Shown here: positions 1-64,000 of the stretch, piece by piece
How the letters are laid out: each line of letters opens with the position of its first letter
How positions within the stretch are numbered: position 1 is the first letter of the stretch
Source of the DNA: an uncultured Dehalococcoidaceae bacterium
Lineage (GTDB): Bacteria; Chloroflexota; Dehalococcoidia; Dehalococcoidales; RBG-16-60-22
Length of the DNA: 64,000 nucleotides
Assembly (NCBI GenBank): GCA_964493435.1
Contig: CAZBMB010000001.1
Span: 223,486-287,485 of the forward strand
Direction: 5' to 3'
Position numbers and translations under genes: made by a program
Notes under the pieces: model-generated
The model's input: only the letters and a program-made list of their open reading frames with translations
What the model was told of the DNA's origin: nothing
Databases searched by the model: none

Positions 1-917
1 CCAGTCTGGTAGACCTTGACGCAATACGCAAATCAAGACTTAACATAATAATAGATTCCATGCACGGTGCCGGCATGGGTTATTTGAAAGGATTGCTTCA
101 GGGCGGACGCGCTGGCGTGACCGAGATAAATGGCGAGCGCAATCCGCTTTTTCCGGATATGGTGCGGCCCGAGCCGATAGCCGTCAACCTCAAACGATTA
201 TCGGCACTGGTCAGGGAACAGGGGGCCAGCGTTGGGCTGGCGACCGATGGCGATGCCGACCGCGTGGGCGTAATAGATGAAAAGGGCAACTTTATCACTC
301 CGCTGCAGACATTCGCCCTGCTCTGTCTCTACCTTCTGGAAACGCGCGGAGAGCGGGGCCCGCTGGTCAAGACCATCACCAGCTCAAGCATGCTCGACCG
401 ACTGGGCGAGCTGTATAATGTGTCGGTCTTTGAGACGACGGTTGGTTTTAAATACGTGGCGCCAATCATGCACGCTGAAAACGCCCTCATTGGTGGCGAG
501 GAGAGTGGTGGCTACGGCTTCCGCGGCCACGTGGCCGAGCGCGACGGCATTCTGGCGGGCCTCTATTTTCTCGATTTCATGCTCAGGACGGGAAAAACGC
601 CCTCGGAGCTTTTAGAATACCTATACAGCAAGGTGGGCCCGCACTATTACCATCGCATAGATTCCGAGTTTCCGGAAAAGGAACGCCAGGCGATTACCAA
701 GCGACTGCAGGACAATCCTCCGGAAGAAATTGAAGGTGTTAAGGTGGCTAAAGTGGAAACCGCCGACGGCTTCCGCTATATCCTGGCGGATAACAGCTGG
801 CTGCTGGTAAGGTTTTCCGGCACGGAGCCCGTGCTCCGCATCTACGCCGAGAGTGGTTCTGATGCCAGGGTGAAAAAGCTGCTGGAGGCGGGGAAAAAAC
901 TGGCGGGGATAAAATAG
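1..917 (+). CDS. phosphoglucomutase/phosphomannomutase family protein (alpha-D-phosphohexomutase), 5' end outside window
   Basis: Frame is open from nt 3 (SLVDLDAIRKSRLNIIIDSMHGAG...), so the M at 60 is internal. Metal-binding loop TDGDADR and sugar loop GGEESGG are phosphohexomutase hallmarks. Confidence 0.85.
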   Translation, partial: SLVDLDAIRKSRLNIIIDSMHGAGMGYLKGLLQGGRAGVTEINGERNPLFPDMVRPEPIAVNLKRLSALVREQGASVGLATDGDADRVGVIDEKGNFITPLQTFALLCLYLLETRGERGPLVKTITSSSMLDRLGELYNVSVFETTVGFKYVAPIMHAENALIGGEESGGYGFRGHVAERDGILAGLYFLDFMLRTGKTPSELLEYLYSKVGPHYYHRIDSEFPEKERQAITKRLQDNPPEEIEGVKVAKVETADGFRYILADNSWLLVRFSGTEPVLRIYAESGSDARVKKLLEAGKKLAGIK

Positions 918-932
918 ATTATTAATTATTAA

Positions 933-1019
933 CCTCGCCCCCTGTGCTCCCCCTTCTTCCTTAAGAGGAGAGGGGGAAGTTTTTTAAAAGAGGGGCTGGC
1001 GCCCCTCTTAAACACCCTG
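933..1019. repeat. Copy A of an ~85-nt two-hairpin intergenic repeat (inverted relative to copy B at 52516-52598)
   Basis: Hand alignment to the reverse complement of 52516-52598 gives about 80% identity. Shared blocks are CCTCrCCCCCTGTG, AGGAGAGGGGGAAG and AGAGGGGC-loop-GCCCCTCTTAAAC-CCCTG. Second hairpin is at 989-1008. Confidence 0.7.
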
Positions 1020-1061
1020 AAACAAGGGAAGGGGGATAGGTTGCTGGACTGCCTTAAAAGC

Positions 1062-1100
1062 AAAAGCAACGGCTAGAATGAGGTAAACCGTTGCTTTTTT
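1062..1100. terminator. Intrinsic terminator hairpin between convergent genes (possibly bidirectional)
   Basis: GCAACGG (1066-1072) pairs with CCGTTGC (1088-1094). It is followed by TTTTTT (1095-1100) and preceded by an A-run. Confidence 0.6.
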
Positions 1101-1116
1101 CTCTTAATCTTAAAGC

Positions 1117-1515
1117 TTACCGCTTGGTGTACTGAGGTGCCTTGCGTGCTCGCCTGAGCCCCGGCTTCTTTCTTTCCTTCACGCGCGGGTCGCGGGTAAG
1201 CAGGCCGTTCTGGCGCAGGACAGGCTTGAGGCTCTCATCCGCTGCCACAAGGGCGCGGGCAATGCCGTGTGAGATAGCACCGCTCTGTCCGGTGTTGCCC
1301 CCGCCATTCACCTTGACCATGGCATTGTATTTGCCCAGGCTTTCCGTGACCAGCAGAGGCTGCAATATGGTGCGGCGGTGTTCAACGCTGGTAAACAGCT
1401 CTTCAAAGGGTACGCCATTAATAATTATGGCGCCATTGCCGGGCAAAATTCTCACCTGGGCTACTGAGGTCTTTCTCCGTCCGGTACCGTTAAAATAGGA
1501 TTGTTTTGCTGTCAT
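1117..1515 (-). CDS. rpsI: 30S ribosomal protein S9
   Basis: 132 aa; GTGRRKTSVAQVRI and C-terminal RKAPQYTKR are typical of S9; paired with rplM. Confidence 0.95.
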   Translation of the reverse strand: MTAKQSYFNGTGRRKTSVAQVRILPGNGAIIINGVPFEELFTSVEHRRTILQPLLVTESLGKYNAMVKVNGGGNTGQSGAISHGIARALVAADESLKPVLRQNGLLTRDPRVKERKKPGLRRARKAPQYTKR

Positions 1516-1974
1516 TTAGCTTACCTTCTGTTTTTCTGTCTTTGGCTCGGTGCTCGGTGATTGGGTTATCTGGGCGAGGTGCGGGTGCGCATCACCGGCG
1601 TAGACCCTGAGTTTTTTAAACATCTGCGCGCCCAGTCTGGTGCGCGGCAGCATACCCCTGACCGCATGCTCGACCACGCGAGTTGGGTTATCCTGCATCA
1701 TTTTTTCCAGCGGTATGCTCTTGAATCCCCCGGGATAGCCGGAATGTCGGTAGTAATGTTTCTCTTTCTGTTTATTGCCCGTAACCCTGACCTTCTCGGC
1801 ATTGACGACCACCACGTTGTCGCCGGTATCAAGATTGGGGCTGAAAATCGGCTTGTGTTTGCCCATAAGCCGGCTGGCTGCTTCCGTGGCCAGCTTGCCC
1901 AGCGTCTTATCGGCGGCATCAATCACATGCCACTTGCGCTCAACTTCTTTGCTTTTGGTGGCGTGAGTTTTCAA
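1516..1974 (-). CDS. rplM: 50S ribosomal protein L13
   Basis: 152 aa; N-terminus [17 protein letters not shown] is the L13 signature; abuts rpsI. Confidence 0.95.
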
Positions 1975-2726
1975 TTACGCAGCTCCTCCCAGGAATGTGG
2001 ATAATTCACCTGCATCAGGCACAGCCCGCAGGCAGGCGCCGTTGGCCCGGCCAGCCCGGGCTTCCTCTTTTCTAATATACTACGAAATTCGTCAGCTGTC
2101 ATCTTTCCCAGCCCGACCCTGATGAGTGCCCCTATCGTATTCCGCACCTGGTGCGGCAGAAAAGCATTGGCAATGATGCGAAAAGTAACCAGGTCGCCGT
2201 CCTTGGTTACGTCAGCCTGATAGACGCGGCGTACGGTGCTCTTCGTCTTGCTTTCCAGTGCCGTGGCAAATGAGGCAAAATCATGTTCACCGATGAGGCA
2301 CTGGCAGGCTTCATTCATCGCCGCCACATCCAGCCTGCCGGGTACATGGTGGGCAAAGCGGTGCCGGGTGGGGGAGCGGGCGGCGCGATTTAGTATAAGG
2401 TAGTGGTATTCCCGACTAGCCGCATCGCGGCGGACGTTGAAAGCGTCTCTTACCCTGTAAGCGTCCTTCACCGCAATATCTTCGGGCAGGTAATAGTTCA
2501 GGCCGCCGACAAATGCGTGTTCCGGCAATGACGAGGTGGTGCGCAAACTCACCACCTGCTCGCGAGCGTGAACGCCGGTGTCGGTGCGACTGGCCGCCAG
2601 TATGCGGATTTTTTCTCCGGTAAGCTTCAGCAATGCCGACTCAATCTCGCCCTGGACGGTGGACTGTTTAGCCTGTAGCTGAAAACCGTAGTATTTTGTG
2701 CCGTCATATTCCATAATCAGTACCAT
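1971..2726 (-). CDS. truA: tRNA pseudouridine(38-40) synthase TruA
   Basis: The ORF runs to 2924 but that part overlaps rplQ. ATG at 2724-2726 gives [16 protein letters not shown], a canonical TruA N-terminus, and the catalytic RTDTGVHA motif is present. Confidence 0.85.
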
Positions 2727-2781
2727 TCTGATGTGCTCTGCCAAGCTGATAACCCCTTTATTTCCGCAATAGTGACGGCGG

Positions 2782-3135
2782 TTACTCGACCAGTGAGAGC
2801 TGCACCATGGGTGCGCCATCTCCCAATCTGGGCCCCAGCTTGATGATGCGGGTGTAACCGCCGGGTCGCTCGGCGTATCGTGTGGCCAGCTCGGAAAATA
2901 CCTTATCGGCCACATCCTTGTCATATATAAAGGACAGCGTCTGGCGGAAGGCGCTCAAACCACCTTTCTTGCCCAGCGTAATCATCTTTTCGGCAAGGCT
3001 GCGCACTTCCTTCGCCTTCGGCTCACTGGTAACAATCTTTTCATGTCTGAGCAGGTCAGTCACTAGATTGCGGTACAGCGCTCTGCGGTGGCCGGTTGGT
3101 CTGCTTAATTTTCTGCCCGCTACATTATGTCTCAT
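2782..3135 (-). CDS. rplQ: 50S ribosomal protein L17
   Basis: 117 aa; [20 protein letters not shown] is the L17 N-terminus; follows rpoA. Confidence 0.95.
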
Positions 3136-4156
3136 CTTCAGCTTCTCCAGATGGCGGTTCGGTTTCTTCTGGCAGGTCTGTACCCGTGTCGGTCTCCGCT
3201 GGCTCTGTCTCTTCTATAAGTCCGGTCTGTGGTGAGAGGGACAGTCCCAGTTCCTTCAGTTTATCTTCTATCTCGTGAAACGATTTCTGACCGAAGTTGC
3301 GCAGCTGGAGCAGGTCTTTGGGTTTTTTACTGATGAGTTCGCCGACCGTGGTGATGCCGCCGCGCCTGAGACAATTCATCGTCCGCACGGAGAGGTCAAG
3401 CTGCTCCACGGGCATATTATATTTCTCGTCGGGGATGGAGAGACGGATAAGCTGCTCTTCGGCTTTCATCTGGGACACCTTGACGTAATCAACAAATGGG
3501 CTGAGCTGCTCTACCAGGATGCCGGCAGCGCGGCTTATGGCATCAACCGGCGTCGTGGTACCGTCGGTCCATATGTCCAGGACCAGACGCTCGTGACTGG
3601 TCTCACGCCCAACGTGAACCGGCTCGGTGTTGAAGTTGACTTTGCGTGTCGGAGAAAAGACGGCGTCAACGGGGATGGTACCCACCGGCATGCCCTCACT
3701 TGACTCGGCCGTTCGGTAGCCCTCGCCCAGCTCTATATCAAACTCCACGTAGAGCTTGGCCTCTGGGGAATCCAGTGTAATCAGGCTGATTTCCGGATTG
3801 GTGATTTCAAAATCAGTCGATGGCTTGATATCCGCGGCGCAGACTTGGCCCTCACCCTGCACATCCAGGATTAGCTTCCCGGCTTGACCGGAAAGCGGCT
3901 TTATCCGTATCGCCTTGACATTGAGTAAGAAATCGGTGACATCTTCCTTGGCATGAGGAATGGTGGTGAATTCATGCCTGACACCTTCAATCCTGACCTG
4001 TGTTACCGCCGCACCGGGAAGGTGGCCCAGCAATACACGACGCAGGGCGTTGCCGAGCGTAATGCCAAAGCCGCGCTCCAGTGGCTCGGCGGTGAACCGG
4101 CCGAAGTTGTCCTCACTCTCCACACAATCGATTTTCGGTATTATCAGACGAGACAA
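3125..4156 (-). CDS. rpoA: DNA-directed RNA polymerase subunit alpha
   Basis: 343 aa; [16 protein letters not shown]-terminal domain motif and a helix-hairpin-helix C-terminal domain ([20 protein letters not shown]); acidic C-terminal tail; rpsD-rpoA-rplQ order. Confidence 0.95.
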
Positions 4157-4177
4157 AAGTCTCTACCTCCTTGCTTA

Positions 4178-4804
4178 TTATCGTGAATAGTGTTCCACAA
4201 TCGTCTTGCCGTCGAACGTGGCCTCTATGTCTTCCGGTGTGGGCAGGGAAACCACCTGTCCCACCAGTTTCTTTTTATCCAGGCTCAACCATTCCGGCAC
4301 TACCTTGGCTTCAATCGTCTGCGTTAACTGTTTGCAGTATTCCGATTTGGTGCTTTCTTTGCGCCAGCCAATGGTATCCCCCTCCTTCACCAGCGCCGAA
4401 GGGATGTCTGTCTTGCGGTCATTTAGGGTAATATGTCCATGTCTGACCAGCTGGCGCGCCTGATTTCGTGAGTCAGAGAAACCAAGACGATACACGATGT
4501 TGTCCAGTCGCCTCTCCAGCAGGATGAGCAGGTTATCGCCGGTGACACCCGCCTGCTTAGACGCCTCAGCGAAAATTCTCCGGAACTGCCTCTCCAGCAT
4601 GCCGTAGCTGTAACGAGCTTTCTGTTTCTCACGGAGCTGCATGCCGCGGTCGGATATCTTCGGTCGCCTGCGGAACTGCTGTCCCGGGGGTCTGGGCCGC
4701 TTATCCACACTGCACTTTGGCGTGAAACAGCGGTCGCCCTTCAGGAAGAGCTTTTCGCCGCTGCGGCGGCACATCCGACATACTGCGCCAGCGTATCTTG
4801 CCAT
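4178..4804 (-). CDS. rpsD: 30S ribosomal protein S4
   Basis: 208 aa; [14 protein letters not shown]... with an S4 RNA-binding domain ([14 protein letters not shown]). Confidence 0.95.
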
Positions 4805-4816
4805 TTTTCCTCTCTT

Positions 4817-5209
4817 CTACACTCGTCGTCTTTTGGGCGGGCGGCAACCGTTATGGGGAATGGGGGTAACGTCTTTGATGCCCGTAATATAAAGTCCGGA
4901 ACTCTGCAGTGAACGAATGGCTGCCTCACGACCGCTGCCCGGGCCTTTCACGAAGACCTCAACCTGGCGCAGGCCGTGCATCATTGCCTTTCGTACCGCC
5001 TCGCGAGCTGCCATCTGAGCGGCGTAGGGAGTACCTTTGCGGGAACCTTTGAAACCGGACGTGCCTGAGCTTCCCCAGGCGATCACATTGCCTTCAGGGT
5101 CGGTCAGGGTAACGATGGTATTGTTAAAGGTGGACTGAATGTAGGCCTTCCCTACCGGTATATTCTTGCGTTCCCGTCGTCTGGTCCTCGCTCGCTTCTT
5201 CTGTGCCAT
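4817..5209 (-). CDS. rpsK: 30S ribosomal protein S11
   Basis: 130 aa; [14 protein letters not shown] and the [14 protein letters not shown]-terminus. Confidence 0.95.
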
Positions 5210-5234
5210 AATAGACTCCTTATATTAACCCTGT

Positions 5235-5624
5235 TTATTTCTTGGCCATACCTCTCCTCTGACCTCTGCCGGCCACGGTCTTACGCTCGCCGCGCCGGGC
5301 TCGGGCATTGGTTCGGGTGCGCTGCCCTCTTGCCGGCAGGTTGCGGCGATGCCTGCTGCCGCGGTAGCTGCCGATTTCAATAAGGCGCTTCATGTTCATC
5401 TGAATCTCGCGTTTGAGTTCGCCTTCTACTTTATACTGCTTGTCAATGACCTCGCGCAGTTTATTGACTTCGTCTTCGGTGAGCTCGCTGACCTTGGTAT
5501 CGGGGTTGATGTTGGTCTGAGCTAGAATCCGGCGGCTCAGATGAGGCCCGATACCGTAAATATATTGCAGAGATATCCAGGTGTGTTTATCTCTCGGTAT
5601 GTCAACTCCAGCAATTCGTGCCAT
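5235..5624 (-). CDS. rpsM: 30S ribosomal protein S13
   Basis: 129 aa; [13 protein letters not shown] ... [22 protein letters not shown]. Confidence 0.95.
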
Positions 5625-5636
5625 CCTGTTGCCTCC

Positions 5637-5750
5637 TTATCCCTGGCGCTGCTTATGCTTCGGGTTGGAACAGATTACTCTGACCACGCCGTGCCTTTTC
5701 ACCACTTTGCATTTTTCACATCGCACTTTGGCCGATGCTTTCACTTTCAT
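5637..5750 (-). CDS. rpmJ: 50S ribosomal protein L36
   Basis: Too short for the ORF track. Hand translation of the minus strand gives [37 protein letters not shown] (37 aa), lying between infA and rpsM. Confidence 0.9.
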
Positions 5751-5767
5751 TATACTAATCCTTTAAC

Positions 5768-5986
5768 CTACTTAAAACGATAGACTATCCGGCCCCGACC
5801 GAGGTCGTAAGGGGAGAGCTCAACCAGCACCTTGTCTCCGGGCAGGACCCGGATGTAATGCATCCGTATCTTGCCGGAGATGTGCGCCAGCACCACATGC
5901 CCGTTCGCCAGTTCAACGCGGAACATGGCATTTGGCAGGGCTTCAAGTACAGTTCCTTCAACCTCAATAGTCTCTTTCTTAGGCAT
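5768..5986 (-). CDS. infA: translation initiation factor IF-1
   Basis: 72 aa; S1-like fold sequence [33 protein letters not shown]. Confidence 0.95.
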
Positions 5987-6737
5987 GTACTTCTTTGGTC
6001 AGTACCTCCGGTTCGCCGTCAGTAATGGCAATGGTATGTTCAAAGTGTGCCGAAAGGCTGCCATCAGCCGTCAGCACCGTCCACTGGTCATCGGCAACGC
6101 GGGTGCGCCAGTCGCCAGCATTAACCATCGGTTCCAGGGCGAGGGTCATTCCCTTTTTCAATACTGGCCCTGAATCAGAGGGGCCGAAATTGGGTATCTG
6201 CGGCTCCTCATGCATCTCGCGACCAATGCCGTGTCCTGTGTACTCCCGGACCACAGAGTAGCCTCTGGATTCAGCGTAGTCCTGTATGGCATGGGAAATA
6301 CTTCCCAACCTGGCACCGACACGGGCGGCAGCGATGCCCGCTTCCAGAGCGCCCCCGGTGGTTTCAATCAGGGCTTCGGCTTTCTGGCTAATCCTGCCCA
6401 CGCCAACGGTTGCCGCGACATCTCCCTGGAAGCCATCATAAATGGCGCCAAAATCAAGGGAAACGATATCTCCCTCGTGGAGCACCTTCTTTCCCGGTAT
6501 CCCGTGCACGATTTCGTCGTTCACCGACACGCACAGATTGGACGGAAAGCCGCGGTAGCCCTTGAACGATGACCTGCCGCCAAGTTTTTCCAGCTCTCTG
6601 GCGGCTATGGTGTCCAGTTCTTTGGTTTCCATTTCCGGTCTTATATTAGCCACTATTGTTTTTAATACCATCGCGGTGATTCTGCCTGCCTGGCGCATGG
6701 CCGCGATTTCATCCTCAGTTTTAATGATAATCGTCAT
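5979..6737 (-). CDS. map: type I methionine aminopeptidase
   Basis: 252 aa; metal-ligand context [28 protein letters not shown] and FEHT. Confidence 0.93.
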
Positions 6738-7399
6738 CGGGTGACTAGCTTCTCCTCGTGGAGGGCAGACACGATTTTTCGTGTTACCTCTGCCACGCTG
6801 CTTTCTCCTTCAACCTCCAGTAGTTTGCCCTGACGGCGATAATAGGCAATAAGCGGTGCCGTTTCGGCGAAGTATACGTCAAGGCGCTTCTTTACCGTTC
6901 CCGGTTCATCATCGGGGCGCTGGTAAAGTTCACCGCCGCACTTATCGCATTTTCCCTCCACAGCGGAAGGAGAGTTGACCGTATTATAGACTGCCTGACA
7001 CTGCCGGCACAGCCAGCGACTGCTCAGTCGGCTGACCAGTTCCTCTTCAGATACCCCGATATAAACCACTTTGTCAACTGGCTTTCCCTGTTCGGCAAGG
7101 GCACTATCCAGTGCTTCTGCCTGCGGCAAATTGCGGGGGAAGCCATCCAGAATGACCCCGTTTTCACAGTCAGGAGCAGACAACCGTTCTATCACCATCT
7201 GTATGGTTATCTTGTCGGGAACGAGCACCCCCTTTTCCATATAGGCCTTCGCCTGCTTGCCCAGCTCTGTTCCCTGCTCCAGTGCCCGCCGGAACAGGTC
7301 GCCGGACGAAACATGGACCAGATTCAATTTCTGAGCGACCATCGCGGCCTGTGTTCCCTTGCCGGCCCCTGGTGCCCCCACAAAAATTATATTATACAA
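6734..7399 (-). CDS. adk: adenylate kinase (zinc-lid type)
   Basis: 221 aa; P-loop GAPGAGKGTQ; lid with CRQC...CDKCG cysteines. Confidence 0.93.
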   Translation of the reverse strand: MYNIIFVGAPGAGKGTQAAMVAQKLNLVHVSSGDLFRRALEQGTELGKQAKAYMEKGVLVPDKITIQMVIERLSAPDCENGVILDGFPRNLPQAEALDSALAEQGKPVDKVVYIGVSEEELVSRLSSRWLCRQCQAVYNTVNSPSAVEGKCDKCGGELYQRPDDEPGTVKKRLDVYFAETAPLIAYYRRQGKLLEVEGESSVAEVTRKIVSALHEEKLVTR

Positions 7400-7484
7400 C
7401 GTTTATCCCTACTTTGATAAGCCTTGTCGGCCATATTTTCAGTGTTATCTCTAAAGCACTTCTTGTCGTTGTTCTCCCTGTGCA

Positions 7485-8756
7485 TTATCTTATGAAACCT
7501 TCGTAGCGCCGCATCACGAGCTGCGCTTCAAGTTGTTTCATGGTGTCCAGCACCACGCCCACCATAATGAGCAGGCCCAGGCTGGAGAGCTGTATGACCT
7601 GAATATTGGTTATCTGCTGGGCAGCAAAAGGCATGACCGCCACACAGGCCAGGAACAGAGCGCCACCCCAGGTAATGCGATTGATAACGCCATTGAGGTA
7701 GCCCTGGGTGTTTTTCCCCGGCCTGATGCCGGGAATAAATCCGCCCTGACGCTGCAGGACTCCCGGCAGGTCCTGCTGCTGGTAGATGACCATGGTATAG
7801 AAGAAGGTGAAGGCAACAGCCATGATGAAGTAGAGACCCCAGTAGAATAGCCCCACGGGCATGGCAGCTCTCGGGTTAAACAGTTTCATGACCCAGTCAG
7901 CGAAGTTAGGCTCAGCCGGATTGGAGAAGTAGCTGGCCACGATTCCCGGAAACAGGACGATGGACATGGCGAAGATAAGTGGTATCATGCCGGCCGCGTT
8001 CACCCGGAGCGGTATATGGGTGGTTCCGGAATGGCGATACATCCGGCCGCTGCGAAAGACGCTCTTGGCGTACTGCACCGGTATGCGGCGGTGTGCCTCA
8101 GTAAAGATGACGATGACCATGATGGTGACAACCACCAGGAGGATGTATACGGAAAGACCGAAGAAATTCTCTCTGGCCAGGAAGCCCTGCCCGATCATTT
8201 CCGGTAGCCGCGCGACGATGCCGCCGAAGATAATTATGGATATACCGTTGCCGATGCCGTATTCCGTGATTAGCTCGCCGAGCCACACCAGAAATATGGT
8301 GCCGGCCACCATGGAAAGCACCATCGCCGTCATGGCCAGAGGCGCGGTGCTGGCGAGCACGCCCTCGCGCTGCAGGTAGACAAGCTGGCCGTAGCCCGTG
8401 ATAGCGGCCATCGGTATCACCAGCCAGTGGGTAATCAGGTTTATCTTATTTCTGCCGGCCTCTCCTTCACGGGAAAGGGCATTCAGGCGGGGGATTACCG
8501 GCACCAGCAGCATCATGATAATTGAGGCGGTGATATACGGATAAACACCCATCGCTGCGATACTGAGTCGGCGCATGGCCCCGCCGCTGAACATGTCCAG
8601 CATACCGAGCAGGGCATTGCGTTCAAACAGCGCCTGCAGGGCGGTCTGGTCCACGCCTGGAAGCGGTACGTGGGCGACAAAGCGGAAGATGACCAGAATG
8701 CCGACGGTGATGAGGATGCGGCGCCTCAGGTCGGGCAGGCTGAAAGCGTCGAACAT
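7485..8756 (-). CDS. secY: preprotein translocase subunit SecY
   Basis: Multi-pass membrane protein in the rplO-secY-adk position. The ORF extends to 8819 but overlaps rplO, so ATG at 8754-8756 (MFDAFSLPDLRRRILITVG) was chosen. The start is somewhat uncertain. Confidence 0.9.
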   Translation of the reverse strand: MFDAFSLPDLRRRILITVGILVIFRFVAHVPLPGVDQTALQALFERNALLGMLDMFSGGAMRRLSIAAMGVYPYITASIIMMLLVPVIPRLNALSREGEAGRNKINLITHWLVIPMAAITGYGQLVYLQREGVLASTAPLAMTAMVLSMVAGTIFLVWLGELITEYGIGNGISIIIFGGIVARLPEMIGQGFLARENFFGLSVYILLVVVTIMVIVIFTEAHRRIPVQYAKSVFRSGRMYRHSGTTHIPLRVNAAGMIPLIFAMSIVLFPGIVASYFSNPAEPNFADWVMKLFNPRAAMPVGLFYWGLYFIMAVAFTFFYTMVIYQQQDLPGVLQRQGGFIPGIRPGKNTQGYLNGVINRITWGGALFLACVAVMPFAAQQITNIQVIQLSSLGLLIMVGVVLDTMKQLEAQLVMRRYEGFIR

Positions 8757-8775
8757 TGCCTGAAGCAGGCGCGGC

Positions 8776-9240
8776 CTACTTGGTCTGGGCCGCATACTCC
8801 ACCTCCTCGGTTTTGCCACCAGCTGCCTCTATCTTAGCTTTCGCGGCTGCGGAAAACTTGTTGGCCCTGACGTTGACAGCATGACTGACCTCACCGCTGG
8901 CCAGAATTTTCACCGGCTGCCGTAGTGTTTTCACCAGGCCGGCAGCGTGCATCTTTTCTGGCGTCACCTCGCTGCCCGGCTCAAATACATTCAATTTGTT
9001 CACATTGACGGTGCTGTACTCTTTGCGGAATATATTGACGAAACCGCGTTTGCGGGGCAGGCGTTTTATTAACGGTAGCTGCCCGCCCTCGAAGCCCGGG
9101 CGCATCTTGTCGCCGCTGCGGGACTTCTGTCCTTTCAGGCCCTTCCCGGCATAGGTGCCGTGGCCACTGGCGTTGCCGCGTCCGATCCGCTTGCGGGCTC
9201 TCTTGGCCCCCGACGGCGGTGCGATGTTATTTTGCCTCAC
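8776..9240 (-). CDS. rplO: 50S ribosomal protein L15
   Basis: 154 aa; RIGRGNASGHGTYAGKGLKGQKSRSG. Confidence 0.95.
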   Translation of the reverse strand: MRQNNIAPPSGAKRARKRIGRGNASGHGTYAGKGLKGQKSRSGDKMRPGFEGGQLPLIKRLPRKRGFVNIFRKEYSTVNVNKLNVFEPGSEVTPEKMHAAGLVKTLRQPVKILASGEVSHAVNVRANKFSAAAKAKIEAAGGKTEEVEYAAQTK

Positions 9241-9418
9241 TGGCTTCCTCCACCTTGACCAGATGCCTGACCTTATTAATCATACCCCGCAGGGACATGG
9301 AGTCATCGTGAACGACGCTCTGGTTCAGACGGTGGAAACCGAGTGATTCCAGAGTGCGCCGCTGTGACTCCTCATAGCCGATAGCGCTTTTTATCCAGGT
9401 AATGCGCAGCTTAGTCAC
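9227..9418 (-). CDS. rpmD: 50S ribosomal protein L30
   Basis: The ORF extends into rpsE. GTG at 9416-9418 gives (M)[27 protein letters not shown], typical of L30, about 63 aa. Confidence 0.85.
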
Positions 9419-9947
9419 CTGTTCCCGCCTCCTCTTCAGTAACCGTTGCCTTGCGTTGGGCAACCTCCTCTACGGGGTCTCTAAGCTGGCTCAGACCAAA
9501 TATCGTTGCCTTGGCCACGTTGATGTGGTTGTCGCTGCCCAGGGACTTGGTCAGGATATCCTTGATACCACAGGCTTCAATGACGGCACGGGCGCTCCCG
9601 CCAGCAATCACGCCGGTGCCCGGAGCGGCCGGTTTGAGCATGACTCTGGCGGCGCCATACACGGCGGTAATCTCATGCGGTATGGTGCTCCCGACCATGG
9701 GTACTTTTATCAGGTTCTTTTTGGCGGCAACACCACCCTTGTTTATCGCTGCTGGCACCTCATTGGCTTTGCCGATTCCCAGTCCGACGTGACCATTGCC
9801 GTCCCCGGTGACTACTAGGGCGCTGAACCGGAGGCGTTTGCCGCCCTTCATTACCTTGGCCACGCGGTTAATGAACATGAGGCGGTCGTTCAGGGTCAGA
9901 TCCGCGGTATCAATTCGGCTAACTGTTTGCACAAGTTTATCGGCCAT
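9411..9947 (-). CDS. rpsE: 30S ribosomal protein S5
   Basis: 178 aa; [36 protein letters not shown]. Confidence 0.95.
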
Positions 9948-9959
9948 TTTAATATTCCT

Positions 9960-10325
9960 TTAAAATTTCAAACCATTTTTTCGGGCGGCTTCCGCCAGGG
10001 CTTTGACTCGCCCGTGGTATTTATAACCGCCCCTATCAAAGGCGATTTCTTTTACACCCTTGGCCAGTGCTTTTTTAGCGATGGCACTGCCGACCAGCTC
10101 GGCTTGACCGGATTTATTCTTGCCATTCATCTGAGCGCTGGTTTCCGCATCAAGCGTTGAGGCAGCAGCCAGTGTCTGCCCTTTTGTGTCATCAATGACC
10201 TGTGCATAGATGTGGTTCAGGCTGCGGAACACGCAGAGACGGGGCCGGCTGGGCGTGCCCTTTATTTGCGTCCTCACCCTTTGGTGTCGTCTGTGTCGTG
10301 CTACTCTGGACGTTGTTCTGGCCAT
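9960..10325 (-). CDS. rplR: 50S ribosomal protein L18
   Basis: 121 aa; [19 protein letters not shown] ... [26 protein letters not shown]. Confidence 0.95.
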
Positions 10326-10327
10326 AG

Positions 10328-10879
10328 CTATTTCTTTCCAACCACCTTTCCGGCCTTACCCGGCTTGAGGTGGACTACCTCTCCAGCATATCGGATTCCC
10401 TTGCCTTTATAGGCATCAGGGGGGCGGATTTTCCTGATTCTGGCCGCCATTTCACCGACCACTTCTTTATCAATTCCGCTGACCTTAATACGGTTGTTGC
10501 CCTCAACGGAGAAGGTGATACCCGGCAGCGGCTCTACTTCCACGGTATGCGAATAGCCAACCCGGATTACCAGCTTCTCCCCGGATTTCTCCGCACGGTA
10601 GCCTACCCCCACTATTTCCAGCTGTTTTTCAAAGCCGTTGCTCACGCCGGTCACCATATTATCGATGAGACTCCTGGCGAGACCATGCTGAGAACGGTGT
10701 TCCCGGTCATCGCTGGGTCGCGTTACCATGAGTGTGTTATCCTGCTGGGTAACCGACATCTCCGGGTTGATGGCGCGACTCAGCTCGCCTTTCGGGCCGG
10801 TCACCTTCACCCGGCTTTTTTCAATGGTTACGGTTACCCCTGAAGGTATGGTTATGGGCATCCGTCCTATTCTTGACAT
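10328..10879 (-). CDS. rplF: 50S ribosomal protein L6
   Basis: The ORF extends to 11008, overlapping rpsH. ATG at 10877-10879 gives [17 protein letters not shown], the canonical L6 start. Confidence 0.92.
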
Positions 10880-10901
10880 GTCATATCGCTCCGCTTTCTG
10901 T

Positions 10902-11300
10902 TTACCAGACGTAACAAAGCAGTTCCCCCCCGATACTCTGGCGCCATGCCTGATGGCCGGTTTTGACTCCCTTGGAGGTGGAGACAATGGCAATGCCCAG
11001 CCCGCCAAAGACGCGGGGTATCTCTTTCCCCCCGACGTAGGCTCTCAACCCGGGTTTACTCACCCGTTTCATCCCGTTGATGGCCGGTTTATTATGGTCA
11101 TGATATTTCAACTGGATTTTAATCACCCGCTGCGGCTTGCCATGGACCACCTCGTAATCGGTGATGAAGCCCTCTTCTTTCAGAATACGGGCGATGGACA
11201 GCTTCAGCCGTGACGACGGCACCAGCACCTGCTCATGCTTGGCCATCAGGGCATTCCTTATTCTGGTTAGCATATCGGCAATTGGGTCAGATACGGCCAT
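10902..11300 (-). CDS. rpsH: 30S ribosomal protein S8
   Basis: 132 aa; [17 protein letters not shown]. Confidence 0.95.
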
Positions 11301-11319
11301 ATTATCCCTCTCGGTTTTT

Positions 11320-11505
11320 CTACCAGCTTGATTTTCTTACTCCTGGAAGCTGACCGGCCAGCGCCAGGCGGCGAAAACAGATTCGGCACAGACCAAAATG
11401 GCGGATATAAGCACGCGGTCGTCCGCACAGTCGGCAGCGGTTATGCTGCTGCACTCTGAATTTGGCCGGTCTGCTCGCTTTAACAACCTTTGATTTCTTT
11501 GCCAT
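11320..11505 (-). CDS. rpsN: 30S ribosomal protein S14, short zinc-binding (type Z) form
   Basis: 61 aa; [22 protein letters not shown] has two CxxC pairs. Confidence 0.93.
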
Positions 11506-11507
11506 TC

Positions 11508-12059
11508 CTACTCCGTTCCATCCTTGGCAAAAGGCACGCCGAGTAGCTCCAGAAGGTGCCTGCCTTCTTCATCCGTCTTTGCGGTGGTGGCGATTGCTAT
11601 TTCCAGCCCGCGCAGTTTCTCAATCTTGTCATAGTCAATTTCGGGGAACGCAACCTGTTCCCTGAGGCCAAGGGTATAATTGCCCCGGCCATCAAAAGCG
11701 TCTGGCGAGACGCCGGAGAACTCACGCATCCGGGGCAGAACCGCGTTTATCAATCTGTCAAGGAAGTCATACATCCGTTCGCCGCGCAGGGTTACCTTCA
11801 TGCCGATGGGCATGCCGGTGCGCAGCCTGAAAGCGGCGATTGACTTCTTGGACCGGGTGATGACCGGGTGCTGTCCAGAAATGGCCGCCAGGTCAGCCTC
11901 GGCCGATTTCAGGGCTTTGGCGTTCTGAATTGCCTCACCAAGGCCGATATTGAGTACCACTTTGGTCAAACGCGGTACTTCCATGACATTTTTGTAGCCA
12001 TACCGCTCCATCAGGGCAGATACTACTTCTTTCCGGTATTTTTCCTTCAACCGTGACAT
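11508..12059 (-). CDS. rplE: 50S ribosomal protein L5
   Basis: 183 aa; [12 protein letters not shown]... [20 protein letters not shown]. Confidence 0.95.
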
Positions 12060-12377
12060 CTAGTCAATAACCTCTTTGCACTTGCGGCAGGTTCTAACCT
12101 TTCTCCCGTCCTCAAGGAAGGTGAAACCCACACGTGTGGGTTGATTGCATTTACCGCACAGCAACCTGACATCTGAGATATCAATTGGCGCCTCCAGGTC
12201 AATAATGCCCGCCTGTCTGACCTGTGCCCGTGCCCGTGAGTGCTTTTTGATGAAGTTGATGCCTTCCACAATCACGCGATTTTTCTTGGGATAGGCGAAG
12301 CGAACCTTGCCCCTTTTCCCTTTATCCTTGCCGGCGACTATCAGCACCGTATCATTCTTCCTTATCTTCATTGCCAT
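12060..12377 (-). CDS. rplX: 50S ribosomal protein L24
   Basis: 105 aa; KOW motif IRKNDTVLIVAGKDKGKRGKV. Confidence 0.95.
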   Translation of the reverse strand: MAMKIRKNDTVLIVAGKDKGKRGKVRFAYPKKNRVIVEGINFIKKHSRARAQVRQAGIIDLEAPIDISDVRLLCGKCNQPTRVGFTFLEDGRKVRTCRKCKEVID

Positions 12378-12383
12378 TCACCT

Positions 12384-12752
12384 TCATAGCACTTCCGGCG
12401 CCAGAGAAATAATCTTGGTAAAGTCCTTGTCCCTCAGTTCCCGGGCCACCGGCCCGAATATCCGGGTTCCCCGCGGATTGTTTTTATCGGTCAGAATCAC
12501 CGCTGCGTTCTCATCAAACCTGATGTATGAGCCATCGGGGCGCCGGAAGGGCTGAGCGGTGCGTACTACAACTGCCCGTACCACATCACCTTTTTTCGTG
12601 GCGGCACCCGGAATGGCCCTTTTTACCGAGGCAACAATGACATCACCTACCCGGGCGTATCTTCTCCTCGTGCCACCGAGCACATTGATGCACATGATTT
12701 CCCGGGCTCCGGTATTATCTGCGGCTCTTAATCTGGTGTACTGCTGAATCAT
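12384..12752 (-). CDS. rplN: 50S ribosomal protein L14
   Basis: 122 aa; [22 protein letters not shown]. Confidence 0.95.
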
Positions 12753-12771
12753 GGTCCTTAAATCCTGATGT

Positions 12772-13053
12772 TTAAGTTATCTCCTGAGGTTGAATCTCGG
12801 CGACTTCTCCTCTGGTGATTATCTCGACAACGCGCCAGCGCTTATGTCTGGAAAGCGGTCGGGTCTCCGCGATTTTAACCACGTCTCCTATCTGGCATTC
12901 ATTTTTTTCATCGTGAGCCTGGTACTTGATTGCCCAGGTGATGGCCTTTCGGTACTTCGGGAAGCGTTTCTGTGTTTCGACGGCCACCACCACCGTCTTA
13001 TCCATACGGTTTTTGATAACGCGGCCAACTCTGGTTTTGTGTTTCTCTTCCAT
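12772..13053 (-). CDS. rpsQ: 30S ribosomal protein S17
   Basis: 93 aa; [17 protein letters not shown] ... [27 protein letters not shown]. Confidence 0.95.
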
Positions 13054-13057
13054 AACG

Positions 13058-13258
13058 CTACCTTATCCCGAGCTCTCTTTCTCTCAGTATGGTTCTGATG
13101 CGGGCAATCCTTTTTCGCACCATGGGCAGCTCACGATGGTTAACCAGCTGCCTCGTGGCCAGCCGGAAGCGCAGGTTAAGCAGTTCCTGCTTAGACTCTT
13201 CCATCTGCTCTTTCAGGTCTTCCGTGCTCAAGGCTCTGAATTCATCAATCCTAACCAT
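13058..13258 (-). CDS. rpmC: 50S ribosomal protein L29
   Basis: 66 aa; [24 protein letters not shown]. Confidence 0.93.
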
Positions 13259-13278
13259 TGGTCAGTTCCTTCACATCA

Positions 13279-13704
13279 TCACTGTTGGGCGGTACCCGTC
13301 TCCCGCTCCACGAATTTGGTGGCAAACGGGAGCTTGTGCGAAGCCAGACGTATCGCCTCTTTGGCGGTCTTCTCGCCAACGCCCGCCAGTTCAAACAGTA
13401 TTCTTCCTGATTTGACCACGGATACCCAGTGGTCTGGGTTGCCTTTGCCACTGCCCATACGGGTTTCTGCTGGCTTTTTGGTGACCGGCTTGTCCGGGAA
13501 AACGCGTATCCAGACTTTGCCACCGCGGCGAATGTATCGGGTGATGGCGCGCCTTGCGGCTTCAAGCTGTTCCGCTGTGACCCAGGCCGACTCCAGTGCC
13601 TGCAGGCCGTAATCGCCGAAAGTAGTCGTATTGCTTGACTGGGCACTACCCCGGCGGTGTCCCTTATGGGTTTTACGGTATTTAACCCGTTTCGGCTGTA
13701 GCAT
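13279..13704 (-). CDS. rplP: 50S ribosomal protein L16
   Basis: 141 aa; [15 protein letters not shown]. Confidence 0.95.
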
Positions 13705-14839
13705 CTTTCTCCTCGTCTTCGGTTACATCAGCCGGTTCTGCCTCAGCGACGGTTTCGCTGGCGGTTTTCTTTTTCCGAGTTCGTTTGGTAATCGGCTCGG
13801 CCGGTTTTGTCTCAGCCTTTTCTTCGGCGACTGCCTCGGTGGTTTCGGTATCTGCCGCTGCGGTTGCCGCCGTCGGCTTGGCGGCCCGGGCTTTCCTTTT
13901 AGCGGCTGGCTTTTCTTCTACGGTGGCTTCAACTGGCTCCGCAGTCGGGGTTTCTGCCGGCTTCTCCTTTTTCACCGCGGCCACTTTACGCCTTTGGGAT
14001 GGTTTGGCTGGCGCTTCTTCCGGTTTTTCTTCATCCACGGCCTCGGTTACCGCTTCAGCTTCCGCTTCAATCGGGGCTTCCTCAGGGGCCGTTTCCTCAA
14101 CGGCTTCTTCTGTTATCTGAGCGGCCGGTTCAGCCGCCGATGGTGCCTCGTCGGTGGCTTCGGCGCTCACCGCCGTTTCCGCAGGTGCCCCTTCAATGGC
14201 TAGTTCCTTTGGCTCGGGAAGGATCTCACCTTTGAATATCCATACCTTAACGCCAATCCTGCCCAGCGTGGTGCGTGCTTCGATGAAGCCGTAATCTATA
14301 TCCGCCCGCAGTGTATGCAGGGGAACCTGGCCGTCATGCATCGTCTGGCGGCGGGCGATTTCCGCATCACCCAGCCGACCGGAGCAGCTGACTCTTATTC
14401 CCTTGGCGCCTGCCTGCATGGTGCGGAACATTGCCTGCTTCATTGCCCTGCGGTAGGCAATGCGGCGTTGAATTTGCTCGGCAATAGTACGGGCAACGAG
14501 CATGGCATCCAGCTCCGGCTGGCGGATTTCCTGTATATTAAGGCGAACTTTCTTCCCGACGAGGTTTTCCAGGTAGGCGCTCAGCTCATCAACACGCTGT
14601 CCACCTCGCCCGATTACTATGCCAGGGCGGGCGGTGTAGATGGTGACCGTTACCTCTTTTGCCTGACGGTCAATTTCTACCAGTGAGATAGAAGCGTCGG
14701 CATACTTGGACTGGATTGCCTGTCGCAGCTTCAGGTCTTCCTGCAGCGACTCGGCGTAATGCCTGTCGGCATACCATTTGGCCTGCCAGTCCTGTACCAC
14801 GCCAATTCTAAAGCCTATCGGGTGAACCTTGCGTCCCAA
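13682..14839 (-). CDS. rpsC: 30S ribosomal protein S3 with a ~175-aa low-complexity C-terminal extension
   Basis: 385 aa. Residues 1-210 are canonical S3 ([15 protein letters not shown] domain, [13 protein letters not shown]). Residues ~211-385 are Ala/Glu/Pro/Thr/Lys-rich. The 3' end overlaps the rplP start by 23 nt. Confidence 0.93.
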
Positions 14840-15178
14840 TTATGCCTCCTCGTCGGCTACAATAACCGTTATGTGACTGGAATCTTTACGTATGGGGCTG
14901 ATTCGCCCGCGCGCCCGGGGATAGAACCGCCTCATCCTTGGTGCCTCATTGGCATAGATGCGGATGATTTTCAGGTCTGACGGTGTCATCTGGTAGTTAT
15001 TCTCCGCATTGGCGGCCGCGGACTTTACCGCCTTGGCCACCAGCCGGGCATTGGGTGACGGAGCGAATCTGAGCAGTGTTAGCGCTTCGTCCACTGTCTT
15101 GCCCCGCACCATATCAATCAGCGGGCGCACCTTGCGCGCCGGTATTCCCGTGTCTTTGGCAAAAGCTCGTACCTGCAT
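14840..15178 (-). CDS. rplV: 50S ribosomal protein L22
   Basis: 112 aa; ARKVRPLIDMVRGKTVDEALTLLRF. Confidence 0.95.
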   Translation of the reverse strand: MQVRAFAKDTGIPARKVRPLIDMVRGKTVDEALTLLRFAPSPNARLVAKAVKSAAANAENNYQMTPSDLKIIRIYANEAPRMRRFYPRARGRISPIRKDSSHITVIVADEEA

Positions 15179-15191
15179 ATTCTGCCTTACC

Positions 15192-15491
15192 TTAAACCGC
15201 CGGTTGTGTTTTCACCGGGCTCGTTCGTTCCGACCTGGAAACATGCCCGCGGAAAGTCCGGGTCAGGGCAAACTCGCCAAGCTTATGTCCGACCATATTT
15301 TCGGTGATGAAGATGGGCAAATGCCTTCGGCCATCGTGAACACCAATGGTCAGCCCCACCATCTGTGGCAGTATGGTAGAAGAGCGCGACCAGGTCTTGA
15401 TGACCGCTTTCTGGCCCGATTTTATGACGGCGTCCACTTTCTTCATCAGTTTGCCATCAATATATGGCCCTTTTTTAATCGACCGTGACAT
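15192..15491 (-). CDS. rpsS: 30S ribosomal protein S19
   Basis: 99 aa; [12 protein letters not shown] ... [16 protein letters not shown]. Confidence 0.95.
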
Positions 15492-15500
15492 TGGTTACCT

Positions 15501-16331
15501 CTACTTGCCTTTTCTACGTTTTACAATTAATTTATCAGACGCTTTTGGCTTGCGGGTGCGGTAGCCAAGCGCTGGTTTGCCCCAGGGTGTCTTCGGGCCG
15601 GGCAGTCCTACCGGGCTTCTGCCCTCGCCACCACCATGAGGGTGGTCTCGCGGCGTCATTGCCGAGCCTCTCACCGTGGGCCGCCAGCCCAGCAGACGCC
15701 TGCGCCCCGCCTTACCGAGTTCAATACTCTGGTGGTCAACGTGTCCCACCTGCCCGATAGTCGCCAGACAGTCGCCGCGGACGCGCCGCATTTCCCCGGA
15801 AGGCATGCGCAATAGGGCATAATCGCCTTCCTTGACCATCAGCTGCGCCGCTGTGCCGGCGCTGCGTACCATCTGTCCGCCTTTCCCTTTCTCCATCTCA
15901 ATATTGTGGATCAGGGTGCCACTCGGGATGGATTTCAGTGGCAGCGTATTGCCCGGTCTGACTTCGGCATCCGTGCCTGACATGAGCGTATCACCGATGT
16001 TCAGCCCGACCGGGGCCAGAATGTAGCGTTTATCTCCATCTGCGTAGTAAACAAGCGCAATTCGGGCGGAGCGGTTCGGGTCATACTCAATCGCCGTCAC
16101 TCTGCCCGGCACGCCAGTCTTATCCCGCTTGAAGTCGATTACGCGCAGCTTCCGCTTGGCACCACCACCCCGGTGGCGCACGGTTATTTTGCCCCGATTG
16201 TTACGCCCCCCTTGCTTCTTCAGCGGCGCGGTAAGCGATTTTTCTGGCCTGTCCTTGGTAATCTCTTCAAATGTGGCGCCACTCATCCCCCGCCTGCCCG
16301 GCGAGGTCGGACGAAATACTTTAATAGCCAC
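15501..16331 (-). CDS. rplB: 50S ribosomal protein L2
   Basis: 276 aa; [16 protein letters not shown] ... [18 protein letters not shown]. Confidence 0.95.
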
Positions 16332-16351
16332 TCAATATCCCTCTCTCTGTT

Positions 16352-16636
16352 CTAAACACCTTCAAAGAATTCTATTTTATCGCCATCTCTAAGGGTGACG
16401 ACTGCTTTTTTCCAGGGTGGGGTGTTATATATGCGTTTGCCTACTCTCTTTGTTTTCCCGGCAACCTTGATAACATTCACACCGGTTACCTTCACCCGAA
16501 ACGCTTTCTCCACGGCCTGCTTTATCTGGGGCTTGGTCGACCCTTCGGCCACTTCAAAGGCATATTTATTCTGCACCTGCAGTACGGAATTCTTCTCCGT
16601 TATCAGCGGACGCTGTAAAACATCAAACAGATGCAT
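16352..16636 (-). CDS. rplW: 50S ribosomal protein L23
   Basis: The ORF runs to 16681 inside rplD. ATG at 16634-16636 gives MHLFDVLQRPLITEK, a typical L23 start. Confidence 0.9.
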   Translation of the reverse strand: MHLFDVLQRPLITEKNSVLQVQNKYAFEVAEGSTKPQIKQAVEKAFRVKVTGVNVIKVAGKTKRVGKRIYNTPPWKKAVVTLRDGDKIEFFEGV

Positions 16637-17276
16637 CTGTGACCTCTGCCACTGCTTTTTCTCCCCATAGCTCTTCCACACGGCGTATTGCGGATACCGT
16701 CATCAATATCATCTTGTGGGAGAGGATGTCAAGCACGTTGAGCAGATTTGCTGGCATTGTCTTGATTCCCTTGATATTGCGGGCGGCTTTTATAACGTGT
16801 TCTTCAGGACCAGCCGTTACCACCAGCGCTGAGGAATCAGCGCCGAGGGCACTCAGAATCTGTGCCATGAATTTCGTCTTTGGTTCCAGCTTCAGTTCTT
16901 GCACCACCTTTAGCTCATTGTCCTTCACCTTGGATGAGAGCACGCACTTGAGGGCCACATGGCGCATCTTCTTTGGCGTGTTCTGGTGATAGTCTCTCGG
17001 TTTAGGGCCGAAAATAATGCCTCCCCCACGCCGCGTAGACGCCCGGCGGTTGCCGGCCCGTGCCTGTCCAGTTCCCTTCTGACGAAATATTTTCCGGCTG
17101 CTGCCCTGGACTTCGCTTCTGGTCTTGGTTGAAGCGGTTCCCTGGCGGGCGTTTGCCAGTTGCCCGACCATGACCTGGTGCACCACGCCTTCATTAAAAG
17201 GCACGGCAAAGACCTGGTCACTGATTTCAATTTTTTCCACTTCTTCGCCAGTGAGGCTGTAGACCGGGACCTGCAC
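16623..17276 (-). CDS. rplD: 50S ribosomal protein L4
   Basis: 217 aa; RQGTASTKTRSEVQGSSRKIFRQKGTGQARAG. Confidence 0.95.
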   Translation of the reverse strand: MQVPVYSLTGEEVEKIEISDQVFAVPFNEGVVHQVMVGQLANARQGTASTKTRSEVQGSSRKIFRQKGTGQARAGNRRASTRRGGGIIFGPKPRDYHQNTPKKMRHVALKCVLSSKVKDNELKVVQELKLEPKTKFMAQILSALGADSSALVVTAGPEEHVIKAARNIKGIKTMPANLLNVLDILSHKMILMTVSAIRRVEELWGEKAVAEVTDASV

Positions 17277-17280
17277 TTCC

Positions 17281-17904
17281 TTACCTCCCCTTCCTTGCCT
17301 TCTTGATCAGCAGCAGGCCATTTCTGGCGCCCGGTACGGCCCCCTCGACCAGCAGGATATTGCGTTCCGGGTCGGCCTGAAATACCTCTAGGTTGTGCAC
17401 CGTGGCGCGCTGGTTTCCCATCTGACCGGCCATGCGCATCCCTTTATAGACACGTCCTGGCGTGGCGCTGGCGCCGATGGACCCTGGAGAACGGTGTCGG
17501 TCAGACTGCCCATGGGTCTTGGGTCCGCCGGCAAAGCCATGCCTTTTCACCACGCCGGCAAAGCCTTTACCCTTGGAGATGCCGGTGATATCAACCAGGT
17601 CACCGGATTTAAAAAGGCTGACGTCTATCTTCTGGCCTTCTTCAATGTCTTTGATATCATCCAGCCTCAATTCACGAAGATGTTTAAAATGGCCCGGTTT
17701 TTTAAGATGTCCGCGCTGTGACGAGGTGAGCCGTTTGGCTTCACCAAAGCCGAGCTGGACGGCATTATAACCATCTTTTTCCGTCGTTTTTATCCCTGTA
17801 ACGGTGCACGGCCCGGCCTCAATGGCGGTTACGGCCGCCAGCGTGCCATTGTCGCGGAACATCTGCGCCATGCCTAATTTCTTACCTATAATTCCCTGCG
17901 TCAT
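17281..17904 (-). CDS. rplC: 50S ribosomal protein L3
   Basis: 207 aa; GIIGKKLGMAQMF ... FAGVVKRHGFAGGPKTHGQS. Confidence 0.95.
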   Translation of the reverse strand: MTQGIIGKKLGMAQMFRDNGTLAAVTAIEAGPCTVTGIKTTEKDGYNAVQLGFGEAKRLTSSQRGHLKKPGHFKHLRELRLDDIKDIEEGQKIDVSLFKSGDLVDITGISKGKGFAGVVKRHGFAGGPKTHGQSDRHRSPGSIGASATPGRVYKGMRMAGQMGNQRATVHNLEVFQADPERNILLVEGAVPGARNGLLLIKKARKGR

Positions 17905-17919
17905 CTTTGTAGTGCTCTT

Positions 17920-18228
17920 CTATAACTTAATATCTATCTCCACTCCCGAAGGAAGGTTCAGTTTGGTCAGAGCATCAATTGTCTTCGAGGTGGTCTCCAC
18001 AATGTCAATGATGCGCTTGTGCGTCCGTATCTCAAACTGCTCCTGTGAGTCCTTATCAATGAACGTGGAGCGTATCACGCTGTATTTCTTGATATGGGTG
18101 GGTAGTGGTACCGGCCCGACCACTACCGCGCCGGTGCGCTCTACGGCATCGACAATCTGGGCCGCCGACTGGTCGACAAGCCGGTGGTCAAATCCCTTCA
18201 GTTTGATGCGAATTTTCTGTTTAGGCAT
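17920..18228 (-). CDS. rpsJ: 30S ribosomal protein S10
   Basis: 102 aa; [18 protein letters not shown] ... [14 protein letters not shown]. Confidence 0.95.
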
Positions 18229-20344
18229 GTCCTCTCCCCACTGCCTGTGCCGTTATTTCTTCAGCTAAATCTGCGGGAAGTTCTTGATATTTACAATATT
18301 CAAGCGAGTGTGTGGCTCTGCCCTGAGTGAGTGACCTCAACCTGGTGGCGTAGCCGAAGGTCTCGGCCAGGGGAATCAGGCACTGGATAACATACATATC
18401 ACCCTGTGAGTCAATATGCTCGATGTGGCCTCGCTTGGCATTGAGGTCGCCGATGATATCTCCCAGGAATTGCTCTGGCGCGACCACTTCCAGCTTCATA
18501 ATCGGCTCAAGGATAACGGGTTTGGCTTTCCTGACTCCGTTTCTGAGTGCCAGAGAGCCGGCCATTTTGAAAGCAAGCTCCGAGGAGTCAACATCATGGT
18601 AACTGCCGTCATAGATGGTGGCCTTGATATCGACCACGGGATAACCGGCTAAAACTCCGGTCTCCATGGCCTCCTTTACACCTGTCTCAACGGCAGGGAT
18701 ATACTGCTTGGGAATCACGCCGCCCTTGAGGGCGTCAACGAATTGAAAACCGCCGCCCCGACCCAGTGGCTCGATTTCCAGCTGGACATGCCCGTACTGG
18801 CCGTGCCCTCCGGTCTGTCGCACAAACCTGCCCTCTGCCTGGACCGGTGTGGTAACGGTCTCCTTGTAGGCGACCCGTGGCTTGCTCACCTTGGCGCCGA
18901 CGCCGAACTCGCTTATCATCCGGTTGATGATGACCTCAAGGTGAAGTTCCCCCATGCCGGAGATAATGGTCTGCCCGGTTTCCTCATTGTAATGGACTTT
19001 GAAGGTGGGGTCTTCTTCGGTCAGTTTCTGCAGCGCGCCGGTCATTTTATCCTGGTCAGCCCTGGTCTTGGGCTCAATGGAGATGGAGACAACCGGCTCA
19101 GGGAATCGGATTGATTCCAGCAGCACCGGCTGCCCAATGTCGCAGAGGGTATCACCGGTGAAGGTGTTCTTAAGTCCCAGTGTGGCCACGATACTCCCGG
19201 TATCAGCTTCAGCTACCTCCTCGCGGCGGTTGGCATGCATCAGGAGCAATCGCCCGATGCGTTCCCGCTTGCCCGTCGTCGAGTTCAGCACCATACTGCC
19301 GGCTTTCATGATGCCGGAGTAGACCCTGAGGTAGACAAGCCTGCCCACAAATGGGTCAGTAACAACTTTAAAAGCCAGGGCGGAAAACGGGGCTTCGTCA
19401 TTCACCGGGCGGGTGACTTCGTCTCCAGAGCCGGCGTCAATCGCCAGCACCGGTGGCACGTCAAGAGGGGAGGGGAGGTAGCTGATAATGGCATCAAGGA
19501 GTGCCTGTACGCCTTTGTTCCGCAGGGCACTGCCGCAGAGAATAGGCACGCCCTTGTTCTCCAGCGTTACCTTGCGCAGTGCCTGTTTTATCATCGCCGG
19601 GCTGACCTCATGGCCCTCCAGATACGCTTCCAGAATATTGTCGTCGTTCTCGGCTAATTTTTCCACCAGGGCATGCCGATATTCATCACAGCGCTTGCGC
19701 TCAGAATCAGGGATTTTTATTTCTGCTGGCTCCGAGTCAGGGTCGCTGTCAAAATGCCAGGCTTTATTCTCGACGAGGTCAATAACTCCTTCAAATGATT
19801 CACCGCTGCCCAGGGGGAGCTGGATAGGCAGCGGTCTCGCTTTCAAACGTTTTTCAATCATGGAGATAGTTCGCTTGAAATTGGCGCCGACGCGGTCCAT
19901 CTTGTTGATAAAGCAGATTCTGGGCACGCGGTAGCGGTCAGCCTGCCGCCAGACCGTCTCCGACTGCGCCTCAACCCCGGCCACCCCATCGAAGACCACC
20001 ACGCCCCCGTCCAGGACTCTGAGGCTGCGTTCCACTTCGGCGGTGAAGTCCACGTGACCCGGCGTATCTATAATGTTGATACGGTGGTCATCCCAGTAGC
20101 AGGTGGTCGCTGCGGCAGTTATGGTAATGCCCCGCTCGCGCTCCTGCTCCATCCAGTCCATCACCGCGGTACCGGTGTCCACGTCGCCAATTTTGTAGGT
20201 GCGACCGGTATAGTACAGTATCCGCTCGGTGACGGTGGTCTTGCCAGCGTCAATATGAGCAATGATCCCTATATTTCTGATTTTTTCTAGAGGAAAAGTT
20301 CTGGGCATTGCTTTCGCCTTTGCTAGAATTGGGTTTGTCGTCAT
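18221..20344 (-). CDS. fusA: elongation factor G
   Basis: 707 aa; G1 motif [22 protein letters not shown]. An alternative start at 20308 ([14 protein letters not shown]) is possible. The 3' end overlaps the rpsJ start by 8 nt. Confidence 0.93.
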
Positions 20345-20372
20345 AATCTTCGTGCTAATTATTGTTCACCTT

Positions 20373-20843
20373 TTACCATCGATAATGGGCGAAGGCGCGG
20401 TTCGCCTCAGCCATCTTGTGCGTATCTTCGCGCTTCTTAATGGTGGCACCTTCGCCGCGCAGCGCTTCAGCCAGCTCATCAGCCAGTCTTTCCGTCATTG
20501 ACTTACCTTTTCTGGCTCTGGCTGATTTCAGCAGCCAGGTCAGGGCCAGAAAGAGACCGCGGTCCGGGCGCACTTCAACCGGCACCTGGTAGGTGGCGCC
20601 GCCAACGCGGCGCGGTTTGACCTCAAGCAGTGGTGTCGCATTTTTAACCGCCTGTTCCAGCGCTGTCACCGGGTCTTTGCTTGACCGCTCCTCCAGGACA
20701 TCGAGGGCTTCGTAAACAATCCTTTCGGCGGTTCTCTTCTTCCCGCACTTCATCACCTTGTTTATCAGTCTGGACACGGTGGCGTTGTGAAATTTCGGGT
20801 CCGGTGATATATCTCTTGTTTCTGGTCGGGCACGTCTTGGCAT
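20373..20843 (-). CDS. rpsG: 30S ribosomal protein S7
   Basis: 156 aa; DPKFHNATVSRLINKVMKCGKK ... ANRAFAHYRW. Confidence 0.95.
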   Translation of the reverse strand: MPRRARPETRDISPDPKFHNATVSRLINKVMKCGKKRTAERIVYEALDVLEERSSKDPVTALEQAVKNATPLLEVKPRRVGGATYQVPVEVRPDRGLFLALTWLLKSARARKGKSMTERLADELAEALRGEGATIKKREDTHKMAEANRAFAHYRW

Positions 20844-20858
20844 TCTGGGCTCCTGTAT

Positions 20859-21290
20859 TTACTCTACTTCGGCTCTTTCTTTGGCCATTTTCTGGCCATA
20901 TTTGCTTCGGCCCTGGCGGCGATTGTCGACACCACTGGTGTCCAGGGCACCGCGGACAATATGATAGCGGACGCCGGGTAAATCCTTGACGCGTCCGCCA
21001 CGAATCAACACTACGGAATGTTCCTGTAGTTCGTGGCCTTCCCCGGGGATATAGGCAGTTACCTCCATCTGGTTGGTCAGCCTGACCCTGGCTATCTTGC
21101 GCAGCGCCGAATTGGGCTTCTTGGGTGTCATGGTCCTCACCTGGGTACAGACGCCCCGTTTCTGCGGCGAGCCCTTGCCCTCAATCATCCGGTTTTTCAG
21201 CGCGTTGAAAGTAAAGCGCAGTGCCGGCGATTTGGTCTTTTTGGTGACCTGCCTTCGCCCTTTATGTATTAGCTGGTTTATGGTTGGCAA
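20859..21290 (-). CDS. rpsL: 30S ribosomal protein S12 (TTG start; ~14-aa internal insertion)
   Basis: 143 aa; (M)[35 protein letters not shown]. The start codon read on the minus strand is TTG (21288-21290), preceded by AGGAGGAG. Confidence 0.93.
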
Positions 21291-21414
21291 ACTCTCTCCT
21301 CCTGCCCTACAATTTTAATGGATGAGCCTTGGCTCATCCACAAATTTTAACGACGGATTGAACCCCGTGGCCCAATCCGTCGGCTGTTGCTGAGGGCCAA
21401 ATATCCAAGAGGAA

Positions 21415-21444
21415 AGTTTACCACAAGTTCAGATTGATTGTCAA
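21415..21444 (-). promoter_or_regulatory. Putative sigma70-type promoter of the rpsL super-operon
   Basis: The minus strand reads TTGACA (21439-21444), an 18-nt spacer, then TAAACT (21415-21420), about 125 nt upstream of the rpsL start. Confidence 0.5.
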
Positions 21445-21462
21445 CATCTGTGGCAGGCTTGG

Positions 21463-22263
21463 TTAAGTATGTGCCTCGCCAAGCAATCGGCGCAGCTCCT
21501 TACCGTGTTGCTGGCACCACTGGTAGATGATGAAAAGGTCCCAGCCAATACAGAAGTGGCGGACACCCATATCAATGAATTCCCGAGCCTCTTTGAAGTC
21601 ATTAATTTCCACGCGAGGATGGACGCCTTTTTTGAGTGCCATCTCGATTACGTCCCTTTGTTTGCGCTGTAACTCGGAGCTGCCCATCTTGCCTACCCGA
21701 CCCGTGTTAACCGCGAAATCGCACGGGCCAAATTGAATCATGTCCAGGCCTTCAATTGAGAGCACCTCGTCCATCTGTTCCACCAGGCTTGCCTTTTCCA
21801 CCATAATGGCGATGACGGCGTCCCGGAGCGTTTTGACCCAGGCCTCGGTGCCAATCTCAAGGACGAAGTCAGTGATACGCCGGACGACGCAGCCCTGTAA
21901 GCCCTTGTCCTCTGGCGTGTCTGCCCTGACCATGCGGATGCATTCCCTGACTTCATCCGCAGTAGAGCATTCGGCGAACAGGATGTTCGGAATGCCGGCA
22001 CCGAGCGACCGACTGGTGATGAACAGTCGCGGGTCCGGCTCCACCTTCATCATGGAGGACATGTGGGGAAACAGGTCCACGGCGCGGGCGAAGTTGTCAA
22101 GCTGGGGAAGGCTCCAGGTGGCATACTGTCCGCTCAGCTCAATATAATCAAAGAGGCCGGAGTGCCCGATTACCTCAATAATCTCAGGCGATGTGGTTAT
22201 CACGTGGGTGCCGATGGTCGGCTTGCCGGCGTTCAGAAGCTCCCGGAGTCGGTTTTTTCTCAT
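21463..22263 (-). CDS. HpcH/HpaI aldolase / citrate-lyase-beta-like family protein
   Basis: 266 aa. The N-terminal pattern LRELLNAGKPTIGTHV...PEIIEVIGHSGLFDYIEL resembles class II 2-keto-3-deoxy-acid aldolases. This is a family-level call only. Confidence 0.55.
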   Translation of the reverse strand: MRKNRLRELLNAGKPTIGTHVITTSPEIIEVIGHSGLFDYIELSGQYATWSLPQLDNFARAVDLFPHMSSMMKVEPDPRLFITSRSLGAGIPNILFAECSTADEVRECIRMVRADTPEDKGLQGCVVRRITDFVLEIGTEAWVKTLRDAVIAIMVEKASLVEQMDEVLSIEGLDMIQFGPCDFAVNTGRVGKMGSSELQRKQRDVIEMALKKGVHPRVEINDFKEAREFIDMGVRHFCIGWDLFIIYQWCQQHGKELRRLLGEAHT

Positions 22264-22291
22264 GTCAATCTCCTGCTATTAATAGTCATAA

Positions 22292-23176
22292 TCAGGCCTT
22301 GGCCTTTTCATAAAGTTCGGCTGCCCGGTATGAGCTCCTGACCAGAGGTGACGAGGCCATCCCGGCGAACCCCATCTCCCGGCCGATGACTTCGTACTCG
22401 GCAAATTCCTCGGGGGGTATGAAGCGTACCACCGGATGGTGCCGGGCGGATGGCTGCAGATATTGCCCGATGGTCAGCAAGTCGCAGTCCGTTTCCCTGA
22501 GGTCGCCCATCACCTCAATGACTTCGTCCCGGCTCTCGCCGAGCCCGAGCATGAGACCGGACTTGGTGATGGTGGCTGGACTTGCCTTTTTCACCGTGTA
22601 GAGGAGTTCCAGTGACCGGGCGTAATCCGCTCCGGTTCTGACCTCGGGGTAGAGGCGGGGAACTGTTTCCACGTTATGATTGATGACCTGCGGGCCAGAC
22701 TCGATAACGGTGCGGATGGACTCCCCGGAGCCGCGGAAATCGGGCACGAGGACCTCAACGGTGATATCGGCCGCGTTTTCCCGGAGCAGGGTTACAGCCC
22801 GGCCAAACTGAGCGGCACCGCCGTCGGGCAGGTCATCTCTGGTGACCGAGGTGATGACAACGTAGGTCAGCCCCAGATCATTGACCGCCTCAAGCAAATG
22901 TTCCGGCTCTGTTTCATCAACTGGAGCGGGGTGCCCCTTCTTTACCGCGCAGAAGGTGCAGCGCCGGGTACACACATCGCCCAGAATGAGAAAGGTGGCC
23001 GTACCCGAGGTGAAGCACTTGCCGATGTTGGGGCAGAGGGCGCTCTGGCAGATGGTGTGCAGGCTCAACCCGCTCAGCAGGTCATGCATCGATGACATGA
23101 CGCCGGGCTCGGCCAGCCTCTGCTTAAACCAGGGAGGCAGTCTTCCTCTTGTCGTAGTTCTTGTCGTCTGAGCCAT
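22292..23176 (-). CDS. lipA: lipoyl synthase
   Basis: 294 aa; auxiliary cluster CQSALCPNIGKC and radical-SAM CTRRCTFCAV. Confidence 0.93.
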   Translation of the reverse strand: MAQTTRTTTRGRLPPWFKQRLAEPGVMSSMHDLLSGLSLHTICQSALCPNIGKCFTSGTATFLILGDVCTRRCTFCAVKKGHPAPVDETEPEHLLEAVNDLGLTYVVITSVTRDDLPDGGAAQFGRAVTLLRENAADITVEVLVPDFRGSGESIRTVIESGPQVINHNVETVPRLYPEVRTGADYARSLELLYTVKKASPATITKSGLMLGLGESRDEVIEVMGDLRETDCDLLTIGQYLQPSARHHPVVRFIPPEEFAEYEVIGREMGFAGMASSPLVRSSYRAAELYEKAKA

Positions 23177-23843
23177 TCATGAACCTCAATTCTACTTTGA
23201 AAACCTCGGCAAAGCGGTTCAGCAAACGTTCCGTTACCTCGTCATTCGGCGGCTCATAGCCGAGAAGTCGGGCCATGGAAGTCGCCGTTTTATTGGTGAA
23301 ACCGCAGGGATTTATCAGGGAAAAATGGTCAAGGTCAGTGTTCACATTCAGGGCAAAACCGTGCATGGTAATCCATTTGCGGACGCTGAGTCCGAGGGCA
23401 GCTATCTCCATGTCATTCACCCAGACGCCGGCGTGGTTGTGGTCACGCCCCGACTTTATACCATAGTCGGCCAGCGTCCTGATGAGCACTTCTTCCAGGC
23501 TGTGGACATACTGGTGGATATCACGTTCCCGCCCTCGCAGGTCCAGGATGGGATAGCCGACAATCTGCCCCGGGCCGTGATAGGTAACGTCGCCGCCGCG
23601 GTCGGTGAAGATTAAAGACACGCCCGCGCTGGCCAATCCTGTCGGCGATTCCAGAATGTTTTCTAGCTTGCCCGACTTGCCCACGGTGATGGTGGGGGGG
23701 TGCTCCAGGAGAAGCAGCGTATCGGCTATCCGGCCATTTAATCTCTCCTGTAGCAGTTCTTTCTGCAGCTCATAAGCCTCGCGGTATTCAATCTGCCCGA
23801 GCTGGCGGACTTCGCACCACATACTTTGCTCCACTTTCTTCAC
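23124..23843 (-). CDS. lipB: octanoyltransferase (lipoyl(octanoyl) transferase) LipB
   Basis: 239 aa; LLLLEHPPTITVGKSG, DRGGDVTYHGPGQ, and KIAALG-like EIAALGLSVRKWITMHGFALN. An alternative start is at 23822. The 3' end overlaps lipA by 53 nt. Confidence 0.9.
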   Translation of the reverse strand: MKKVEQSMWCEVRQLGQIEYREAYELQKELLQERLNGRIADTLLLLEHPPTITVGKSGKLENILESPTGLASAGVSLIFTDRGGDVTYHGPGQIVGYPILDLRGRERDIHQYVHSLEEVLIRTLADYGIKSGRDHNHAGVWVNDMEIAALGLSVRKWITMHGFALNVNTDLDHFSLINPCGFTNKTATSMARLLGYEPPNDEVTERLLNRFAEVFKVELRFMNGSDDKNYDKRKTASLV

Positions 23844-25249
23844 TGCCTGTTCTTTGAAGGGTAGTGTATCGTTTCGCCGGTGACATCAAGGGCGGCCTCA
23901 TGCATGGCCTCGGAGAGTGAGGGGTGGGCATGCAGGGTGGCGACGATGTCCGGCACGGTAGCTTCCATCTTCATGGCCAGTGTGGCTTCGGCGATGAGTT
24001 CGGTGGCCCGGGGTCCGAGGGTATGGACACCGAGAATCTGACCATATTTCGGCTCGGAGATGATTTTAATCAGGCCGCGCCGCTCGCCAAGTATGGTGGC
24101 GATGCTGTTGGCGGCGAAGGGAAACCTGCCTATTTTTATCTCATGGCCCTGCGCTCTGGCCTCTTCCTCGGTGAGGCCGACGCTGGCCAGTTCCATCAGG
24201 CTGTGCGCGAAACGCGGGACAACATCATAATTTATGGAAGCGCTGCGACCCATGGCATTTTCGGCGGCGATGATGCCCTCTTCCATGGCAACGTAGGCGA
24301 GCATGATGCCGCCGGCGGCATCGCCCGCGGCGTATATACCCGGAGTCCCGGTCTCCATGCGTTCGTTGACTTGGATGGCGCCTTTATTGAGCTTTATGCC
24401 AGGCTCCTCAAGACCAAGGCCGTCAGTGTTAGGACGGTACCCCACGGCGATGGCCACCATTTCCGCTTCCAGTTTCCCTTCCGTTTTGCCATCCGAGATA
24501 ACGGCGGTTTTGCCGCCAGCGCTGTCCTCAATCTGGGCTACTTTGGTGCCCTCGTATAGCTGAATGCCGTCATCTTTCAGCGCTTTGGCCAGTATCGCCG
24601 TAAGCTCGGCATCTTCCAGAGGCAGGATGTGGGGCAGCATCTCCACCACACTTACCTGACAGCCGAGTTTGGACAGTATGGTGGCCATCTCAATGCCGAT
24701 GACCCCGCCGCCAATCATTATCATGCTCCTGGGAACGCTTTCCAGGTTGAGGATTTTTTCGGCACTTATGATGCCCGACGGGCTATCCGCGCCCGGGATG
24801 GGCAGAGTTATCGGTTTGCCACCGGTGGCCAGTATTATTTTCTGGGCCTGAATGACCTGTTTCTGGCCGTCTCCGCTTTGAATCTCCACCTGCCGGGAGG
24901 GCATCAACTTGGCACGGCCACTGATAATTTCCACCTTGTGCCCATTCAGCAGGCTCTCCACGCCAGAGACGTGGGTTTTAATCACCGTGTTCTTGCGCGC
25001 CTGCATTTTAGCCAGGTCGGCACTGATATCCTTGGCGGTGATGCCAAACTGGTCGGACTTCTGCATGGTCTCATAGAGCTCAGCGCTGTGCAGCAGCGTT
25101 TTCGACGGTACGCAGCCGCGGTTGAGACAGGTGCCGCCGAGAGCATCCATCTCAATAACGGTAGCCCGGCCGCCCAGCTGCGACGCCCTGATGGCCGCTA
25201 CATAGCCCGCCGGTCCACCACCGATGATAACCAGCCCTCTTTCTTCCAC
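23840..25249 (-). CDS. lpdA: dihydrolipoyl dehydrogenase (E3)
   Basis: 469 aa; FAD fingerprint IIGGGPAGY, redox disulfide GGTCLNRGCVPSK, C-terminal HAHPSLSE. Confidence 0.93.
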   Translation of the reverse strand: MEERGLVIIGGGPAGYVAAIRASQLGGRATVIEMDALGGTCLNRGCVPSKTLLHSAELYETMQKSDQFGITAKDISADLAKMQARKNTVIKTHVSGVESLLNGHKVEIISGRAKLMPSRQVEIQSGDGQKQVIQAQKIILATGGKPITLPIPGADSPSGIISAEKILNLESVPRSMIMIGGGVIGIEMATILSKLGCQVSVVEMLPHILPLEDAELTAILAKALKDDGIQLYEGTKVAQIEDSAGGKTAVISDGKTEGKLEAEMVAIAVGYRPNTDGLGLEEPGIKLNKGAIQVNERMETGTPGIYAAGDAAGGIMLAYVAMEEGIIAAENAMGRSASINYDVVPRFAHSLMELASVGLTEEEARAQGHEIKIGRFPFAANSIATILGERRGLIKIISEPKYGQILGVHTLGPRATELIAEATLAMKMEATVPDIVATLHAHPSLSEAMHEAALDVTGETIHYPSKNRQ

Positions 25250-25302
25250 GAAAAACCTCCCGTGAATAACGTACGATAAAGCTGATTCAGTTCTGCTTAG
25301 CC

Positions 25303-25641
25303 CTACGCGGCAAATTCATCAACCGCTTTCTGCACCAGTTGCAGATAGGCCAGAGATGGCCCGCCGCCCATCTGCACGGCCACCCAACCGGCTTCCATGA
25401 CCTGTTCTTTGGTGGCGCCATGGGCGAGCGCGCTCTTCACATTGGCCCCAATGCACCAGTGACAGTGCTCGGTAACGGCGATACCAACAGCAATGAGATA
25501 TTTGTATTTCTGTTCCAGTGCCCCCGGCGCTTTGGCGGCCTGGGTCAGTGCCGTAAAGCCCTGACGCTGCTGTGGCCATTCTTTTGTCCAGCGTGCTACG
25601 TTGGCATCGAACTCCGCCACGACTTCCTTCATGTTTTCCAC
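25303..25641 (-). CDS. carboxymuconolactone decarboxylase / AhpD-like family protein with a CxxC motif
   Basis: 112 aa. The EHCHWC motif sits in a helical context typical of the CMD/AhpD family. The gene lies between the E2 and E3 genes. Confidence 0.65.
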   Translation of the reverse strand: MENMKEVVAEFDANVARWTKEWPQQRQGFTALTQAAKAPGALEQKYKYLIAVGIAVTEHCHWCIGANVKSALAHGATKEQVMEAGWVAVQMGGGPSLAYLQLVQKAVDEFAA

Positions 25642-25676
25642 TTTGGTTCTTGCCCTCCTTAATGTATTATATATGG

Positions 25677-26948
25677 TCAGGCCAGAAGTAGCGTTGGGTT
25701 CTCCAGAGCGCTGATAAGGCTTGACATGAATTTTGCGGCCACGGCACCATCGATGACGCGGTGGTCATACGTCAGGCTGTAGGTCATGATTGGTCTGGCA
25801 ACTATTTGTCCGTCCCTGACCACGGCCCGCTCGGTAATCGCCCCGACGCGCAGAATTGCCGATTCCGGCTGGTTGATGATGGCGGTCTCAAAGGTCCAGC
25901 CGCTGCCGAGGGCGCCCAGATTGGTCAGGGTGAAGGTGCCGCCGCTGATATCGTCACCGCCCAGCTTGTTCTCCCTGGCTTTTTCAACGAGCGCTTTTAT
26001 CTCCTGGCTTATCTCCGCCAGTGATTTCCGGTCGGCTTGCTTTACCACCGGGACAATGAGCCCGTCTTCCAGGGCGGTGGCCACGCCCACATTGATGTCT
26101 TCCCAGACTGCAATCTCCTTGCCGACAATGCTGGCGTTGATTTTCGGGTTGGTTTTCAGTAAGCGGGCGATGGCAAAGACGAGGATATCGGTATAGGTAA
26201 TGCGGGTACCCAGAGTGCTTTCCTGTGCCACCAGGTTACTGCGCAGCCTGACAATCTCGCTCATATCGACTTCGCCCATAGCGGTAAGCTGAGCCGATAT
26301 GGCAAGGCTCTGGTGCATGCGCTCGGCGATGGTGCCCCGCATTCCGGTAAGCGGTATGGTCTGTTTGACCTTTCGGTCTCCAATGACCGTGGCCGGAGCT
26401 GCGGCTGGTGCCGTGGGAGCTGGTGCCGGAGCCGCCCCTTTATCGGCGATTGCCTTTTCTATATCCTCGCGGACGATTCTGCCGGCCGGTCCCGTGCCTG
26501 TCACCCGGGTGATATCAACGGCATGTTCCTCGGCCAGTTTTCTGGCCACAGGCGAGATGCGGACGCGTTCTCCCTCGCTGCCAGCAGGGGCAGCATCTTC
26601 GGGAGGCGCCGCCTCGGCTTGTGGCGCCTCAGCGGCCACCGGTTCGGCTGCCTTCGCTGCTTCGGCCGGTTTCCCTGCGGGTGCCCCTTTTTGTACTTTG
26701 GCCAGCTCATCTTCAGTTTCCGCCAGCAGACCGATTACCTGCCCGGCTGGGGCTGTCTCACCTTCGTTTATAATGATATGCAGGAAGCCCGTGGCCGGAG
26801 ATTCGACTTCGGTCCTGACTTTCTCCGTCTCAATAACCACCACTATCTGGCGTTCTTCTACCCGGTCTCCTTCTTTGGACTGCCATTCAATGATGGTGGC
26901 ATCGGCAACTGCCATGCCAACACGCGGTATTTTAATTTCTGTGGCCAT
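25677..26948 (-). CDS. 2-oxoacid dehydrogenase complex E2 (dihydrolipoamide acyltransferase)
   Basis: 423 aa; lipoyl domain (IETEKVRTEVESP), Ala/Pro linkers, E3-binding domain (RISPVARKLAEEH), catalytic DHRVIDGA. Confidence 0.92.
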   Translation of the reverse strand: MATEIKIPRVGMAVADATIIEWQSKEGDRVEERQIVVVIETEKVRTEVESPATGFLHIIINEGETAPAGQVIGLLAETEDELAKVQKGAPAGKPAEAAKAAEPVAAEAPQAEAAPPEDAAPAGSEGERVRISPVARKLAEEHAVDITRVTGTGPAGRIVREDIEKAIADKGAAPAPAPTAPAAAPATVIGDRKVKQTIPLTGMRGTIAERMHQSLAISAQLTAMGEVDMSEIVRLRSNLVAQESTLGTRITYTDILVFAIARLLKTNPKINASIVGKEIAVWEDINVGVATALEDGLIVPVVKQADRKSLAEISQEIKALVEKARENKLGGDDISGGTFTLTNLGALGSGWTFETAIINQPESAILRVGAITERAVVRDGQIVARPIMTYSLTYDHRVIDGAVAAKFMSSLISALENPTLLLA

Positions 26949-26968
26949 CTTTCTCCCCTCTCAGTATC

Positions 26969-27961
26969 TTATTCTTTGAAGAAGCCCTGTGCCACCGCCG
27001 CACGGATGGTTTTCTCAATGTTGACCACCAGTGGGCCATCATGCTGAAGTCGGATTTTAATCTCGTCAGAGGTTTTGACGGTGACCTCTCGCTCCCCATC
27101 CAGGGCGATAACTGAAGGCCTGTGTTTTACCGGCACTTCATCGCCGGGTTCAAGCAGTTTCCATTCGGCAATACTGACTTCGTGGATAACCCCGGGCAGC
27201 ACGGCTGCTTTTACCTTGAGGTGGCCTTTGCCAAGCCTCAGGTACATTCCCTGAGCATCGTCAGGCCCTACGGGATGCAGGTTCCCTCCGATGGCGGTCA
27301 TGCCTAGGTTGGTTGGTTCTGCCCTGGTACAGACTATCTGCTTTATTTCCGGTAGCTCCCAGATGGCCCGCGCCCCAACGAATAGCTGATTTAACACTAC
27401 GGCATCGATTAAGGCCATGTCAATCACGCGTCCGTCTTGTATGACAGTGAGGCGTTTATGGGTCTTGATTATGTCTTTATTATTGACCAGCTTCCGGGCG
27501 ACGATGCCGGCGGCCAGGCCGGCCATGGTGGCTTCAACCATCTCGGGGAAGACGTTATTGGTGCCGGTGGAAATCGGGACCAGCGGTATGTTCCCGCTTT
27601 TTTTAGCCACATCGCGGTTGGTGCCATCTCCGCCGAGAGTGACAATGCAGCTCACACCCTGTTTGACCATCAGTTCCGTGGCGCGGGTGGAGTCCTCACT
27701 GGTGTAACTGATGGTCATGTCCATGATGGAGACCTCAGCCTTCAGCTTCTTCCGGCTGATGCCGTCCAGAGCTCTCTGCCCGAGCCCGTAATAATCGGGC
27801 ATAATCAGGATACGGTCAGCGCCAATGGCGTCAATGCCCATGATGATACGTCGCAGCTGGTTGGTCTTTTCCGTGTTGTCCATTATGCTGGCATAGGCGA
27901 CCAGCCTTCTGATATCCTTTCCGGAAGCCGGATTGGCGATTATGCCTATCTTACTTTCCAC
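26969..27961 (-). CDS. ATP-NAD kinase family protein (AcoX-like)
   Basis: 330 aa; IANPASGKD... and the GGDGT diacylglycerol/NAD-kinase motif. The position next to E2 recalls acoX of acetoin dehydrogenase operons. Confidence 0.65.
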   Translation of the reverse strand: MESKIGIIANPASGKDIRRLVAYASIMDNTEKTNQLRRIIMGIDAIGADRILIMPDYYGLGQRALDGISRKKLKAEVSIMDMTISYTSEDSTRATELMVKQGVSCIVTLGGDGTNRDVAKKSGNIPLVPISTGTNNVFPEMVEATMAGLAAGIVARKLVNNKDIIKTHKRLTVIQDGRVIDMALIDAVVLNQLFVGARAIWELPEIKQIVCTRAEPTNLGMTAIGGNLHPVGPDDAQGMYLRLGKGHLKVKAAVLPGVIHEVSIAEWKLLEPGDEVPVKHRPSVIALDGEREVTVKTSDEIKIRLQHDGPLVVNIEKTIRAAVAQGFFKE

Positions 27962-27985
27962 AAAAACTCAACCACCGTGAACCGC

Positions 27986-28960
27986 TTATTTTATTAAATG
28001 GCAGTTAACGCAGCTGGGCATCGCTTTGCCCTTAAGTGCGGCGATGACGTTTTCCGCTGCCAGCATATCCATTTTCAGCCGTGACAGCGCTGAAGCCCCG
28101 GCAATGTGCGGGGCGATTATTATATTGTCCAGCGTGAGCAGCGGGTCATCGGGTGCGATTGGCTCCACTTCGGTGACGTCGATGGCGGCGGCATGTATCT
28201 GTTTGCTCTTTAGCGCATTGTACAGCGCCTTCGGGTCAACGAGTCCGCCCCGGGCGGTATTGATAAGTATTGCCGTGGGTTTCATGGCGGCTAATTCCCT
28301 GGCGCCAATCAGGTGCCTGGTCTTATCGTTCAGCGGTACATGGATGCTGACGTAGTCAGCCATGCCCAGCATTTTATACAGGTCCGGGATAAATTCAGCG
28401 CCGAGTTCTTTTTCTTTCGGGTTGCGTACGATGTCGTGATAGAGAATCTTCATGTCAAAGCCGCGGGCCCGCCTGGCGACTTTCGAGCCTATTCTGCCCA
28501 TGCCAACGATGCCCAGTGTATTCTCGTAAACGTCATGTCCGAGGTACGGGCTCTCCATGGGGCCGAATCTCTGCCAACCTCCCTTCATGGTTGTGTTGAC
28601 CGCATCTACAAGCTGCCGCGCCGAGGCTAGCATCAGGGCAATGGCGAAATCGGCGGTGCTATCGTCGACGCCGCTGGGCGCGTTGCTCACGCGGACTCCT
28701 CTCCTTGCGCATTCTTCGGTGTCTATGAGGTCGAAGCCGATGGCGCGCTGCGCAACGACTTTCAGGTTCGGTGCATGGTCCAAGAACTCTCCATCCACTT
28801 TGTCCTGCCAGGCAACCACGCCATCGACGTCGGCGATGTTCTGGAAAAGTTCTTCGCGGCTGGGCGCATCTTCTTTCTGCCGGGCGGTGACCTCGGCGTG
28901 CTTCTTGAGCAGGTCGATGGCCTCCGTACGGATTGCGCGGGTAATGTGAACTTTGGGCAT
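27986..28960 (-). CDS. D-isomer-specific 2-hydroxyacid dehydrogenase (glyoxylate/hydroxypyruvate reductase-like)
   Basis: 324 aa; NAD fold GIVGMGRIGSKVARRA; the catalytic R/E/H context (NTARGGLVD, PHIAGAS) is conserved. Confidence 0.85.
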   Translation of the reverse strand: MPKVHITRAIRTEAIDLLKKHAEVTARQKEDAPSREELFQNIADVDGVVAWQDKVDGEFLDHAPNLKVVAQRAIGFDLIDTEECARRGVRVSNAPSGVDDSTADFAIALMLASARQLVDAVNTTMKGGWQRFGPMESPYLGHDVYENTLGIVGMGRIGSKVARRARGFDMKILYHDIVRNPKEKELGAEFIPDLYKMLGMADYVSIHVPLNDKTRHLIGARELAAMKPTAILINTARGGLVDPKALYNALKSKQIHAAAIDVTEVEPIAPDDPLLTLDNIIIAPHIAGASALSRLKMDMLAAENVIAALKGKAMPSCVNCHLIK

Positions 28961-29004
28961 TATAACCTCCTGCCGTCCATATTGTTTTAACTGAGTCCGT
29001 CAGT

Positions 29005-29574
29005 TTATCGAATCGGGAAATACGGGTTCTTACCCATCGCCGCAAGCGGGACGCCAACAACAAAGTCGGCGTCCATGAGCTTGATTCTGCGGCTGGCGGC
29101 GCCAATGGAGTACATCATTCGGTTATCAATATTTAACTCACTGGCAGCCTTGACCGCTGAGCCAAGGGCAATGCCTAGGTCGATGCTCTGCATGTGGCAC
29201 ATCGGGCCGCGCATCATGCCTTGGTCTCGCTTCTTTGACTTCACCATGCCCGGACAGTCCATGCCGCAGGCGCCGCAGTTCAGCGGCGATTCAACGCGTT
29301 TGGGCTCACCGGTTACGCCGATGAGCAGCACCGCTGTCGACTTTCTGACCTCGTTGGCGTTTCGCTGGAAGAAGTCGAGCCTTTCCGGGTCCTCACGGGA
29401 AATCCCTTCCATGGCTGTGGCCAGCTTTTCCAGTTCCTCCCGTTCATGAAGAATGAGCGTCTTAATTGAGTCAAGACCCCTGCCTTTGGGGGCGGTGCGG
29501 GCGCTGACCGCCATCAGTTTTGCAGCGGTGAGAATCCCTTCTTTCTCCGCTTCATTCGAATTTATCGGTGCCAT
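29005..29574 (-). CDS. DUF2148-like ferredoxin-domain protein (hypothetical)
   Basis: 189 aa. LTAAKLMAVSARTAPKGRGLD and the CGACGMDC motif match my recollection of DUF2148. Not verifiable here. Confidence 0.45.
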   Translation of the reverse strand: MAPINSNEAEKEGILTAAKLMAVSARTAPKGRGLDSIKTLILHEREELEKLATAMEGISREDPERLDFFQRNANEVRKSTAVLLIGVTGEPKRVESPLNCGACGMDCPGMVKSKKRDQGMMRGPMCHMQSIDLGIALGSAVKAASELNIDNRMMYSIGAASRRIKLMDADFVVGVPLAAMGKNPYFPIR

Positions 29575-29627
29575 AAATATCTACCCCCCTCTCAAGATTT
29601 ACCGTTCCGTGCTGAATATGATGATTC

Positions 29628-29648
29628 TGACCGATGAATAATCGGTCA
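29628..29648. promoter_or_regulatory. Perfect 8-bp inverted repeat TGACCGAT-N5-ATCGGTCA (candidate operator)
   Basis: Read directly from the sequence, 54-74 nt upstream of the DUF2148-like gene start (29574, minus strand). Confidence 0.35.
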
Positions 29649-29739
29649 TGATTTTAATACAATTATATCTGAAAACAGCCCTTAAGCCAGAAATTGAATA
29701 TCGCTGCTCCCAAACCAGCACTGCCTCTGTCGCTCTTCA

Positions 29740-30771
29740 TTAATTGTCCCAGCCGTCCATGTCGGCGATTGCCTGACAGAGGACATCCACCGCTCGCCCG
29801 GCGTTGCTCAAATCGGCCACTTCAGTTGGGGAATGGCTGTACCTTCTGGCCGCCACGAACATGAACGTCGACTCAACCTCCGGGTTTACCTCATAGGCAA
29901 TGTTATGGTCGGAGAAAATCCCGGTGCTCACGTCGACGTGAAACGGTATGTTCTTTTTTCTGGCGGCGTCTATAAGAAGCTGGTTCAAGCGGGGGCTGGC
30001 AAAATTGACCGTGGCCGGGTAGGGGACCGTAGGCTGGGCGAAGGCAAGGCGGCGCACACCCAGTCCGGTGTTCATCGGCACCGTACGCTGTATATCGGGC
30101 ACGGCATCCTGGGCAAAGCCGGTGTCCAGGGCGATGAACCAGTCTGGTGTTACCTTTCGCAAGAAATGCCGGACCCCGAAACAGCCTATCTCCTCCTGGA
30201 CCGCACCAACGAAGTAAATATCATGACGTGGTGGCTTGGTCAGGCTTCGGGCTACCTCAACGAGAACGGCACAGCCCACCCGGTCATCAATGGAGTGGCT
30301 GGCCAGTATCGTTTTCTCGTCATTGAGCCAGCGCGGCGGGTGATCGTAAACAATGGGGTCCCCCACCGAGACCAATTTCTGCCTGTCGCCAACGTCTATC
30401 CACAGGGCACCCATTTCCCGGCGGCCGACAGTGCTGCTGGCACAGACCACGCCGGGGATATCCCGCTCGGCGCCAAGGATGAGCACCGGGGTGCCGGGCA
30501 GGTTGTTGAAATCAATCCAGCCTATCTTATCAAACCAGACAAATTCATCTACCTTCTGCACTACCATGCTGACCTGATCCGTGTGAGCTACCAGCGCCAG
30601 CGAGTGCTTCCCTTCGGTTCCCTTTTTCCTGGCGATGAGGTTGCCGATTTTATCTATATACATTTCGTCTACGTGAGCTTTAAGCAGCTCTTGGAGACGA
30701 TTGGCCACCCGACCTTCAAAACCGGTGGGACCTGGAATTTGAACCAGTTCAAAGACTAAGTCACCTATCAT
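29740..30771 (-). CDS. M42 family metallopeptidase (glutamyl aminopeptidase / FrvX-like)
   Basis: 343 aa; LVQIPGPTGFEGRV N-terminus, HTDQV, DDRVGC and QEEIG metal-ligand contexts. Confidence 0.8.
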   Translation of the reverse strand: MIGDLVFELVQIPGPTGFEGRVANRLQELLKAHVDEMYIDKIGNLIARKKGTEGKHSLALVAHTDQVSMVVQKVDEFVWFDKIGWIDFNNLPGTPVLILGAERDIPGVVCASSTVGRREMGALWIDVGDRQKLVSVGDPIVYDHPPRWLNDEKTILASHSIDDRVGCAVLVEVARSLTKPPRHDIYFVGAVQEEIGCFGVRHFLRKVTPDWFIALDTGFAQDAVPDIQRTVPMNTGLGVRRLAFAQPTVPYPATVNFASPRLNQLLIDAARKKNIPFHVDVSTGIFSDHNIAYEVNPEVESTFMFVAARRYSHSPTEVADLSNAGRAVDVLCQAIADMDGWDN

Positions 30772-30906
30772 AACAGACCTCTTTGAGTTTAATAACCAGA
30801 AATAGCCACCAAAAAGAAATCATAGCATTGCCCTTTCTGATGTGTCAAACCAGCGGGAAGCCGGCGTTAGTCTCTGAGTGATAAGATTTCATGCAGGCAA
30901 TATTTG

Positions 30907-30915
30907 TGATATACT
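30907..30915 (+). promoter_or_regulatory. Extended -10 element (TGATATACT) upstream of tRNA-Thr
   Basis: TGn+TATACT ends 9 nt before the tRNA 5' end. The -35 is weak. Confidence 0.4.
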
Positions 30916-30924
30916 TTGCCTTGG

Positions 30925-30996
30925 GCCAGCGTAGCTCAGGGGTAGAGCAGCGGTTTCGTAAACCGCCGGTCGTCAGTTCGAATCTGACCGCTGGCT
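30925..30996 (+). tRNA. tRNA-Thr (anticodon CGU)
   Basis: Hand-folded cloverleaf:
- Acceptor stem GCCAGCG/CGCTGGC.
- D arm GCTC-AGGGGTA-GAGC.
- Anticodon stem GCGGT/ACCGC with loop TTCGTAA.
- T arm GTCAG-TTCGAAT-CTGAC.
- Discriminator T.
- CCA is not encoded. Confidence 0.9.
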
Positions 30997-31018
30997 CATG
31001 AATATTAGGGAGCGAAAA

Positions 31019-31846
31019 ATGACCGATTTGCTCTTCGGCACGGCAGGGGTTCCGCACAGTTCCCGTCAACACTCAACCATCAGCGGTATTGAGCGTATTA
31101 TGGAACTGGGCCTGGGCTGTATGGAGATGGAGTTTGTCCAGGGGGTGAAGATGGGAGAGGCGGCCGCCCGGCAGGTTGGTGAGGTGGCAGTCCGCACCGG
31201 TGTCAGGTTATCGGCACACGCTCCGTATTTCATTAACCTGAACTCACCGGATATGGAAAAAGTAAGGGCCAGTCAGGGCCGTATTTTGCAGACGGCGCGT
31301 ATAGTAGCTATCTGCCGCGCGGAAAGCGTGGTGTTTCACCCCGCGTTCTATATGGGGCAGCCGCCAGAGGCTGTATATGAGACCGTAAAGAGATACCTTG
31401 GTGAGGTGTTGAGCCAGCTTGAGCGTGAAGATATCAGGGTGAGCATCCGGCCGGAGGTAACCGGCAAAAGCAGCCAGTTCGGCACTATTGAGGAGCTGAT
31501 AAACCTCAGTGCCGAACTAAAGGGAGTAGCCCCCTGTCTGGACTTTTCCCACTGGCATGCCCGGACCGGCAAATTCAATTCCTATCCGGAGTTCGAAGCT
31601 ATCCTGCTTCAGATAAGGCAGCGTCTGGGAGACGAGGCACTGGCAAACATCCATATTCACGTTTCCGGTATCCACTATGGTAAAAAAGGTGAAATGAAAC
31701 ATCTCAATCTGGAAGAGTCTGACTTGCAGTATAGGGAACTGCTCAGGGCGCTCAAGGATTACAATGTCAAAGGCATGGTGATATGCGAAAGCCCAAATCT
31801 GGAGAGTGATGCACAGCTGTTGCAGGCAGTCTATAATAGTCTGTGA
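31019..31846 (+). CDS. endonuclease IV-like AP endonuclease family 2 / xylose-isomerase-like TIM-barrel protein
   Basis: The ORF starts at 30998, right against the tRNA. ATG 31019 is preceded by GGGAG and is preferred. Motifs HAPYFINL, FHP, DFSHWHA, IHIHVSG and ICESP parallel the Endo IV metal ligands. Confidence 0.7.
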   Translation: MTDLLFGTAGVPHSSRQHSTISGIERIMELGLGCMEMEFVQGVKMGEAAARQVGEVAVRTGVRLSAHAPYFINLNSPDMEKVRASQGRILQTARIVAICRAESVVFHPAFYMGQPPEAVYETVKRYLGEVLSQLEREDIRVSIRPEVTGKSSQFGTIEELINLSAELKGVAPCLDFSHWHARTGKFNSYPEFEAILLQIRQRLGDEALANIHIHVSGIHYGKKGEMKHLNLEESDLQYRELLRALKDYNVKGMVICESPNLESDAQLLQAVYNSL

Positions 31847-31879
31847 TTATCACTAAATAAATATGGTATGGTATATTTG

Positions 31880-31888
31880 TGGTATAAT
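31880..31888 (+). promoter_or_regulatory. Extended -10 element (TGGTATAAT) upstream of ftsH
   Basis: TGn+TATAAT lies 37 nt upstream of the GTG start at 31925. GAGGAG is 6 nt before the start. Confidence 0.45.
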
Positions 31889-31924
31889 TGAGTGTGGTGG
31901 AGGAGATTATACGAGGAGTGAAGT

Positions 31925-33862
31925 GTGAAACCTAGCTGGAAACGTAGCAGCTTAATTTACATCGCCATTTTGCTGGCAGCGGTGGCACTGTTCTCCTATC
32001 TCCTGCCGACGGCGAACAAACCTGAGGAAGTGCCCCTCAGCGAAGTAATTGCCATGTCGCAGGATAAGAAAATCGCCGAAATTACGGTGGAGGATGACCT
32101 GCTGACCATTACCACGGTTGATGATACTGAAGTGAGGGCCTTCAAGGAAAGTAATGCCACCATATATGAAATAGAGGGGCTGGACCTTGAGGGCATTGTG
32201 GTGAATATTGAGGGGTCTTCGGGTATAAACTGGGGGAGCCTGATGCTTAACTTCCTGCCGCTCATTATTTTCGGCGGTCTGCTGTTTTTCCTCTTCCGCC
32301 AGGCGAGGGGGGCGAATAACCAGGCGATGAGTTTTGGTCGCAGCCGCGCCCGACTCTTCCCGGCCAACCGACCCACCGTAACCTTTGCCGATGTGGCTGG
32401 CGTGGAGGAAGCCAAGCAGGAGCTTCTGGAAGTGGTGGAATTTCTCAAATCGAGGGAGAAGTTTCAGGTGCTTGGCGCACGCATCCCGAAAGGCGTGCTT
32501 CTCGTGGGACCGCCGGGAACGGGTAAAACGCTGATGGCCAGAGCCGTAGCCGGTGAGGCCGATGTACCCTTCTTCTCCATAAGCGGCAGTGAATTCGTGG
32601 AGATGTTTGTGGGCGTCGGTGCCTCAAGGGTGCGCGACCTCTTTGACCAGTCAAAGCGTAATGCCCCCTGCATCATCTTCATTGATGAGATTGACGCAGT
32701 GGGTCGCCAGCGGGGTTCCGGTCTGGGTGGTAGTCACGATGAGCGGGAGCAGACCCTCAATCAGATCCTGGTGGAGATGGACGGTTTTGACACCAGTACC
32801 AGTGTAATTGTTATGGCGGCCACCAACCGACCGGACATTCTTGACCCGGCGCTTTTACGGCCCGGCCGCTTTGACCGCAGGGTGATTCTGGACCAGCCGG
32901 ATATCAATGGTCGCACCGCCATCCTGAAGGTACATACCAATGGCAAGCCACTGGACAAAGACGTTGAATTAGAGATTCTGGCCAAGGGCACGGTGGGCCT
33001 GAGCGGCGCTGACCTGGCCAATCTGGTCAATGAAGCGGCTATCCTGGCGGCGCGGCGGAACAAGAGCGCCATCGGGATGAAGGAATTTGAAGAGTCGGTG
33101 GATAGGGTGATTGCCGGACCGGAAAGAAAGAGTCGCAAGATAAGCCCGAGGGAAAAAGAAATAACCGCCTATCATGAAGCGGGACACGCTCTGGTGGCCA
33201 AGATGCTGCCCAATGCCGACCCGGTACATAAGATTTCAATTGTGGCGCGGGGCATGTCGCTCGGCCATACTCGCCAGCTGCCCATTGAAGATAGGCACCT
33301 GATGACGAAATCGCAGTTCAAGGATATGCTGGCCGGCCTTCTGGGCGGCCATACTGCGGAGAAACTAATCTTCAACGAAATGAGCACCGGTGCCCAGAAT
33401 GACATTGAGCAGGCTACCAAGATCGCGCGGGCGATGGTCACCAGTTTTGGCATGAGTGATAAGCTCGGGCCGCGTACTTTCGGGCGCAAAGAGGAGATGG
33501 TTTTCCTCGGCCGGGAAATTTCAGAGCAGAGGGACTACAGCGATAAAATCGCCGAACAGATTGATGAAGAGGTCTATGGTTTTATTGAAGAGGCTCGCGA
33601 GACGGCGTGTGAGATTTTGACCAGGCACCAGGATAAGTTAGTAGCGGTAGCCGAAGAGCTTATGGCTCGGGAAACGTTGGAGGGAGATGACCTGGAGGCT
33701 ATCCTGAGCGAAACGGCGCTGAGACCATCAAGGAAGGTCAGACCAGAGCCAAAACCGGTGCCGGTAGAGCCGGTTGGTGAGGCTGAGCCAGCGACCAAAT
33801 CACGGAAGGCGCCTCTGGTACCTCGCCTAGTTCCCAAGCAGACACCGGCATCTCCTGATTAA
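31925..33862 (+). CDS. ftsH: ATP-dependent zinc metalloprotease FtsH
   Basis: 645 aa; GTG start; two N-terminal TM segments, Walker A GPPGTGKT, Walker [12 protein letters not shown] region, HEAGH zinc site. Confidence 0.95.
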
Positions 33863-33880
33863 AATCCGTGGGAGAAGGTG

Positions 33881-33907
33881 AAGAGGGGGCCATGCCCCCT
33901 CTTTTTT
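33881..33907 (+). terminator. Intrinsic terminator after ftsH
   Basis: AAGAGGGGG-CCATG-CCCCCTCTT followed by TTTT. Confidence 0.7.
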
Positions 33908-33911
33908 ATAT

Positions 33912-34319
33912 TTGATGATTAAAATTACAAATAGGCCAATCTCGCCGGAATCAGTGGTAAATGAGGTCAAAGTCAGCAGCAGCGGCTGCGTGGTTACCTA
34001 TGTTGGCGTGATACGTGACTACTCCCGTGGCAGGCAGGTTAAATCCGTCGCCTATGAGGACGTTTCCGGTAAAGCGGAGCAAAAGCTGCGGGAAATCGCT
34101 GATGAAATCAAACGGCAGTGGCCAGTGGACAACGTGGCTATTCACCACCGGGCGGGCAAGCTGGAGGTCGGTGACATCAATCTGGTCGTTGCCATTGCGG
34201 CGGCACACCGTGCCGAGGGATTTGCCGCCTGCCAATATGCCATTGACCGGTTCAAACAGGAACTGCCGACAAGCAAAAAGGAGACCTACTTGGACGGCAG
34301 CGTCCGGGAAGGGGATTAA
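33912..34319 (+). CDS. MoaE-like molybdopterin synthase catalytic subunit family protein
   Basis: 135 aa. GCVVTYVGVIRD, VAIHHRAGKLEVGDINLVVAIAAAHRAEGFAAC and a KKE-containing C-terminal segment fit the MoaE fold. There is no moaD or other moa gene nearby. Confidence 0.65.
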   Translation: MMIKITNRPISPESVVNEVKVSSSGCVVTYVGVIRDYSRGRQVKSVAYEDVSGKAEQKLREIADEIKRQWPVDNVAIHHRAGKLEVGDINLVVAIAAAHRAEGFAACQYAIDRFKQELPTSKKETYLDGSVREGD

Positions 34320-34363
34320 AGATTAATTGCCCCATTTCTGGGGTAAGAATCATAACCGCTTCG

Positions 34364-35329
34364 CTAGTAGTTGCGAGCAACAACGTACTCAGCGAGGCTG
34401 AACAGCGCCTCCCGGCTGCTATTCTCGGGAAGCTGGTTAAGATGCTGGCAGGCTTTGGTGCAGTATTCGGTGGCAACGGCGTAGCATTCATCTACAATCG
34501 GTGAATTGCGTATCAGCTCTATTGCCTGCTTGATGTTACCCTGCTCGTCTCGGTTCTCAAAGCGCCGTTTTACCGGGTTGTCTTCAGGGTAACGTTTCAG
34601 CAGAAGCATGGCCGGCAGAGTAAGGGTTCCCTGCGTCAGGTCCGAGCCGACCGGCTTGCCCAGCTCTTCCTCGGTACCGATGAAGTCCAGGATATCGTCC
34701 ACTATCTGGAAGGCAATGCCCAGGTGATGCCCGTAGTCTCTGAGTATCTTGACTGATTTCTCTGGAGCTTCGCTCAGGACGGCTCCTGACTCGGTGGCCA
34801 GGGAGAAGAGGGAGGCGGTCTTACCGGATATCTTTTTGAAGTACTGCTCCCGCGTCTGCTTCAGATTATAGGCACTGAAGAACTGGTTCAGTTCACCACT
34901 GGAGATGGTGGCCAGCGTCTGGGAAAAGAGCTTGATAACGCGCGGGCATTGCGTATCCGAGACGAATTCACCTGCCTTGGCAAAGAGGTAGTCACCAAGC
35001 AGTATGGCTGGTTCCTCGCCCCAGAGTTTAAAAATGGTTGCTCTCCCGCGCCGTGACGTTGATTTGTCAATAGCGTCATCGTGTATAAGAGTAGCCGTGT
35101 GCATCAGTTCCACGGACGCGGCCATGGGCATGAGGAATTTCAGATTGTACTGGTAAAATTTGCCTGACAGTAGTGTCAGGGCCGGTCTGATGCCTTTCCC
35201 GCCGCCACCCACCACATAGTCCAGCTGCTTGGCGAGCCAGGGAAAATCAACCTTGATAATCGACCTGAGGCATTCTTTTACCTGAGACAGGTCACCCTGT
35301 ATTGACTGGTACACCGCGTTGAGGTCCAA
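34364..35329 (-). CDS. polyprenyl diphosphate synthase (trans-isoprenyl diphosphate synthase family)
   Basis: 321 aa; first DDxxD (LIHDDAIDKS) and second DDxxD (QIVDDILD) motifs. Confidence 0.88.
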   Translation of the reverse strand: MDLNAVYQSIQGDLSQVKECLRSIIKVDFPWLAKQLDYVVGGGGKGIRPALTLLSGKFYQYNLKFLMPMAASVELMHTATLIHDDAIDKSTSRRGRATIFKLWGEEPAILLGDYLFAKAGEFVSDTQCPRVIKLFSQTLATISSGELNQFFSAYNLKQTREQYFKKISGKTASLFSLATESGAVLSEAPEKSVKILRDYGHHLGIAFQIVDDILDFIGTEEELGKPVGSDLTQGTLTLPAMLLLKRYPEDNPVKRRFENRDEQGNIKQAIELIRNSPIVDECYAVATEYCTKACQHLNQLPENSSREALFSLAEYVVARNY

Positions 35330-35345
35330 ATATCTCCTTTCCCAC

Positions 35346-37022
35346 CTATGAAGGTGCTTGGCCGAGCTTCTTGGTCTCCTCCTCTACCAGGCTGTCATCA
35401 AACTTGGTGAACAGGGGTTGTGGTGGCAGCAGCTCCTGCCCCGGCGGCAGTTCCTGCCAGCTCCAGCCACGAGCTTCAACGCTACCTGGAAAGCCCAGGT
35501 ACTCATGTAATTTCTGGGAGCTGAAAGGCAGGAAGGGATAGAGCATTGTTTTCAGGTTGGCAATCACATTTAAGGCAACGTATAGAGACCTGGCGGCTGC
35601 CTGGCGCTCCTCTTTGATAGTTTTCCAGGGCGACTTGTCATCCAGGTAACGGTTGGCTTCCTGCGCCAGGGCCATGGCCGTCCTGATGGCTTCACGGAAG
35701 TGGCAGCCGTGGAGCAATCCGTCCATTGTCTCCAGAGTCTTCCTGGCGGAAGAAAGAATCTCGCTATCCTGAGCGTCAAATTCCCCGTGTTCCGGCACCT
35801 TGCCCTCAAAGTTGCGGTAAACAAAGGTGAGCACGCGGTGCACCAGGTTGCCGTAGGTGGCCACCAGCTCGTCGTTGTTGCGCCGCACGAACTCACGCCA
35901 GGAGAAATCGGTGTCAGACGTCTCCGGCATATTGATGGAAAGGAGATAGCGCAGGGGGTCGGGGTCATAGTGGTCGAGATAATCAAGCAGCCAGACCGCC
36001 CAGTTTTTGCTGGTGGACAGCTTTCTGCCTTCAATGGTCAAAAATTCATTTGCCGGGACGTCATAGGGCAGGTTCAGGTTGTCCCCGTAGCCCATCAGCA
36101 TCGCCGGCCAGATGAGGGTATGGAAGGGTATATTGTCCTTGCCGATGAAATAGTAGCTCTTGGCATCGCTATTTTGCCAGAAATCGCGCCATTTTTCGCC
36201 ATCGCCGTATGAGGCAGCCCATTCCTTGGCCGCGGACAGGTAGCCGATGACAGCTTCAAACCAGACGTAGATTCTCTTGTCTTCAAAGCCGGCGACGGGT
36301 ATAGCCACTCCCCACTCTATATCACGTGTGATGGCCCGGTCTTTCAACCCTTCCTCAAGATAGCGCAGGCTGAAATTCAGCACGTTGGGTCGCCAGTGTT
36401 TCTGCTTTTTCACCCAGTCCAATAGACGGTCATTGAAGGCGGACAGTTTCAGGAAGAAATGCTCGGTATCCCGGAAGGTGGGCGTGGCGCTGCAGATGCG
36501 ACATTCCGGGTCGATGAGTTCGGCGGGGCTCAGGGGCTTACCACATGCCTCGCACTGGTCGCCGCGCGCCCCGGGGGAATTGCAGTAAGGGCATATCCCC
36601 TCGATATAGCGGTCGGCGAGGAAGCGCTGGCACTTGGGACAGTATGGCTGCGATAGCGTATTCTTGAAGATATACCCGCGGTCAAGCAAGGCGAGAAAGA
36701 TATCCTGCGTCACCCGGGCATGGTTTTCCGTGCCGGTGGAGGTGAAGAGGTCAAACGAGATGCCGAACTTCTGCCACGACTCAAGAAACTGCTGGTGGTA
36801 CCTGGCAGCGATTTCACCTGGCTTTTTACCTTCCTGTTCAGCCTTGATGGTGATGGGTGTGCCGTGCTGGTCAGAGCCCGAGACCATCAGCACCTCATTG
36901 CCCTTGGTGCGGTGGTAGCGGGCAAAGATATCGGGAGGCAGGTAGGCACCGGCAATCTGCCCCAGGTGCAGGGAGCCGTTGGCATATGGCCAGGCAACGG
37001 CAATAAAGATTTTCTCTGGCAT
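35346..37022 (-). CDS. metG: methionine--tRNA ligase
   Basis: 558 aa; HIGH-region PYANGSLHLGQ, Zn knuckles CPKC/CPYC/CEAC/CRIC, KMSKS-like KLSTSK. Confidence 0.93.
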   Translation of the reverse strand: MPEKIFIAVAWPYANGSLHLGQIAGAYLPPDIFARYHRTKGNEVLMVSGSDQHGTPITIKAEQEGKKPGEIAARYHQQFLESWQKFGISFDLFTSTGTENHARVTQDIFLALLDRGYIFKNTLSQPYCPKCQRFLADRYIEGICPYCNSPGARGDQCEACGKPLSPAELIDPECRICSATPTFRDTEHFFLKLSAFNDRLLDWVKKQKHWRPNVLNFSLRYLEEGLKDRAITRDIEWGVAIPVAGFEDKRIYVWFEAVIGYLSAAKEWAASYGDGEKWRDFWQNSDAKSYYFIGKDNIPFHTLIWPAMLMGYGDNLNLPYDVPANEFLTIEGRKLSTSKNWAVWLLDYLDHYDPDPLRYLLSINMPETSDTDFSWREFVRRNNDELVATYGNLVHRVLTFVYRNFEGKVPEHGEFDAQDSEILSSARKTLETMDGLLHGCHFREAIRTAMALAQEANRYLDDKSPWKTIKEERQAAARSLYVALNVIANLKTMLYPFLPFSSQKLHEYLGFPGSVEARGWSWQELPPGQELLPPQPLFTKFDDSLVEEETKKLGQAPS

Positions 37023-37031
37023 CAGATAACC

Positions 37032-37268
37032 TTATTCACTTTCGGGAACGCCGGACTCTAGGAAGGTCAGTATCCGCTCGCCTTTTTCCGTTTTATATTG
37101 GGCGTAACCTTTCTTCAGACAGCACTCAACGCAGTACCGCTTGGTTTCTCCCTCCTCGTCTTCAATGCCGTCCCGCTCTTCGACGGCAAGATAGCGCTCG
37201 GGGTAGGGGATATTGCGCTGACACTCGTCGCATTTTACTTCTCCCAGCGAAATGCACCCACGACGCAT
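37032..37268 (-). CDS. hypothetical zinc-ribbon protein
   Basis: 78 aa; CDEC...CVEC cysteine pairs; tightly packed between rsmI and metG on the same strand. Confidence 0.55.
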   Translation of the reverse strand: MRRGCISLGEVKCDECQRNIPYPERYLAVEERDGIEDEEGETKRYCVECCLKKGYAQYKTEKGERILTFLESGVPESE

Positions 37269-37272
37269 GGCT

Positions 37273-38136
37273 TTAACTCCTCTCCAGACTGTGACATGGA
37301 CCCCGTTTCTTGGCCGAGGACTTATCCAGGTTCAGCCATGCCCGGTACAGCTCGCGGCGGGAGAGGCCGGTCTCAGCAGCCACACTGGCGATGGCTTCCT
37401 TTGCCTTGATGCCACGTTGATACATGTCACCTAACTGTTTCTCTATATCCTTATTCAATTTTGGCTGACTGGTGTCTCTTTTGCCTTCAATAACCAGCGT
37501 AAATTCGCCTCTAGGCTCGGTAAAGCGGGCGACGGCCTGGCTGACGGTTCCCCGGAACACTTCTTCATGAAGTTTGGTGAGTTCACGGCAGACCGCGAGC
37601 TGCCGGTTGCCCAGTACCAGCTGCAGGTCATTGAGTGTCTGCTGCACCCGGTGCGGTGCTTCCAGAATAACCAGGGTCCCCGTTTCCTGAGCCACTGATT
37701 TCAATGCCTGTCTTCGGGCACTGGCTCTGCGGGGAAGAAAGCCCAGATAGAGGAAGCGGTCGGTGGGCAGTCCGGAAACCACCAGCGCCGTGATGACCGC
37801 AGACGGGCCGGGTACCGGGATAACCGGAATACCACTCCGGTTGGCGGCTCCGATAAGCTCATAGCCGGGGTCGGATACTCCTGGCATTCCGGCTTCGGAG
37901 ACCAGAGCCACATCACCTTCTTTCAGGTAATTCAAAATGTAATCAAGTTTGGCCTTTTCGTTGTGCTCGTGGTAACTGGTCATCGGCGTCTGAATATCGT
38001 AAGTTTTCAACAGGCGTTTGGTTTTGCGCGTATCCTCGGCGGCTATCAATCTGACTTCACGCAGAACACGCAGGGCACGGAGGGAGATGTCTTCCAGATT
38101 ACCGATCGGAGTTGCCACCACGTATAAATTAGGCAT
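37273..38136 (-). CDS. rsmI: 16S rRNA (cytidine1402-2'-O)-methyltransferase RsmI
   Basis: 287 aa; LYVVATPIGNLEDISLRALRVL..IAAEDTR tetrapyrrole-methylase-fold signature. Confidence 0.9.
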   Translation of the reverse strand: MPNLYVVATPIGNLEDISLRALRVLREVRLIAAEDTRKTKRLLKTYDIQTPMTSYHEHNEKAKLDYILNYLKEGDVALVSEAGMPGVSDPGYELIGAANRSGIPVIPVPGPSAVITALVVSGLPTDRFLYLGFLPRRASARRQALKSVAQETGTLVILEAPHRVQQTLNDLQLVLGNRQLAVCRELTKLHEEVFRGTVSQAVARFTEPRGEFTLVIEGKRDTSQPKLNKDIEKQLGDMYQRGIKAKEAIASVAAETGLSRRELYRAWLNLDKSSAKKRGPCHSLERS

Positions 38137-38215
38137 GAATGCTCAATGTCCCCAACTTAATTATTATAGCCTACGCTTCATAACCTGTCTAGCTTTGAGC
38201 TGATTGAGGAATTTC

Positions 38216-38245
38216 TTGACTTGTTCTCCGGCTTTTTGTTATAGT
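38216..38245 (+). promoter_or_regulatory. Putative promoter TTGACT-18-TATAGT immediately upstream of the GuaB3-like gene
   Basis: The -10 ends 10 nt before ATG 38256 and no Shine-Dalgarno lies in between. This suggests a leaderless or near-leaderless mRNA. Confidence 0.45.
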
Positions 38246-38255
38246 TGATATTCAA

Positions 38256-39416
38256 ATGATGTCAAAAAAGACGGAATCCCCCCAGTATAAACAACTGCGA
38301 CGAGCCTATGGTTTTGATGAAGTGGCCATCGTCCCCGGAGACGTCACGGTTAACCCTGACCAGACCAATATCGACCTGACCATAGAGAACTACACGTTCT
38401 CCCTGCCCATTATTGCTTCGGCTATGGACGCGGTAACCGACGTCGATTTTGCGGTGCAGCTGAGCAAGATGGGCGGCTTGGCCGTTCTTCACCTTGAGGG
38501 CGTGCAGACGCGTTATAAAAATCCCAATGAGGTACTGGCCAGAATCGCGCAGGCGCCGCAGTCCGAAATAACCAGCCTGATGCAGGAAGTCTATGCCGAG
38601 CCAATAAAAGAGAATCTCATCGGGGAGCGAGTTCAGGAAATCAAGAAGCGGGGTGGCACCTGCGCCGTTTCGGTAACGCCGGCCAATACCAAGCGCTTTG
38701 CCCCGATAACGGCTGAGGCCGGTGCCGATATACTGTTTGTCCAGTCAACAGTGACTACGGCGCGCCATATTTCTAAAAGTTACCGCGGCCTGATTTTCTC
38801 CGAGCTGCGGGAGTTGGTACCTATGCCGGTGGTGGTGGGCAACTGCGTCAGCTACAGCGCCTGTCTGGATGTGATGCGCACCGGTATCTCGGCGGTGCTG
38901 GTCGGCGTTGGGCCGGGGGCTGCCTGTACCACCAGAGAGGTCCTCGGCGTCGGCGTCCCCCAGGTGACGGCGACCATCGACTGCGCCGCTGCCAGAGACC
39001 AGTATTACCGTGAGACGGGCCGGTACGTGCCAATAATCACCGATGGCGGCTTCCGCAAGGGCGGTGATGTCTGCAAGGGGCTGGCGGCCGGTGCCGATGC
39101 CGTGATGCTCGGCTCTATCTTTGCCCAGGCGAAAGAGGCGCCGGGACTGGGCTATCACTGGGGTATGGCTCATCCCCACCCGGCACTGCCCCGGGGCACC
39201 CGAATCAAGGTTGGCACCACTGGCACGCTGGAGCAGATTCTCTTTGGGCCAACATCGGTCACCGATGGTAGCCAGAACATCGTCGGGGCCATCCGCACTG
39301 CGATGGGCGTCTGTGGGGTAACCACGATTCGGGAAATGCACCAGGCAGAGATGGTAATTGCCCCGACGATTACCACAGAGGGCAAGTCCTGGCAGAAAGC
39401 TCAGTCCGGTTCCTGA
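38256..39416 (+). CDS. GuaB3-type IMP dehydrogenase-related protein (no CBS pair)
   Basis: 386 aa; YGFDEVAIVPGD N-terminus and TIM-barrel IMPDH/GMPR family motifs (GVGPGAACTTR, ITDGG). The length is consistent with the CBS-less GuaB3 group. Confidence 0.8.
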   Translation: MMSKKTESPQYKQLRRAYGFDEVAIVPGDVTVNPDQTNIDLTIENYTFSLPIIASAMDAVTDVDFAVQLSKMGGLAVLHLEGVQTRYKNPNEVLARIAQAPQSEITSLMQEVYAEPIKENLIGERVQEIKKRGGTCAVSVTPANTKRFAPITAEAGADILFVQSTVTTARHISKSYRGLIFSELRELVPMPVVVGNCVSYSACLDVMRTGISAVLVGVGPGAACTTREVLGVGVPQVTATIDCAAARDQYYRETGRYVPIITDGGFRKGGDVCKGLAAGADAVMLGSIFAQAKEAPGLGYHWGMAHPHPALPRGTRIKVGTTGTLEQILFGPTSVTDGSQNIVGAIRTAMGVCGVTTIREMHQAEMVIAPTITTEGKSWQKAQSGS

Positions 39417-39435
39417 GTCTGACCAGGATAAAGGA

Positions 39436-40206
39436 CTACTCTTCTTCTTCCTCTTCCTCCACATCAGCAGCGGCGGCGCCTGGTTCCTCGGTGATGCGTG
39501 GTAATAAAGCGGTCACCCTTTTCCGCGGTCGCGTCGGGAAGTCCGACTTATTGATTACTTGACGCAGTTCCTTGAGCTTTGCTGCCTGTTGGGCTGCTTT
39601 CACCGTAATGACCACACCGTCCATCCCTGCCTGCCACAGGGCCTTGAGTTCATCGCCGCCAACCGACATTGGCACGGTGGTAAGCAACGGTTTGGATAGA
39701 AGGTTGGCAAGTCGCTGACACAGCATGAGCCGGTGCCAGGTAATAACCGGCGCTTCCTCTTCGTCATCGGCCAGCAGTACCGCGTCTGCCGGCAGCTCGT
39801 TTATCGCTCTTAGCAGACCTTCACTTAAAGATGATTCAATGAGCAGGATTTTACCCATCTTCTCAATGCCCGCAAGGTCGAACGCTGAATTCAGAGGCAG
39901 GATAGCAAAATCGGCGCCAGCCTGGATATAACTTTTTAACTGCGGGACGTTTTCCCCTTCCAGCCACAGTCCCCAGACCGTGTTGGGTGGGGAGGGAAAA
40001 ACATCCTTTCCGGTGCTGGTTGGCGCTATGATGACCGCATCGGCGGCGGAAGCATAATCTGCCAGTTGCGCAGTGTTTTCTGGCGCCTCAATTCTGGCAA
40101 TAAGCGCCATCTTGGGCTTTGACGGTACTGTCCTGCTAGCTTTGAATCCCATCGGCAGGGAAATCGTTTCCGTGGTCTGGATAAGTCTATCGATAAGCTT
40201 GCTCAT
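39436..40206 (-). CDS. hypothetical protein with poly-Glu C-terminus
   Basis: 256 aa. An alternating beta/alpha-like pattern (ADAVIIAP, GADFAILP, ADAVLLADD, GMDGVVITV) ends in DVEEEEEEE. I recognise no family. Confidence 0.5.
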   Translation of the reverse strand: MSKLIDRLIQTTETISLPMGFKASRTVPSKPKMALIARIEAPENTAQLADYASAADAVIIAPTSTGKDVFPSPPNTVWGLWLEGENVPQLKSYIQAGADFAILPLNSAFDLAGIEKMGKILLIESSLSEGLLRAINELPADAVLLADDEEEAPVITWHRLMLCQRLANLLSKPLLTTVPMSVGGDELKALWQAGMDGVVITVKAAQQAAKLKELRQVINKSDFPTRPRKRVTALLPRITEEPGAAAADVEEEEEEE

Positions 40207-40410
40207 GCCACCTCATTGTGTCAGATAAATATCCCCATTTAAGGGCTGATTCAGGATTAGTATAGCACAGAGCTGGCGGCGGTCGGAAATGGCCGGAATG
40301 TTCCCATTATTTTAACAGAGTTTCAATGCCTCTTTTATGGGGAATTAATTGCACAGAGTTAAGATGGAGATAGGACTATAAAGACAGATGAAAAAGGAGG
40401 CGGCAGAGAG

Positions 40411-40608
40411 ATGATTAAAACGGTGATAAGGATGAGGAATGACCTGGTTATGGTCTTTGATAGCCGGGGAGAACAGATGACTGCCTATCAGGGTCCATAT
40501 GACAAGGTTCGGGGGAAGATTATCAATGATGCTCCTCTGGATGCCGTGTTTATTGAATGGTTTGGCAGTGACGCTATTCCAGAAACCGTAAGCAGAGAGG
40601 CATGGTAG
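40411..40608 (+). CDS. hypothetical small protein
   Basis: 65 aa; strong AAAGGAGG 8 nt upstream; no recognisable motif. Confidence 0.5.
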   Translation: MIKTVIRMRNDLVMVFDSRGEQMTAYQGPYDKVRGKIINDAPLDAVFIEWFGSDAIPETVSREAW

Positions 40609-40611
40609 TCA

Positions 40612-40830
40612 GTGAGAAACTACGAGCGGATAAAAACCATGCTCACTACGGGAGAGGTCGCTTTCTTGCTTGATGTCCATCCCGGCACCATAAGGCGCTG
40701 GAGTGATGGTAAATTGCTGAGAGGTTATCGGATTGGGCCGCGGGCGGACCGCAGGTATTTCTGGGAGGACATAGCGATTTTTCTCAGGAAAAGGCCGGAG
40801 CTGATAGGCTCAAAAGGTGGTTCTAAATGA
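40612..40830 (+). CDS. excisionase/MerR-superfamily helix-turn-helix DNA-binding protein
   Basis: 72 aa. LTTGEVAFLLDVHPGTIRRWSDGKLL..YRIG fits the HTH_17 pattern. An alternative start is ATG 40639. Confidence 0.6.
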   Translation: MRNYERIKTMLTTGEVAFLLDVHPGTIRRWSDGKLLRGYRIGPRADRRYFWEDIAIFLRKRPELIGSKGGSK

Positions 40831-40894
40831 CCGCAGTGGTGCTTTTTCAACGGTATACTTATTACTTTTATCAGGCGGAGGTCAGGCGAGTTAA

Positions 40895-41197
40895 ATGAGG
40901 AACGTCATCATAATAGTCCTGGTGGTGCTGCTTGGCCTGGGCAGCTTTGCCATCGGCATGCTCTATGAGCAGGAGAACAAGCGGGTATGGGCGAAACCAA
41001 CATATGAGATAGAGGAATCCTATAAAATAGAAGACGCTATTAAATTCCTGGAGTATGCTGAGTACACCCACCAGACGTATGTGGAAAATCCTGAATGGTG
41101 CCGATGGCACCTGGGAAGCTGGGAACACCACAAATGGTGTGTCGATAACTACACCAGAATCATCGCCCTCATCGAGACGATGACTGTCAATAATTGA
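40895..41197 (+). CDS. hypothetical membrane-anchored protein
   Basis: 100 aa; single N-terminal TM (VIIIVLVVLLGLGSFAIGML), then a Trp/His/Cys-containing soluble part. Confidence 0.45.
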   Translation: MRNVIIIVLVVLLGLGSFAIGMLYEQENKRVWAKPTYEIEESYKIEDAIKFLEYAEYTHQTYVENPEWCRWHLGSWEHHKWCVDNYTRIIALIETMTVNN

Positions 41198-41369
41198 TCA
41201 TCCGGAGCAATCTGGCCATATCGGCCGTCCCTATTCGCCTCACATTATACCCCACTTTTTTAAACCGCGGCATGCGGCGCATGGCGCCGATTTTCAAGCA
41301 AATTATCCGTCAAATGGCAAATTACGTCGATGAATTTGTATATTTGTGCATATAATTGTGGTATGACTA

Positions 41370-41399
41370 TTGACATTTTTAGTATTATTAATTTACAAT
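41370..41399 (+). promoter_or_regulatory. Putative promoter TTGACA-18-TACAAT of the CheR/kinase operon
   Basis: Read directly, in an AT-rich tract 41330-41420, about 25 nt upstream of the cheR-like start. Confidence 0.5.
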
Positions 41400-41421
41400 T
41401 GGCATACATGTAAATAGGATT

Positions 41422-42285
41422 GTGTTACTTGAGATGGAGAGTAAGGTTACCGAGCACCAAAAGGCTGCTCTAGATGTTCTTCTGGAGAAAGTATATCAGG
41501 ATAGCGGCCATGATTTCCGTGACTACAGACGTGGCACCGTGGCACGTCGCCTTGAGAGGAGAATGCTGGCCACAGGTGTGACAAGCTACGTTGACTATAT
41601 GTACTTTTTAGACTCGCACCCTGAGGAATACAACCGATTTGTCAGCTACCTGACTATAAAGGTCAGCCGTTTCTTTCGAAGTCGATATACTTTTCAGCAG
41701 ATGTCGGCCATGATATTGCCAGAACTATTGTCAAATAAAATAAAACAGAGAGATTTCGGTTTGAAGTTCTGGAGCGCCGGCTGTGCCCACGGCGAGGAAC
41801 CGTATTCAATAGCGATAATGATGGCGGATTTTCTTGGGGAAAACCGTGCCGACTTTAATATCAACATTTATGCCTCTGATATAGACTATCTCGATATGAA
41901 AAGATTGCGGCCCGGGGTTTTCGCCGCGGCAGAGGTTGAAGACCTGCCACGTTCCATTCTGGACAGGTATTTTCTTTCTTATGGGGAAGAATATGAAGTA
42001 ATACCGGATATCAGGCATATGGTCCATTTTTTCCATCTTGACCTTGCCGCAGCAGATGGGCAGGCGCTACCCTCGATGGACTGCATATTCTGCTGCAACG
42101 TTTTGATTTATTTTCAAAGGCAACTTCAGGAGAGGGTGCTCAACAGGCTTTATCATTCGCTGGTGGTACCCGGCTATCTGGTTCTCGGTGAAGTGGAAAC
42201 CCCGACCACTGCCTTGCTTCAGAAAATGGAATGCCTTGATAGCAAGGCGAAGATATATAAGAAGGTTAGTGCTGGCGGCAGCTGA
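41422..42285 (+). CDS. cheR: CheR-type protein-glutamate O-methyltransferase
   Basis: 287 aa with a GTG start; the alternative is ATG 41434. It has the N-terminal helical domain (DFRDYRRGTVARRLERRM) and the SAM-binding motifs FWSAGCAHGEEPYSIAI, ASDID and IFCCNVLIYF. Confidence 0.85.
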   Translation: MLLEMESKVTEHQKAALDVLLEKVYQDSGHDFRDYRRGTVARRLERRMLATGVTSYVDYMYFLDSHPEEYNRFVSYLTIKVSRFFRSRYTFQQMSAMILPELLSNKIKQRDFGLKFWSAGCAHGEEPYSIAIMMADFLGENRADFNINIYASDIDYLDMKRLRPGVFAAAEVEDLPRSILDRYFLSYGEEYEVIPDIRHMVHFFHLDLAAADGQALPSMDCIFCCNVLIYFQRQLQERVLNRLYHSLVVPGYLVLGEVETPTTALLQKMECLDSKAKIYKKVSAGGS

Positions 42286-42306
42286 TATATATAGGAGATA
42301 GTGAAG

Positions 42307-43761
42307 ATGGCGGGCAATTCGTTATTAACCAGTGATGAAATATCGCGGAAAGCGGCGGCCATAAGGTCGCTGTCACTGCTCTGGACAGCGACCTGTTGCG
42401 TCGGCCAGATTATCATCATCTTGGTCTGGCTGTTCAATCCTTTTTTCATTGTGCTGCCACTGTCCCTGATGGCCATTACCTCCATAGCTATCGGGGCGGT
42501 GACCTACTGGCTGTACCGGTCGGGCAGGGTTGAGCTGTCCGGTTATTTCTTTACCATTGCTGTGGTGCTGTTCAGCTCGGTGATAACACCGCTGTTTGGC
42601 GGTTTCACCGGCCCGCTGCCCGTAATCTATATTTTCGCCATCCTCGTCGCTGGCGTAATGATTAATATCCGGGCCGGTTTCTACATTGCGGCGCTATCCG
42701 GCGTTCTTTATCTGGCCACCATTGGCATCGAGAATACGGGTCTGCTTTCCAGCCTGATAAAGCCGGAAGCGGAAGCGATTGCCATACCCTATATTACGGT
42801 GATAATCTTTGTGCTGTTCTTCTTCACGGCTGCGTTCATGAGCTGGTTTGCTGCCAGTGGGCTGCAACGGGCCCTGCGGGATGTCCGCAGCTATGCTGCG
42901 GAGCTGCAAACGGCCAATGAAAAGCTTCAGGCCAGCGAGGAGGAGCTTAGGGCGGCTAACGAGGAACTGAGGGCAATTGAGGAAGAATTGCGGGCCAGTA
43001 ATGAAGAGCTTACGACGGCCAACGAGGAGTTGCAGGAAACGCAGGACCAGCTGGTCCGCACCGAGCGGCTGGCCGCGATTGGCCAGCTGGCGGGGGGTGT
43101 GGGTCACGAATTGAGAAATCCGCTTGGTGCCATCAAGAATGCCGTTTACTATATCAAGGGCAGGTTGGCTAAAAGTGAGCTGGTGGCAAAAGAGCCGCGG
43201 GTCATGGAATTCCTTGACATTGTGGAAGATGAGGTAGGTGCCTCCAATAAAATCATCAACGACCTTCTCGGTTTTTCCCGTGTCAGCAAGCCAATGGTGG
43301 CGCCCACACCGGTGAGAGGACTGATAGCTGAGGCCTTATCCAAAGTACCTATTCCGGAGAATGTTCAGCTGAGCCAGGATATTGACTCCGATTCAACCGA
43401 GGTTGCCGTTGATGCGGAACAGATACAGCAGGTGCTGGCGAATGTTATCGCCAATGCGGTGCAGGCAATGCCAGAAGGAGGCAGATTGACCATAAGCGCC
43501 AGGGTAAAGAAAGGATTTCTGGAGCTGGAAGTAACCGACACCGGAAGTGGTATTGCGGATGAAAACAAGGACAAAATTTTTGAACCCCTGTTTACCACCA
43601 AGGCCAAAGGCATCGGGCTGGGGCTGGCCGTCAGTAAATCAATAATTGACCGCCACGGCGGGCAAATTGAAGCCAGAAGCGCAGTTGACAGGGGTACCAC
43701 ATTCACCATCAGGTTGCCCCTGGCGGCAATGGTTCAGGAGGGCATCGTTGGGAAAAAATAA
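42307..43761 (+). CDS. membrane sensor histidine kinase (about 6 TM, heptad coil, HisKA, HATPase)
   Basis: ATG 42307 lies 8 nt after AGGAG(A); the ORF track starts at GTG 42301. It has hydrophobic segments, the coil ELQTANEKLQASEEELRAANEELRAIEEELRASNEELTTANEELQETQDQL, H-box GVGHELRNPL, and N/G boxes (NVIANAVQAM, DTGSGI, GIGLGL). Confidence 0.88.
   Translation: MAGNSLLTSDEISRKAAAIRSLSLLWTATCCVGQIIIILVWLFNPFFIVLPLSLMAITSIAIGAVTYWLYRSGRVELSGYFFTIAVVLFSSVITPLFGGFTGPLPVIYIFAILVAGVMINIRAGFYIAALSGVLYLATIGIENTGLLSSLIKPEAEAIAIPYITVIIFVLFFFTAAFMSWFAASGLQRALRDVRSYAAELQTANEKLQASEEELRAANEELRAIEEELRASNEELTTANEELQETQDQLVRTERLAAIGQLAGGVGHELRNPLGAIKNAVYYIKGRLAKSELVAKEPRVMEFLDIVEDEVGASNKIINDLLGFSRVSKPMVAPTPVRGLIAEALSKVPIPENVQLSQDIDSDSTEVAVDAEQIQQVLANVIANAVQAMPEGGRLTISARVKKGFLELEVTDTGSGIADENKDKIFEPLFTTKAKGIGLGLAVSKSIIDRHGGQIEARSAVDRGTTFTIRLPLAAMVQEGIVGKK
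42901..43047 (+). repeat. Seven consecutive 21-nt (heptad-encoding) units within the kinase gene
   Basis: The translation gives seven heptads: ELQTANE, KLQASEE, ELRAANE, ELRAIEE, ELRASNE, ELTTANE, ELQETQD. The DNA units are degenerate but share a GAG/GAA-CTn framework. Confidence 0.8.
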
Positions 43762-44491
43762 CGGACAGACCAATATTCTGGTGGTTGATGATTTGCGCAA
43801 CATGCGTCTGACACTGGGCGGCATACTTGAGGATGAAGGGTACAGTGTCACGATGGTGGAAGATGGCTACCAGGCTATAGAAGCGGTCAGGAATCGGCGC
43901 TTTGATGCCATTTTCATTGATATCAAGATGCCGGGGATAGACGGGGTGCAGACTTTCCGGGAGATTAAAAAGATAGACCCTGATGTGGCTGCGGTGATGA
44001 TGACCGCCTACTCGGTTGAGGAACTGGTCAAGGAAGCCCTGGAGGAAGGCGCCCACGCTATTATCTATAAACCATTCGATATCAGCATGGTTATCGGCAT
44101 CATCGAAGAGTTGCTGACCACCAAAACGCTGGTGCTGGTGGTCGATGACCATCATGCTGACCGGGAGACATTGAAAGCAATTCTGGAGGAAAAAGAATAC
44201 CGGGTGGCCACGGCTGCTGACGGTTCTGAAGCAATTGACATGGTCAGGAGCCGCCATTATGACGTAATTTTCCTGGACGTAAGACTGCCGGATATGACCG
44301 GGTTTGAGACTTTTGAGCAGGTGAAAAAGATTGACCCGCAGGCCGCGGTGATAATGATGACCGGCTACGCTGAGGAAGACCTGATGAAAAGCGCCGTTGG
44401 GGCGGGTGCCTTCACGTATCTGTACAAGCCATTTGATATGGAAAAAGTAATCGCTATGATTGAGGCTCTATCCCGGGAGAAAAAGAAATGA
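43748..44491 (+). CDS. tandem-receiver response regulator (REC-REC, no output domain)
   Basis: Two receiver domains are present: ILVVDD...[11 protein letters not shown]...MMTAY and VLVVDD...[11 protein letters not shown]...MMTGY. The ORF track start (TTG 43646) lies deep inside the kinase gene. TTG 43748 is preferred because AGGAGG sits at 43736-43741. The start remains uncertain. Confidence 0.8.
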
Positions 44492-46545
44492 ACCCTTTCT
44501 CACCCGCCATACTGGTTGTAGAGGACGATGCGGGGGCGAGGACAACGCTCTGTGGCATACTTGAGGAAGTCGGTTACGGAGTCGTCGGCCTGGAAAGAGG
44601 GGCTGATGCGCTGAAGGTAATGAAAAAGGGCCATTTTGACGTCGTAATCGTGGACATAAAGCTGCCCGACGTCAGCGGGCTGACGATACTGGAGATGGCC
44701 AAGGAAATTAATCCCGAGGTAGCGGTAATCATTACTACCGGATATGCCAGCGTGGAGACAGCTGTGGAGGCGGTCAATCAGGGGGCTTACGCGTATTTTG
44801 TCAAACCGGTCAATCCGGATGAAATTAAAAATGCCATTGCCAATGCGCTCAGACAGCAGCGGCTTTCTCTGGAGAATAAAAAACTGGTGGAAGGATTGCA
44901 GCGCTCCAGTAAACTGCTCTTTGAAACCAATGACAAGCTGCAGAATGACATCGCCGAGCGCAAGCGAATTGAGGATGCGCTGCGACTGTCCGCGAATCAG
45001 TTGCGAACCACGTTTGATGCCATCGGTGACGCGGTCTGCCTGCTGGATGATGACGCTAACATCGTGCGCTGTAACAAAGCGATGACCGACCTCATAGATA
45101 AATCATACAGCGATATCAATGGCCGAAACTGCTGCGAACTTTTACATGGCCTGAAGGGACCCGTAAAAGGGTGCCCTTTTGTTCGTATGAAAAAGACTGG
45201 TTGTCGGGCAACTCAGGAGATGTTTCTGGATGGGAAGTGGCTTGAAATCGCCGTTGACCCTCTCACTGACGATGATGGCAATATCATTGGTGCGGTGCAC
45301 GTTATCGCTGATATCACCGAGCGCTGGCGGTGGGAAGAGGCTCTGCGGCAGTCGGAAGAATTCAGCTCAGCACTACTGAGAAATGCGCCCTATCCGCTGC
45401 TGGTGCTCAATGCGGATACTTCAATCAAATACGTGAATCCAGCACTGGAAGAGCTATCTGGATTTAGCATGGCTCAGGTCTTTGGTATGAAAGCGCCGTA
45501 CCCATGGTGGACGAAAGAGACCTGGGACAGAACCAAGCGGGATTTTTATTCGGCACTGAGTGGAGGTGCCGTAGGCAAGGAAGAGCTGTTCCAGAAGAAA
45601 AACGGGGAGCGATTCTGGGTTAACATAAACTCTGCGCCAGTGGTCATAGACAGCGAACATAAATATTATTTGGCCAACTGGGTTGATATCACCGAGCGGA
45701 AGCGAATGGAGCAGGAGTTAAAGGAAAAAAGCAAACTGCTGGAGGTAAAGAACAAGAAACTTGAGACGCAGAGTCAGGAGCTGATGAAGCAGGAGCAGGA
45801 GCTTGTGGAGAAGACCAGGGAACTGGAGGTGGCCAATAAAGCTAAATCTGAATTTCTGGCTCATATGTCGCATGAACTGCGCACTCCGCTTAACGTAGTT
45901 ATCGGTTTCTCCGAGTTGATGCTGGATGGCGCCGTAGGCGAACTGGGCGAGGAACATATAAAATGCCTGAAAGATATTCTGGGCAGCGGGCAGCACCTGC
46001 TGAGTCTTATCAACGATATTCTGGATCTGTCCAAGATAGAGGCCGGCAAGATGGAACTGAAAATGAGAAATATCGCGCTACAGAACATTCTGGATACATT
46101 GAGAAATGAGTTGATGCCCATCATCCACCGGCGGAAGCAAAACCTTGAAGTGGTCATTGAGAATAGGCTGCCACCAGTACGGGCCGACCGGAATAAAATA
46201 CGGCAGGTGCTGCTCAATCTGCTGAGCAATTCCACCAAATTCACTCCAGACGGTGGTCATCTGCGTGTGGAGGTATTCAGGGAAAATGGCTGGTGCCGGG
46301 TCAGCGTTATAGATGATGGTGTTGGTATAAAAAAGAAGGACCAGAAAACCATTTTTGAACCTTTCAGCCAGATTGACGGTCCGGTGCTCAGGGAAGCAGG
46401 TGGTACGGGTCTCGGACTGGCCATTACCAAGCAAATCATTGAGAAGCACGGTGGCAAAATATGGGTGGACAGTGAATATGGCAAAGGGAGCCGGTTCCAC
46501 TTCACCTTGCCCCTGGCCAGAAAGGGCGTTATTCATCCAGCATAG
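44488..46545 (+). CDS. hybrid sensor histidine kinase (N-terminal REC, coiled coil, two PAS, HisKA, HATPase)
   Basis: 685 aa; ILVVEDD...[13 protein letters not shown] receiver, two PAS-like segments, H-box [10 protein letters not shown], and G-boxes DDGVGI and GTGLGLAI. The start overlaps the upstream stop (ATGA). Confidence 0.88.
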
Positions 46546-46578
46546 GGGAAAAACTGGCGAATTGATAGGAGGTATAAA

Positions 46579-46968
46579 GTGCTACAGGACAAAGTAATGA
46601 TAGTTGAAGATAACCCGCAGAATATGAAGTTAATTGAGATGCTTTTAAGAGCGAAGAACTACGTTCTGCTCAAGGCGTGTGACGGAGAGGAGGCGCTGGA
46701 TACGGCGACCCGGGAACAGCCTGATCTGATTATCATGGATATGCAGCTTCCCAAAATGAGTGGGGTTGAGGTAACCAAGCGGCTCAGACAGATGCCTGTT
46801 TTCAGCCATACACCAATAATTGCGCTCACTGCCTATGCCATGAGAGGGGACAAGGAGCGATTTCTGGAAGCCGGCTGCAATGCCTATATCTCAAAGCCGA
46901 TTAATACCCGTGAACTGCCTGAAATTATCGCCCGGATGTTGCAGGAATATAAGAAAATTGATGCTTAG
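46579..46968 (+). CDS. single-domain response regulator (CheY/DivK-like)
   Basis: 129 aa; GTG start 6 nt after AGGAGG; VMIVEDNPQNMKL, IIMDMQLPKMSG, ALTAYAM, KP. Confidence 0.88.
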   Translation: MLQDKVMIVEDNPQNMKLIEMLLRAKNYVLLKACDGEEALDTATREQPDLIIMDMQLPKMSGVEVTKRLRQMPVFSHTPIIALTAYAMRGDKERFLEAGCNAYISKPINTRELPEIIARMLQEYKKIDA

Positions 46969-46980
46969 AATGGTGCGAAG

Positions 46981-47688
46981 ATGGCTAAAAAGATATTGAT
47001 TGTTGATGATGATCCGGCAATGGTAAGATTGCTGGCACAGGTCCTGACTGGGAAAGGATATGAAGTGCTTGAGTCCAATAATGGCCAGGATGCGCTGCGC
47101 CTGCTGTACAAAGACAAACCAGACCTGGTGTTGCTTGATGTGGTCATGCCCACCATGGATGGCTGGCAGACCTGCAGTCGTATTCGTGACGTGGCGGCCG
47201 CGATACCGATTATCATGCTTAGCGGTCGGCGTAAAACGGAGGAAGATGTGGTCCGTGGTCTGGACCACGGCGCTGATGATTATCTTATTAAGCCGATAGG
47301 CAATAAGGAACTGATGGCCAGGGTACAGGCAATGCTGCGGCGGGCTGAGCTTCCCTCATCTATGGCAGGGGAGGGCAAATATGCTAGCTTTGGTGATGGC
47401 TATCTTACCGTAGATATAACGCAGCACAAGGTAACCGTCAGTGGCAAGCGGGTAAAATTAACGCCTATCGAGTTTCGGTTGCTGGCGCTGCTGCTGCAGA
47501 ACAGTGGTCGCATCATGACGCACCAGCAATTGCTGGAAAAGGTATGGGGCTGGGAATATGTTGACGACCTGGACTATGTACGTATTTATATCTCGCATCT
47601 TCGGCGTAAGATAGAACCGGATGCTACCTTGCCCAAATATATCATCACCGAACCGGGTGTTGGTTACTATTTTCAAAAGCCAGCCTGA
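46981..47688 (+). CDS. OmpR/PhoB-family DNA-binding response regulator
   Basis: 235 aa; receiver (ILIVDDD, LLDVVMPTMDG) plus a winged-helix C-terminus (LTPIEFRLLALLLQNSGRIMTHQQLLEKVWG...YISHLRRKIE). Confidence 0.9.
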   Translation: MAKKILIVDDDPAMVRLLAQVLTGKGYEVLESNNGQDALRLLYKDKPDLVLLDVVMPTMDGWQTCSRIRDVAAAIPIIMLSGRRKTEEDVVRGLDHGADDYLIKPIGNKELMARVQAMLRRAELPSSMAGEGKYASFGDGYLTVDITQHKVTVSGKRVKLTPIEFRLLALLLQNSGRIMTHQQLLEKVWGWEYVDDLDYVRIYISHLRRKIEPDATLPKYIITEPGVGYYFQKPA

Positions 47689-47726
47689 AGGTCAATCTTT
47701 TCACCAAACTCTGAGGTGTTAGCCCC

Positions 47727-48449
47727 ATGTCTGGTGCTTTACCGAATAACGAGGTAATTGGTATAATCCTAGACGATATGTCGGTGAGTATGGAGTCCTT
47801 ACAATCCAGCACCTATTTCTCTGGATTGAGTTCAGAGGAACTTGATTCGGTAAGGAAGCTTATTTTTCAGAAAACGGTGGCGCGTGGTGAAATTATCCTC
47901 TTTGAAGGCGAACCGGCTCAGGCCGTGTATTTTGTCGTCGCCGGTGTAGTGAAGGTGTTTAAAACCTCCCCTGACGGCAAAGAGCAAATCTTATATCTTG
48001 CCCGACCTGGTGATTCATTCAATGATGTGCCCGTGTTTGACGGGGGGCTGAACTTGGCCAGTGCCGAAGCATTGACACAGGTAGTGCTTTATGAGATAAA
48101 AAAGAGTGACTTTGAAACAAGTCTGCGGGAATACCCGGCATTAGCAGCCAATGTCATTAAGATGCTGTCACAGCGAATTGAGCAGGTGATTTCACTGGTT
48201 GAGGACCTGTCGTTTCGGCGGGTAACGGGCAGGGTGGCCAAGATACTGCTGGAGAATGTTGAGGACATTCACGGGCAGAAGCACAGATTGACCCAGCAGG
48301 AAATGGCCGCCATGGCCGGCACGGCAAGGGAAATGATTGGTCGGTCGCTCAAGCTGCTGGAGGAGGAGGGAAAGGTGAGGCTGGAACGCAATAGAATCGT
48401 TATCACGGATAAAGAGGCGCTGAGGGAGGTGGCCGGTGTTGGTATGTGA
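47727..48449 (+). CDS. Crp/Fnr-family transcriptional regulator
   Basis: 240 aa; cNMP-binding-like beta-roll (GEIILFEGEPAQAVYFVVAGVVKV) and a C-terminal HTH (LTQQEMAAMAGTAREMIGRSLKLLEEEG). There are no N-terminal FNR-type cysteines. Internal alternative starts exist. Confidence 0.85.
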   Translation: MSGALPNNEVIGIILDDMSVSMESLQSSTYFSGLSSEELDSVRKLIFQKTVARGEIILFEGEPAQAVYFVVAGVVKVFKTSPDGKEQILYLARPGDSFNDVPVFDGGLNLASAEALTQVVLYEIKKSDFETSLREYPALAANVIKMLSQRIEQVISLVEDLSFRRVTGRVAKILLENVEDIHGQKHRLTQQEMAAMAGTAREMIGRSLKLLEEEGKVRLERNRIVITDKEALREVAGVGM

Positions 48450-48468
48450 GACAAAAGTCGCTGACAGG
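48444..48468 (+). promoter_or_regulatory. Motif copy 1: ATGTGAGACAAAAGTCGCTGACAGG (GAC-N4-GTC core), candidate Crp/Fnr-type site
   Basis: Near-identical to 48823-48847. It overlaps the crp/fnr stop codon. Its core centre is 30.5 nt upstream of a TAAACT -10-like hexamer (48485-48490). Confidence 0.5.
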
Positions 48469-48516
48469 GGGGTGAATGCAATCTTAAACTATATCCGTAT
48501 GGAGAGCATGGGATAA

Positions 48517-48732
48517 ATGGCCAAAATGCCTATTATCGACCGAGATAAGTGTGATGGTTGTGGGCTTTGTGTGGAGGTGTGCCATTGCAAGGTTATAGTG
48601 CGCGTTGATAACGCGGTCGAGATAAATAAGACGAGGGAGTGTCAGCTGTGCACCAAATGGTGTACGATGTGTGAAATGGTCTGTCCCACCGGGGCAATAC
48701 AGTGTCCCTTTGAGGTAGTTACGGAAGAGTAA
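48517..48732 (+). CDS. small 4Fe-4S ferredoxin-like protein
   Basis: 71 aa; CDGCGLCVEVC plus CQLCTKWCTMCEMVCP cysteine clusters. Confidence 0.8.
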   Translation: MAKMPIIDRDKCDGCGLCVEVCHCKVIVRVDNAVEINKTRECQLCTKWCTMCEMVCPTGAIQCPFEVVTEE

Positions 48733-48822
48733 CCCCGCCTCAAGCTCACTACCCCGACCATCACATTTCTCCGATTATTTTTTCAAATTTCACCAACTTT
48801 TTATATGTTTTTTCGTTATTTT

Positions 48823-48847
48823 ATGTGGGACAAAAGTCACATACAGG
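48823..48847 (+). promoter_or_regulatory. Motif copy 2: ATGTGGGACAAAAGTCACATACAGG (GAC-N4-GTC core), candidate Crp/Fnr-type site
   Basis: Near-identical to 48444-48468. Its core centre is 29.5 nt upstream of a TAAGAT -10-like hexamer (48863-48868). Confidence 0.5.
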
Positions 48848-48895
48848 AGTGATTCACCGGTCTAAGATGAACAATATATCAAGGAGAGGGGGTGC

Positions 48896-49135
48896 GTGAT
48901 GAGGAACAGAAGCAATATGAAAGAAAAGAAGTCGGCGGTAAAAACGGCCTGCCGGCATTACTGGGTTATTGAGGCTGCTAGTGGCCCTACTAGCCGGGGT
49001 GTCTGCAGGTTTTGCGGTGAGAAAAAGGAGTTCCTAAATTCGTGGTCGGACGCCAGCTATAAAGGGAAGGACGCCAGAGTTTTTGACCTGCCCGATATGC
49101 TGGAAGATGAGGCAGAGGCTGAAGACGGTTCCTAG
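48896..49135 (+). CDS. hypothetical zinc-ribbon protein with acidic tail
   Basis: 79 aa; CRHYW...GVCRFCG (C-x-H...C-x2-C). AAGGAGAGGGGG lies upstream. The start is GTG 48896 or ATG 48899. Confidence 0.55.
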   Translation: MMRNRSNMKEKKSAVKTACRHYWVIEAASGPTSRGVCRFCGEKKEFLNSWSDASYKGKDARVFDLPDMLEDEAEAEDGS

Positions 49136-49172
49136 AAGAGCCATAAGATAGAGGCAAGAAGCCGTCATATTC

Positions 49173-49200
49173 GGAGGGGCGAAAAGCCCCTCCGTTCGTT
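49173..49200 (+). terminator. Probable intrinsic terminator at the end of the signalling operon
   Basis: GGAGGGGC-GAAAA-GCCCCTCC followed by the T-rich GTTCGTTT. Confidence 0.55.
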
Positions 49201-49243
49201 TATGATAGCTTCAAGTCTATATTTATTGTAAGATAGTAGGGCA

Positions 49244-50401
49244 ATGGTTGACGCCGTAAAGCGGGTGGCAGTTCTCGGTTCCACCGGTTCCATTGGCCGG
49301 CAAACGCTTGACGTTATCCGGGCAATGCCGCAGCGATTTCAGGTTGTTGGGCTGGCGGCGGGGAAGAATATGGAGTTGCTCGCTGAGCAGATTGCGGAAT
49401 TCAAGCCCGAGTTCATTGGCTGCCCGCCAATAAATGATGATATTGAGCGTTTAAAGCGTATAGTTGATATAAAACAAAACTTGTCACCTCTGGAAGAAAT
49501 TGCTGCCAGCACCGAGGTAGATGTGGCAGTAATTGCTACTTCTGGAAATGCCGGGCTAAAGCCGGCGCTGGCCGCGCTGCGGGCGGGCAGAAATATTGCG
49601 CTGGCCAATAAAGAGTCGCTGGTCTCGGCAGGGGAGATGCTCACCCGTGAGGCTAAGAAAAGTGGTGCTCGGATTTTACCCGTCGACAGCGAACACAGCG
49701 CCATATGGCAGTGTCTCAGCGGTGAGCACCAGGAAGCCGCCAGGATAATTCTGACCGCGTCTGGTGGGCCATTTCGTCAGTCTTCTTTAGAGCAGATGGC
49801 AGAGGTGACTGCGGCGCAGGCTTTGCAGCATCCTTCGTGGCAGATGGGGCAAAAGGTAACCATCGACTCGGCGACGCTGATGAATAAAGGGCTTGAGGTT
49901 ATTGAGGCGCACTGGCTTTTCACCATGCCCTATGACCGTGTCGATGTGCTCATCCATCCCCAGAGTATTATCCACTCCATGGTGGAATTTATCGATGGTT
50001 CAATCAAAGCGCAATTGAGTTATCCGGATATGCGCCTGCCCATACAGTATGCCCTGTCCTATCCGGAACGACTTCTCAACCCAGGGCTTCCCCGAATCGA
50101 CTGGAATCAGGTCAAAAGCCTGGACTTTGAATCTCCTGACTGCGAAAAGTTTCCCTGTCTGCGGCTGGCGATTGAGGCTGGTAAGCAGGGAGGGACCTAT
50201 CCGACGGTGCTCTGTGCCGCCGACGAGGTGGCGGTTGAGCTTTTCCTAGACGGGCGCATCCGCTTTATCGATATCGCTGGCGCCATTGAACAGGTACTGG
50301 AAAAGCATCAGCCTATCGCCAGCCCCACACTGGGGGAGATCGAGACGGCGGATGTCTGGGCCAGGGAAACGTTGCTCAAAGAGGCGAGCAGGGTGAAGTA
50401 A
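49244..50401 (+). CDS. dxr: 1-deoxy-D-xylulose 5-phosphate reductoisomerase
   Basis: 385 aa; VLGSTGSIGRQTLDV NADPH fold, LANKESLV, DSEHSA, and the HPSW/NKGLE motifs. Confidence 0.95.
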   Translation: MVDAVKRVAVLGSTGSIGRQTLDVIRAMPQRFQVVGLAAGKNMELLAEQIAEFKPEFIGCPPINDDIERLKRIVDIKQNLSPLEEIAASTEVDVAVIATSGNAGLKPALAALRAGRNIALANKESLVSAGEMLTREAKKSGARILPVDSEHSAIWQCLSGEHQEAARIILTASGGPFRQSSLEQMAEVTAAQALQHPSWQMGQKVTIDSATLMNKGLEVIEAHWLFTMPYDRVDVLIHPQSIIHSMVEFIDGSIKAQLSYPDMRLPIQYALSYPERLLNPGLPRIDWNQVKSLDFESPDCEKFPCLRLAIEAGKQGGTYPTVLCAADEVAVELFLDGRIRFIDIAGAIEQVLEKHQPIASPTLGEIETADVWARETLLKEASRVK

Positions 50402-51465
50402 TGTTCATATTTATTACGATAGTTGCTTTCCTCGGCATACTGGCAATAGTTATTATCGCTCACGAGTTAGGGCACTTGACTATTGCCAAGTTGGCTGGCG
50501 TTACCGTTGAGGAATTTGGCATCGGTTTTCCGCCCCGGTTGTTCTCGTTCAAGCGCGGTGGAACGTTATACTCGCTGAATGCGATACCGCTGGGCGGCTT
50601 TGTTAAGATGGCTGGAGAAGAAGACCCCAAGGTTACCGGAAGCCTGGCCAGCAAGAGCATTCCGGTCCGAATTCTGGCGCTCAGCGCTGGTTCGCTGATG
50701 AACCTGCTGCTGCCCCTGCTTCTCTTCTCGGTGGCCTTCATGGTCCCGCATAATGTTGTTTACGGGCAGGTGGAAGTTGACAGCGTAGCGGCGAATTCGC
50801 CGGCGGACAGAACGGGTATCGTTGCCGGCGACACCATTCTTGAGGTGAATGGGCATACCATCGATAATACTGGCGACCTGCAGCGAAATATACAACTCAA
50901 CCTGGGGCAACCCATAACCCTGCTCATCCAGCACATTGACGATACCGTTGAGGAGATCAAGGCGACACCGCGCTGGCAGCCGCCGGAGGGGGAGGGGGCG
51001 ATTGGCGCGGCGGTGAAAACGGTGTCAGCAACGGTCGTCCGTAAGAGCTACCCTTTCTGGCAGGCGATACCGATGGGCGTGCAGGAATGCGTTGAAACGT
51101 TTGCTCTCTTCAAGAATGGCATTATCAGCATGATTATTGGCACGGCACCGAGGGTGGTAGGCGGGCCGGTAGCTATTGCGCAGGTAACTGGTGAGGTGGC
51201 CCAGGCGGGATTGAGCCCGCTGCTGGAGTTCGCCGCTTTCCTCAGCATAAACCTGGCCATCATCAACCTTCTCCCCCTGCCGGCACTGGACGGCGGCAGA
51301 ATTTCCTTCGTCCTTCTGGAATGGGTGAGGCGCGGAAAACGTGTGCCGGCCCGCATCGAAGGCATGATTCACATGGCCGGTTTTGCCCTGCTGATTGGTT
51401 TTATACTGCTGGTGACCTATCAGGATATCATCCGCATTATCAGCGGCGAGAGTCTGCTGCCATGA
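50401..51465 (+). CDS. rseP: RIP metalloprotease RseP (site-2 protease, M50 family)
   Basis: 354 aa; HELGH zinc site, internal PDZ domain, NLLPLPALDGG motif; follows dxr as in many bacteria. Confidence 0.92.
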   Translation: MFIFITIVAFLGILAIVIIAHELGHLTIAKLAGVTVEEFGIGFPPRLFSFKRGGTLYSLNAIPLGGFVKMAGEEDPKVTGSLASKSIPVRILALSAGSLMNLLLPLLLFSVAFMVPHNVVYGQVEVDSVAANSPADRTGIVAGDTILEVNGHTIDNTGDLQRNIQLNLGQPITLLIQHIDDTVEEIKATPRWQPPEGEGAIGAAVKTVSATVVRKSYPFWQAIPMGVQECVETFALFKNGIISMIIGTAPRVVGGPVAIAQVTGEVAQAGLSPLLEFAAFLSINLAIINLLPLPALDGGRISFVLLEWVRRGKRVPARIEGMIHMAGFALLIGFILLVTYQDIIRIISGESLLP

Positions 51466-52514
51466 TGAAAAGGCGCGTTTCCAAGCAGATTAATATTGGT
51501 GGGGTGGTTATAGGGGGCGGGGCACCCATCGTGGTGCAGTCCATGACCAACACCGACACCCGCGATGTCAGGTCGACTGTACGCCAGATAAGGGAGCTTG
51601 AGAAGGTCGACTGCGAGCTGGTGCGGGTGGCCGTGCCCGATGCCGAGGCCGCCCGGGCTATTACGAATATTAAGAAGGGAATTCACATCCCGCTTATCGC
51701 CGATATCCACTTTGATTACAGATTAGCTCTGGCGGCGCTGGAGGCGGGCGCCGACGGCCTGAGGGTTAACCCGGGGAACATTACCGATTTGGAGAAGGTG
51801 AAGGTGGTGGCGCTGGCGGCCAGGGAGAGGGGCATACCTATACGCATCGGGGTGAACGCGGGCAGCCTGCCCAAAACAGCCAATCCGAAACTGAGCGTTG
51901 CGGAGAGGATGGTCGAGGCAGCTCTGGGCCAGATAAGGCTTTTAGAGAGCCTCGACTTCGACCTTATAAAAGTATCTTTAAAGGCGTTTGACGTGCCGAC
52001 GATGGTTGAGGCCAACGAGAGCCTTGCCGAGAAGATGCCCTATCCTGTTCATCTGGGCGTTACCGAGGCGGGCACGCCCAGGTGGGGCGTCATCCGCAGC
52101 GCCGTGGGCATCGGCACTTTGTTATACACGGGTATCGGCGACACCATACGCGTTTCCCTGACCGCCCATCCCCGCGAGGAGGTAATCGCCGGCTACGAGA
52201 TTTTGAAGAGCCTGGACCTGCGCCAGCACGGGCCTGTCCTCGTTAGTTGCCCCTCCTGTGGTCGGGCGGAAGTTGATATAGTAAAATTAGCGGAAGAGGT
52301 GGAGGAGCAGCTGCTCAAAATAACCAAGCCGGTAAGGGTGGCGGTGATGGGCTGCGTGGTCAACGGCCCCGGCGAGGCTAAAGATGCCGACGTCGGCATC
52401 GCCTGTGGGAAGGGGAAAGGCGTTATCTTCAAGAAGGGGAAAAAGGTGGGGGTGGTGGCGGAAAAAGATTTTGTAACCGCGCTGATGAGGGAAGTGGGGG
52501 TGATGGTAAAATAA
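51462..52514 (+). CDS. ispG: 4-hydroxy-3-methylbut-2-en-1-yl diphosphate synthase (flavodoxin)
   Basis: The ORF starts at 51321 inside rseP. ATG 51462 (ATGA overlap with the rseP stop) gives MMKRRVSKQINIGGVVIGGGAPIVVQSMTNT, the canonical IspG start. Cluster ligands CPSCGR and GCVVNGPGE are present. Confidence 0.93.
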   Translation: MMKRRVSKQINIGGVVIGGGAPIVVQSMTNTDTRDVRSTVRQIRELEKVDCELVRVAVPDAEAARAITNIKKGIHIPLIADIHFDYRLALAALEAGADGLRVNPGNITDLEKVKVVALAARERGIPIRIGVNAGSLPKTANPKLSVAERMVEAALGQIRLLESLDFDLIKVSLKAFDVPTMVEANESLAEKMPYPVHLGVTEAGTPRWGVIRSAVGIGTLLYTGIGDTIRVSLTAHPREEVIAGYEILKSLDLRQHGPVLVSCPSCGRAEVDIVKLAEEVEEQLLKITKPVRVAVMGCVVNGPGEAKDADVGIACGKGKGVIFKKGKKVGVVAEKDFVTALMREVGVMVK

Positions 52515-52515
52515 A

Positions 52516-52598
52516 CAGGGAGTTTAAGAGGGGCGAAGCCCCTCTCCCATAACCCTTCCCCCTCTCCTTTGAAGGAGAGGGGGACACAGGGGGTGAGG
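52516..52598. repeat. Copy B of the ~85-nt two-hairpin intergenic repeat (inverted relative to copy A at 933-1019)
   Basis: It has an 8-bp hairpin, AGAGGGGC-GAA-GCCCCTCT (52527-52545), and a perfect 12-bp hairpin, TCCCCCTCTCCT-TTGA-AGGAGAGGGGGA (52557-52584). It fills the ispG-proS spacer. Confidence 0.7.
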
Positions 52599-52624
52599 TA
52601 GAAACAGAGAGAATGGAGTAGCTT

Positions 52625-54325
52625 ATGCGCCTATCTGAATTATTCGGCAAGACACAACGGGAGATACCGTCGGAAGCGGACACCCCCAGCCACCAGCTTT
52701 TGCTCAGGGCGGGGATGATAATGCAGGTGGCGGCGGGGGTCTACTCCTATATGCCCCTGGGGTGGCGGGTGCTGAAAAAGGTTGAGAATATCATCCGCGA
52801 GGAGATGGACAACGCCGGCGGACAGGAGCTGACCATGCCCGTGCTCCAGCCCGTTGAGCTCTGGCAGCAGACGGGGAGAGACCAGGCCTTCGGCAAGGGA
52901 CTTTTCACCCTGCTGGACCGCCGCGAGCGCACCCTTGTCCTCGGCCCCACCCACGAAGAGGTGCTCACCCAGATGGTCAGCCACCATGTCCAGAGCTACC
53001 GCGATTTACCCAAACTGCTCTATCAGATTCAGACCAAATTCAGAGACGAGCCGCGACCGCGCGGCGGGCTTATTCGGGTGCGCGAGTTCATCATGAAAGA
53101 CCTCTACAGCTTTGATGTTGACGAGGCCGGGCTGGACGTGAGCTATCAGAAGATGGTGCAGGCCTATAAGAATATCTATGACCGCTGTGACCTGCCCACG
53201 CTGTTCGTCGAGGCGGACAGTGGCGCCATCGGCGGCAAGGACTCCCACGAATTCATGCTCATCGCCGAGACCGGCGAGGACTGGGTCATTCACTGTGAAA
53301 AATGTAAATATGCCGCCAATGCCGACAAGGCGGTCAGCGTCAAGAGAAAAATCGGGCCGGAAAAGCCGCAGCCGATGGCGGAAGTGGCCACACCCGGCAT
53401 GAAGACCATTGAAGACGTATCCAGCTTCCTCAAGGTGCCCAAGGACCACACCCTGAAGGCGGTGTTCTACGTTGCCGACGGACAGGTGGTCTTTGCCATG
53501 ATACGGGGTGACCTAGACGTCAACGAGGTCAAGCTGCAGCGACTGCTGAAATGCACTGACCTGCATATCGCTATCGAAGACGAGGTAAAAGCGGCGGGCA
53601 TCGCTGCCGGCTATGCCTCACCGATGGGCCTGAAAAATATAAAAATCGTGGCCGACGACTCGGTGACCGAGGGCATTAACTTCGTCGCCGGCGGCAACAA
53701 GCCGGACGTGCATGTCAAGAACGTTAACTACCCCCGCGACTTCAAAGCTGATATCGTGGCCGATATAGCCCAGGTCAGGGACGGCGACGGCTGCCCGAAC
53801 TGCGGCGGCACGCTTAAGTCCATGCCGGGGATAGAAATCGGGCACGTGTTCAAGCTGGGCACCTTCCTCAGCAATGCCCTTGGCGCCAATTTCATCGATG
53901 AAAAAGGCAATTCAAAGCCGATTATCATGGGCTGCTACGGCATAGGGCTGGGGAGACTGCTGGCGGCGGTCGTCGAGCACTACCACGACGACAAGGGCAT
54001 CATCTGGCCGCTGTCCGTCGCGCCCTACCAGGTCTATCTCTGCCCGCTGTACCGCGAGGGCACAAGCGTGGCTGAAGTTGCCGATAAACTCTACGACGAA
54101 TTGCAAGCGGCCGGCCTGGAGGTGCTCTTTGACGACCGTGAAGAGTCGCCCGGCGTGAAGTTCAACGATGCTGACCTGCTGGGCATACCGTTAAGGGTGA
54201 CGGTCAGCCCGCGCAATCTGGAAAAGAACAGCGTTGAGGTGAAGTGGCGCGCGGAAAAAGAGGCTATGCTGGTGCCCGTGGCTGAGGCGGTAGACAAAAT
54301 GAAGAAACTGGTTAAGGCAAGGTGA
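52625..54325 (+). CDS. proS: proline--tRNA ligase (bacterial type with INS editing domain)
   Basis: 566 aa; class II motifs (FRDEPRPRGGLIRVREF, GIEIGHVFKLG, GCYGIGLGRL) and an inserted editing domain. Confidence 0.93.
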   Translation: MRLSELFGKTQREIPSEADTPSHQLLLRAGMIMQVAAGVYSYMPLGWRVLKKVENIIREEMDNAGGQELTMPVLQPVELWQQTGRDQAFGKGLFTLLDRRERTLVLGPTHEEVLTQMVSHHVQSYRDLPKLLYQIQTKFRDEPRPRGGLIRVREFIMKDLYSFDVDEAGLDVSYQKMVQAYKNIYDRCDLPTLFVEADSGAIGGKDSHEFMLIAETGEDWVIHCEKCKYAANADKAVSVKRKIGPEKPQPMAEVATPGMKTIEDVSSFLKVPKDHTLKAVFYVADGQVVFAMIRGDLDVNEVKLQRLLKCTDLHIAIEDEVKAAGIAAGYASPMGLKNIKIVADDSVTEGINFVAGGNKPDVHVKNVNYPRDFKADIVADIAQVRDGDGCPNCGGTLKSMPGIEIGHVFKLGTFLSNALGANFIDEKGNSKPIIMGCYGIGLGRLLAAVVEHYHDDKGIIWPLSVAPYQVYLCPLYREGTSVAEVADKLYDELQAAGLEVLFDDREESPGVKFNDADLLGIPLRVTVSPRNLEKNSVEVKWRAEKEAMLVPVAEAVDKMKKLVKAR

Positions 54326-54336
54326 GGTAGCAAAAG

Positions 54337-55818
54337 ATGGCGCTGATGAAGCCGGAGCAGTTTGAAGAGAGCCTGAAAAAGCTCAAGCCGCGCGTCTTCA
54401 TGAACGGAAAAAGGGTGCCTGACATCTTGGCGAACCGGAACACTCGCACCGTGGTGGAGGCGAACAAGGCCAGCTATGCCTGGGCGCTTGACCCGAAATA
54501 TAAAGATATCATGACCTGCCATTCGCCACTGATTGGTGAGACGGTTAATCGCTATACCCACGTGAGCGCCAGCGTTGAGGACCTGGTTAAGAAAGCCGAG
54601 GCGGGCACCTTCACCGCCGAGATGCTGGGGACGTGCATCTACCGCTGCGTTGGCTATGACGCTTTTCATGCCCTGGCCAGCACTACCTGGGAGATGGACC
54701 GCGACCTTGGCACTGAGTATAAACCGCGATTTCTGGAATACCTGAAGATGGTGCAGAAAAAAGACTTATCTGTGGCCGGCGCCCTCACCGAACCGAGAGG
54801 TGTCCGGAACAAGAAAACGCTGGAGTGGCCTGACCCGTACCTGTCATTGAAGATGGTGGATAAGAATAAGGACGGCATGGTGGTGCGGGGGGCCAAAATC
54901 AATATCAGCGGCGCCTACGCCAGCCATGAGCTGATGGTGCTGCCCCAGGGTGCCCACGGCGAGGGTGAGGAAGACTACGCCATCGCTTTTGCCACCCCCA
55001 CCGATGCCAAAGGCATCGCTTACGTTTGCCAGTACACGCCTTATTCGGCGGAGAGGGAGCAGGCCGACGACCTCGAGGAGCTGGGCAACCCGGTCTATGG
55101 CCAGCGTGAGACCTCAATGGTCGTCTTTGATAATGTATTTATCCCTTGGGAGCGCGTTTTCCACTGCGGCGAATACCAGTATTCCGGCAGGATGGTAGCC
55201 CGCTTTGCCCGGACGCACCGCATGACCTGTGGCGGGACGTGCAAAGTGGGCTTCATGAACCAGATAATCGGCGCCTCAAGGCTGATTCAGGAATACAAGG
55301 GGCTGGAGAAGGCGGCACATATAAACGAGCAGCTGGCCGAGATGGTAACGCTGCGGGAGACGGGCCGGGCCTGTGGCCTGGAGGCGGCTCGTCGCGGCAC
55401 GGAGGAACCTCCCGGCTCGGGCGTTTTTCTGCCCGACGAGCTCATGGGCAACGTGGCCAAGCTGAATGTCTGCAACGCTTTCTGGCGGGTGATGGCACTG
55501 GCCGGTGACATCGGCGGTGGGCTCATCGTCACCATGCCTTCGCTGAAGGAACTTAAAAATCCTGAGGTCAAGGACTACGTTGCGGAGTTTTATTCCTTCG
55601 GCTCGTCCGAGCCGACCGAGAACATCATGAAGGTTACAAAACTTTTACAGAACTGGACGGCGGGGCTGCACGGGGTGGGCACCTGGCACGGCGCCGGGCC
55701 GGTGCAGACGCAGAAAATCATGCTGCAGCGGGTCATCAACTACGACCGCGAGAAGGACTTGGTCAGGCGACATTTGAAGCTGAAGGGCAGCGGTAAGAAA
55801 CCTGAATTTGACGGTTAG
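54337..55818 (+). CDS. 4-hydroxybutyryl-CoA dehydratase / 4-hydroxyphenylacetate 3-hydroxylase (AbfD/HpaB) family protein
   Basis: 493 aa with family-typical length and N-terminus. Cys100-x3-Cys104 (CIYRC) and His294/Cys298/Cys302 (HRMTCGGTC) sit near the positions I recall for the AbfD 4Fe-4S ligands. Confidence 0.65.
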   Translation: MALMKPEQFEESLKKLKPRVFMNGKRVPDILANRNTRTVVEANKASYAWALDPKYKDIMTCHSPLIGETVNRYTHVSASVEDLVKKAEAGTFTAEMLGTCIYRCVGYDAFHALASTTWEMDRDLGTEYKPRFLEYLKMVQKKDLSVAGALTEPRGVRNKKTLEWPDPYLSLKMVDKNKDGMVVRGAKINISGAYASHELMVLPQGAHGEGEEDYAIAFATPTDAKGIAYVCQYTPYSAEREQADDLEELGNPVYGQRETSMVVFDNVFIPWERVFHCGEYQYSGRMVARFARTHRMTCGGTCKVGFMNQIIGASRLIQEYKGLEKAAHINEQLAEMVTLRETGRACGLEAARRGTEEPPGSGVFLPDELMGNVAKLNVCNAFWRVMALAGDIGGGLIVTMPSLKELKNPEVKDYVAEFYSFGSSEPTENIMKVTKLLQNWTAGLHGVGTWHGAGPVQTQKIMLQRVINYDREKDLVRRHLKLKGSGKKPEFDG

Positions 55819-58220
55819 CCGCGCAGGGTGGCGCCCAGTTGCTGGTTCAGCTTTTTCAGAATCTGTTCCTGGACTTTATTCACCTCTTCGTCGGTCAGGG
55901 TGTGGGCGGGCGATTGGTAGGTGATGCGGTAGGCGAGCGATTTCTTTCCCGCAGGCACTTGCTTCCCGGAGTAGACATCAAATATGGCGATGTCTTTTAC
56001 CAGGGAGAAACCCTTGATAACGTCGACCGCCTGCTGGTGGCTGACGGCAGCGTCAACAATCAGAGCGATATCTCTGACCGTAGATGGGAAGCGGGGTATC
56101 GACTGGAACAGGCGGTGCACGGTAATCAGGGGCAGTAACCCGGTTATATCGAGCTCAAACAGGTAAACCGACTCCGCAATGTCAAAGGCTTCGGTCACCT
56201 TGGGGTGTAGTTCCCCGATAACGCCAAGTCTTTTATCGTTGACGGTAATCGCTGCCTGATGTGTTGGATGGAGGCTTTCATCATCACCCGGCTTGAAAGT
56301 GGCGGAGACGCCCAGTTTGCTGAACAATCCTTCCAGCACTGCCTTGGCATCGAAGAAGTCCAGCAGCCCGCCGTCACCGAGCCAGGACAGGTCGTTTCTG
56401 GAACCGCTGAGCAGCCCACAGAGCGCCTCAGGTTCATCAGGCAGTTCATTCGTCCTGGGCAGGTAAATTTTGCCCAGTTCAAACAGTCTGATGCCGCTTT
56501 CTTCATGTCTTCGGTTTGAGACCAGAATAGCCAGCAGATTGGCGCGCAGGGTGGGGCGCAGGTACTCCTGCTCTGCAGTCATCGGGTTGGCCACGCGGGC
56601 GGGCATCGGCGCTATTTTCCCGGTTTGCGGCTTGAGTTTGCGCAGCATCTCCAGGCCGGTCAGTGAATAGGTTATCGCTTCCTGAAAACCAAAACCTACC
56701 AGGCTGTCCCGTATTTTGTTCTCTAGCTTGAGCATAAGTGCCGGGCCATGTGGCGGTATCGACTGGCTAAGCATGGTGGTCGGAATCTTATCGTAGCCGA
56801 TAATGCGGGCGACCTCTTCAATGAGGTCGACTTCCAATGAAATATCGCTGCGCCAGTAAGGAGCGGTGGCTTTAATCTCGGTGCTGGCGGCACCGGGCTG
56901 GCACTCAAATCCCAGTGAAGTCAGGGTATCGGTTATCTGCTCGCGGCTGAATTCTTTCCCGAGGAGTTGCCCGGTTCGCTTCGTGGAAATCACAACTGGT
57001 TCCGGTTCTTTCTTTCCCGGGTAGACATCTGCCGCGCCTTTTGCGGCCTGCCCGCCACCGACCTGCATTATCAACTGCGTGGCCCGTCTCAAAGCTGGCA
57101 TGGTCAGCTCGGGGCGGATGCCCCGCTCAAACCGCATGCAGGCTTCACTGGGTAAAGATAGATGGTGTCCGGTATAATGAATGCTGGCCGGATTGAAGTT
57201 GGCCGCCTCCAGCAGTATTGAGGTGGTGCTTTCGGTGACCTCGCTGTTGGCGCCGCCCATCACACCCGCGATGGCCACGGCACGCTCGGTGTCGGCGATG
57301 ACCAGCATATTGCTGGAGAGCTTGCGCTCAACGCCGTCCAGGCTGGTAATGATTTCACCTTCGGTGGCCCGGCGGACGATGATTTTCCGGCTCCTGATAA
57401 GCTCATAGTCAAAGGCATGCAGGGGCTGACCCAGTTCAAGCATCACGTAGTTGGTGACATCAACCACGTTATTGATGGGGCGCATGCCGCAGGCGAGCAG
57501 TCGCTGCTGCATCCATTGCGGTGATTGGCCGATTTTAATGCCGGTAATCAAGCTGGCGCAATATCTGGGGCAGAGGTCCGCGTCAATGATTTCCACCGCG
57601 ATGTGCTGGTCGATTGGCGGGCCGGCTTCTTCATAGGCGATTTCCGGTGCATGCATTTTCTGCCCGGTCAGTGCGGCTACCTCGTGGGCGATGCCGCTCA
57701 CGCAGAGGCAATCGGGCCGGTTGGGCGTTACGTCTATGTCAAGGATAACGTCGCCCAGGTAGCCAGCCAGGGGCATGCCCACTGGTGCGTCAGCGGGCAG
57801 TACCAGTATCTCGGTATGGTTGTCCGAGATGCCGAGTTCTTTTTCCGAGCAGACCATACCGCTTGACTCCACGCCGCGGATTTTCGCTGGCTTCAAGGTG
57901 GCTGTCTGGCCGGTGTGCCCGTCGATAAGCTCGGCGCCAACTCCGGCAAAAGCTATCTTATCGCCGATATTCAGGTTGGGGGCGCCGCAGACCACGGTCG
58001 ACTGTCCGGTGCCGATGTCAACCGTGGGCAGTCGCAAACGGTCGGCGTTGGGGTGAGGATTGACGGCGGCAATCTGGCCGACCACGATGTTGTCCCACTT
58101 ACCGCCGACCACCTGTACCCCCTTGGCCTCAACCCCGGCCATGGTCAGACGGTCGGCCACCTCTTCCGGCGGCAGATTGACATCAACGAATTCCCTGAGC
58201 CACTTCAGTGTAACTTTCAT
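55815..58220 (-). CDS. pheT: phenylalanine--tRNA ligase beta subunit
   Basis: 801 aa; MKVTLKWLREFV N-terminus, tRNA-binding OB domain, B3/4, B5 and FDX-ACB domains. Confidence 0.95.
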   Translation of the reverse strand: MKVTLKWLREFVDVNLPPEEVADRLTMAGVEAKGVQVVGGKWDNIVVGQIAAVNPHPNADRLRLPTVDIGTGQSTVVCGAPNLNIGDKIAFAGVGAELIDGHTGQTATLKPAKIRGVESSGMVCSEKELGISDNHTEILVLPADAPVGMPLAGYLGDVILDIDVTPNRPDCLCVSGIAHEVAALTGQKMHAPEIAYEEAGPPIDQHIAVEIIDADLCPRYCASLITGIKIGQSPQWMQQRLLACGMRPINNVVDVTNYVMLELGQPLHAFDYELIRSRKIIVRRATEGEIITSLDGVERKLSSNMLVIADTERAVAIAGVMGGANSEVTESTTSILLEAANFNPASIHYTGHHLSLPSEACMRFERGIRPELTMPALRRATQLIMQVGGGQAAKGAADVYPGKKEPEPVVISTKRTGQLLGKEFSREQITDTLTSLGFECQPGAASTEIKATAPYWRSDISLEVDLIEEVARIIGYDKIPTTMLSQSIPPHGPALMLKLENKIRDSLVGFGFQEAITYSLTGLEMLRKLKPQTGKIAPMPARVANPMTAEQEYLRPTLRANLLAILVSNRRHEESGIRLFELGKIYLPRTNELPDEPEALCGLLSGSRNDLSWLGDGGLLDFFDAKAVLEGLFSKLGVSATFKPGDDESLHPTHQAAITVNDKRLGVIGELHPKVTEAFDIAESVYLFELDITGLLPLITVHRLFQSIPRFPSTVRDIALIVDAAVSHQQAVDVIKGFSLVKDIAIFDVYSGKQVPAGKKSLAYRITYQSPAHTLTDEEVNKVQEQILKKLNQQLGATLRG

Positions 58221-58229
58221 CTCGCCCCG

Positions 58230-59270
58230 CTAAAACTGTTTCAGGAATCTGAGGTCGTTGCCGTAAAACAGTCTGATATCATCAATGCCATAGCGCAGCA
58301 TGGGCAGTCGTTCAATGCCTATGCCGAAGGCAAAGCTGCTGTACACGTCAGGGTCGATGCCGCCCCGCTTTAGCACTTCGGGGTGAGTCATGCCGGCACC
58401 GAGTATTTCTATCCAGCCGCTGTAACTGCAGAGTCGGCACCCCTTGCCGTTGCAAGCCAGGCACTCTATGGCCATCTCCACACCCGGCTCAACGAAGGGG
58501 AAGAAATCGCAGCGGAAGCGCACCTTTCTTTCCTCGCCGAAAAAGCGGCGGGCGAACTCGTAAAGCGTTCCCTTAAGGTCGGCCAGGGTGATGCCTTTGT
58601 CCACGGCTAGGCCGTCTATCTGATAGAACATAGGGAGATGGGTGGCATCCGTCGCTTCGTAGCGATAAACTTTACCCGGCTCTATCACCCTTATCGGCGG
58701 TTCCATTTTCTCAATGACGCGCGCCGTTACCGCCGTGGTATGGGTGCGGAGAAGCATGTTGTACTGACCGCTTTCTGCTTCGGGCTCCACCCAACAGGTG
58801 GAAAAGGTATCCCGGGAGGGATGTTCGGCGGGAATGTTCAGGGCCTCAAAGTTATAATAGTCCCACTCCACGTCCGGCCCTTCATATATCTGAAAGCCCA
58901 TAGAGGCGAAGATATCAAAGATTTCATCGAGGGTCTGCGTTATCGGGTGCCGGCGCCCGTCCGGCAGGGGGCGACCAGGCAGGCTGATATCAACGATTTC
59001 TCGCTGTGTCCCGGATACGAACCGCGCTTCGCGCAGCGCCAGTTCCTTCTCTTTCAACCCGTTCTCTAGGATGGCCTTGACCTGGTTGGCCCGGGCACCG
59101 ACTGACTTTCTCTCTTCTACCGGCAATGTGGCCAGGCTGCGCAGGAGCGAGGTCAGGGAGCTCTTCTTACCAAGGTAACGAACCCGCCATGATTCCAGCT
59201 CTTTTCCGTCCTGTATCCTGTCCAGTTCCTGGAACGCCTTTGTTTTCAGTTCGTCAAGCTGCTGTATCAT
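58230..59270 (-). CDS. pheS: phenylalanine--tRNA ligase alpha subunit
   Basis: 346 aa; class II motifs ([45 protein letters not shown]). Confidence 0.95.
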
Positions 59271-59348
59271 CTTCGTGCCGTGGTCTTTCCCTTGGTAAGA
59301 AAGATAATTAAAAGAGTCGTGGCAAATGCCAGTTATCCCGTTTTGAAC

Positions 59349-59702
59349 TCAGGCCTTCTCTCTGACGGTGTTGACCAGACTGTTGAAAGCCTCGGGCTCT
59401 CTAACCGCCATTTCAGCCAGCATCTTCCGGTTTATACCGATGCCGGACTTCCTGAGCAGGTTCATGAACTGGCCGTATTTCAGTCCCTGGGCGCGACTAG
59501 CGGCATTGATTCGCAGAACCCACAGCCTTCTCATATCGCCTTTCCGCTCGCGGCGGTGCTGGTAAGCATAGCTCAGGGAATGCAGCGTCGCCTCGTGAGC
59601 ACGGCGATAGAGGGTATGCCGGGATGCCCTCTGCCCTTTGGTCATGGCGAGTATCTTTTTATGTCGGTGGTGGGTGGTAACCCCTCTCTTAACTCGTGGC
59701 AA
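59349..59702 (-). CDS. rplT: 50S ribosomal protein L20
   Basis: 117 aa; MPRVKRGVTTHHRHKKIL ... YAYQHRRERKGDMRRLWVLRINAA. Confidence 0.95.
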   Translation of the reverse strand: MPRVKRGVTTHHRHKKILAMTKGQRASRHTLYRRAHEATLHSLSYAYQHRRERKGDMRRLWVLRINAASRAQGLKYGQFMNLLRKSGIGINRKMLAEMAVREPEAFNSLVNTVREKA

Positions 59703-59719
59703 GCGATGGCCCTCCTATT

Positions 59720-59923
59720 CTAGCCAATCCCGTGGGGAATCAGTCTTTTAATTCTGGTTCGGTCAGCGGGATGCAGCTCAACTTTGCTGTCGAACAGCCT
59801 CTTCACCCGCTTGGCCTTGCGCCGGCGCAGGTGGCTTTTCGGGCCTTTAACCCGCATTATCTTACCGCTGCCGGTAATATGGAAGCGACTTTTAGCGCCT
59901 TTATGCGTTTTCAGTTTCGGCAT
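59720..59923 (-). CDS. rpmI: 50S ribosomal protein L35
   Basis: 67 aa; MPKLKTHKGAKSRFHITGSGKI. Confidence 0.93.
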   Translation of the reverse strand: MPKLKTHKGAKSRFHITGSGKIMRVKGPKSHLRRRKAKRVKRLFDSKVELHPADRTRIKRLIPHGIG

Positions 59924-60464
59924 CTTGATTTTCCTTTATCTCTTCCTTGAGTTTCACTTTCGCCACCGGTACCAGGATGATGTTCATACGTTTTCCTTCT
60001 ATAACAGGCTGCCTCTCCATGGAGGCGTTCTCATTAAGTGTCTCTGTCATCCGCTGTAGCAGTTTAAAACCCAGCTCCGGGTGGGTTATCTCTCGTCCCC
60101 GGAAGAGTATCGTTACCTTTACTTTGTCACCTTCTGCCAGCAGTTTCCGTGCTGTCCTGGCTTTGGCTTCAAAATCGTGATCACCAATCTTTGGCCGCAG
60201 CCGCACCTCCCTGAGCAGGGAGACTTTCTGGCTCTTTCTTATCTCTTGCTCTTTTTTTGCCTGCTGGTATTTGTATTTGCCGTAGTCCAGCAAGCGACAT
60301 ACCGGGGGTGTGGCGGCCGGGGCGACTTCTACCAGGTCGAGGTAGTGTTTTCTGGCAATCTCCTGTGCCTGACTCAAGGGCATAACTCCCAACTGCTCCC
60401 CTTTCTCCCCCACAAGACGAACTTCTTGAGCTCGGATCATCTGATTGATTCGCAGTTGTTTAAT
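59901..60464 (-). CDS. infC: translation initiation factor IF-3 (probable non-AUG start)
   Basis: The ORF track starts at ATG 60440 (MIRAQEVRL). The frame stays open upstream and encodes IIKQLRINQ, and the conserved IN-x2-IRAxEVRL block begins before the ATG. ATT (60462-60464) or ATA (60465-60467) lies downstream of AAGGAGG (60479-60485). The exact start is uncertain. Confidence 0.85.
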   Translation of the reverse strand: MKQLRINQMIRAQEVRLVGEKGEQLGVMPLSQAQEIARKHYLDLVEVAPAATPPVCRLLDYGKYKYQQAKKEQEIRKSQKVSLLREVRLRPKIGDHDFEAKARTARKLLAEGDKVKVTILFRGREITHPELGFKLLQRMTETLNENASMERQPVIEGKRMNIILVPVAKVKLKEEIKENQDAETENA

Positions 60465-60571
60465 TATGTCCTTATCAACCTCCTTAGTGCACAGGTCTTT
60501 TACGTTGAAAGACTATATCATATTATAAGTCAATAATCAAATTCAGGAAAACAAGGGCTCATACTGATCCG

Positions 60572-62464
60572 TTAATCTGCCTTACCGCTGTTCTCAGTAT
60601 CTATTGTCCGGCGGGCAATAGCTGATTTAACGGTCTCCTTGAATTGCGCTAGGGTCTGCTCGGCAACCTGCTCTCCGCTGCGAAGGCGGATGGATACGGC
60701 TTTGTTCTTCACCTCTTGGTCGCCCACCACCAGCATGTAGGGGATTTTTTCCAGCTGTGCCTGGCGGATTTTGGGATTCATCCGCTCCGCCCGGGCATCA
60801 ACATCGGCACGAATGCCCTCATTCTTGAGTTCCGCCTCAACCTGGCAGGCATACTCAAGATGGCGGTCCGCCACCGGAATTAGGCGCACCTGGACGGGAG
60901 CCAGCCAGACCGGGAAGGCGCCGCCGTAATGCTCCAGCAGGGTGGCCAGAAAGCGCTCCATGCTGCCGAGCACAGTGCGGTGCACCATGACTACCGAATG
61001 CTCTCTACCGTCCTCACCGATGTAGTTAACGTCAAACCGGGGCGGCAGGTTGAAGTCAACCTGAATGGTCGGCCCCTGCCACGCCTTGCCCAGCGCGCTC
61101 TCAAACTTGATATCTATCTTGGGACCGTAGAACACGCCCTCTCCGGGGTCAATCTCATACTCACGCCCCGACCGCTCCAGTGCCTGGCGCAGGGTCTCCG
61201 TGGCCTCATCCCATATTGCCACTGTGCCGGCGTATTTGTCGGGTCGAGTGGAGAGCAATAGCTGATAGTTCTGGAAGCCGAAGGTGTCTATCATAAAGAG
61301 AGCCAGATCAAGAACACCGACGACCTCATCTTCAAGCTGGTCAGGTCGGCAGAAGATATGGGCATCATCCTGTGTGAAACCTCTGACGCGGGACAGACCG
61401 TGGAGCACACCGGAGCGCTCGTATCGATACACGGTGCCCAGTTCAGCGTAGCGCAGCGGCAGGTCGCGATAGCTGCGCAGCCTGGTATTGTAAATGGCGA
61501 TATGACCCAGGCAGTTCATCGGCTTCAAGATATACTGCTGCCCCTCAATGTCCATCGGGCTGTAAAGGTAGTCTTTATAAAACTCAAGGTGTCCGCTGGT
61601 GCGCCACAGGTCCATCCGGGCGATGTGTGGCGTATAGACCAGGTCATAACCGCGCTTGAAATGTTCCTCTTTCCAGAAGTCCTCAATGACGCGCCGGATG
61701 ACGGCCCCCTTCGGGTGCCAGAGGACCAGGCCGGGACCGAATTCGTCCTGGATGCTGAACATGTCCAGTTCCCTGCCCAGCTTGCGGTGGTCTCTTTTGG
61801 CGGCTTCCTCCAGCAGTCTCAGGTGTTCCTCCAGTGCTTCATCAGTGTCGAAGGCTATGCCGTAGATGCGCTGCAGCATCGGCCGGTGCTCGTCGCCGCG
61901 CCAGTAGGCCCCGGCGATGTTGAGCAGCTTGAAGGCCTTGATTTCGCCGCTTGATTTCACGTGGGGACCGCGGCACATGTCCAGGAACGAGCCCTGCCGG
62001 TAGAGGCTGACCTTCTCATCGGGCAGATCGTCGATTAGTTCCAGCTTGTAAGGCTGGGAGGCAAAGGCCTGCCGCGCCTTCTCTTTAGTTACTTCACTGC
62101 GGGTAAACGGCGCATCGGCGGCGATGATTTCTTTCATCTTTTGTTCAATAACGGGCAGGTCATCGGGGCCGAGCGGGCGGGGCAAATCAAAATCGTAATA
62201 GAAGCCGTCCTCTATCGCCGGCCCGATGCCGAATTTGGCGTCAGGGAAGATGGACAGGACCGCTTCCGCCATCACGTGGGAGGCGGAGTGCCTCATGGTC
62301 TCCAGGCGCTCTTCTTTTTCTTGATTTGCTTTTGATGCCACTTTCAAAACCTGTCCATTTATAATTACAAAAACCTCTCCCCCAGTTTTGGTACGAGAGG
62401 CTTTGCCTATCCCTACCTGTCCATCAGCCCTATTATAGCAGCGACGTGCCACGAGTGCAAACAT
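60572..62464 (-). CDS. thrS: threonine--tRNA ligase (N-terminal TGS region degenerate or absent; start uncertain)
   Basis: It has the editing-domain motif HSASHVMAEAV, class II catalytic motifs (YRYERSG, FTQDDAHIF, GPTIQVDF) and an anticodon-binding C-terminus. The longest ORF is 630 aa. Alternative in-frame starts are TTG 62347 and GTG 62341. Confidence 0.88.
   Translation of the reverse strand: MFALVARRCYNRADGQVGIGKASRTKTGGEVFVIINGQVLKVASKANQEKEERLETMRHSASHVMAEAVLSIFPDAKFGIGPAIEDGFYYDFDLPRPLGPDDLPVIEQKMKEIIAADAPFTRSEVTKEKARQAFASQPYKLELIDDLPDEKVSLYRQGSFLDMCRGPHVKSSGEIKAFKLLNIAGAYWRGDEHRPMLQRIYGIAFDTDEALEEHLRLLEEAAKRDHRKLGRELDMFSIQDEFGPGLVLWHPKGAVIRRVIEDFWKEEHFKRGYDLVYTPHIARMDLWRTSGHLEFYKDYLYSPMDIEGQQYILKPMNCLGHIAIYNTRLRSYRDLPLRYAELGTVYRYERSGVLHGLSRVRGFTQDDAHIFCRPDQLEDEVVGVLDLALFMIDTFGFQNYQLLLSTRPDKYAGTVAIWDEATETLRQALERSGREYEIDPGEGVFYGPKIDIKFESALGKAWQGPTIQVDFNLPPRFDVNYIGEDGREHSVVMVHRTVLGSMERFLATLLEHYGGAFPVWLAPVQVRLIPVADRHLEYACQVEAELKNEGIRADVDARAERMNPKIRQAQLEKIPYMLVVGDQEVKNKAVSIRLRSGEQVAEQTLAQFKETVKSAIARRTIDTENSGKAD
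62432..62460 (-). promoter_or_regulatory. Putative promoter TTGCAC-17-TATAAT upstream of, or within the 5' end of, the thrS ORF
   Basis: The minus strand has its -35 at 62455-62460 and its -10 at 62432-62437. It lies inside the first 11 codons of the longest thrS ORF. Confidence 0.45.
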
Positions 62465-62476
62465 GCCGTCCGCAGT

Positions 62477-62506
62477 TTGCCTGACGCTCTGACAAATCGC
62501 TATAAT
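62477..62506 (+). promoter_or_regulatory. Putative promoter TTGCCT-18-TATAAT for the MFS transporter gene
   Basis: Read directly. The -10 ends 14 nt before ATG 62521, with GAGG in between. It is divergent from the thrS promoter. Confidence 0.45.
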
Positions 62507-62520
62507 GAATTTGAGGCTGC

Positions 62521-63672
62521 ATGATAAAACGAGTATTCCCCATCCTGGCGCTGGCTATATTCTCTTCCATGCTCGGCGCCGGCATCGTCGTCCCGCTCCT
62601 GCCGCTCTATGCCGAAAGCATGGGGGCAACCGGCCTGTGGCTGGGGTTTATCTTCGCCGGCTTTTCCATTTCCCGCACCGTCTTCACCCCGGTCTTCGCT
62701 CGGCTCTCCGACCGTAAAGGCCGGAAGCTCTTTCTCAGCATTGGTCTTTTCGCCTACGCGCTGATTTCATTTGCCTATGTTCCGGCCGCCGACGTCTACC
62801 AGCTGGTCCTGATACGCTTGGTGCACGGCGTGACCGGGGCCATGATTTTGCCGATTGCGCAGGCATATATTGGCGACCTTTCTCCAGAGGGTGAGGAGGG
62901 GAGGTGGATGGGCTACTCTAATGCCGCCTTTTTCAGCGGTTTTGGCTTTGGCCCGCTCATGGGCGGCCTGCTTGCCGACCAGTGGGGGATGGACCTCGCC
63001 TTCATCACCATGGGTGTCCTGAACCTGCTGGCGTTTATAATTGCGGTTATCCTGCTGCCCCAAAGCGATTTGAAAAAGCAGGCCGCGGCTGTCCCTCTTT
63101 CTTTCATGGGTATGCGCCACAGTCGTACCATGATAGGTCTGTGCAGTTTCCGGCTGGCAATCGCCATGGGCAGGTCTTCTTTTTTCACCTTCCTGCCGGT
63201 GTTTGCTGCCATGAGCCTCGGCCTGCCGGCCAACCTTATCGGGCTCCTGATAGCGGTTCACGTCCTGTTAATGTCGGCGCTCGGCGTTCCTGGAGGGAGA
63301 CTAGCCGACATTTTCAGCCGACGGGCAATGGTGGTTATCGGCTGTTTCGTGATTTTCACGTATCTATTTCTGGTGCCAATGTCACCGGGCTTCGGGATGT
63401 TGCTGGCGCTGTGTATTCTGGGCAGTATCGGTAGTGCCATGGTCACGCCGGCGGTCATGGCGATGACGGTGGAGGAGGGGAGGAAATACGGCATGGGCTC
63501 GGCCATTGCTGCCATCACCATAGCGCTGAGCATTGGCATGGCGGTGGGCCCCATTCTGAGCGGCGCTATTGTGGATCTGATAAATATCAACGCCGCATTC
63601 TATTTCAATGCTGGTCTGGCCTTATTGGGCGCTGCTTTATTCATGTGGTTCACCCGCCCGCAACGAAGTTAA
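62521..63672 (+). CDS. MFS transporter
   Basis: 383 aa; about 12 hydrophobic segments; MFS loop 2-3 motif (RLSDRKGRK); a second half of similar topology. Confidence 0.85.
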   Translation: MIKRVFPILALAIFSSMLGAGIVVPLLPLYAESMGATGLWLGFIFAGFSISRTVFTPVFARLSDRKGRKLFLSIGLFAYALISFAYVPAADVYQLVLIRLVHGVTGAMILPIAQAYIGDLSPEGEEGRWMGYSNAAFFSGFGFGPLMGGLLADQWGMDLAFITMGVLNLLAFIIAVILLPQSDLKKQAAAVPLSFMGMRHSRTMIGLCSFRLAIAMGRSSFFTFLPVFAAMSLGLPANLIGLLIAVHVLLMSALGVPGGRLADIFSRRAMVVIGCFVIFTYLFLVPMSPGFGMLLALCILGSIGSAMVTPAVMAMTVEEGRKYGMGSAIAAITIALSIGMAVGPILSGAIVDLININAAFYFNAGLALLGAALFMWFTRPQRS

Positions 63673-63684
63673 ACCACGGCTGGT

Positions 63685-64000
63685 TCACCGGCCCCGGCGG
63701 TTGATATAACTGACCAGGAAAAGGAGTACACCGCCAAGTAGCAGTGCCCCCAGGTCCAGATACTTGATGACGAGCAGTTTGCTGAGGAGCCCGACTGTGC
63801 CGCCACCGATAAGTGCCGCCATAGCGCCGGCAGGGGTAACCTTCAGCTGCTCCTTGAAAAAGCCGGCCAGGACGGGAATAATGACGCCGGCGGTGTATAT
63901 CGTATAGGCGAAAAGGAGGGCGCTGATAACGCCCTTGAGCATTAAGGCGACCAGGAGAGCGCATATGCCGAGCAGTATTATCGCCCACTTGGAACGGGGC
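63685..64000 (-). CDS. integral membrane protein, probably the sodium:solute symporter family C-terminus (5' end outside window)
   Basis: The minus-strand frame stays open to the window edge (PRSKWAIILLGICALLVALMLKGVISALLF...). It is hydrophobic and Gly-rich. The family assignment is tentative. Confidence 0.5.
   Translation of the reverse strand, partial: PRSKWAIILLGICALLVALMLKGVISALLFAYTIYTAGVIIPVLAGFFKEQLKVTPAGAMAALIGGGTVGLLSKLLVIKYLDLGALLLGGVLLFLVSYINRRGR

Follow-up and report, generated by a model that had tools for sequence, protein, structure and literature searches.

What role could a chemotaxis-type methyltransferase play in a cluster of two-component signaling genes? The question is raised by a locus of a Dehalococcoidales bacterium, analyzed here as a 64-kb stretch (the window) taken from a contig roughly 374 kb long. 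Nine genes, all on the forward strand (41434-49135), encode in order a CheR-family methyltransferase, a membrane-bound histidine kinase (kinase 1), a protein with two receiver (REC) domains, a second kinase (kinase 2), a single receiver, an OmpR-type regulator, a Crp/Fnr-family regulator, a small ferredoxin and a small cysteine-containing protein. This content had been predicted from the sequence, and open reading frames and Pfam matches bear it out, the last protein (79 amino acids) being without a match. Independent gene calls, made on an identical contig, place the starts at 41434, 42307, 43748 (TTG), 44488, 46579, 46981, 47727, 48526 and 48899, and the measured spacing agrees with the tight packing originally described: from CheR through the Crp/Fnr gene, the junctions are a gap of 15-21 nt, a 14-nt overlap, a 4-nt ATGA overlap and gaps of 33, 12 and 38 nt, while the gaps before the ferredoxin and the cysteine protein are 67-76 and 163 nt. 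A hairpin resembling an intrinsic terminator (49172-49194, forward strand; nine pairs, eight of them G-C, then a T-tract) follows the last gene, as predicted. The cluster was also correctly perceived as AT-rich, with a G+C content of 0.502 versus 0.556 in the rest of the window. Since an equal offset is seen in two related loci (L002 and L010), the low G+C content is old and not a sign of recent transfer.

The first gene (41434-42285) encodes a protein of 283 amino acids assigned by Pfam to the SAM-dependent protein-glutamate O-methyltransferases of the CheR family (CheR_N, E 3e-15; CheR, E 1.5e-45), and its ATG start is consistent with homologues. It matches the Salmonella CheR structures 1AF7/1BC5 (E 5e-29) and retains that enzyme's basic N-terminal helix along with the GEEPYS, ASDID and NV(M/L)IYF motifs. 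In the motifs for SAM binding and catalysis, it shows identity or conservative replacement relative to Salmonella CheR, and these motifs are invariant in 17 aligned homologues, so that the protein looks catalytically competent. It thus has the CheR fold, the SAM motifs and the basic recognition helix in common with the enzymes of the Tar/Tsr (E. coli, Salmonella) and FrzCD-FrzF (Myxococcus) systems. The usual substrates of CheR are chemoreceptors.

A candidate for a different substrate lies in the next gene. Kinase 1 (42307-43761, forward strand; 484 amino acids) combines a membrane sensor with HisKA and HATPase_c domains by Pfam, and among NCBIfam models it comes nearest to AtoS and ZraS. An AlphaFold2 model predicts six N-terminal membrane helices followed by a single unbroken helix (residues 153-288) that leads from the membrane through a coil to the phospho-accepting histidine, with pLDDT of at least 90 over residues 201-240. 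The coil (42931-43035, forward strand) consists of five heptads, ASEEELR AANEELR AIEEELR ASNEELT TANEELQ, of the pattern x-x-N-E-E-L-x, and this NEEL repeat is found once in the 64-kb window. The original prediction passed over it. The histidine (43105-43107, forward strand; GVGHELRNPL) was located from its H-box position, a column profile and the model, and the last Glu-Glu pair precedes it by 26-27 residues on the same helix. With Asn and Leu assigned to the core of the heptad register, the Glu-Glu pairs point outward. All 120 kinase 1 homologues compared have the coil; in 118 homologues, the paired positions are 88-100% Glu and the remaining exposed positions are variable. The classical chemoreceptor methylation site is E-E-x-x-A-S/T, and one region of the coil, EELRAS, fits this pattern, so that the agreement is only partial. 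In addition, the coil pattern had no match among the chemoreceptor genes of the fetched loci. In FrzCD, the methylated residues E168, E175 and E182 lie in consecutive heptads, with a non-consensus HE pair among the sites (PMC2535941).

The pairing of CheR with a coil-bearing kinase is conserved. The complete nine-gene order recurs in three related loci (L002, L009 and L010), a six-gene core in L005 and L013, the start of that core in L012 and L014 before their contigs end, and a four-gene core in L007 and L011. In every Dehalococcoidia locus examined, the first kinase after CheR carries the coil, while its sensor may consist of six membrane helices, PAS, HAMP or GAF. Adjacency of CheR and kinase, named at the outset as a test, holds in every Dehalococcoidia relative seen, extends over relatives with CheR identities of 52-83%, and is also found in Scalindua. 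It also holds from the side of the kinase, as CheR lies upstream in 33 of the 36 metagenome loci selected through patterns of the DHp domain. What these gene orders retain is CheR and the kinase with the coil, together with additional kinase and receiver genes, the single receiver and the OmpR-type regulator; these form the conserved unit. In a set of 80 CheR loci (1.28 Mb), all 32 coil matches were downstream of CheR and on its strand. The coil occurred in 18 of the 50 kinases in CheR loci, the other 32 being without it, and each of the 18 was adjacent to CheR, fused to it or the cluster's second kinase. A few coil-bearing kinases are without an upstream CheR (L129, L135), and some lineages retain CheR beside a decayed kinase coil in which one to three Glu-Glu pairs are left.

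In other phyla, coil and CheR are found in one polypeptide, usually together with CheB. Among 1.84 billion representatives, 74 of the 150 best CheR relatives are at least 450 amino acids long, and the coil is present in 45 of these 74, whereas the 76 shorter relatives all lack it. In the fusions, the domain order is CheB_methylest-CheR_N-CheR-PAS-[coil]-PAS-HisKA-HATPase_c. Two loci dispense with the kinase: L021 encodes a complete CheB-CheR-PAS-coil protein, and L037 a CheR-PAS-coil-PAS protein adjoining two CheB genes. By these architectures, the coil is seen to accompany CheR even without a kinase. The fusions are named 'two-component system, chemotaxis family, CheB/CheR fusion protein' by JGI, and 'CheR family methyltransferase', 'chemotaxis protein CheB' or 'PAS domain S-box protein' by NCBI; the family is presumably KEGG K13924. 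The present module resembles them in its CheR domain (36-43% identical, with fusions making up about half of the nearest relatives), its N-E-E-L heptad coil, its link to HisKA/HATPase_c kinases and PAS sensors, and its lack of association with chemoreceptor genes. It differs in that CheR is a separate protein of 283 amino acids with the coil in the neighboring kinase, that a CheB domain or gene is not found nearby, and that the coil abuts the DHp domain, whereas the fusions place it between PAS domains. Elsewhere in the Chloroflexota (Herpetosiphonaceae, Ktedonobacterales, Thermomicrobiales), fusions are common. In a CheR phylogeny, the coil-linked proteins were not robustly united (bootstrap 5/100), with each subgroup at 68-100. 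A literature search found no experimental study of the CheB/CheR fusions or of the split form. The original statement that no characterized system has this composition stands as far as characterized systems are concerned, but the module does belong with a very large annotated family.

The locus is best read as a two-component signaling module with a chemotaxis-type methyltransferase and no chemotaxis machinery, a split, CheB-less version of the widespread CheB/CheR-histidine-kinase fusion family. Functional coupling of CheR to kinase 1, and not to chemotaxis, is very likely, and, on balance, the coil of kinase 1 is probably its methyl acceptor. Because the kinase helix carries conserved Glu-Glu repeats, and because this coil is fused to CheR in other phyla, methylation probably tunes an ordinary two-component pathway, that of the module. 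Using S-adenosylmethionine, CheR would methylate the Glu-Glu pairs of five successive heptads, all on the unbroken helix linking the sixth membrane helix with the histidine. With Asn and Leu as its core residues the coil is likely just marginally stable, and neutralizing up to ten negative charges per chain may alter its packing. Altered packing, we infer, would reset the balance of kinase and phosphatase activities for a given input from the membrane sensor. Methylation plays such a role in chemoreceptors, whose acceptor sites the candidate Glu pairs resemble in their seven-residue spacing on a long signaling helix that controls a histidine kinase. Unlike in chemoreceptor adaptation, however, genes for a chemoreceptor, CheA, CheW and CheB are missing in cis, and the output of the module is transcription rather than motility. 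The presumed target also differs, as the kinase helix is expected to form a parallel coiled coil with an Asn and Leu core unlike that of chemoreceptors, which are antiparallel four-helix bundles.

Downstream of kinase 1, the module offers several candidate phosphoacceptors. The REC-REC protein (43748-44491, forward strand; no output domain) starts at a TTG codon within the end of the kinase 1 gene. Its two Response_reg domains (E 1e-61) most resemble the receivers of AtoC, NtrC and ZraR by NCBIfam, and each contains the acidic pocket, acceptor Asp, Thr and Lys as read from the sequence. Kinase 2 (44488-46545, forward strand; 685 amino acids), whose start overlaps the REC-REC gene, has the Pfam architecture REC-PAS-PAS-coil-HisKA-HATPase_c and is closest to TorS, ArcB and BarA among NCBIfam models. 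Its own coil (approximately 45700-45837, forward strand) is degenerate and Lys-rich; the NEEL pattern failed here and in L002, L009 and L010 and passed in L005, L013, L089, L092 and L094. The single receiver (46579-46968, forward strand; 129 amino acids; Response_reg, E 1.3e-30) most closely resembles the receivers of two hybrid kinases, BarA and HrmK. Both it and the OmpR-type regulator (46981-47688, forward strand; Response_reg and Trans_reg_C) are kept in every relative with enough sequence, and by this distribution the OmpR-type regulator is the conserved transcriptional output. Family similarity and translational coupling suggest that kinase 1 would phosphorylate the REC-REC protein and might also act on kinase 2 at its N-terminal receiver. 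For kinase 2 itself, the proposed targets are the single receiver and the OmpR-type regulator, which changes transcription.

With five intact receiver domains in the module, CheR could instead have a receiver as its substrate (the REC-REC protein, the single REC or the OmpR-type regulator), leaving the coil as a signaling or dimerization helix or a docking site. A precedent for modification of a two-component protein comes from Salmonella, where methylation by CheR at acidic pairs changes the signaling of PhoP, a regulator of the OmpR family (PMC8546571), and the retention of CheR beside a decayed coil would fit as well. In the PhoP case, however, the chemotaxis CheR of the cell has a side activity on a receiver domain (PMC8546571), whereas CheR here is dedicated, co-transcribed judging by gene order, and likely directed at a kinase. 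A receiver substrate is unlikely: the coil follows CheR into fusions without a receiver or even a kinase, the near-invariant Glu-Glu pairs would go unexplained, and acidic pairs occur in all receivers and so confer no specificity.

It is less probable still that CheR serves an ordinary chemosensory pathway encoded elsewhere in the genome, with its kinase neighborhood incidental. Chemoreceptors are the normal substrates, and the window covers 64 kb of the contig, so that distant che genes are possible. Within the window, CheA, CheW, CheB and chemoreceptor genes are absent, as originally reported: a scan that covered nearly all other plausible open reading frames of at least 180 amino acids showed them to be housekeeping genes, and tblastn with chemoreceptor hairpin and CheB domains gave no matches. 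The host is probably non-motile. Across the 80 CheR loci, the coil and chemoreceptor genes hardly ever occur together (both in 2, coil alone in 29, chemoreceptor alone in 28, neither in 21; Fisher p = 3e-6). No chemoreceptor or CheB gene was found within 10 kb of loci with the conserved CheR-kinase adjacency, as against a chemoreceptor gene near 28 of the 49 coil-less loci. Many of the nearest CheR relatives are fusion proteins, and against the enteric CheR equivalog model this CheR scores 130 bits, far under the cut-off of 435. The Wsp, Che3 and CheR-TPR clusters also combine CheR with transcriptional outputs, REC-kinase proteins and receivers of several domains, but chemoreceptor, CheA and CheW genes are retained there (PMC3447774), and the module has none of these in the window. 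Counting against the preferred coupling of CheR to the kinase coil, no CheB or CheD gene lies within 10 kb in the Dehalococcoidia loci, L015 or L016, which leaves the reversibility of methylation unaccounted for. That absence would make a stable, non-cycling role plausible for CheR as a non-catalytic partner or scaffold of the kinase or as a methylase of a non-protein substrate, but this is the least credible reading given the conserved motifs and the CheB methylesterase domain of most fused relatives, which implies a methyl-ester cycle.

The last three genes are accessory. They encode the Crp/Fnr-family regulator (47727-48449; cNMP_binding and HTH_Crp_2), the ferredoxin with 4Fe-4S motifs (48526-48732; Fer4, E 4e-09) and the cysteine protein of 78-79 amino acids (48899-49135), all on the forward strand. 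Since the latter has no match in Pfam or NCBIfam, its label of zinc ribbon derives from the Cys/His pattern. Among the clusters compared, homologues of the three are found only in L002, L009 and L010, and they are missing from L005, L007, L011, L013, L089, L092 and L094, a distribution that marks them as lineage-specific additions. The original prediction of a methylation-modulated phosphorelay holds in tying CheR to the adjacent kinase, but its Crp/Fnr output and its ferredoxin and zinc-ribbon effectors are confined to the closest relatives and are not integral.

Upstream of CheR, two small genes (40411-40830, forward strand) encode a 65-amino-acid protein of unknown family and a 72-amino-acid MerR-like protein (HTH_17, E 2.8e-06). 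Homologues precede CheR in L002, L005, L007 and L010-L014, and the two genes possibly belong to the module; a 65-amino-acid gene is also called upstream of CheR in L092 and L094, in surroundings that otherwise differ. The predicted sigma-70-type promoter, TTGACA-18-TACAAT (41370-41399, forward strand), is the best site of the region, matching 11 of 12 positions, and both hexamers are kept in L002, L009 and L010, where CheR is 70-73% identical. Overlapping the -10 hexamer is a conserved motif, CAATTGGCA (41396-41404), within which ATTGGCATA is unchanged across five aligned upstream regions. A second, imperfect copy lies at 41311-41319, and in L002 and L009 this upstream copy is a perfect palindrome, GCCAATTGGC. 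The motif at the -10 hexamer is a possible operator.

The nine genes of the cluster (41434-49135) all lie on the plus strand, as originally predicted, and independent gene calls on the identical public contig place their starts at 41434, 42307, 43748, 44488, 46579, 46981, 47727, 48526 and 48899. Pfam scans bear out the domains that had been named by inspection: CheR_N and CheR in the first product; HisKA and HATPase_c behind a hydrophobic N-terminus in the membrane sensor kinase that follows (kinase 1, 42307-43761); two receiver domains on one polypeptide in the REC-REC protein; REC-PAS-PAS-HisKA-HATPase_c in kinase 2 (44488-46545); one receiver domain in the single REC; REC and Trans_reg_C in the OmpR-type regulator; cNMP_binding and HTH_Crp_2 in the Crp/Fnr regulator; and Fer4 in the ferredoxin. 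The last product, a 79-aa Cys protein, had no family match in Pfam and NCBIfam scans. The packing is as tight as claimed, with genes one to six overlapping or at most 33 nt apart and later gaps of 38, 67-76 and 163 nt.

The CheR product consists of an N-terminal all-alpha domain and a SAM-binding methyltransferase domain, scoring 56 bits against CheR_N (PF03705) and 155 bits against CheR (PF01739) where the cut-offs are 27 bits, and its residues 17-256 match structures 1AF7 and 1BC5 (E 5e-29). When aligned with Salmonella CheR, the motifs FFR, GEEPYSIAI, ASDID and NV(M/L)IYF are identical or conservatively replaced, and the basic N-terminal substrate-recognition helix is kept, with DYRRGTVARRLERRM aligning to DHKRDMVYNRLVRRLR of the Salmonella protein. 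Presumably these motif residues serve in SAM binding, catalysis and substrate recognition. Since the SAM-binding motifs and the basic helix are retained, the protein is taken to be catalytically active. It falls short of functional equivalence to the enteric chemotaxis CheR, scoring 130 bits against the equivalog NF007902 (NCBIfam), for which the cut-off is 435.

By Pfam scans and tblastn, the window holds no CheA, CheW, CheB or MCP gene, in agreement with the original prediction. Neither the nine products nor nearly all other likely-real ORFs of at least 180 aa in the window carry a CheW, Hpt or CheA domain, and those other ORFs are housekeeping in kind (ribosomal proteins, SecY, adenylate kinase, RpoA, EF-G, FtsH, aminoacyl-tRNA synthetases, a 2-oxoacid dehydrogenase and an MFS transporter). 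A tblastn search with the chemoreceptor hairpin gave no match in the window or in loci L002-L016, and gave matches in 30 other CheR loci. CheB_methylest had no match in the window or within 10 kb at any Dehalococcoidia locus, and the surroundings of the Dehalococcoidia clusters yielded neither an esterase nor a deamidase. The absence of che genes thus refers to the 64-kb window and the 10-kb flanks of relatives. To our knowledge, Dehalococcoidales are generally non-motile.

The feature that sets kinase 1 apart is a Glu-Glu repeat directly upstream of HisKA, reading LQTANEKLQ-ASEEELR-AANEELR-AIEEELR-ASNEELT-TANEELQ-ETQDQL. It comprises five perfect heptads (42931-43035) with Asn, Glu-Glu and Leu at fixed positions and is unique in the window. 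An AlphaFold2 model drawing on 50 homologues, with a mean pLDDT of 76, presents six N-terminal helices and an unbroken helix over residues 153-288 that runs from the last membrane segment through the coil into the DHp helix bearing the phospho-accepting His; across residues 201-240 the pLDDT is 90 or higher. In an H-box alignment of 118 homologues, Glu is kept at 88-100% in the five Glu-Glu pairs and at 100% in the central ones, the core Asn and Leu hardly change, and the remaining exposed heptad positions vary freely (Q/R, Q/E, R/K). At least three perfect heptads are present in each of the 120 kinase 1 homologues listed. No family for the coil exists in the Pfam copy used; matches to PF28422, PF28427 and PF15619 are taken as spurious, these being eukaryotic coiled-coil families (CCDC89, SKAP, Lebercilin). 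The full-text literature consulted, from which subscription journals are largely absent, contained no account of the coil, of CheB/CheR fusion kinase function or of a Dehalococcoidia CheR, and prior work is possible.

Across genomes, the coil travels with CheR. The neighborhood is kept in relatives whose CheR is 52-83% identical, and the first kinase after CheR has the coil in every relative found through CheR; its sensor swaps among six membrane helices, PAS, HAMP and GAF, and the coil stays. A CheR profile scan of one genome per species yielded 80 loci from many phyla (1.28 Mb), 31 of which match a strict coil pattern, namely three or more repeats of x3-[EQ][EQ]-L-x. All 32 coil matches lie downstream of CheR on its own strand, with none elsewhere in the 1.28 Mb. 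Among the 50 kinases of these loci, recognized crudely, 18 have the coil and 32 do not, and each of the 18 is adjacent or fused to CheR or is the second kinase of the same cluster. Coil and chemoreceptor hairpin seldom coincide, both being present at 2 loci, the coil only at 29, the chemoreceptor only at 28 and neither at 21 (Fisher p = 3e-6).

In 23 of the 31 coil-bearing loci the coil is part of a CheB-linked CheR protein, for the most part in the CheR reading frame of ORFs of 630-1790 aa. The other eight (six Dehalococcoidia, one Scalindua, one Bacteroidales) have a stand-alone CheR, the coil in a nearby kinase and no CheB within reach. In a CheR search of 1.84 billion representatives, 74 of the best 150 relatives are multi-domain proteins and 45 of these contain the coil, which is found in none of the 76 short ones. 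The fused architecture by Pfam is CheB_methylest-CheR_N-CheR-PAS-[coil]-PAS-HisKA-HATPase_c, carried in JGI under the name 'two-component system, chemotaxis family, CheB/CheR fusion protein' and, we assume, corresponding to the K13924-type fusion histidine kinases. A search with one member brought up at least 4759 relatives, and many of them belong to other Chloroflexota. Two complete proteins dispense with the kinase altogether, namely CheB-CheR-PAS-coil, encoded next to genes for a transporter and a P-type ATPase (L021 3622-6192), and CheR-PAS-coil-PAS, preceded by two separate CheB genes (L037 8088-11866), so that the coil is more than a linker to a kinase.

The association also holds in the reverse direction. 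CheR is upstream of all three kinases chosen by kinase similarity, and a metagenome scan seeded on DHp motifs instead of the coil, limited to loci whose upstream sequence extends for 2.6 kb or more, found a same-strand CheR upstream in 33 of 36. The adjacency of CheR and kinase is conserved in relatives. This near one-to-one adjacency does not support the idea of one CheR serving many coil kinases as it would many chemoreceptors; the coil is shared only with the second kinase of the same cluster. The coil-linked CheRs all fall in one clade of a neighbor-joining tree, but the bootstrap for that union is 5/100, against 100 for the Dehalococcoidia and 68 for the fusions, and CheR monophyly is not used as evidence. 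Two weak points attach to the linkage itself. A few coil-bearing kinases have no upstream CheR, and some lineages retain CheR although the coil is down to one to three Glu-Glu pairs. Such shortened or decayed coils (e.g. SEELQASHKELEAANDKL) occur in the HK1-type kinases of L149, L156, L159, L165 and L168, with CheR upstream in the first four and none in L168.

At the Scalindua locus (Candidatus Scalindua, L015 8896-14784), the stand-alone CheR has on one side a REC-containing gene that looks HD-GYP-like by eye and on the other a coil-bearing hybrid kinase of 1144 aa that reads by eye as sensor-HAMP-GAF-coil-kinase-REC-REC; the next kinase there is without the coil.

Taken together, CheR is very probably coupled in function to kinase 1 and not to chemotaxis. 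The likely substrate is the coil, because its Glu-Glu pairs sit at seven-residue spacing on a signaling helix as chemoreceptor sites do. The classical chemoreceptor methylation site is E-E-x-x-A-S/T. The coil has the heptad spacing and the Glu-Glu pairs, and one of its five sites, EELRAS, fits the consensus exactly; EELRAA, EELRAI, EELTTA and EELQET fit in part. FrzCD is methylated at E168, E175 and E182, one pair being non-consensus (PMC2535941). In the proposed mechanism, CheR would methylate the Glu-Glu pairs of kinase 1. With Asn at a core position of every heptad, the coil would be only marginally stable, and neutralizing its charge could plausibly alter helix packing and thereby shift the kinase/phosphatase balance of the adjoining DHp domain. 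On sequence grounds, that the coil is the methyl acceptor is favored, if by a lesser degree than the coupling itself. In kinase 2 of the nine-gene clade, the corresponding coil (~45700-45837) is Lys-rich and fails the N-E-E-L pattern, as though its acceptor sites had disappeared or become locked in a neutral form; in the more distant clusters L005, L013, L089, L092 and L094 it still follows the N-E-E-L pattern well.

In its best description, the module is a CheB-less member of the CheB/CheR fusion kinase family in split form. It shares with the fusions an N-E-E-L heptad coil linked to CheR, a criterion set in this analysis and not a published one. It differs in that the CheB methylesterase domain, present in 23 of the 31 coil-bearing loci, is missing and in that CheR and kinase are separate genes 15-21 nt apart. 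The original reading is right in part: this is probably a methylation-linked two-component module, but its composition has precedent and its conserved form has fewer than nine genes.

Methylation-based adaptation is regarded as a hallmark dividing chemosensory pathways from two-component systems, a boundary that would blur if CheR methylates the neighboring kinase. A broader proposal, which we hold to be evenly balanced between right and wrong, is that ordinary sensor histidine kinases may serve as methyl acceptors: a dedicated CheR acting on Glu-Glu heptads that feed the DHp domain would endow a two-component system that has no chemoreceptors, CheA or CheW with gain control or memory of the chemotaxis kind, and the function of several thousand CheB/CheR fusions would be explained. 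With no CheB near the Dehalococcoidia clusters, the mark there may last for long or may signal the SAM supply of the cell. If correct, sensory adaptation or set-point control would be built into a kinase that controls transcription, the very large, widely annotated and uncharacterized fusion family would gain a working hypothesis, and a conserved regulatory module of the Dehalococcoidales, which are hard to culture and important in the subsurface and in organohalide cycling, would be explained. The proposal is testable with a CheR of 283 aa and a predicted target of about 40 residues, and the fused relatives bring their own esterase.

The signaling proteins of the cluster amount to two kinases, with H-boxes at 43105 and 45871, and five receiver domains, all above Pfam cut-offs; the acidic pocket, Asp, Thr/Ser and Lys read as intact in all five receivers. 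The multi-step phosphorelay of the original prediction gains no support in its strict His-Asp-His-Asp sense, since by Pfam none of the nine products has an Hpt domain. Kinase 1 is similar to AtoS and ZraS and is presumably coupled in translation to the REC-REC protein, whose receivers resemble AtoC, NtrC and ZraR. Kinase 2 has its own N-terminal receiver and resembles TorS, ArcB and BarA, and the single REC is similar to the receivers that hybrid kinases carry. The probable conserved output is the OmpR-type regulator.

The conserved form of the cluster is smaller than nine genes. The full set is confined to the closest relatives (L002, L009 and L010), which makes Crp/Fnr, the ferredoxin and the Cys protein additions and leads to their rejection, on distribution, as the core output and effectors they had been proposed to be. 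L005 and L013 have a six-gene cluster of CheR, kinase 1, REC-REC, kinase 2, REC and OmpR-type regulator, with one extra kinase in L005, and the minimal module consists of CheR, one kinase, REC and the OmpR-type regulator (L007, L011). A STAS-like insertion is present in a 54-58% relative. In one lineage (L089 5546-5926, also L090 and L091), a STAS/SpoIIAA-like gene (DUF7793) lies between CheR and the HAMP-coil kinase.

The predicted promoter, TTGACA-18-TACAAT at 41370, is the top sigma-70 match of the region, and both hexamers are kept in three relatives; a sigma-54 promoter at a conserved TTGGCA motif is ruled out by the absence of a -12 TTGC element. A candidate operator, CAATTGGCA, overlaps the -10 hexamer at 41396-41404 and shows no variation among five relatives. 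Another copy of this motif lies ~80 nt upstream at 41311-41319 and is a perfect palindrome, GCCAATTGGC, in L002 and L009, so the repeated motif may serve in autoregulation. At the other end, the expected terminator hairpin (49172-49194) is the strongest terminator-like site. The cluster is indeed richer in AT than its surroundings, with a G+C of 0.502 against 0.556 elsewhere in the window. Because relatives show this offset too, along with identical neighbors (an IMPDH-family gene upstream; the isoprenoid and protease genes dxr, rseP and ispG downstream), recent horizontal transfer is rejected as its cause.

Two small genes just upstream of CheR (40411-40830) encode a 65-aa protein without a family match and a 72-aa HTH_17/MerR-like protein. 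Homologues of both occupy this place in most Dehalococcoidia relatives, the 65-aa gene is also called upstream of CheR in L092 and L094 where the wider context differs, and the pair may belong to the module. On the minus strand at 39436-40206, a Pfam-negative ORF of 256 aa with a C-terminal Glu run is conserved in position, flanked by the IMPDH-family gene on one side and the cluster on the other, in L002, L005, L007, L010 and L014. Farther downstream, an HpaB-family protein (HpaB_N and HpaB, 54337-55818), of a family that presumably also takes in 4-hydroxybutyryl-CoA dehydratases, is encoded between the prolyl- and phenylalanyl-tRNA synthetase genes.

Follow-up and report, generated by a model that had tools for sequence, protein, structure and literature searches.

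CheR and CheB are the textbook chemoreceptor-modifying enzymes. The known CheR substrates are antiparallel four-helix bundles, and on Tar and Tsr the enzyme is tethered by an NWETF pentapeptide. CheB-CheR-PAS proteins, like orphan CheRs, are widespread and also occur in lineages that are generally held to be non-motile. The linker of a histidine kinase is expected to form a parallel two-helix coil. For MCPs, the classical methylation motif is E-E-x-x-A-S/T (PMC1079850), and a ten-residue chemoreceptor consensus, [ASTG][ASTG]xx[EQ][EQ]xx[ASTG][ASTG], has also been put forward (cited in PMC6829392). In alternative-function chemosensory pathways (CheR-TPR, Wsp-type; PMC3447774), CheR is found outside flagellar chemotaxis, in gene clusters that encode many multidomain REC proteins, hybrid kinases and transcription regulators. 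Both features recur at the locus described here; those pathways, however, retain the system on which CheR acts, namely an MCP-like receptor with CheA and CheW, and our locus has none of these.

A closely related coil is found in a family of CheB-CheR-PAS-(NEEL coil)-PAS_10 proteins, which are annotated only as "CheR-family methyltransferases with PAS sensors". A full-text literature search returned no description of NEEL coils, of CheR-dependent kinase methylation or of CheB-CheR-PAS function, although absence from such a search is no proof. These fusion proteins carry arrays of 4-14 heptads with the consensus N-E-E-L-x-[AST]-[AST], which is also that of the coil studied here, their CheR domains are 38-43% identical to our CheR protein and their outputs include HisKA/HATPase kinases. 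They differ from the system described below in that CheR and usually CheB are part of the same polypeptide and the coil lies between two PAS domains (PAS, PAS_10), whereas our system has a separate CheR gene, no CheB and a coil that joins a membrane sensor straight to the DHp domain. Here, we analysed a 64-kb stretch of DNA from an uncultured Dehalococcoidaceae bacterium, hereafter referred to as the window.

Results and discussion

A standalone CheR gene precedes a membrane-bound histidine kinase

The locus is part of a mobile six-gene cassette with the following genes and kinase features:

41422 to 42285, forward strand: standalone CheR-family glutamate O-methyltransferase gene, 287 aa (Pfam CheR_N, PF03705, 3e-15; CheR, PF01739, 1.5e-45)
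42307 to 43761, forward strand: membrane sensor histidine kinase gene (HisKA, 3e-08; HATPase_c, 4.3e-28; start in the open reading frame list GTG 42301)
42313 to 42831, forward strand: polytopic membrane sensor region of the kinase, about six helices with very short loops (Kyte-Doolittle, AF2)
43096 to 43125, forward strand: H-box GVGHELRNPL, residues 266-275, with the phospho-acceptor His codon CAC at 43105-43107
43748 to 44491, forward strand: REC-REC protein (two Pfam Response_reg domains; likely start TTG 43748 with AGGAGG upstream)
44488 to 46545, forward strand: REC-PAS-PAS-HisKA-HATPase hybrid kinase, the second kinase of the cassette, in a position that is conserved in all related loci
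46579 to 46968, forward strand: single-domain response regulator (Pfam)
46981 to 47688, forward strand: OmpR-type DNA-binding response regulator (Response_reg and Trans_reg_C), the final gene of the cassette

The initial annotation had placed CheR on a polypeptide of its own and the coil on the kinase, and this arrangement is borne out by the separate CheR_N and CheR open reading frame at 41422-42285, directly upstream of the kinase gene. The intact CheR gene ends 15-21 nt before the kinase start; it has a stop codon of its own, and a separate ribosome-binding site precedes the kinase. The likely true start of the kinase is ATG 42307, which is preceded by AGGAG 9 nt upstream, and the 484-aa database protein P0001, which is 100% identical to the kinase, is consistent with this start. 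The kinase stop is overlapped by 14 nt by the start of the REC-REC gene, and the same overlap is found in the related loci L001 and L003. From the CheR gene to the OmpR-type regulator gene, the cassette is also intact in the different genomic context of locus L008. A 774-aa "CheR-kinase fusion", P0007, was dropped from the analysis, as the true CheR C-terminus lies in the other frame in L001 and the protein is a frameshift read-through.

With its CheR_N and CheR SAM-binding domains and its conserved catalytic residues, the window protein belongs to the CheR family. It is not of the E. coli equivalog type: it reaches 130 bits against NF007902, compared to a cut-off of 435 bits, and lacks the 4-residue insertion found in the beta-subdomain region of E. 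coli CheR. It keeps residues that align with R53, R98, D154 and Y235 of E. coli CheR. All HK-linked CheRs examined show no variation at the positions that align with the catalytic residues R98 and Y235 or with D154 of the SAM site. Judged by these residues, the window CheR looks active.

The kinase is a HisKA-type sensor kinase with an H-box containing the phospho-acceptor histidine and a HATPase_c domain, and H267, E268, R270, N271 and P272 of the H-box are invariant in 71 orthologues. Its best relatives in the PDB are the ZraS and YF1/FixL cores. Kyte-Doolittle peaks at residues 37-55, 77-101, 105-123, 125-143 and 159-177 indicate five to six membrane segments between residues 37 and 177, and AF2 helices of the sensor region span residues 3-43, 49-71, 75-96, 106-118, 121-143 and 153 onwards. 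No Pfam family matches this membrane sensor region and no PAS domain was found in the kinase with Pfam, so that the protein, with CheR in another open reading frame and no CheB, does not have the architecture of the fusion family. Neither CheB nor an MCP tip motif was found in the 64-kb window or in nine related Dehalococcoidia loci, and neither CheA nor CheW is present in the window or the related loci. The description of the kinase as adaptation-capable in the initial annotation could hence not be upheld.

The linker contains an array of NEEL heptads on a predicted continuous helix

Between the membrane region and the H-box, the kinase contains the following elements:

42763 to 43170, forward strand: single continuous predicted helix from the last membrane helix through the NEEL coil into DHp helix 1 (AF2 helix 153-288, P0001 numbering)
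42901 to 43047, forward strand: the seven flagged heptads, residues 201-249 of the 486-aa open reading frame 42301-43761
42937 to 43031, forward strand: strict run of five [N/E]-E-E-L heptads (EEEL, NEEL, EEEL, NEEL, NEEL) with candidate methyl-accepting Glu-Glu pairs (DNA pattern)

Translation of the forward strand from 42901 to 43047 gives ELQTANE, KLQASEE, ELRAANE, ELRAIEE, ELRASNE, ELTTANE and ELQETQD, that is, seven heptads in register with 16 acidic and 4 basic residues. The seven register-perfect, Glu-rich heptads described at the outset are thus exact, and the claim that several of them read E-E-L-R-A-[A/S] agrees with the EELRAA, EELRAI and EELRAS found here. These heptads form the core of a signalling coiled coil, the "NEEL-heptad" coil, whose consensus is N-E-E-L-[RQ]-A-[SAT], and the five consecutive [N/E]EEL heptads place it within the range of the arrays of the CheB-CheR-PAS-NEEL-coil family (at least four N-E-E-L-type heptads). 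The window coil is, by its sequence, a kinase-borne version of a module that is otherwise almost confined to CheB-CheR-PAS multidomain proteins.

Coiled coils often have heptads rich in Glu, Leu and Ala, and weak Pfam matches of the coil to unrelated coiled-coil families (Lebercilin, DivIC) reflect compositional resemblance, which is what one would expect if the pattern lacked a specific function and were due to low complexity or chance. We consider this extremely improbable. A pattern for four consecutive [NKDE]EEL heptads gave two overlapping matches at 42937-43031, but none in 100 dinucleotide-preserving shuffles of the window. There is also no DNA-level tandem repeat at the coil, and the heptad periodicity is therefore held at the protein level. 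A search with the 59-aa coil alone against a set of 5.8 billion proteins gave no significant match, which is probably due to the shortness and biased composition of the query. On the opposite strand, a 137-aa open reading frame (42694-43107, reverse strand) is a by-product of the GAG/GAA-rich codons.

In the AF2 model, the averages of pLDDT in 10-residue blocks over the seven heptads range from 78 to 94, with 89-94 for the first five heptads and 78-91 for the last two. The hydrophobic patterns of the coil and of the DHp domain are offset by one residue in this monomer model, which does not fix whether the leucine is at position a or d. Solved structures do not extend over the NEEL array; PDB matches begin at around residue 241, and those to CheR-PAS-coil proteins cover the CheR part only. 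We read the coil as a rigid connection between the membrane sensor and the helix that bears the phospho-acceptor in a kinase dimer; as one continuous and mostly high-confidence predicted helix into the DHp domain, it is positioned to control the kinase.

Conservation and length variation of the coil

Across 71 orthologues of 49-84% identity, conservation is 90% or higher at the Glu-Glu pairs E211-E213, E219/E220, E225-E227 and E233/E234. Poor conservation of these pairs, which had been named as an observation that would speak against a role in methylation, is thus not what is seen, and such conservation of the coil in orthologues of about 50% identity also argues against a chance feature. E, E and L are the heptad positions of lowest entropy in both the window-type and the fusion family, and the next-but-one positions are limited to A, S or T, giving E-E-x-x-[AS]-[AST], which corresponds to the classical motif for methylation (PMC1079850).

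The distance from the membrane anchor to the H-box is 66, 73, 80, 87, 94 or 101 aa; modulo 7, 74 of 76 orthologues share a single class. Given these whole-heptad length changes and the one continuous predicted helix, the coil is clearly a phase-sensitive transmission helix; it behaves as an S-helix-type linker, continuous from sensor to output and varying in length with preserved heptad phase. The proposal that it is a CheR substrate or docking helix rather than a passive linker therefore posed a false choice. S-helix and PAS-DHp linkers of the FixL/YF1 type likewise form a continuous helix between sensor and DHp domain and tolerate only whole-heptad changes, but their surface positions are variable and they have no repeated Glu-Glu pairs, as the window coil does.

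It is possible, though we regard it as unlikely, that the coil is nothing but such a phase-preserving signalling helix, that its link to CheR stems from shared descent from the CheB-CheR-PAS family, and that CheR methylates something else, be it another region of the kinase, the second kinase, the REC-REC protein or MCPs from other parts of the genome. The heptad-wise length variation, the continuous helix into the DHp domain and the canonical position of the coil, between sensor and DHp domain or between PAS domains, all fit this explanation. It leaves unexplained, however, why two surface positions, E and E, should be the most conserved ones across two families and different kinase subtypes, and an alternative CheR substrate is not visible in any locus.

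NEEL arrays are almost restricted to proteins linked to CheR

We scanned one genome per species, 185,579 species in all, for DNA that encodes four [NKDE]EEL heptads in a row, a search that is blind to CheR. This yielded 120 stretches from many phyla and 111 coil segments in open reading frames, 92 of which were assessable. A CheR domain accompanied 90 of these 92 arrays, in the same open reading frame in 88 cases and in the same locus in two; the 88 fusion proteins constitute one homologous family, and truly independent CheR-coil associations number about 3-7. The suggestion that NEEL-type coils co-occur with fused or adjacent CheRs is thus strongly supported, and the reading of the pattern as a chance feature is effectively refuted. 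At least one regular NEEL array, in the REC-coil-PAS kinase of locus L033, has no CheR nearby, and this array, like the membership of the fusions in a single family, is in line with a coil that serves for signalling alone.

Large CheB-CheR-PAS-kinase fusions with NEEL runs, as described in the initial annotation, do exist; Streptomyces, Nostoc/Anabaena, Mesorhizobium, Paenibacillus and Flavivirga are culturable carriers of the fused proteins. The runs do not follow CheR directly, but come after a PAS-like domain, 181-244 aa downstream of CheR. Where a fusion protein has a C-terminal kinase, EEL heptads are missing from the linker before the DHp domain in 18 of 19 cases, and the NEEL array is found between PAS domains. 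In each of the nine Dehalococcoidia relatives examined, the coil-kinase gene is immediately preceded by CheR. This linkage persists whether the sensor is of the 6TM, PAS or HAMP type, and it recurs in three or more genomic contexts; the two genes overlap by 4 nt in two loci, and other gaps are up to about 85 nt long. Furthermore, [NS]EEL heptads immediately precede HisKA in five unrelated kinases whose genes come next after that of a standalone CheR. These CheRs are of 31-57% identity, and the kinases, of the CHASE4-HAMP, dCache-HAMP, dCache-GAF and HAMP-GAF types, belong to a different HisKA subtype. Two or more in-register acidic-acidic-hydrophobic heptads before the H-box were present in all 11 kinases downstream of a standalone CheR, whereas 27 of 29 control kinases, neither fused nor adjacent to CheR, had at most one.

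These comparisons indicate that the NEEL array follows CheR and not the DHp domain, and that the NEEL helix is almost restricted to proteins fused to, or encoded beside, CheR. A helix acting in signalling only would explain neither the presence of such heptads, specifically behind a standalone CheR, in kinases whose sensors are unrelated and whose HisKA is of a different subtype, nor why the array has moved away from the DHp domain in the fusion proteins. The topology of the CheR tree sets the HK-adjacent and fused CheRs apart from the MCP-adjacent ones; with negligible bootstrap support at the deep nodes, this separation is no more than suggestive, and the lack of deep support is again compatible with the signalling-helix explanation. 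The split CheR/coil-kinase arrangement could have descended from the fusion family.

The coil as a candidate methyl acceptor

Like the window coil, the methylation helices of the MCPs Tar and Tsr consist of acidic helical heptads with Glu-Glu pairs followed by small residues, and contain several equivalent sites one heptad apart between the sensor and the kinase-controlling region. As in MCP/CheR/CheB systems, a CheR-family enzyme with conserved catalytic residues is encoded beside the window coil. The coil differs from the MCP helices in that there is no MCPsignal domain (no Pfam match to PF00015 in the kinase, no MCP tip motif) and no antiparallel four-helix bundle, the AF2 model instead giving a single helix that feeds directly into the HisKA DHp domain, whereas the MCP helix leads to a CheA/CheW array. 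The match to the methylation-site consensus that had been claimed is partial. The classical six-residue motif occurs in two to three of the seven heptads, strictly as EELRAA (214) and EELRAS (228) and in a relaxed form as EELTTA (235), but the ten-residue consensus has no match anywhere in the kinase, since the strict 7-residue periodicity puts R or Q where a small residue is required four positions before the Glu pair. This mismatch is a further point in favour of a helix with a signalling function only.

Alternatively, the coil might be a docking or regulatory surface for CheR and not a methyl acceptor, acting as an NWETF-like tether or with CheR as a SAM-sensing subunit that modulates the kinase. 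The co-occurrence of CheR and coil would fit binding equally well, helix alpha-2 of CheR keeps its basic residue (aligned with E. coli R53) and the coil has a large excess of acidic residues, and the covalent attachment of CheR in the fusions would suit a CheB-CheR unit as an input module. We nonetheless deem this explanation improbable, as a tether would not need 5-9 near-identical heptads, each with a Glu-Glu pair followed by small residues, and as full conservation of the R98/Y235 catalytic and D154 SAM-site residues points to catalysis. In addition, the CheB esterase domain is present in 65 of the 73 fusion proteins with a visible N-terminus, which argues for a real methylation cycle. Gln is not in excess at the Glu-pair positions of CheB-containing fusions compared to those lacking CheB (around 3% each), and the deamidation signature typical of MCPs is therefore absent.

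We favour, at even chances, that the translationally coupled CheR methyl-esterifies the Glu pairs of the NEEL coil and thereby tunes kinase output. To this end, CheR would use S-adenosylmethionine to form methyl esters on glutamates of the conserved Glu-Glu pairs, and neutralisation of their charge would alter the stability or packing of the helix or coil. By analogy with chemoreceptor-helix methylation, this may shift the kinase/phosphatase balance of the adjacent DHp domain, and several equivalent heptads per subunit could allow graded tuning. Because the cassette lacks CheB, the modification would either provide a set-point that is reversed slowly or report on the supply of SAM, and would not act as a fast reversible adaptation. 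We infer the role of the coil as methyl acceptor, and the effect of methylation on kinase output, from sequence comparisons, which make the NEEL coil the best candidate yet for a non-chemoreceptor CheR substrate.

With somewhat more doubt than confidence, we extend this proposal to a portable methyl-accepting module, a second, chemoreceptor-independent class of CheR/CheB substrate present in many PAS, histidine-kinase and GGDEF proteins. In this tentative form, the module would be spread over bacteria and some archaea, either fused to the modifying enzymes or beside a dedicated CheR.

Taken together, the locus and the comparative data point to one short, recognisable element as the likely target of CheB-CheR-PAS proteins and orphan CheRs, and CheR with the 484-aa kinase provides a minimal two-gene system for the methylation idea. 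Should this idea prove false, the near-exclusive association of the NEEL coil with CheR would still need explaining. If it is true, classical histidine kinases would join chemotaxis arrays as targets of methylation-based covalent tuning, an explanation would be at hand for a large class of signalling proteins that are so far uncharacterised, and kinase engineering would gain a transferable module. If the coil is indeed portable, two-component and c-di-GMP signalling would be endowed with a chemotaxis-style covalent memory or set-point, even in the absence of chemotaxis machinery.

The coil of the window kinase

Features of the CheR-kinase region (window positions)
41422-42285, + strand: gene with CheR_N and CheR domains (Pfam), the ORF directly upstream of the kinase
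42301-43761, + strand: kinase ORF, 486 aa
42901-43047, + strand: coil heptads, residues 201-249 of the kinase ORF
43105-43107, + strand: His codon of the kinase H-box, GVGHELRNPL
43748, + strand: likely TTG start of the REC-REC gene, AGGAGG 8 nt upstream, overlapping the kinase stop by 14 nt (43748-43761)

The kinase likely starts at ATG 42307, with AGGAG ahead of it, and contains five to six hydrophobic segments (residues 37-177) and HisKA and HATPase_c domains (Pfam). Translation of 42901-43047 (+) gives ELQTANE, KLQASEE, ELRAANE, ELRAIEE, ELRASNE, ELTTANE and ELQETQD, so that the seven in-register heptads described in the initial annotation are indeed present, and the coil is very acidic (16 Asp/Glu versus 4 Lys/Arg). 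Written as a DNA pattern, a run of four [NKDE]EEL heptads has two matches at the coil versus none in 100 shuffles. The periodicity is not due to chance, and a fortuitous origin of the coil pattern is extremely improbable. No DNA tandem repeat was found at the coil, and the heptads are therefore maintained at the protein level. An antisense ORF of 137 aa overlaps the coil (42694-43107, - strand; Leu/Phe/Pro-rich product), but this composition is what reverse-complementing GAG/GAA/CTG-rich codons yields, and the ORF is almost certainly no gene.

In an AlphaFold2 monomer model, for which an alignment of 71 orthologues was used, residues 153-288 (numbering of P0001, a 484-aa database protein identical to the window kinase) form one uninterrupted predicted helix, comprising the last membrane helix, the entire coil and DHp helix 1. 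The pLDDT across the seven heptads is 78-94 (10-residue block averages), the two C-terminal heptads being lower; a PDB comparison found no solved structure over the array. In the orthologues, the last membrane anchor (SWF..) is 66, 73, 80, 87, 94 or 101 residues away from the H-box, and the length changes by whole heptads only in 74 of 76. Due to this length pattern and the continuous predicted helix, we conclude that the coil is a phase-sensitive transmission helix of the kinase. Poorly conserved Glu-Glu pairs would have contradicted the proposal of the initial annotation that the coil is a CheR substrate or docking helix. In 71 orthologues (49-84% identity), conservation reaches at least 90% at E211-E213, E219/E220, E225-E227 and E233/E234, as it does at the L, N, R and S residues between them. 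The heptads follow the consensus N-E-E-L-[RQ]-A-[SAT] (hence "NEEL array"), with E, E and L as the least variable positions.

A six-gene cassette with exchangeable sensors

The kinase is part of a cassette with the order CheR, coil-kinase, REC-REC, REC-PAS-PAS kinase, single REC and OmpR-type regulator. Source names of close homologues point to a Dehalococcoidales (Chloroflexota) lineage. The overlap of the REC-REC gene with the kinase stop is repeated in the related loci L001 and L003, and this sequence arrangement suggests translational coupling along the cassette. CheR is located directly upstream of the coil-kinase in 9/9 kinase homologues examined, the spacing ranging from a 4-nt overlap in two loci to a gap of up to ~85 nt elsewhere. 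Among relatives, the sensor part is exchanged (six-helix membrane domain, one or two PAS, or HAMP) and coil, DHp and catalytic domain are nearly identical; the kinase variation at the syntenic position is modular sensor swapping inside one lineage. Syntenic kinases with differing sensors are found at L003 8001-9236, L004 6001-7602, L007 6001-7857 and L008 6001-7923, versus 42301-43761 in the window. The cassette, also present in at least two further genomic contexts (L008 and the contig of the related protein P0089), is conserved and mobile. Neither CheB nor an MCP tip motif was found in the 64-kb window or nine related Dehalococcoidia loci, and Pfam domain annotation detected CheA and CheW in none of the loci. 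With CheB absent, the term "adaptation-capable", initially applied to the kinase, is not justified for this cassette.

P0007, a related 774-aa database protein (CheR_N, CheR, HisKA and HATPase; L001 8001-10325, L002 6449-8773), was rejected as a natural CheR-kinase fusion. It is a frameshift read-through, as the true CheR C-terminus lies in another reading frame; the shift stems from an error in sequencing or from a mutation that arose recently. The second cassette kinase (44488-46545) carries weaker x-Q-E-L heptads before its H-box (~residues 405-455); its orthologues in L003 and L210 have clearer NEEL-like heptads, so CheR might act on this kinase as well. Positions 39436-40206 (- strand) encode a conserved hypothetical 256-aa protein (no Pfam family, seven-Glu run at its end) that is syntenic in most related loci; it is missing from L008 and hence lies outside the cassette.

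NEEL arrays accompany CheR

The window CheR scores 130 bits versus a cut-off of 435 bits for E. coli-type chemotaxis CheR, and its nearest relatives in a search of 1.84 billion proteins are a mixture of standalone CheRs and CheB-CheR fusions (34-43% identity). In a reverse test, we inspected 80 metagenomic loci encoding window-CheR relatives: 26 encode fusions that carry the coil within the CheR ORF, seven have a canonical chemotaxis context with an MCP adjoining CheR, and in a third group a standalone CheR lies directly upstream of a sensor kinase. The third-group kinases have unrelated sensors (CHASE4-HAMP, dCache-HAMP, dCache-GAF, HAMP-GAF) and a HisKA subtype different from that of the window kinase, and every one carries [NS]-E-E-L heptads directly before HisKA (for example NSELQAVNEELQAQSEELRQQAKEL in L175). 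The CheR-plus-kinase pairing therefore reaches well beyond Dehalococcoidia, with pairs on unrelated metagenomic contigs (L131 1729-4618, L134 4983-10005, L143 278-3863, L155 320-2442, L175 4803-10084). These kinases are REC hybrid kinases where the sequence extends far enough. In another arrangement, a separate CheB ORF adjoins a CheR-PAS-NEEL coil-PAS protein (L149, L151, L153, L156, L161, L162, L167, L172, L173, L206).

As a rough control, the 77 residues before the H-box were scored for in-register acidic-acidic-hydrophobic heptads in all kinases collected. All 11 kinases directly downstream of a standalone CheR have at least two such heptads and 10 have at least three, versus one or none in 27 of 29 kinases unrelated to CheR; the two exceptions come from the Dehalococcoidia cassette itself, where they are the second kinase. 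Kinases that share an ORF with CheR likewise have one or none (18/19), but their NEEL array is found farther upstream, between PAS domains; the array therefore tracks CheR and not DHp. In a neighbour-joining tree, all kinase-adjacent CheRs fall beside the fused clade, and the seven MCP-adjacent ones all lie outside it; this is only suggestive, as deep nodes have no bootstrap support.

We also ran the bare four-heptad DNA pattern, ignoring CheR, against 185,579 species with one genome each. At least 120 stretches matched. According to the record titles, the first 120 came from Bacteroidota, Cyanobacteria, Streptomyces, Planctomycetota, Acidobacteriota, Verrucomicrobiota, Chloroflexota, Spirochaetota, Myxococcota, Paenibacillus, Alpha-, Beta- and Gammaproteobacteria, delta-type lineages (Desulfobacteraceae, Syntrophaceae) and one Bathyarchaeota MAG, among many groups. 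They yielded 111 coil-bearing ORF segments, 19 of them too near the edge of the sequence block, leaving 92 assessable. The co-occurrence of coil and CheR proposed in the initial annotation was borne out in 90 of these: 88 have a CheR domain within the coil ORF, and in two CheR lies in the locus but outside that ORF (a frameshifted fusion, and an orthologue of the window from Dehalococcoidaceae). CheR was not detected in two, of which only L033 is a clear negative. This Spirochaetia locus encodes a REC-(NEEL coil)-PAS-PAS-kinase (2180-4969) with a very regular array, KANEELEETNEELEKANEELEETNEEL, and no CheR was found in the ORF or the 8-kb block.

The fusion architecture is CheB - CheR_N - CheR - PAS-like - NEEL coil - PAS_10 (Pfam), after which come additional PAS or GAF domains and an output part, either HisKA/HATPase or GGDEF. 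CheB-CheR-PAS-kinase fusions with NEEL runs thus exist as the initial annotation had stated, but the coil lies 181-244 aa downstream of CheR, behind the PAS-like domain, and not directly after it. Among fusion proteins with a visible N-terminus, CheB is fused in 65 and absent in eight; as it is usually present, a reversible methylation cycle is plausible in the fused family. CheR- or CheB-CheR-PAS-NEEL-coil proteins are also encoded in Streptomyces (L024, L025, L031), generally regarded as non-motile, and in the Bathyarchaeota MAG (L086).

Possible role of the coil

NEEL-type arrays are linked to CheR, either fused, split in Dehalococcoidia or split with other kinases. Consensus heptads of both the coil-kinases and the fused proteins fit E-E-x-x-[AST]-[AST] and, if L is position d, the Glu pair occupies b and c, as in MCPs. 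The window CheR residues aligned to E. coli R53, R98, D154 and Y235 are conserved; in E. coli/Salmonella CheR these residues serve in receptor-helix contact, methyl-transfer catalysis or SAM binding. Our favoured reading, about as likely as not, is that the Glu pairs are CheR methyl acceptors: CheR would methylate them, and the resulting charge neutralisation on the helix would tune kinase output, by analogy with chemoreceptors.

Several observations speak against methyl acceptors. The ten-residue Alexander-Zhulin consensus, in which methylation falls on heptad position c (as cited in PMC6829392), has no match anywhere in the window kinase, because the strict 7-periodic NEEL repeat puts R/Q at the required small-residue position. 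The expected geometry of the kinase coil is a parallel two-helix one, whereas the MCP methylation region is an antiparallel four-helix bundle. CheB is lacking here, and no Gln signature was seen in CheB-containing fusions. The regular CheR-free array in L033 and the small number of truly independent CheR-coil associations also weigh against methylation. A somewhat unlikely alternative is that the coil is a pure linker, in which case CheR would modify a different substrate and common descent would explain the association. A docking or SAM-sensing role of CheR, without methylation of the coil, seems quite unlikely.

MCPs have been described as CheR and CheB substrate (PMC10767990, PMC3447774), and full-text literature searches found no description of the NEEL coil, of CheR-dependent histidine kinase methylation or of CheB-CheR-PAS protein function. 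If the Glu pairs are indeed methylated, control by glutamate methylation would here act on a kinase linker. CheR together with the coil-kinase offers a simple two-protein test system.
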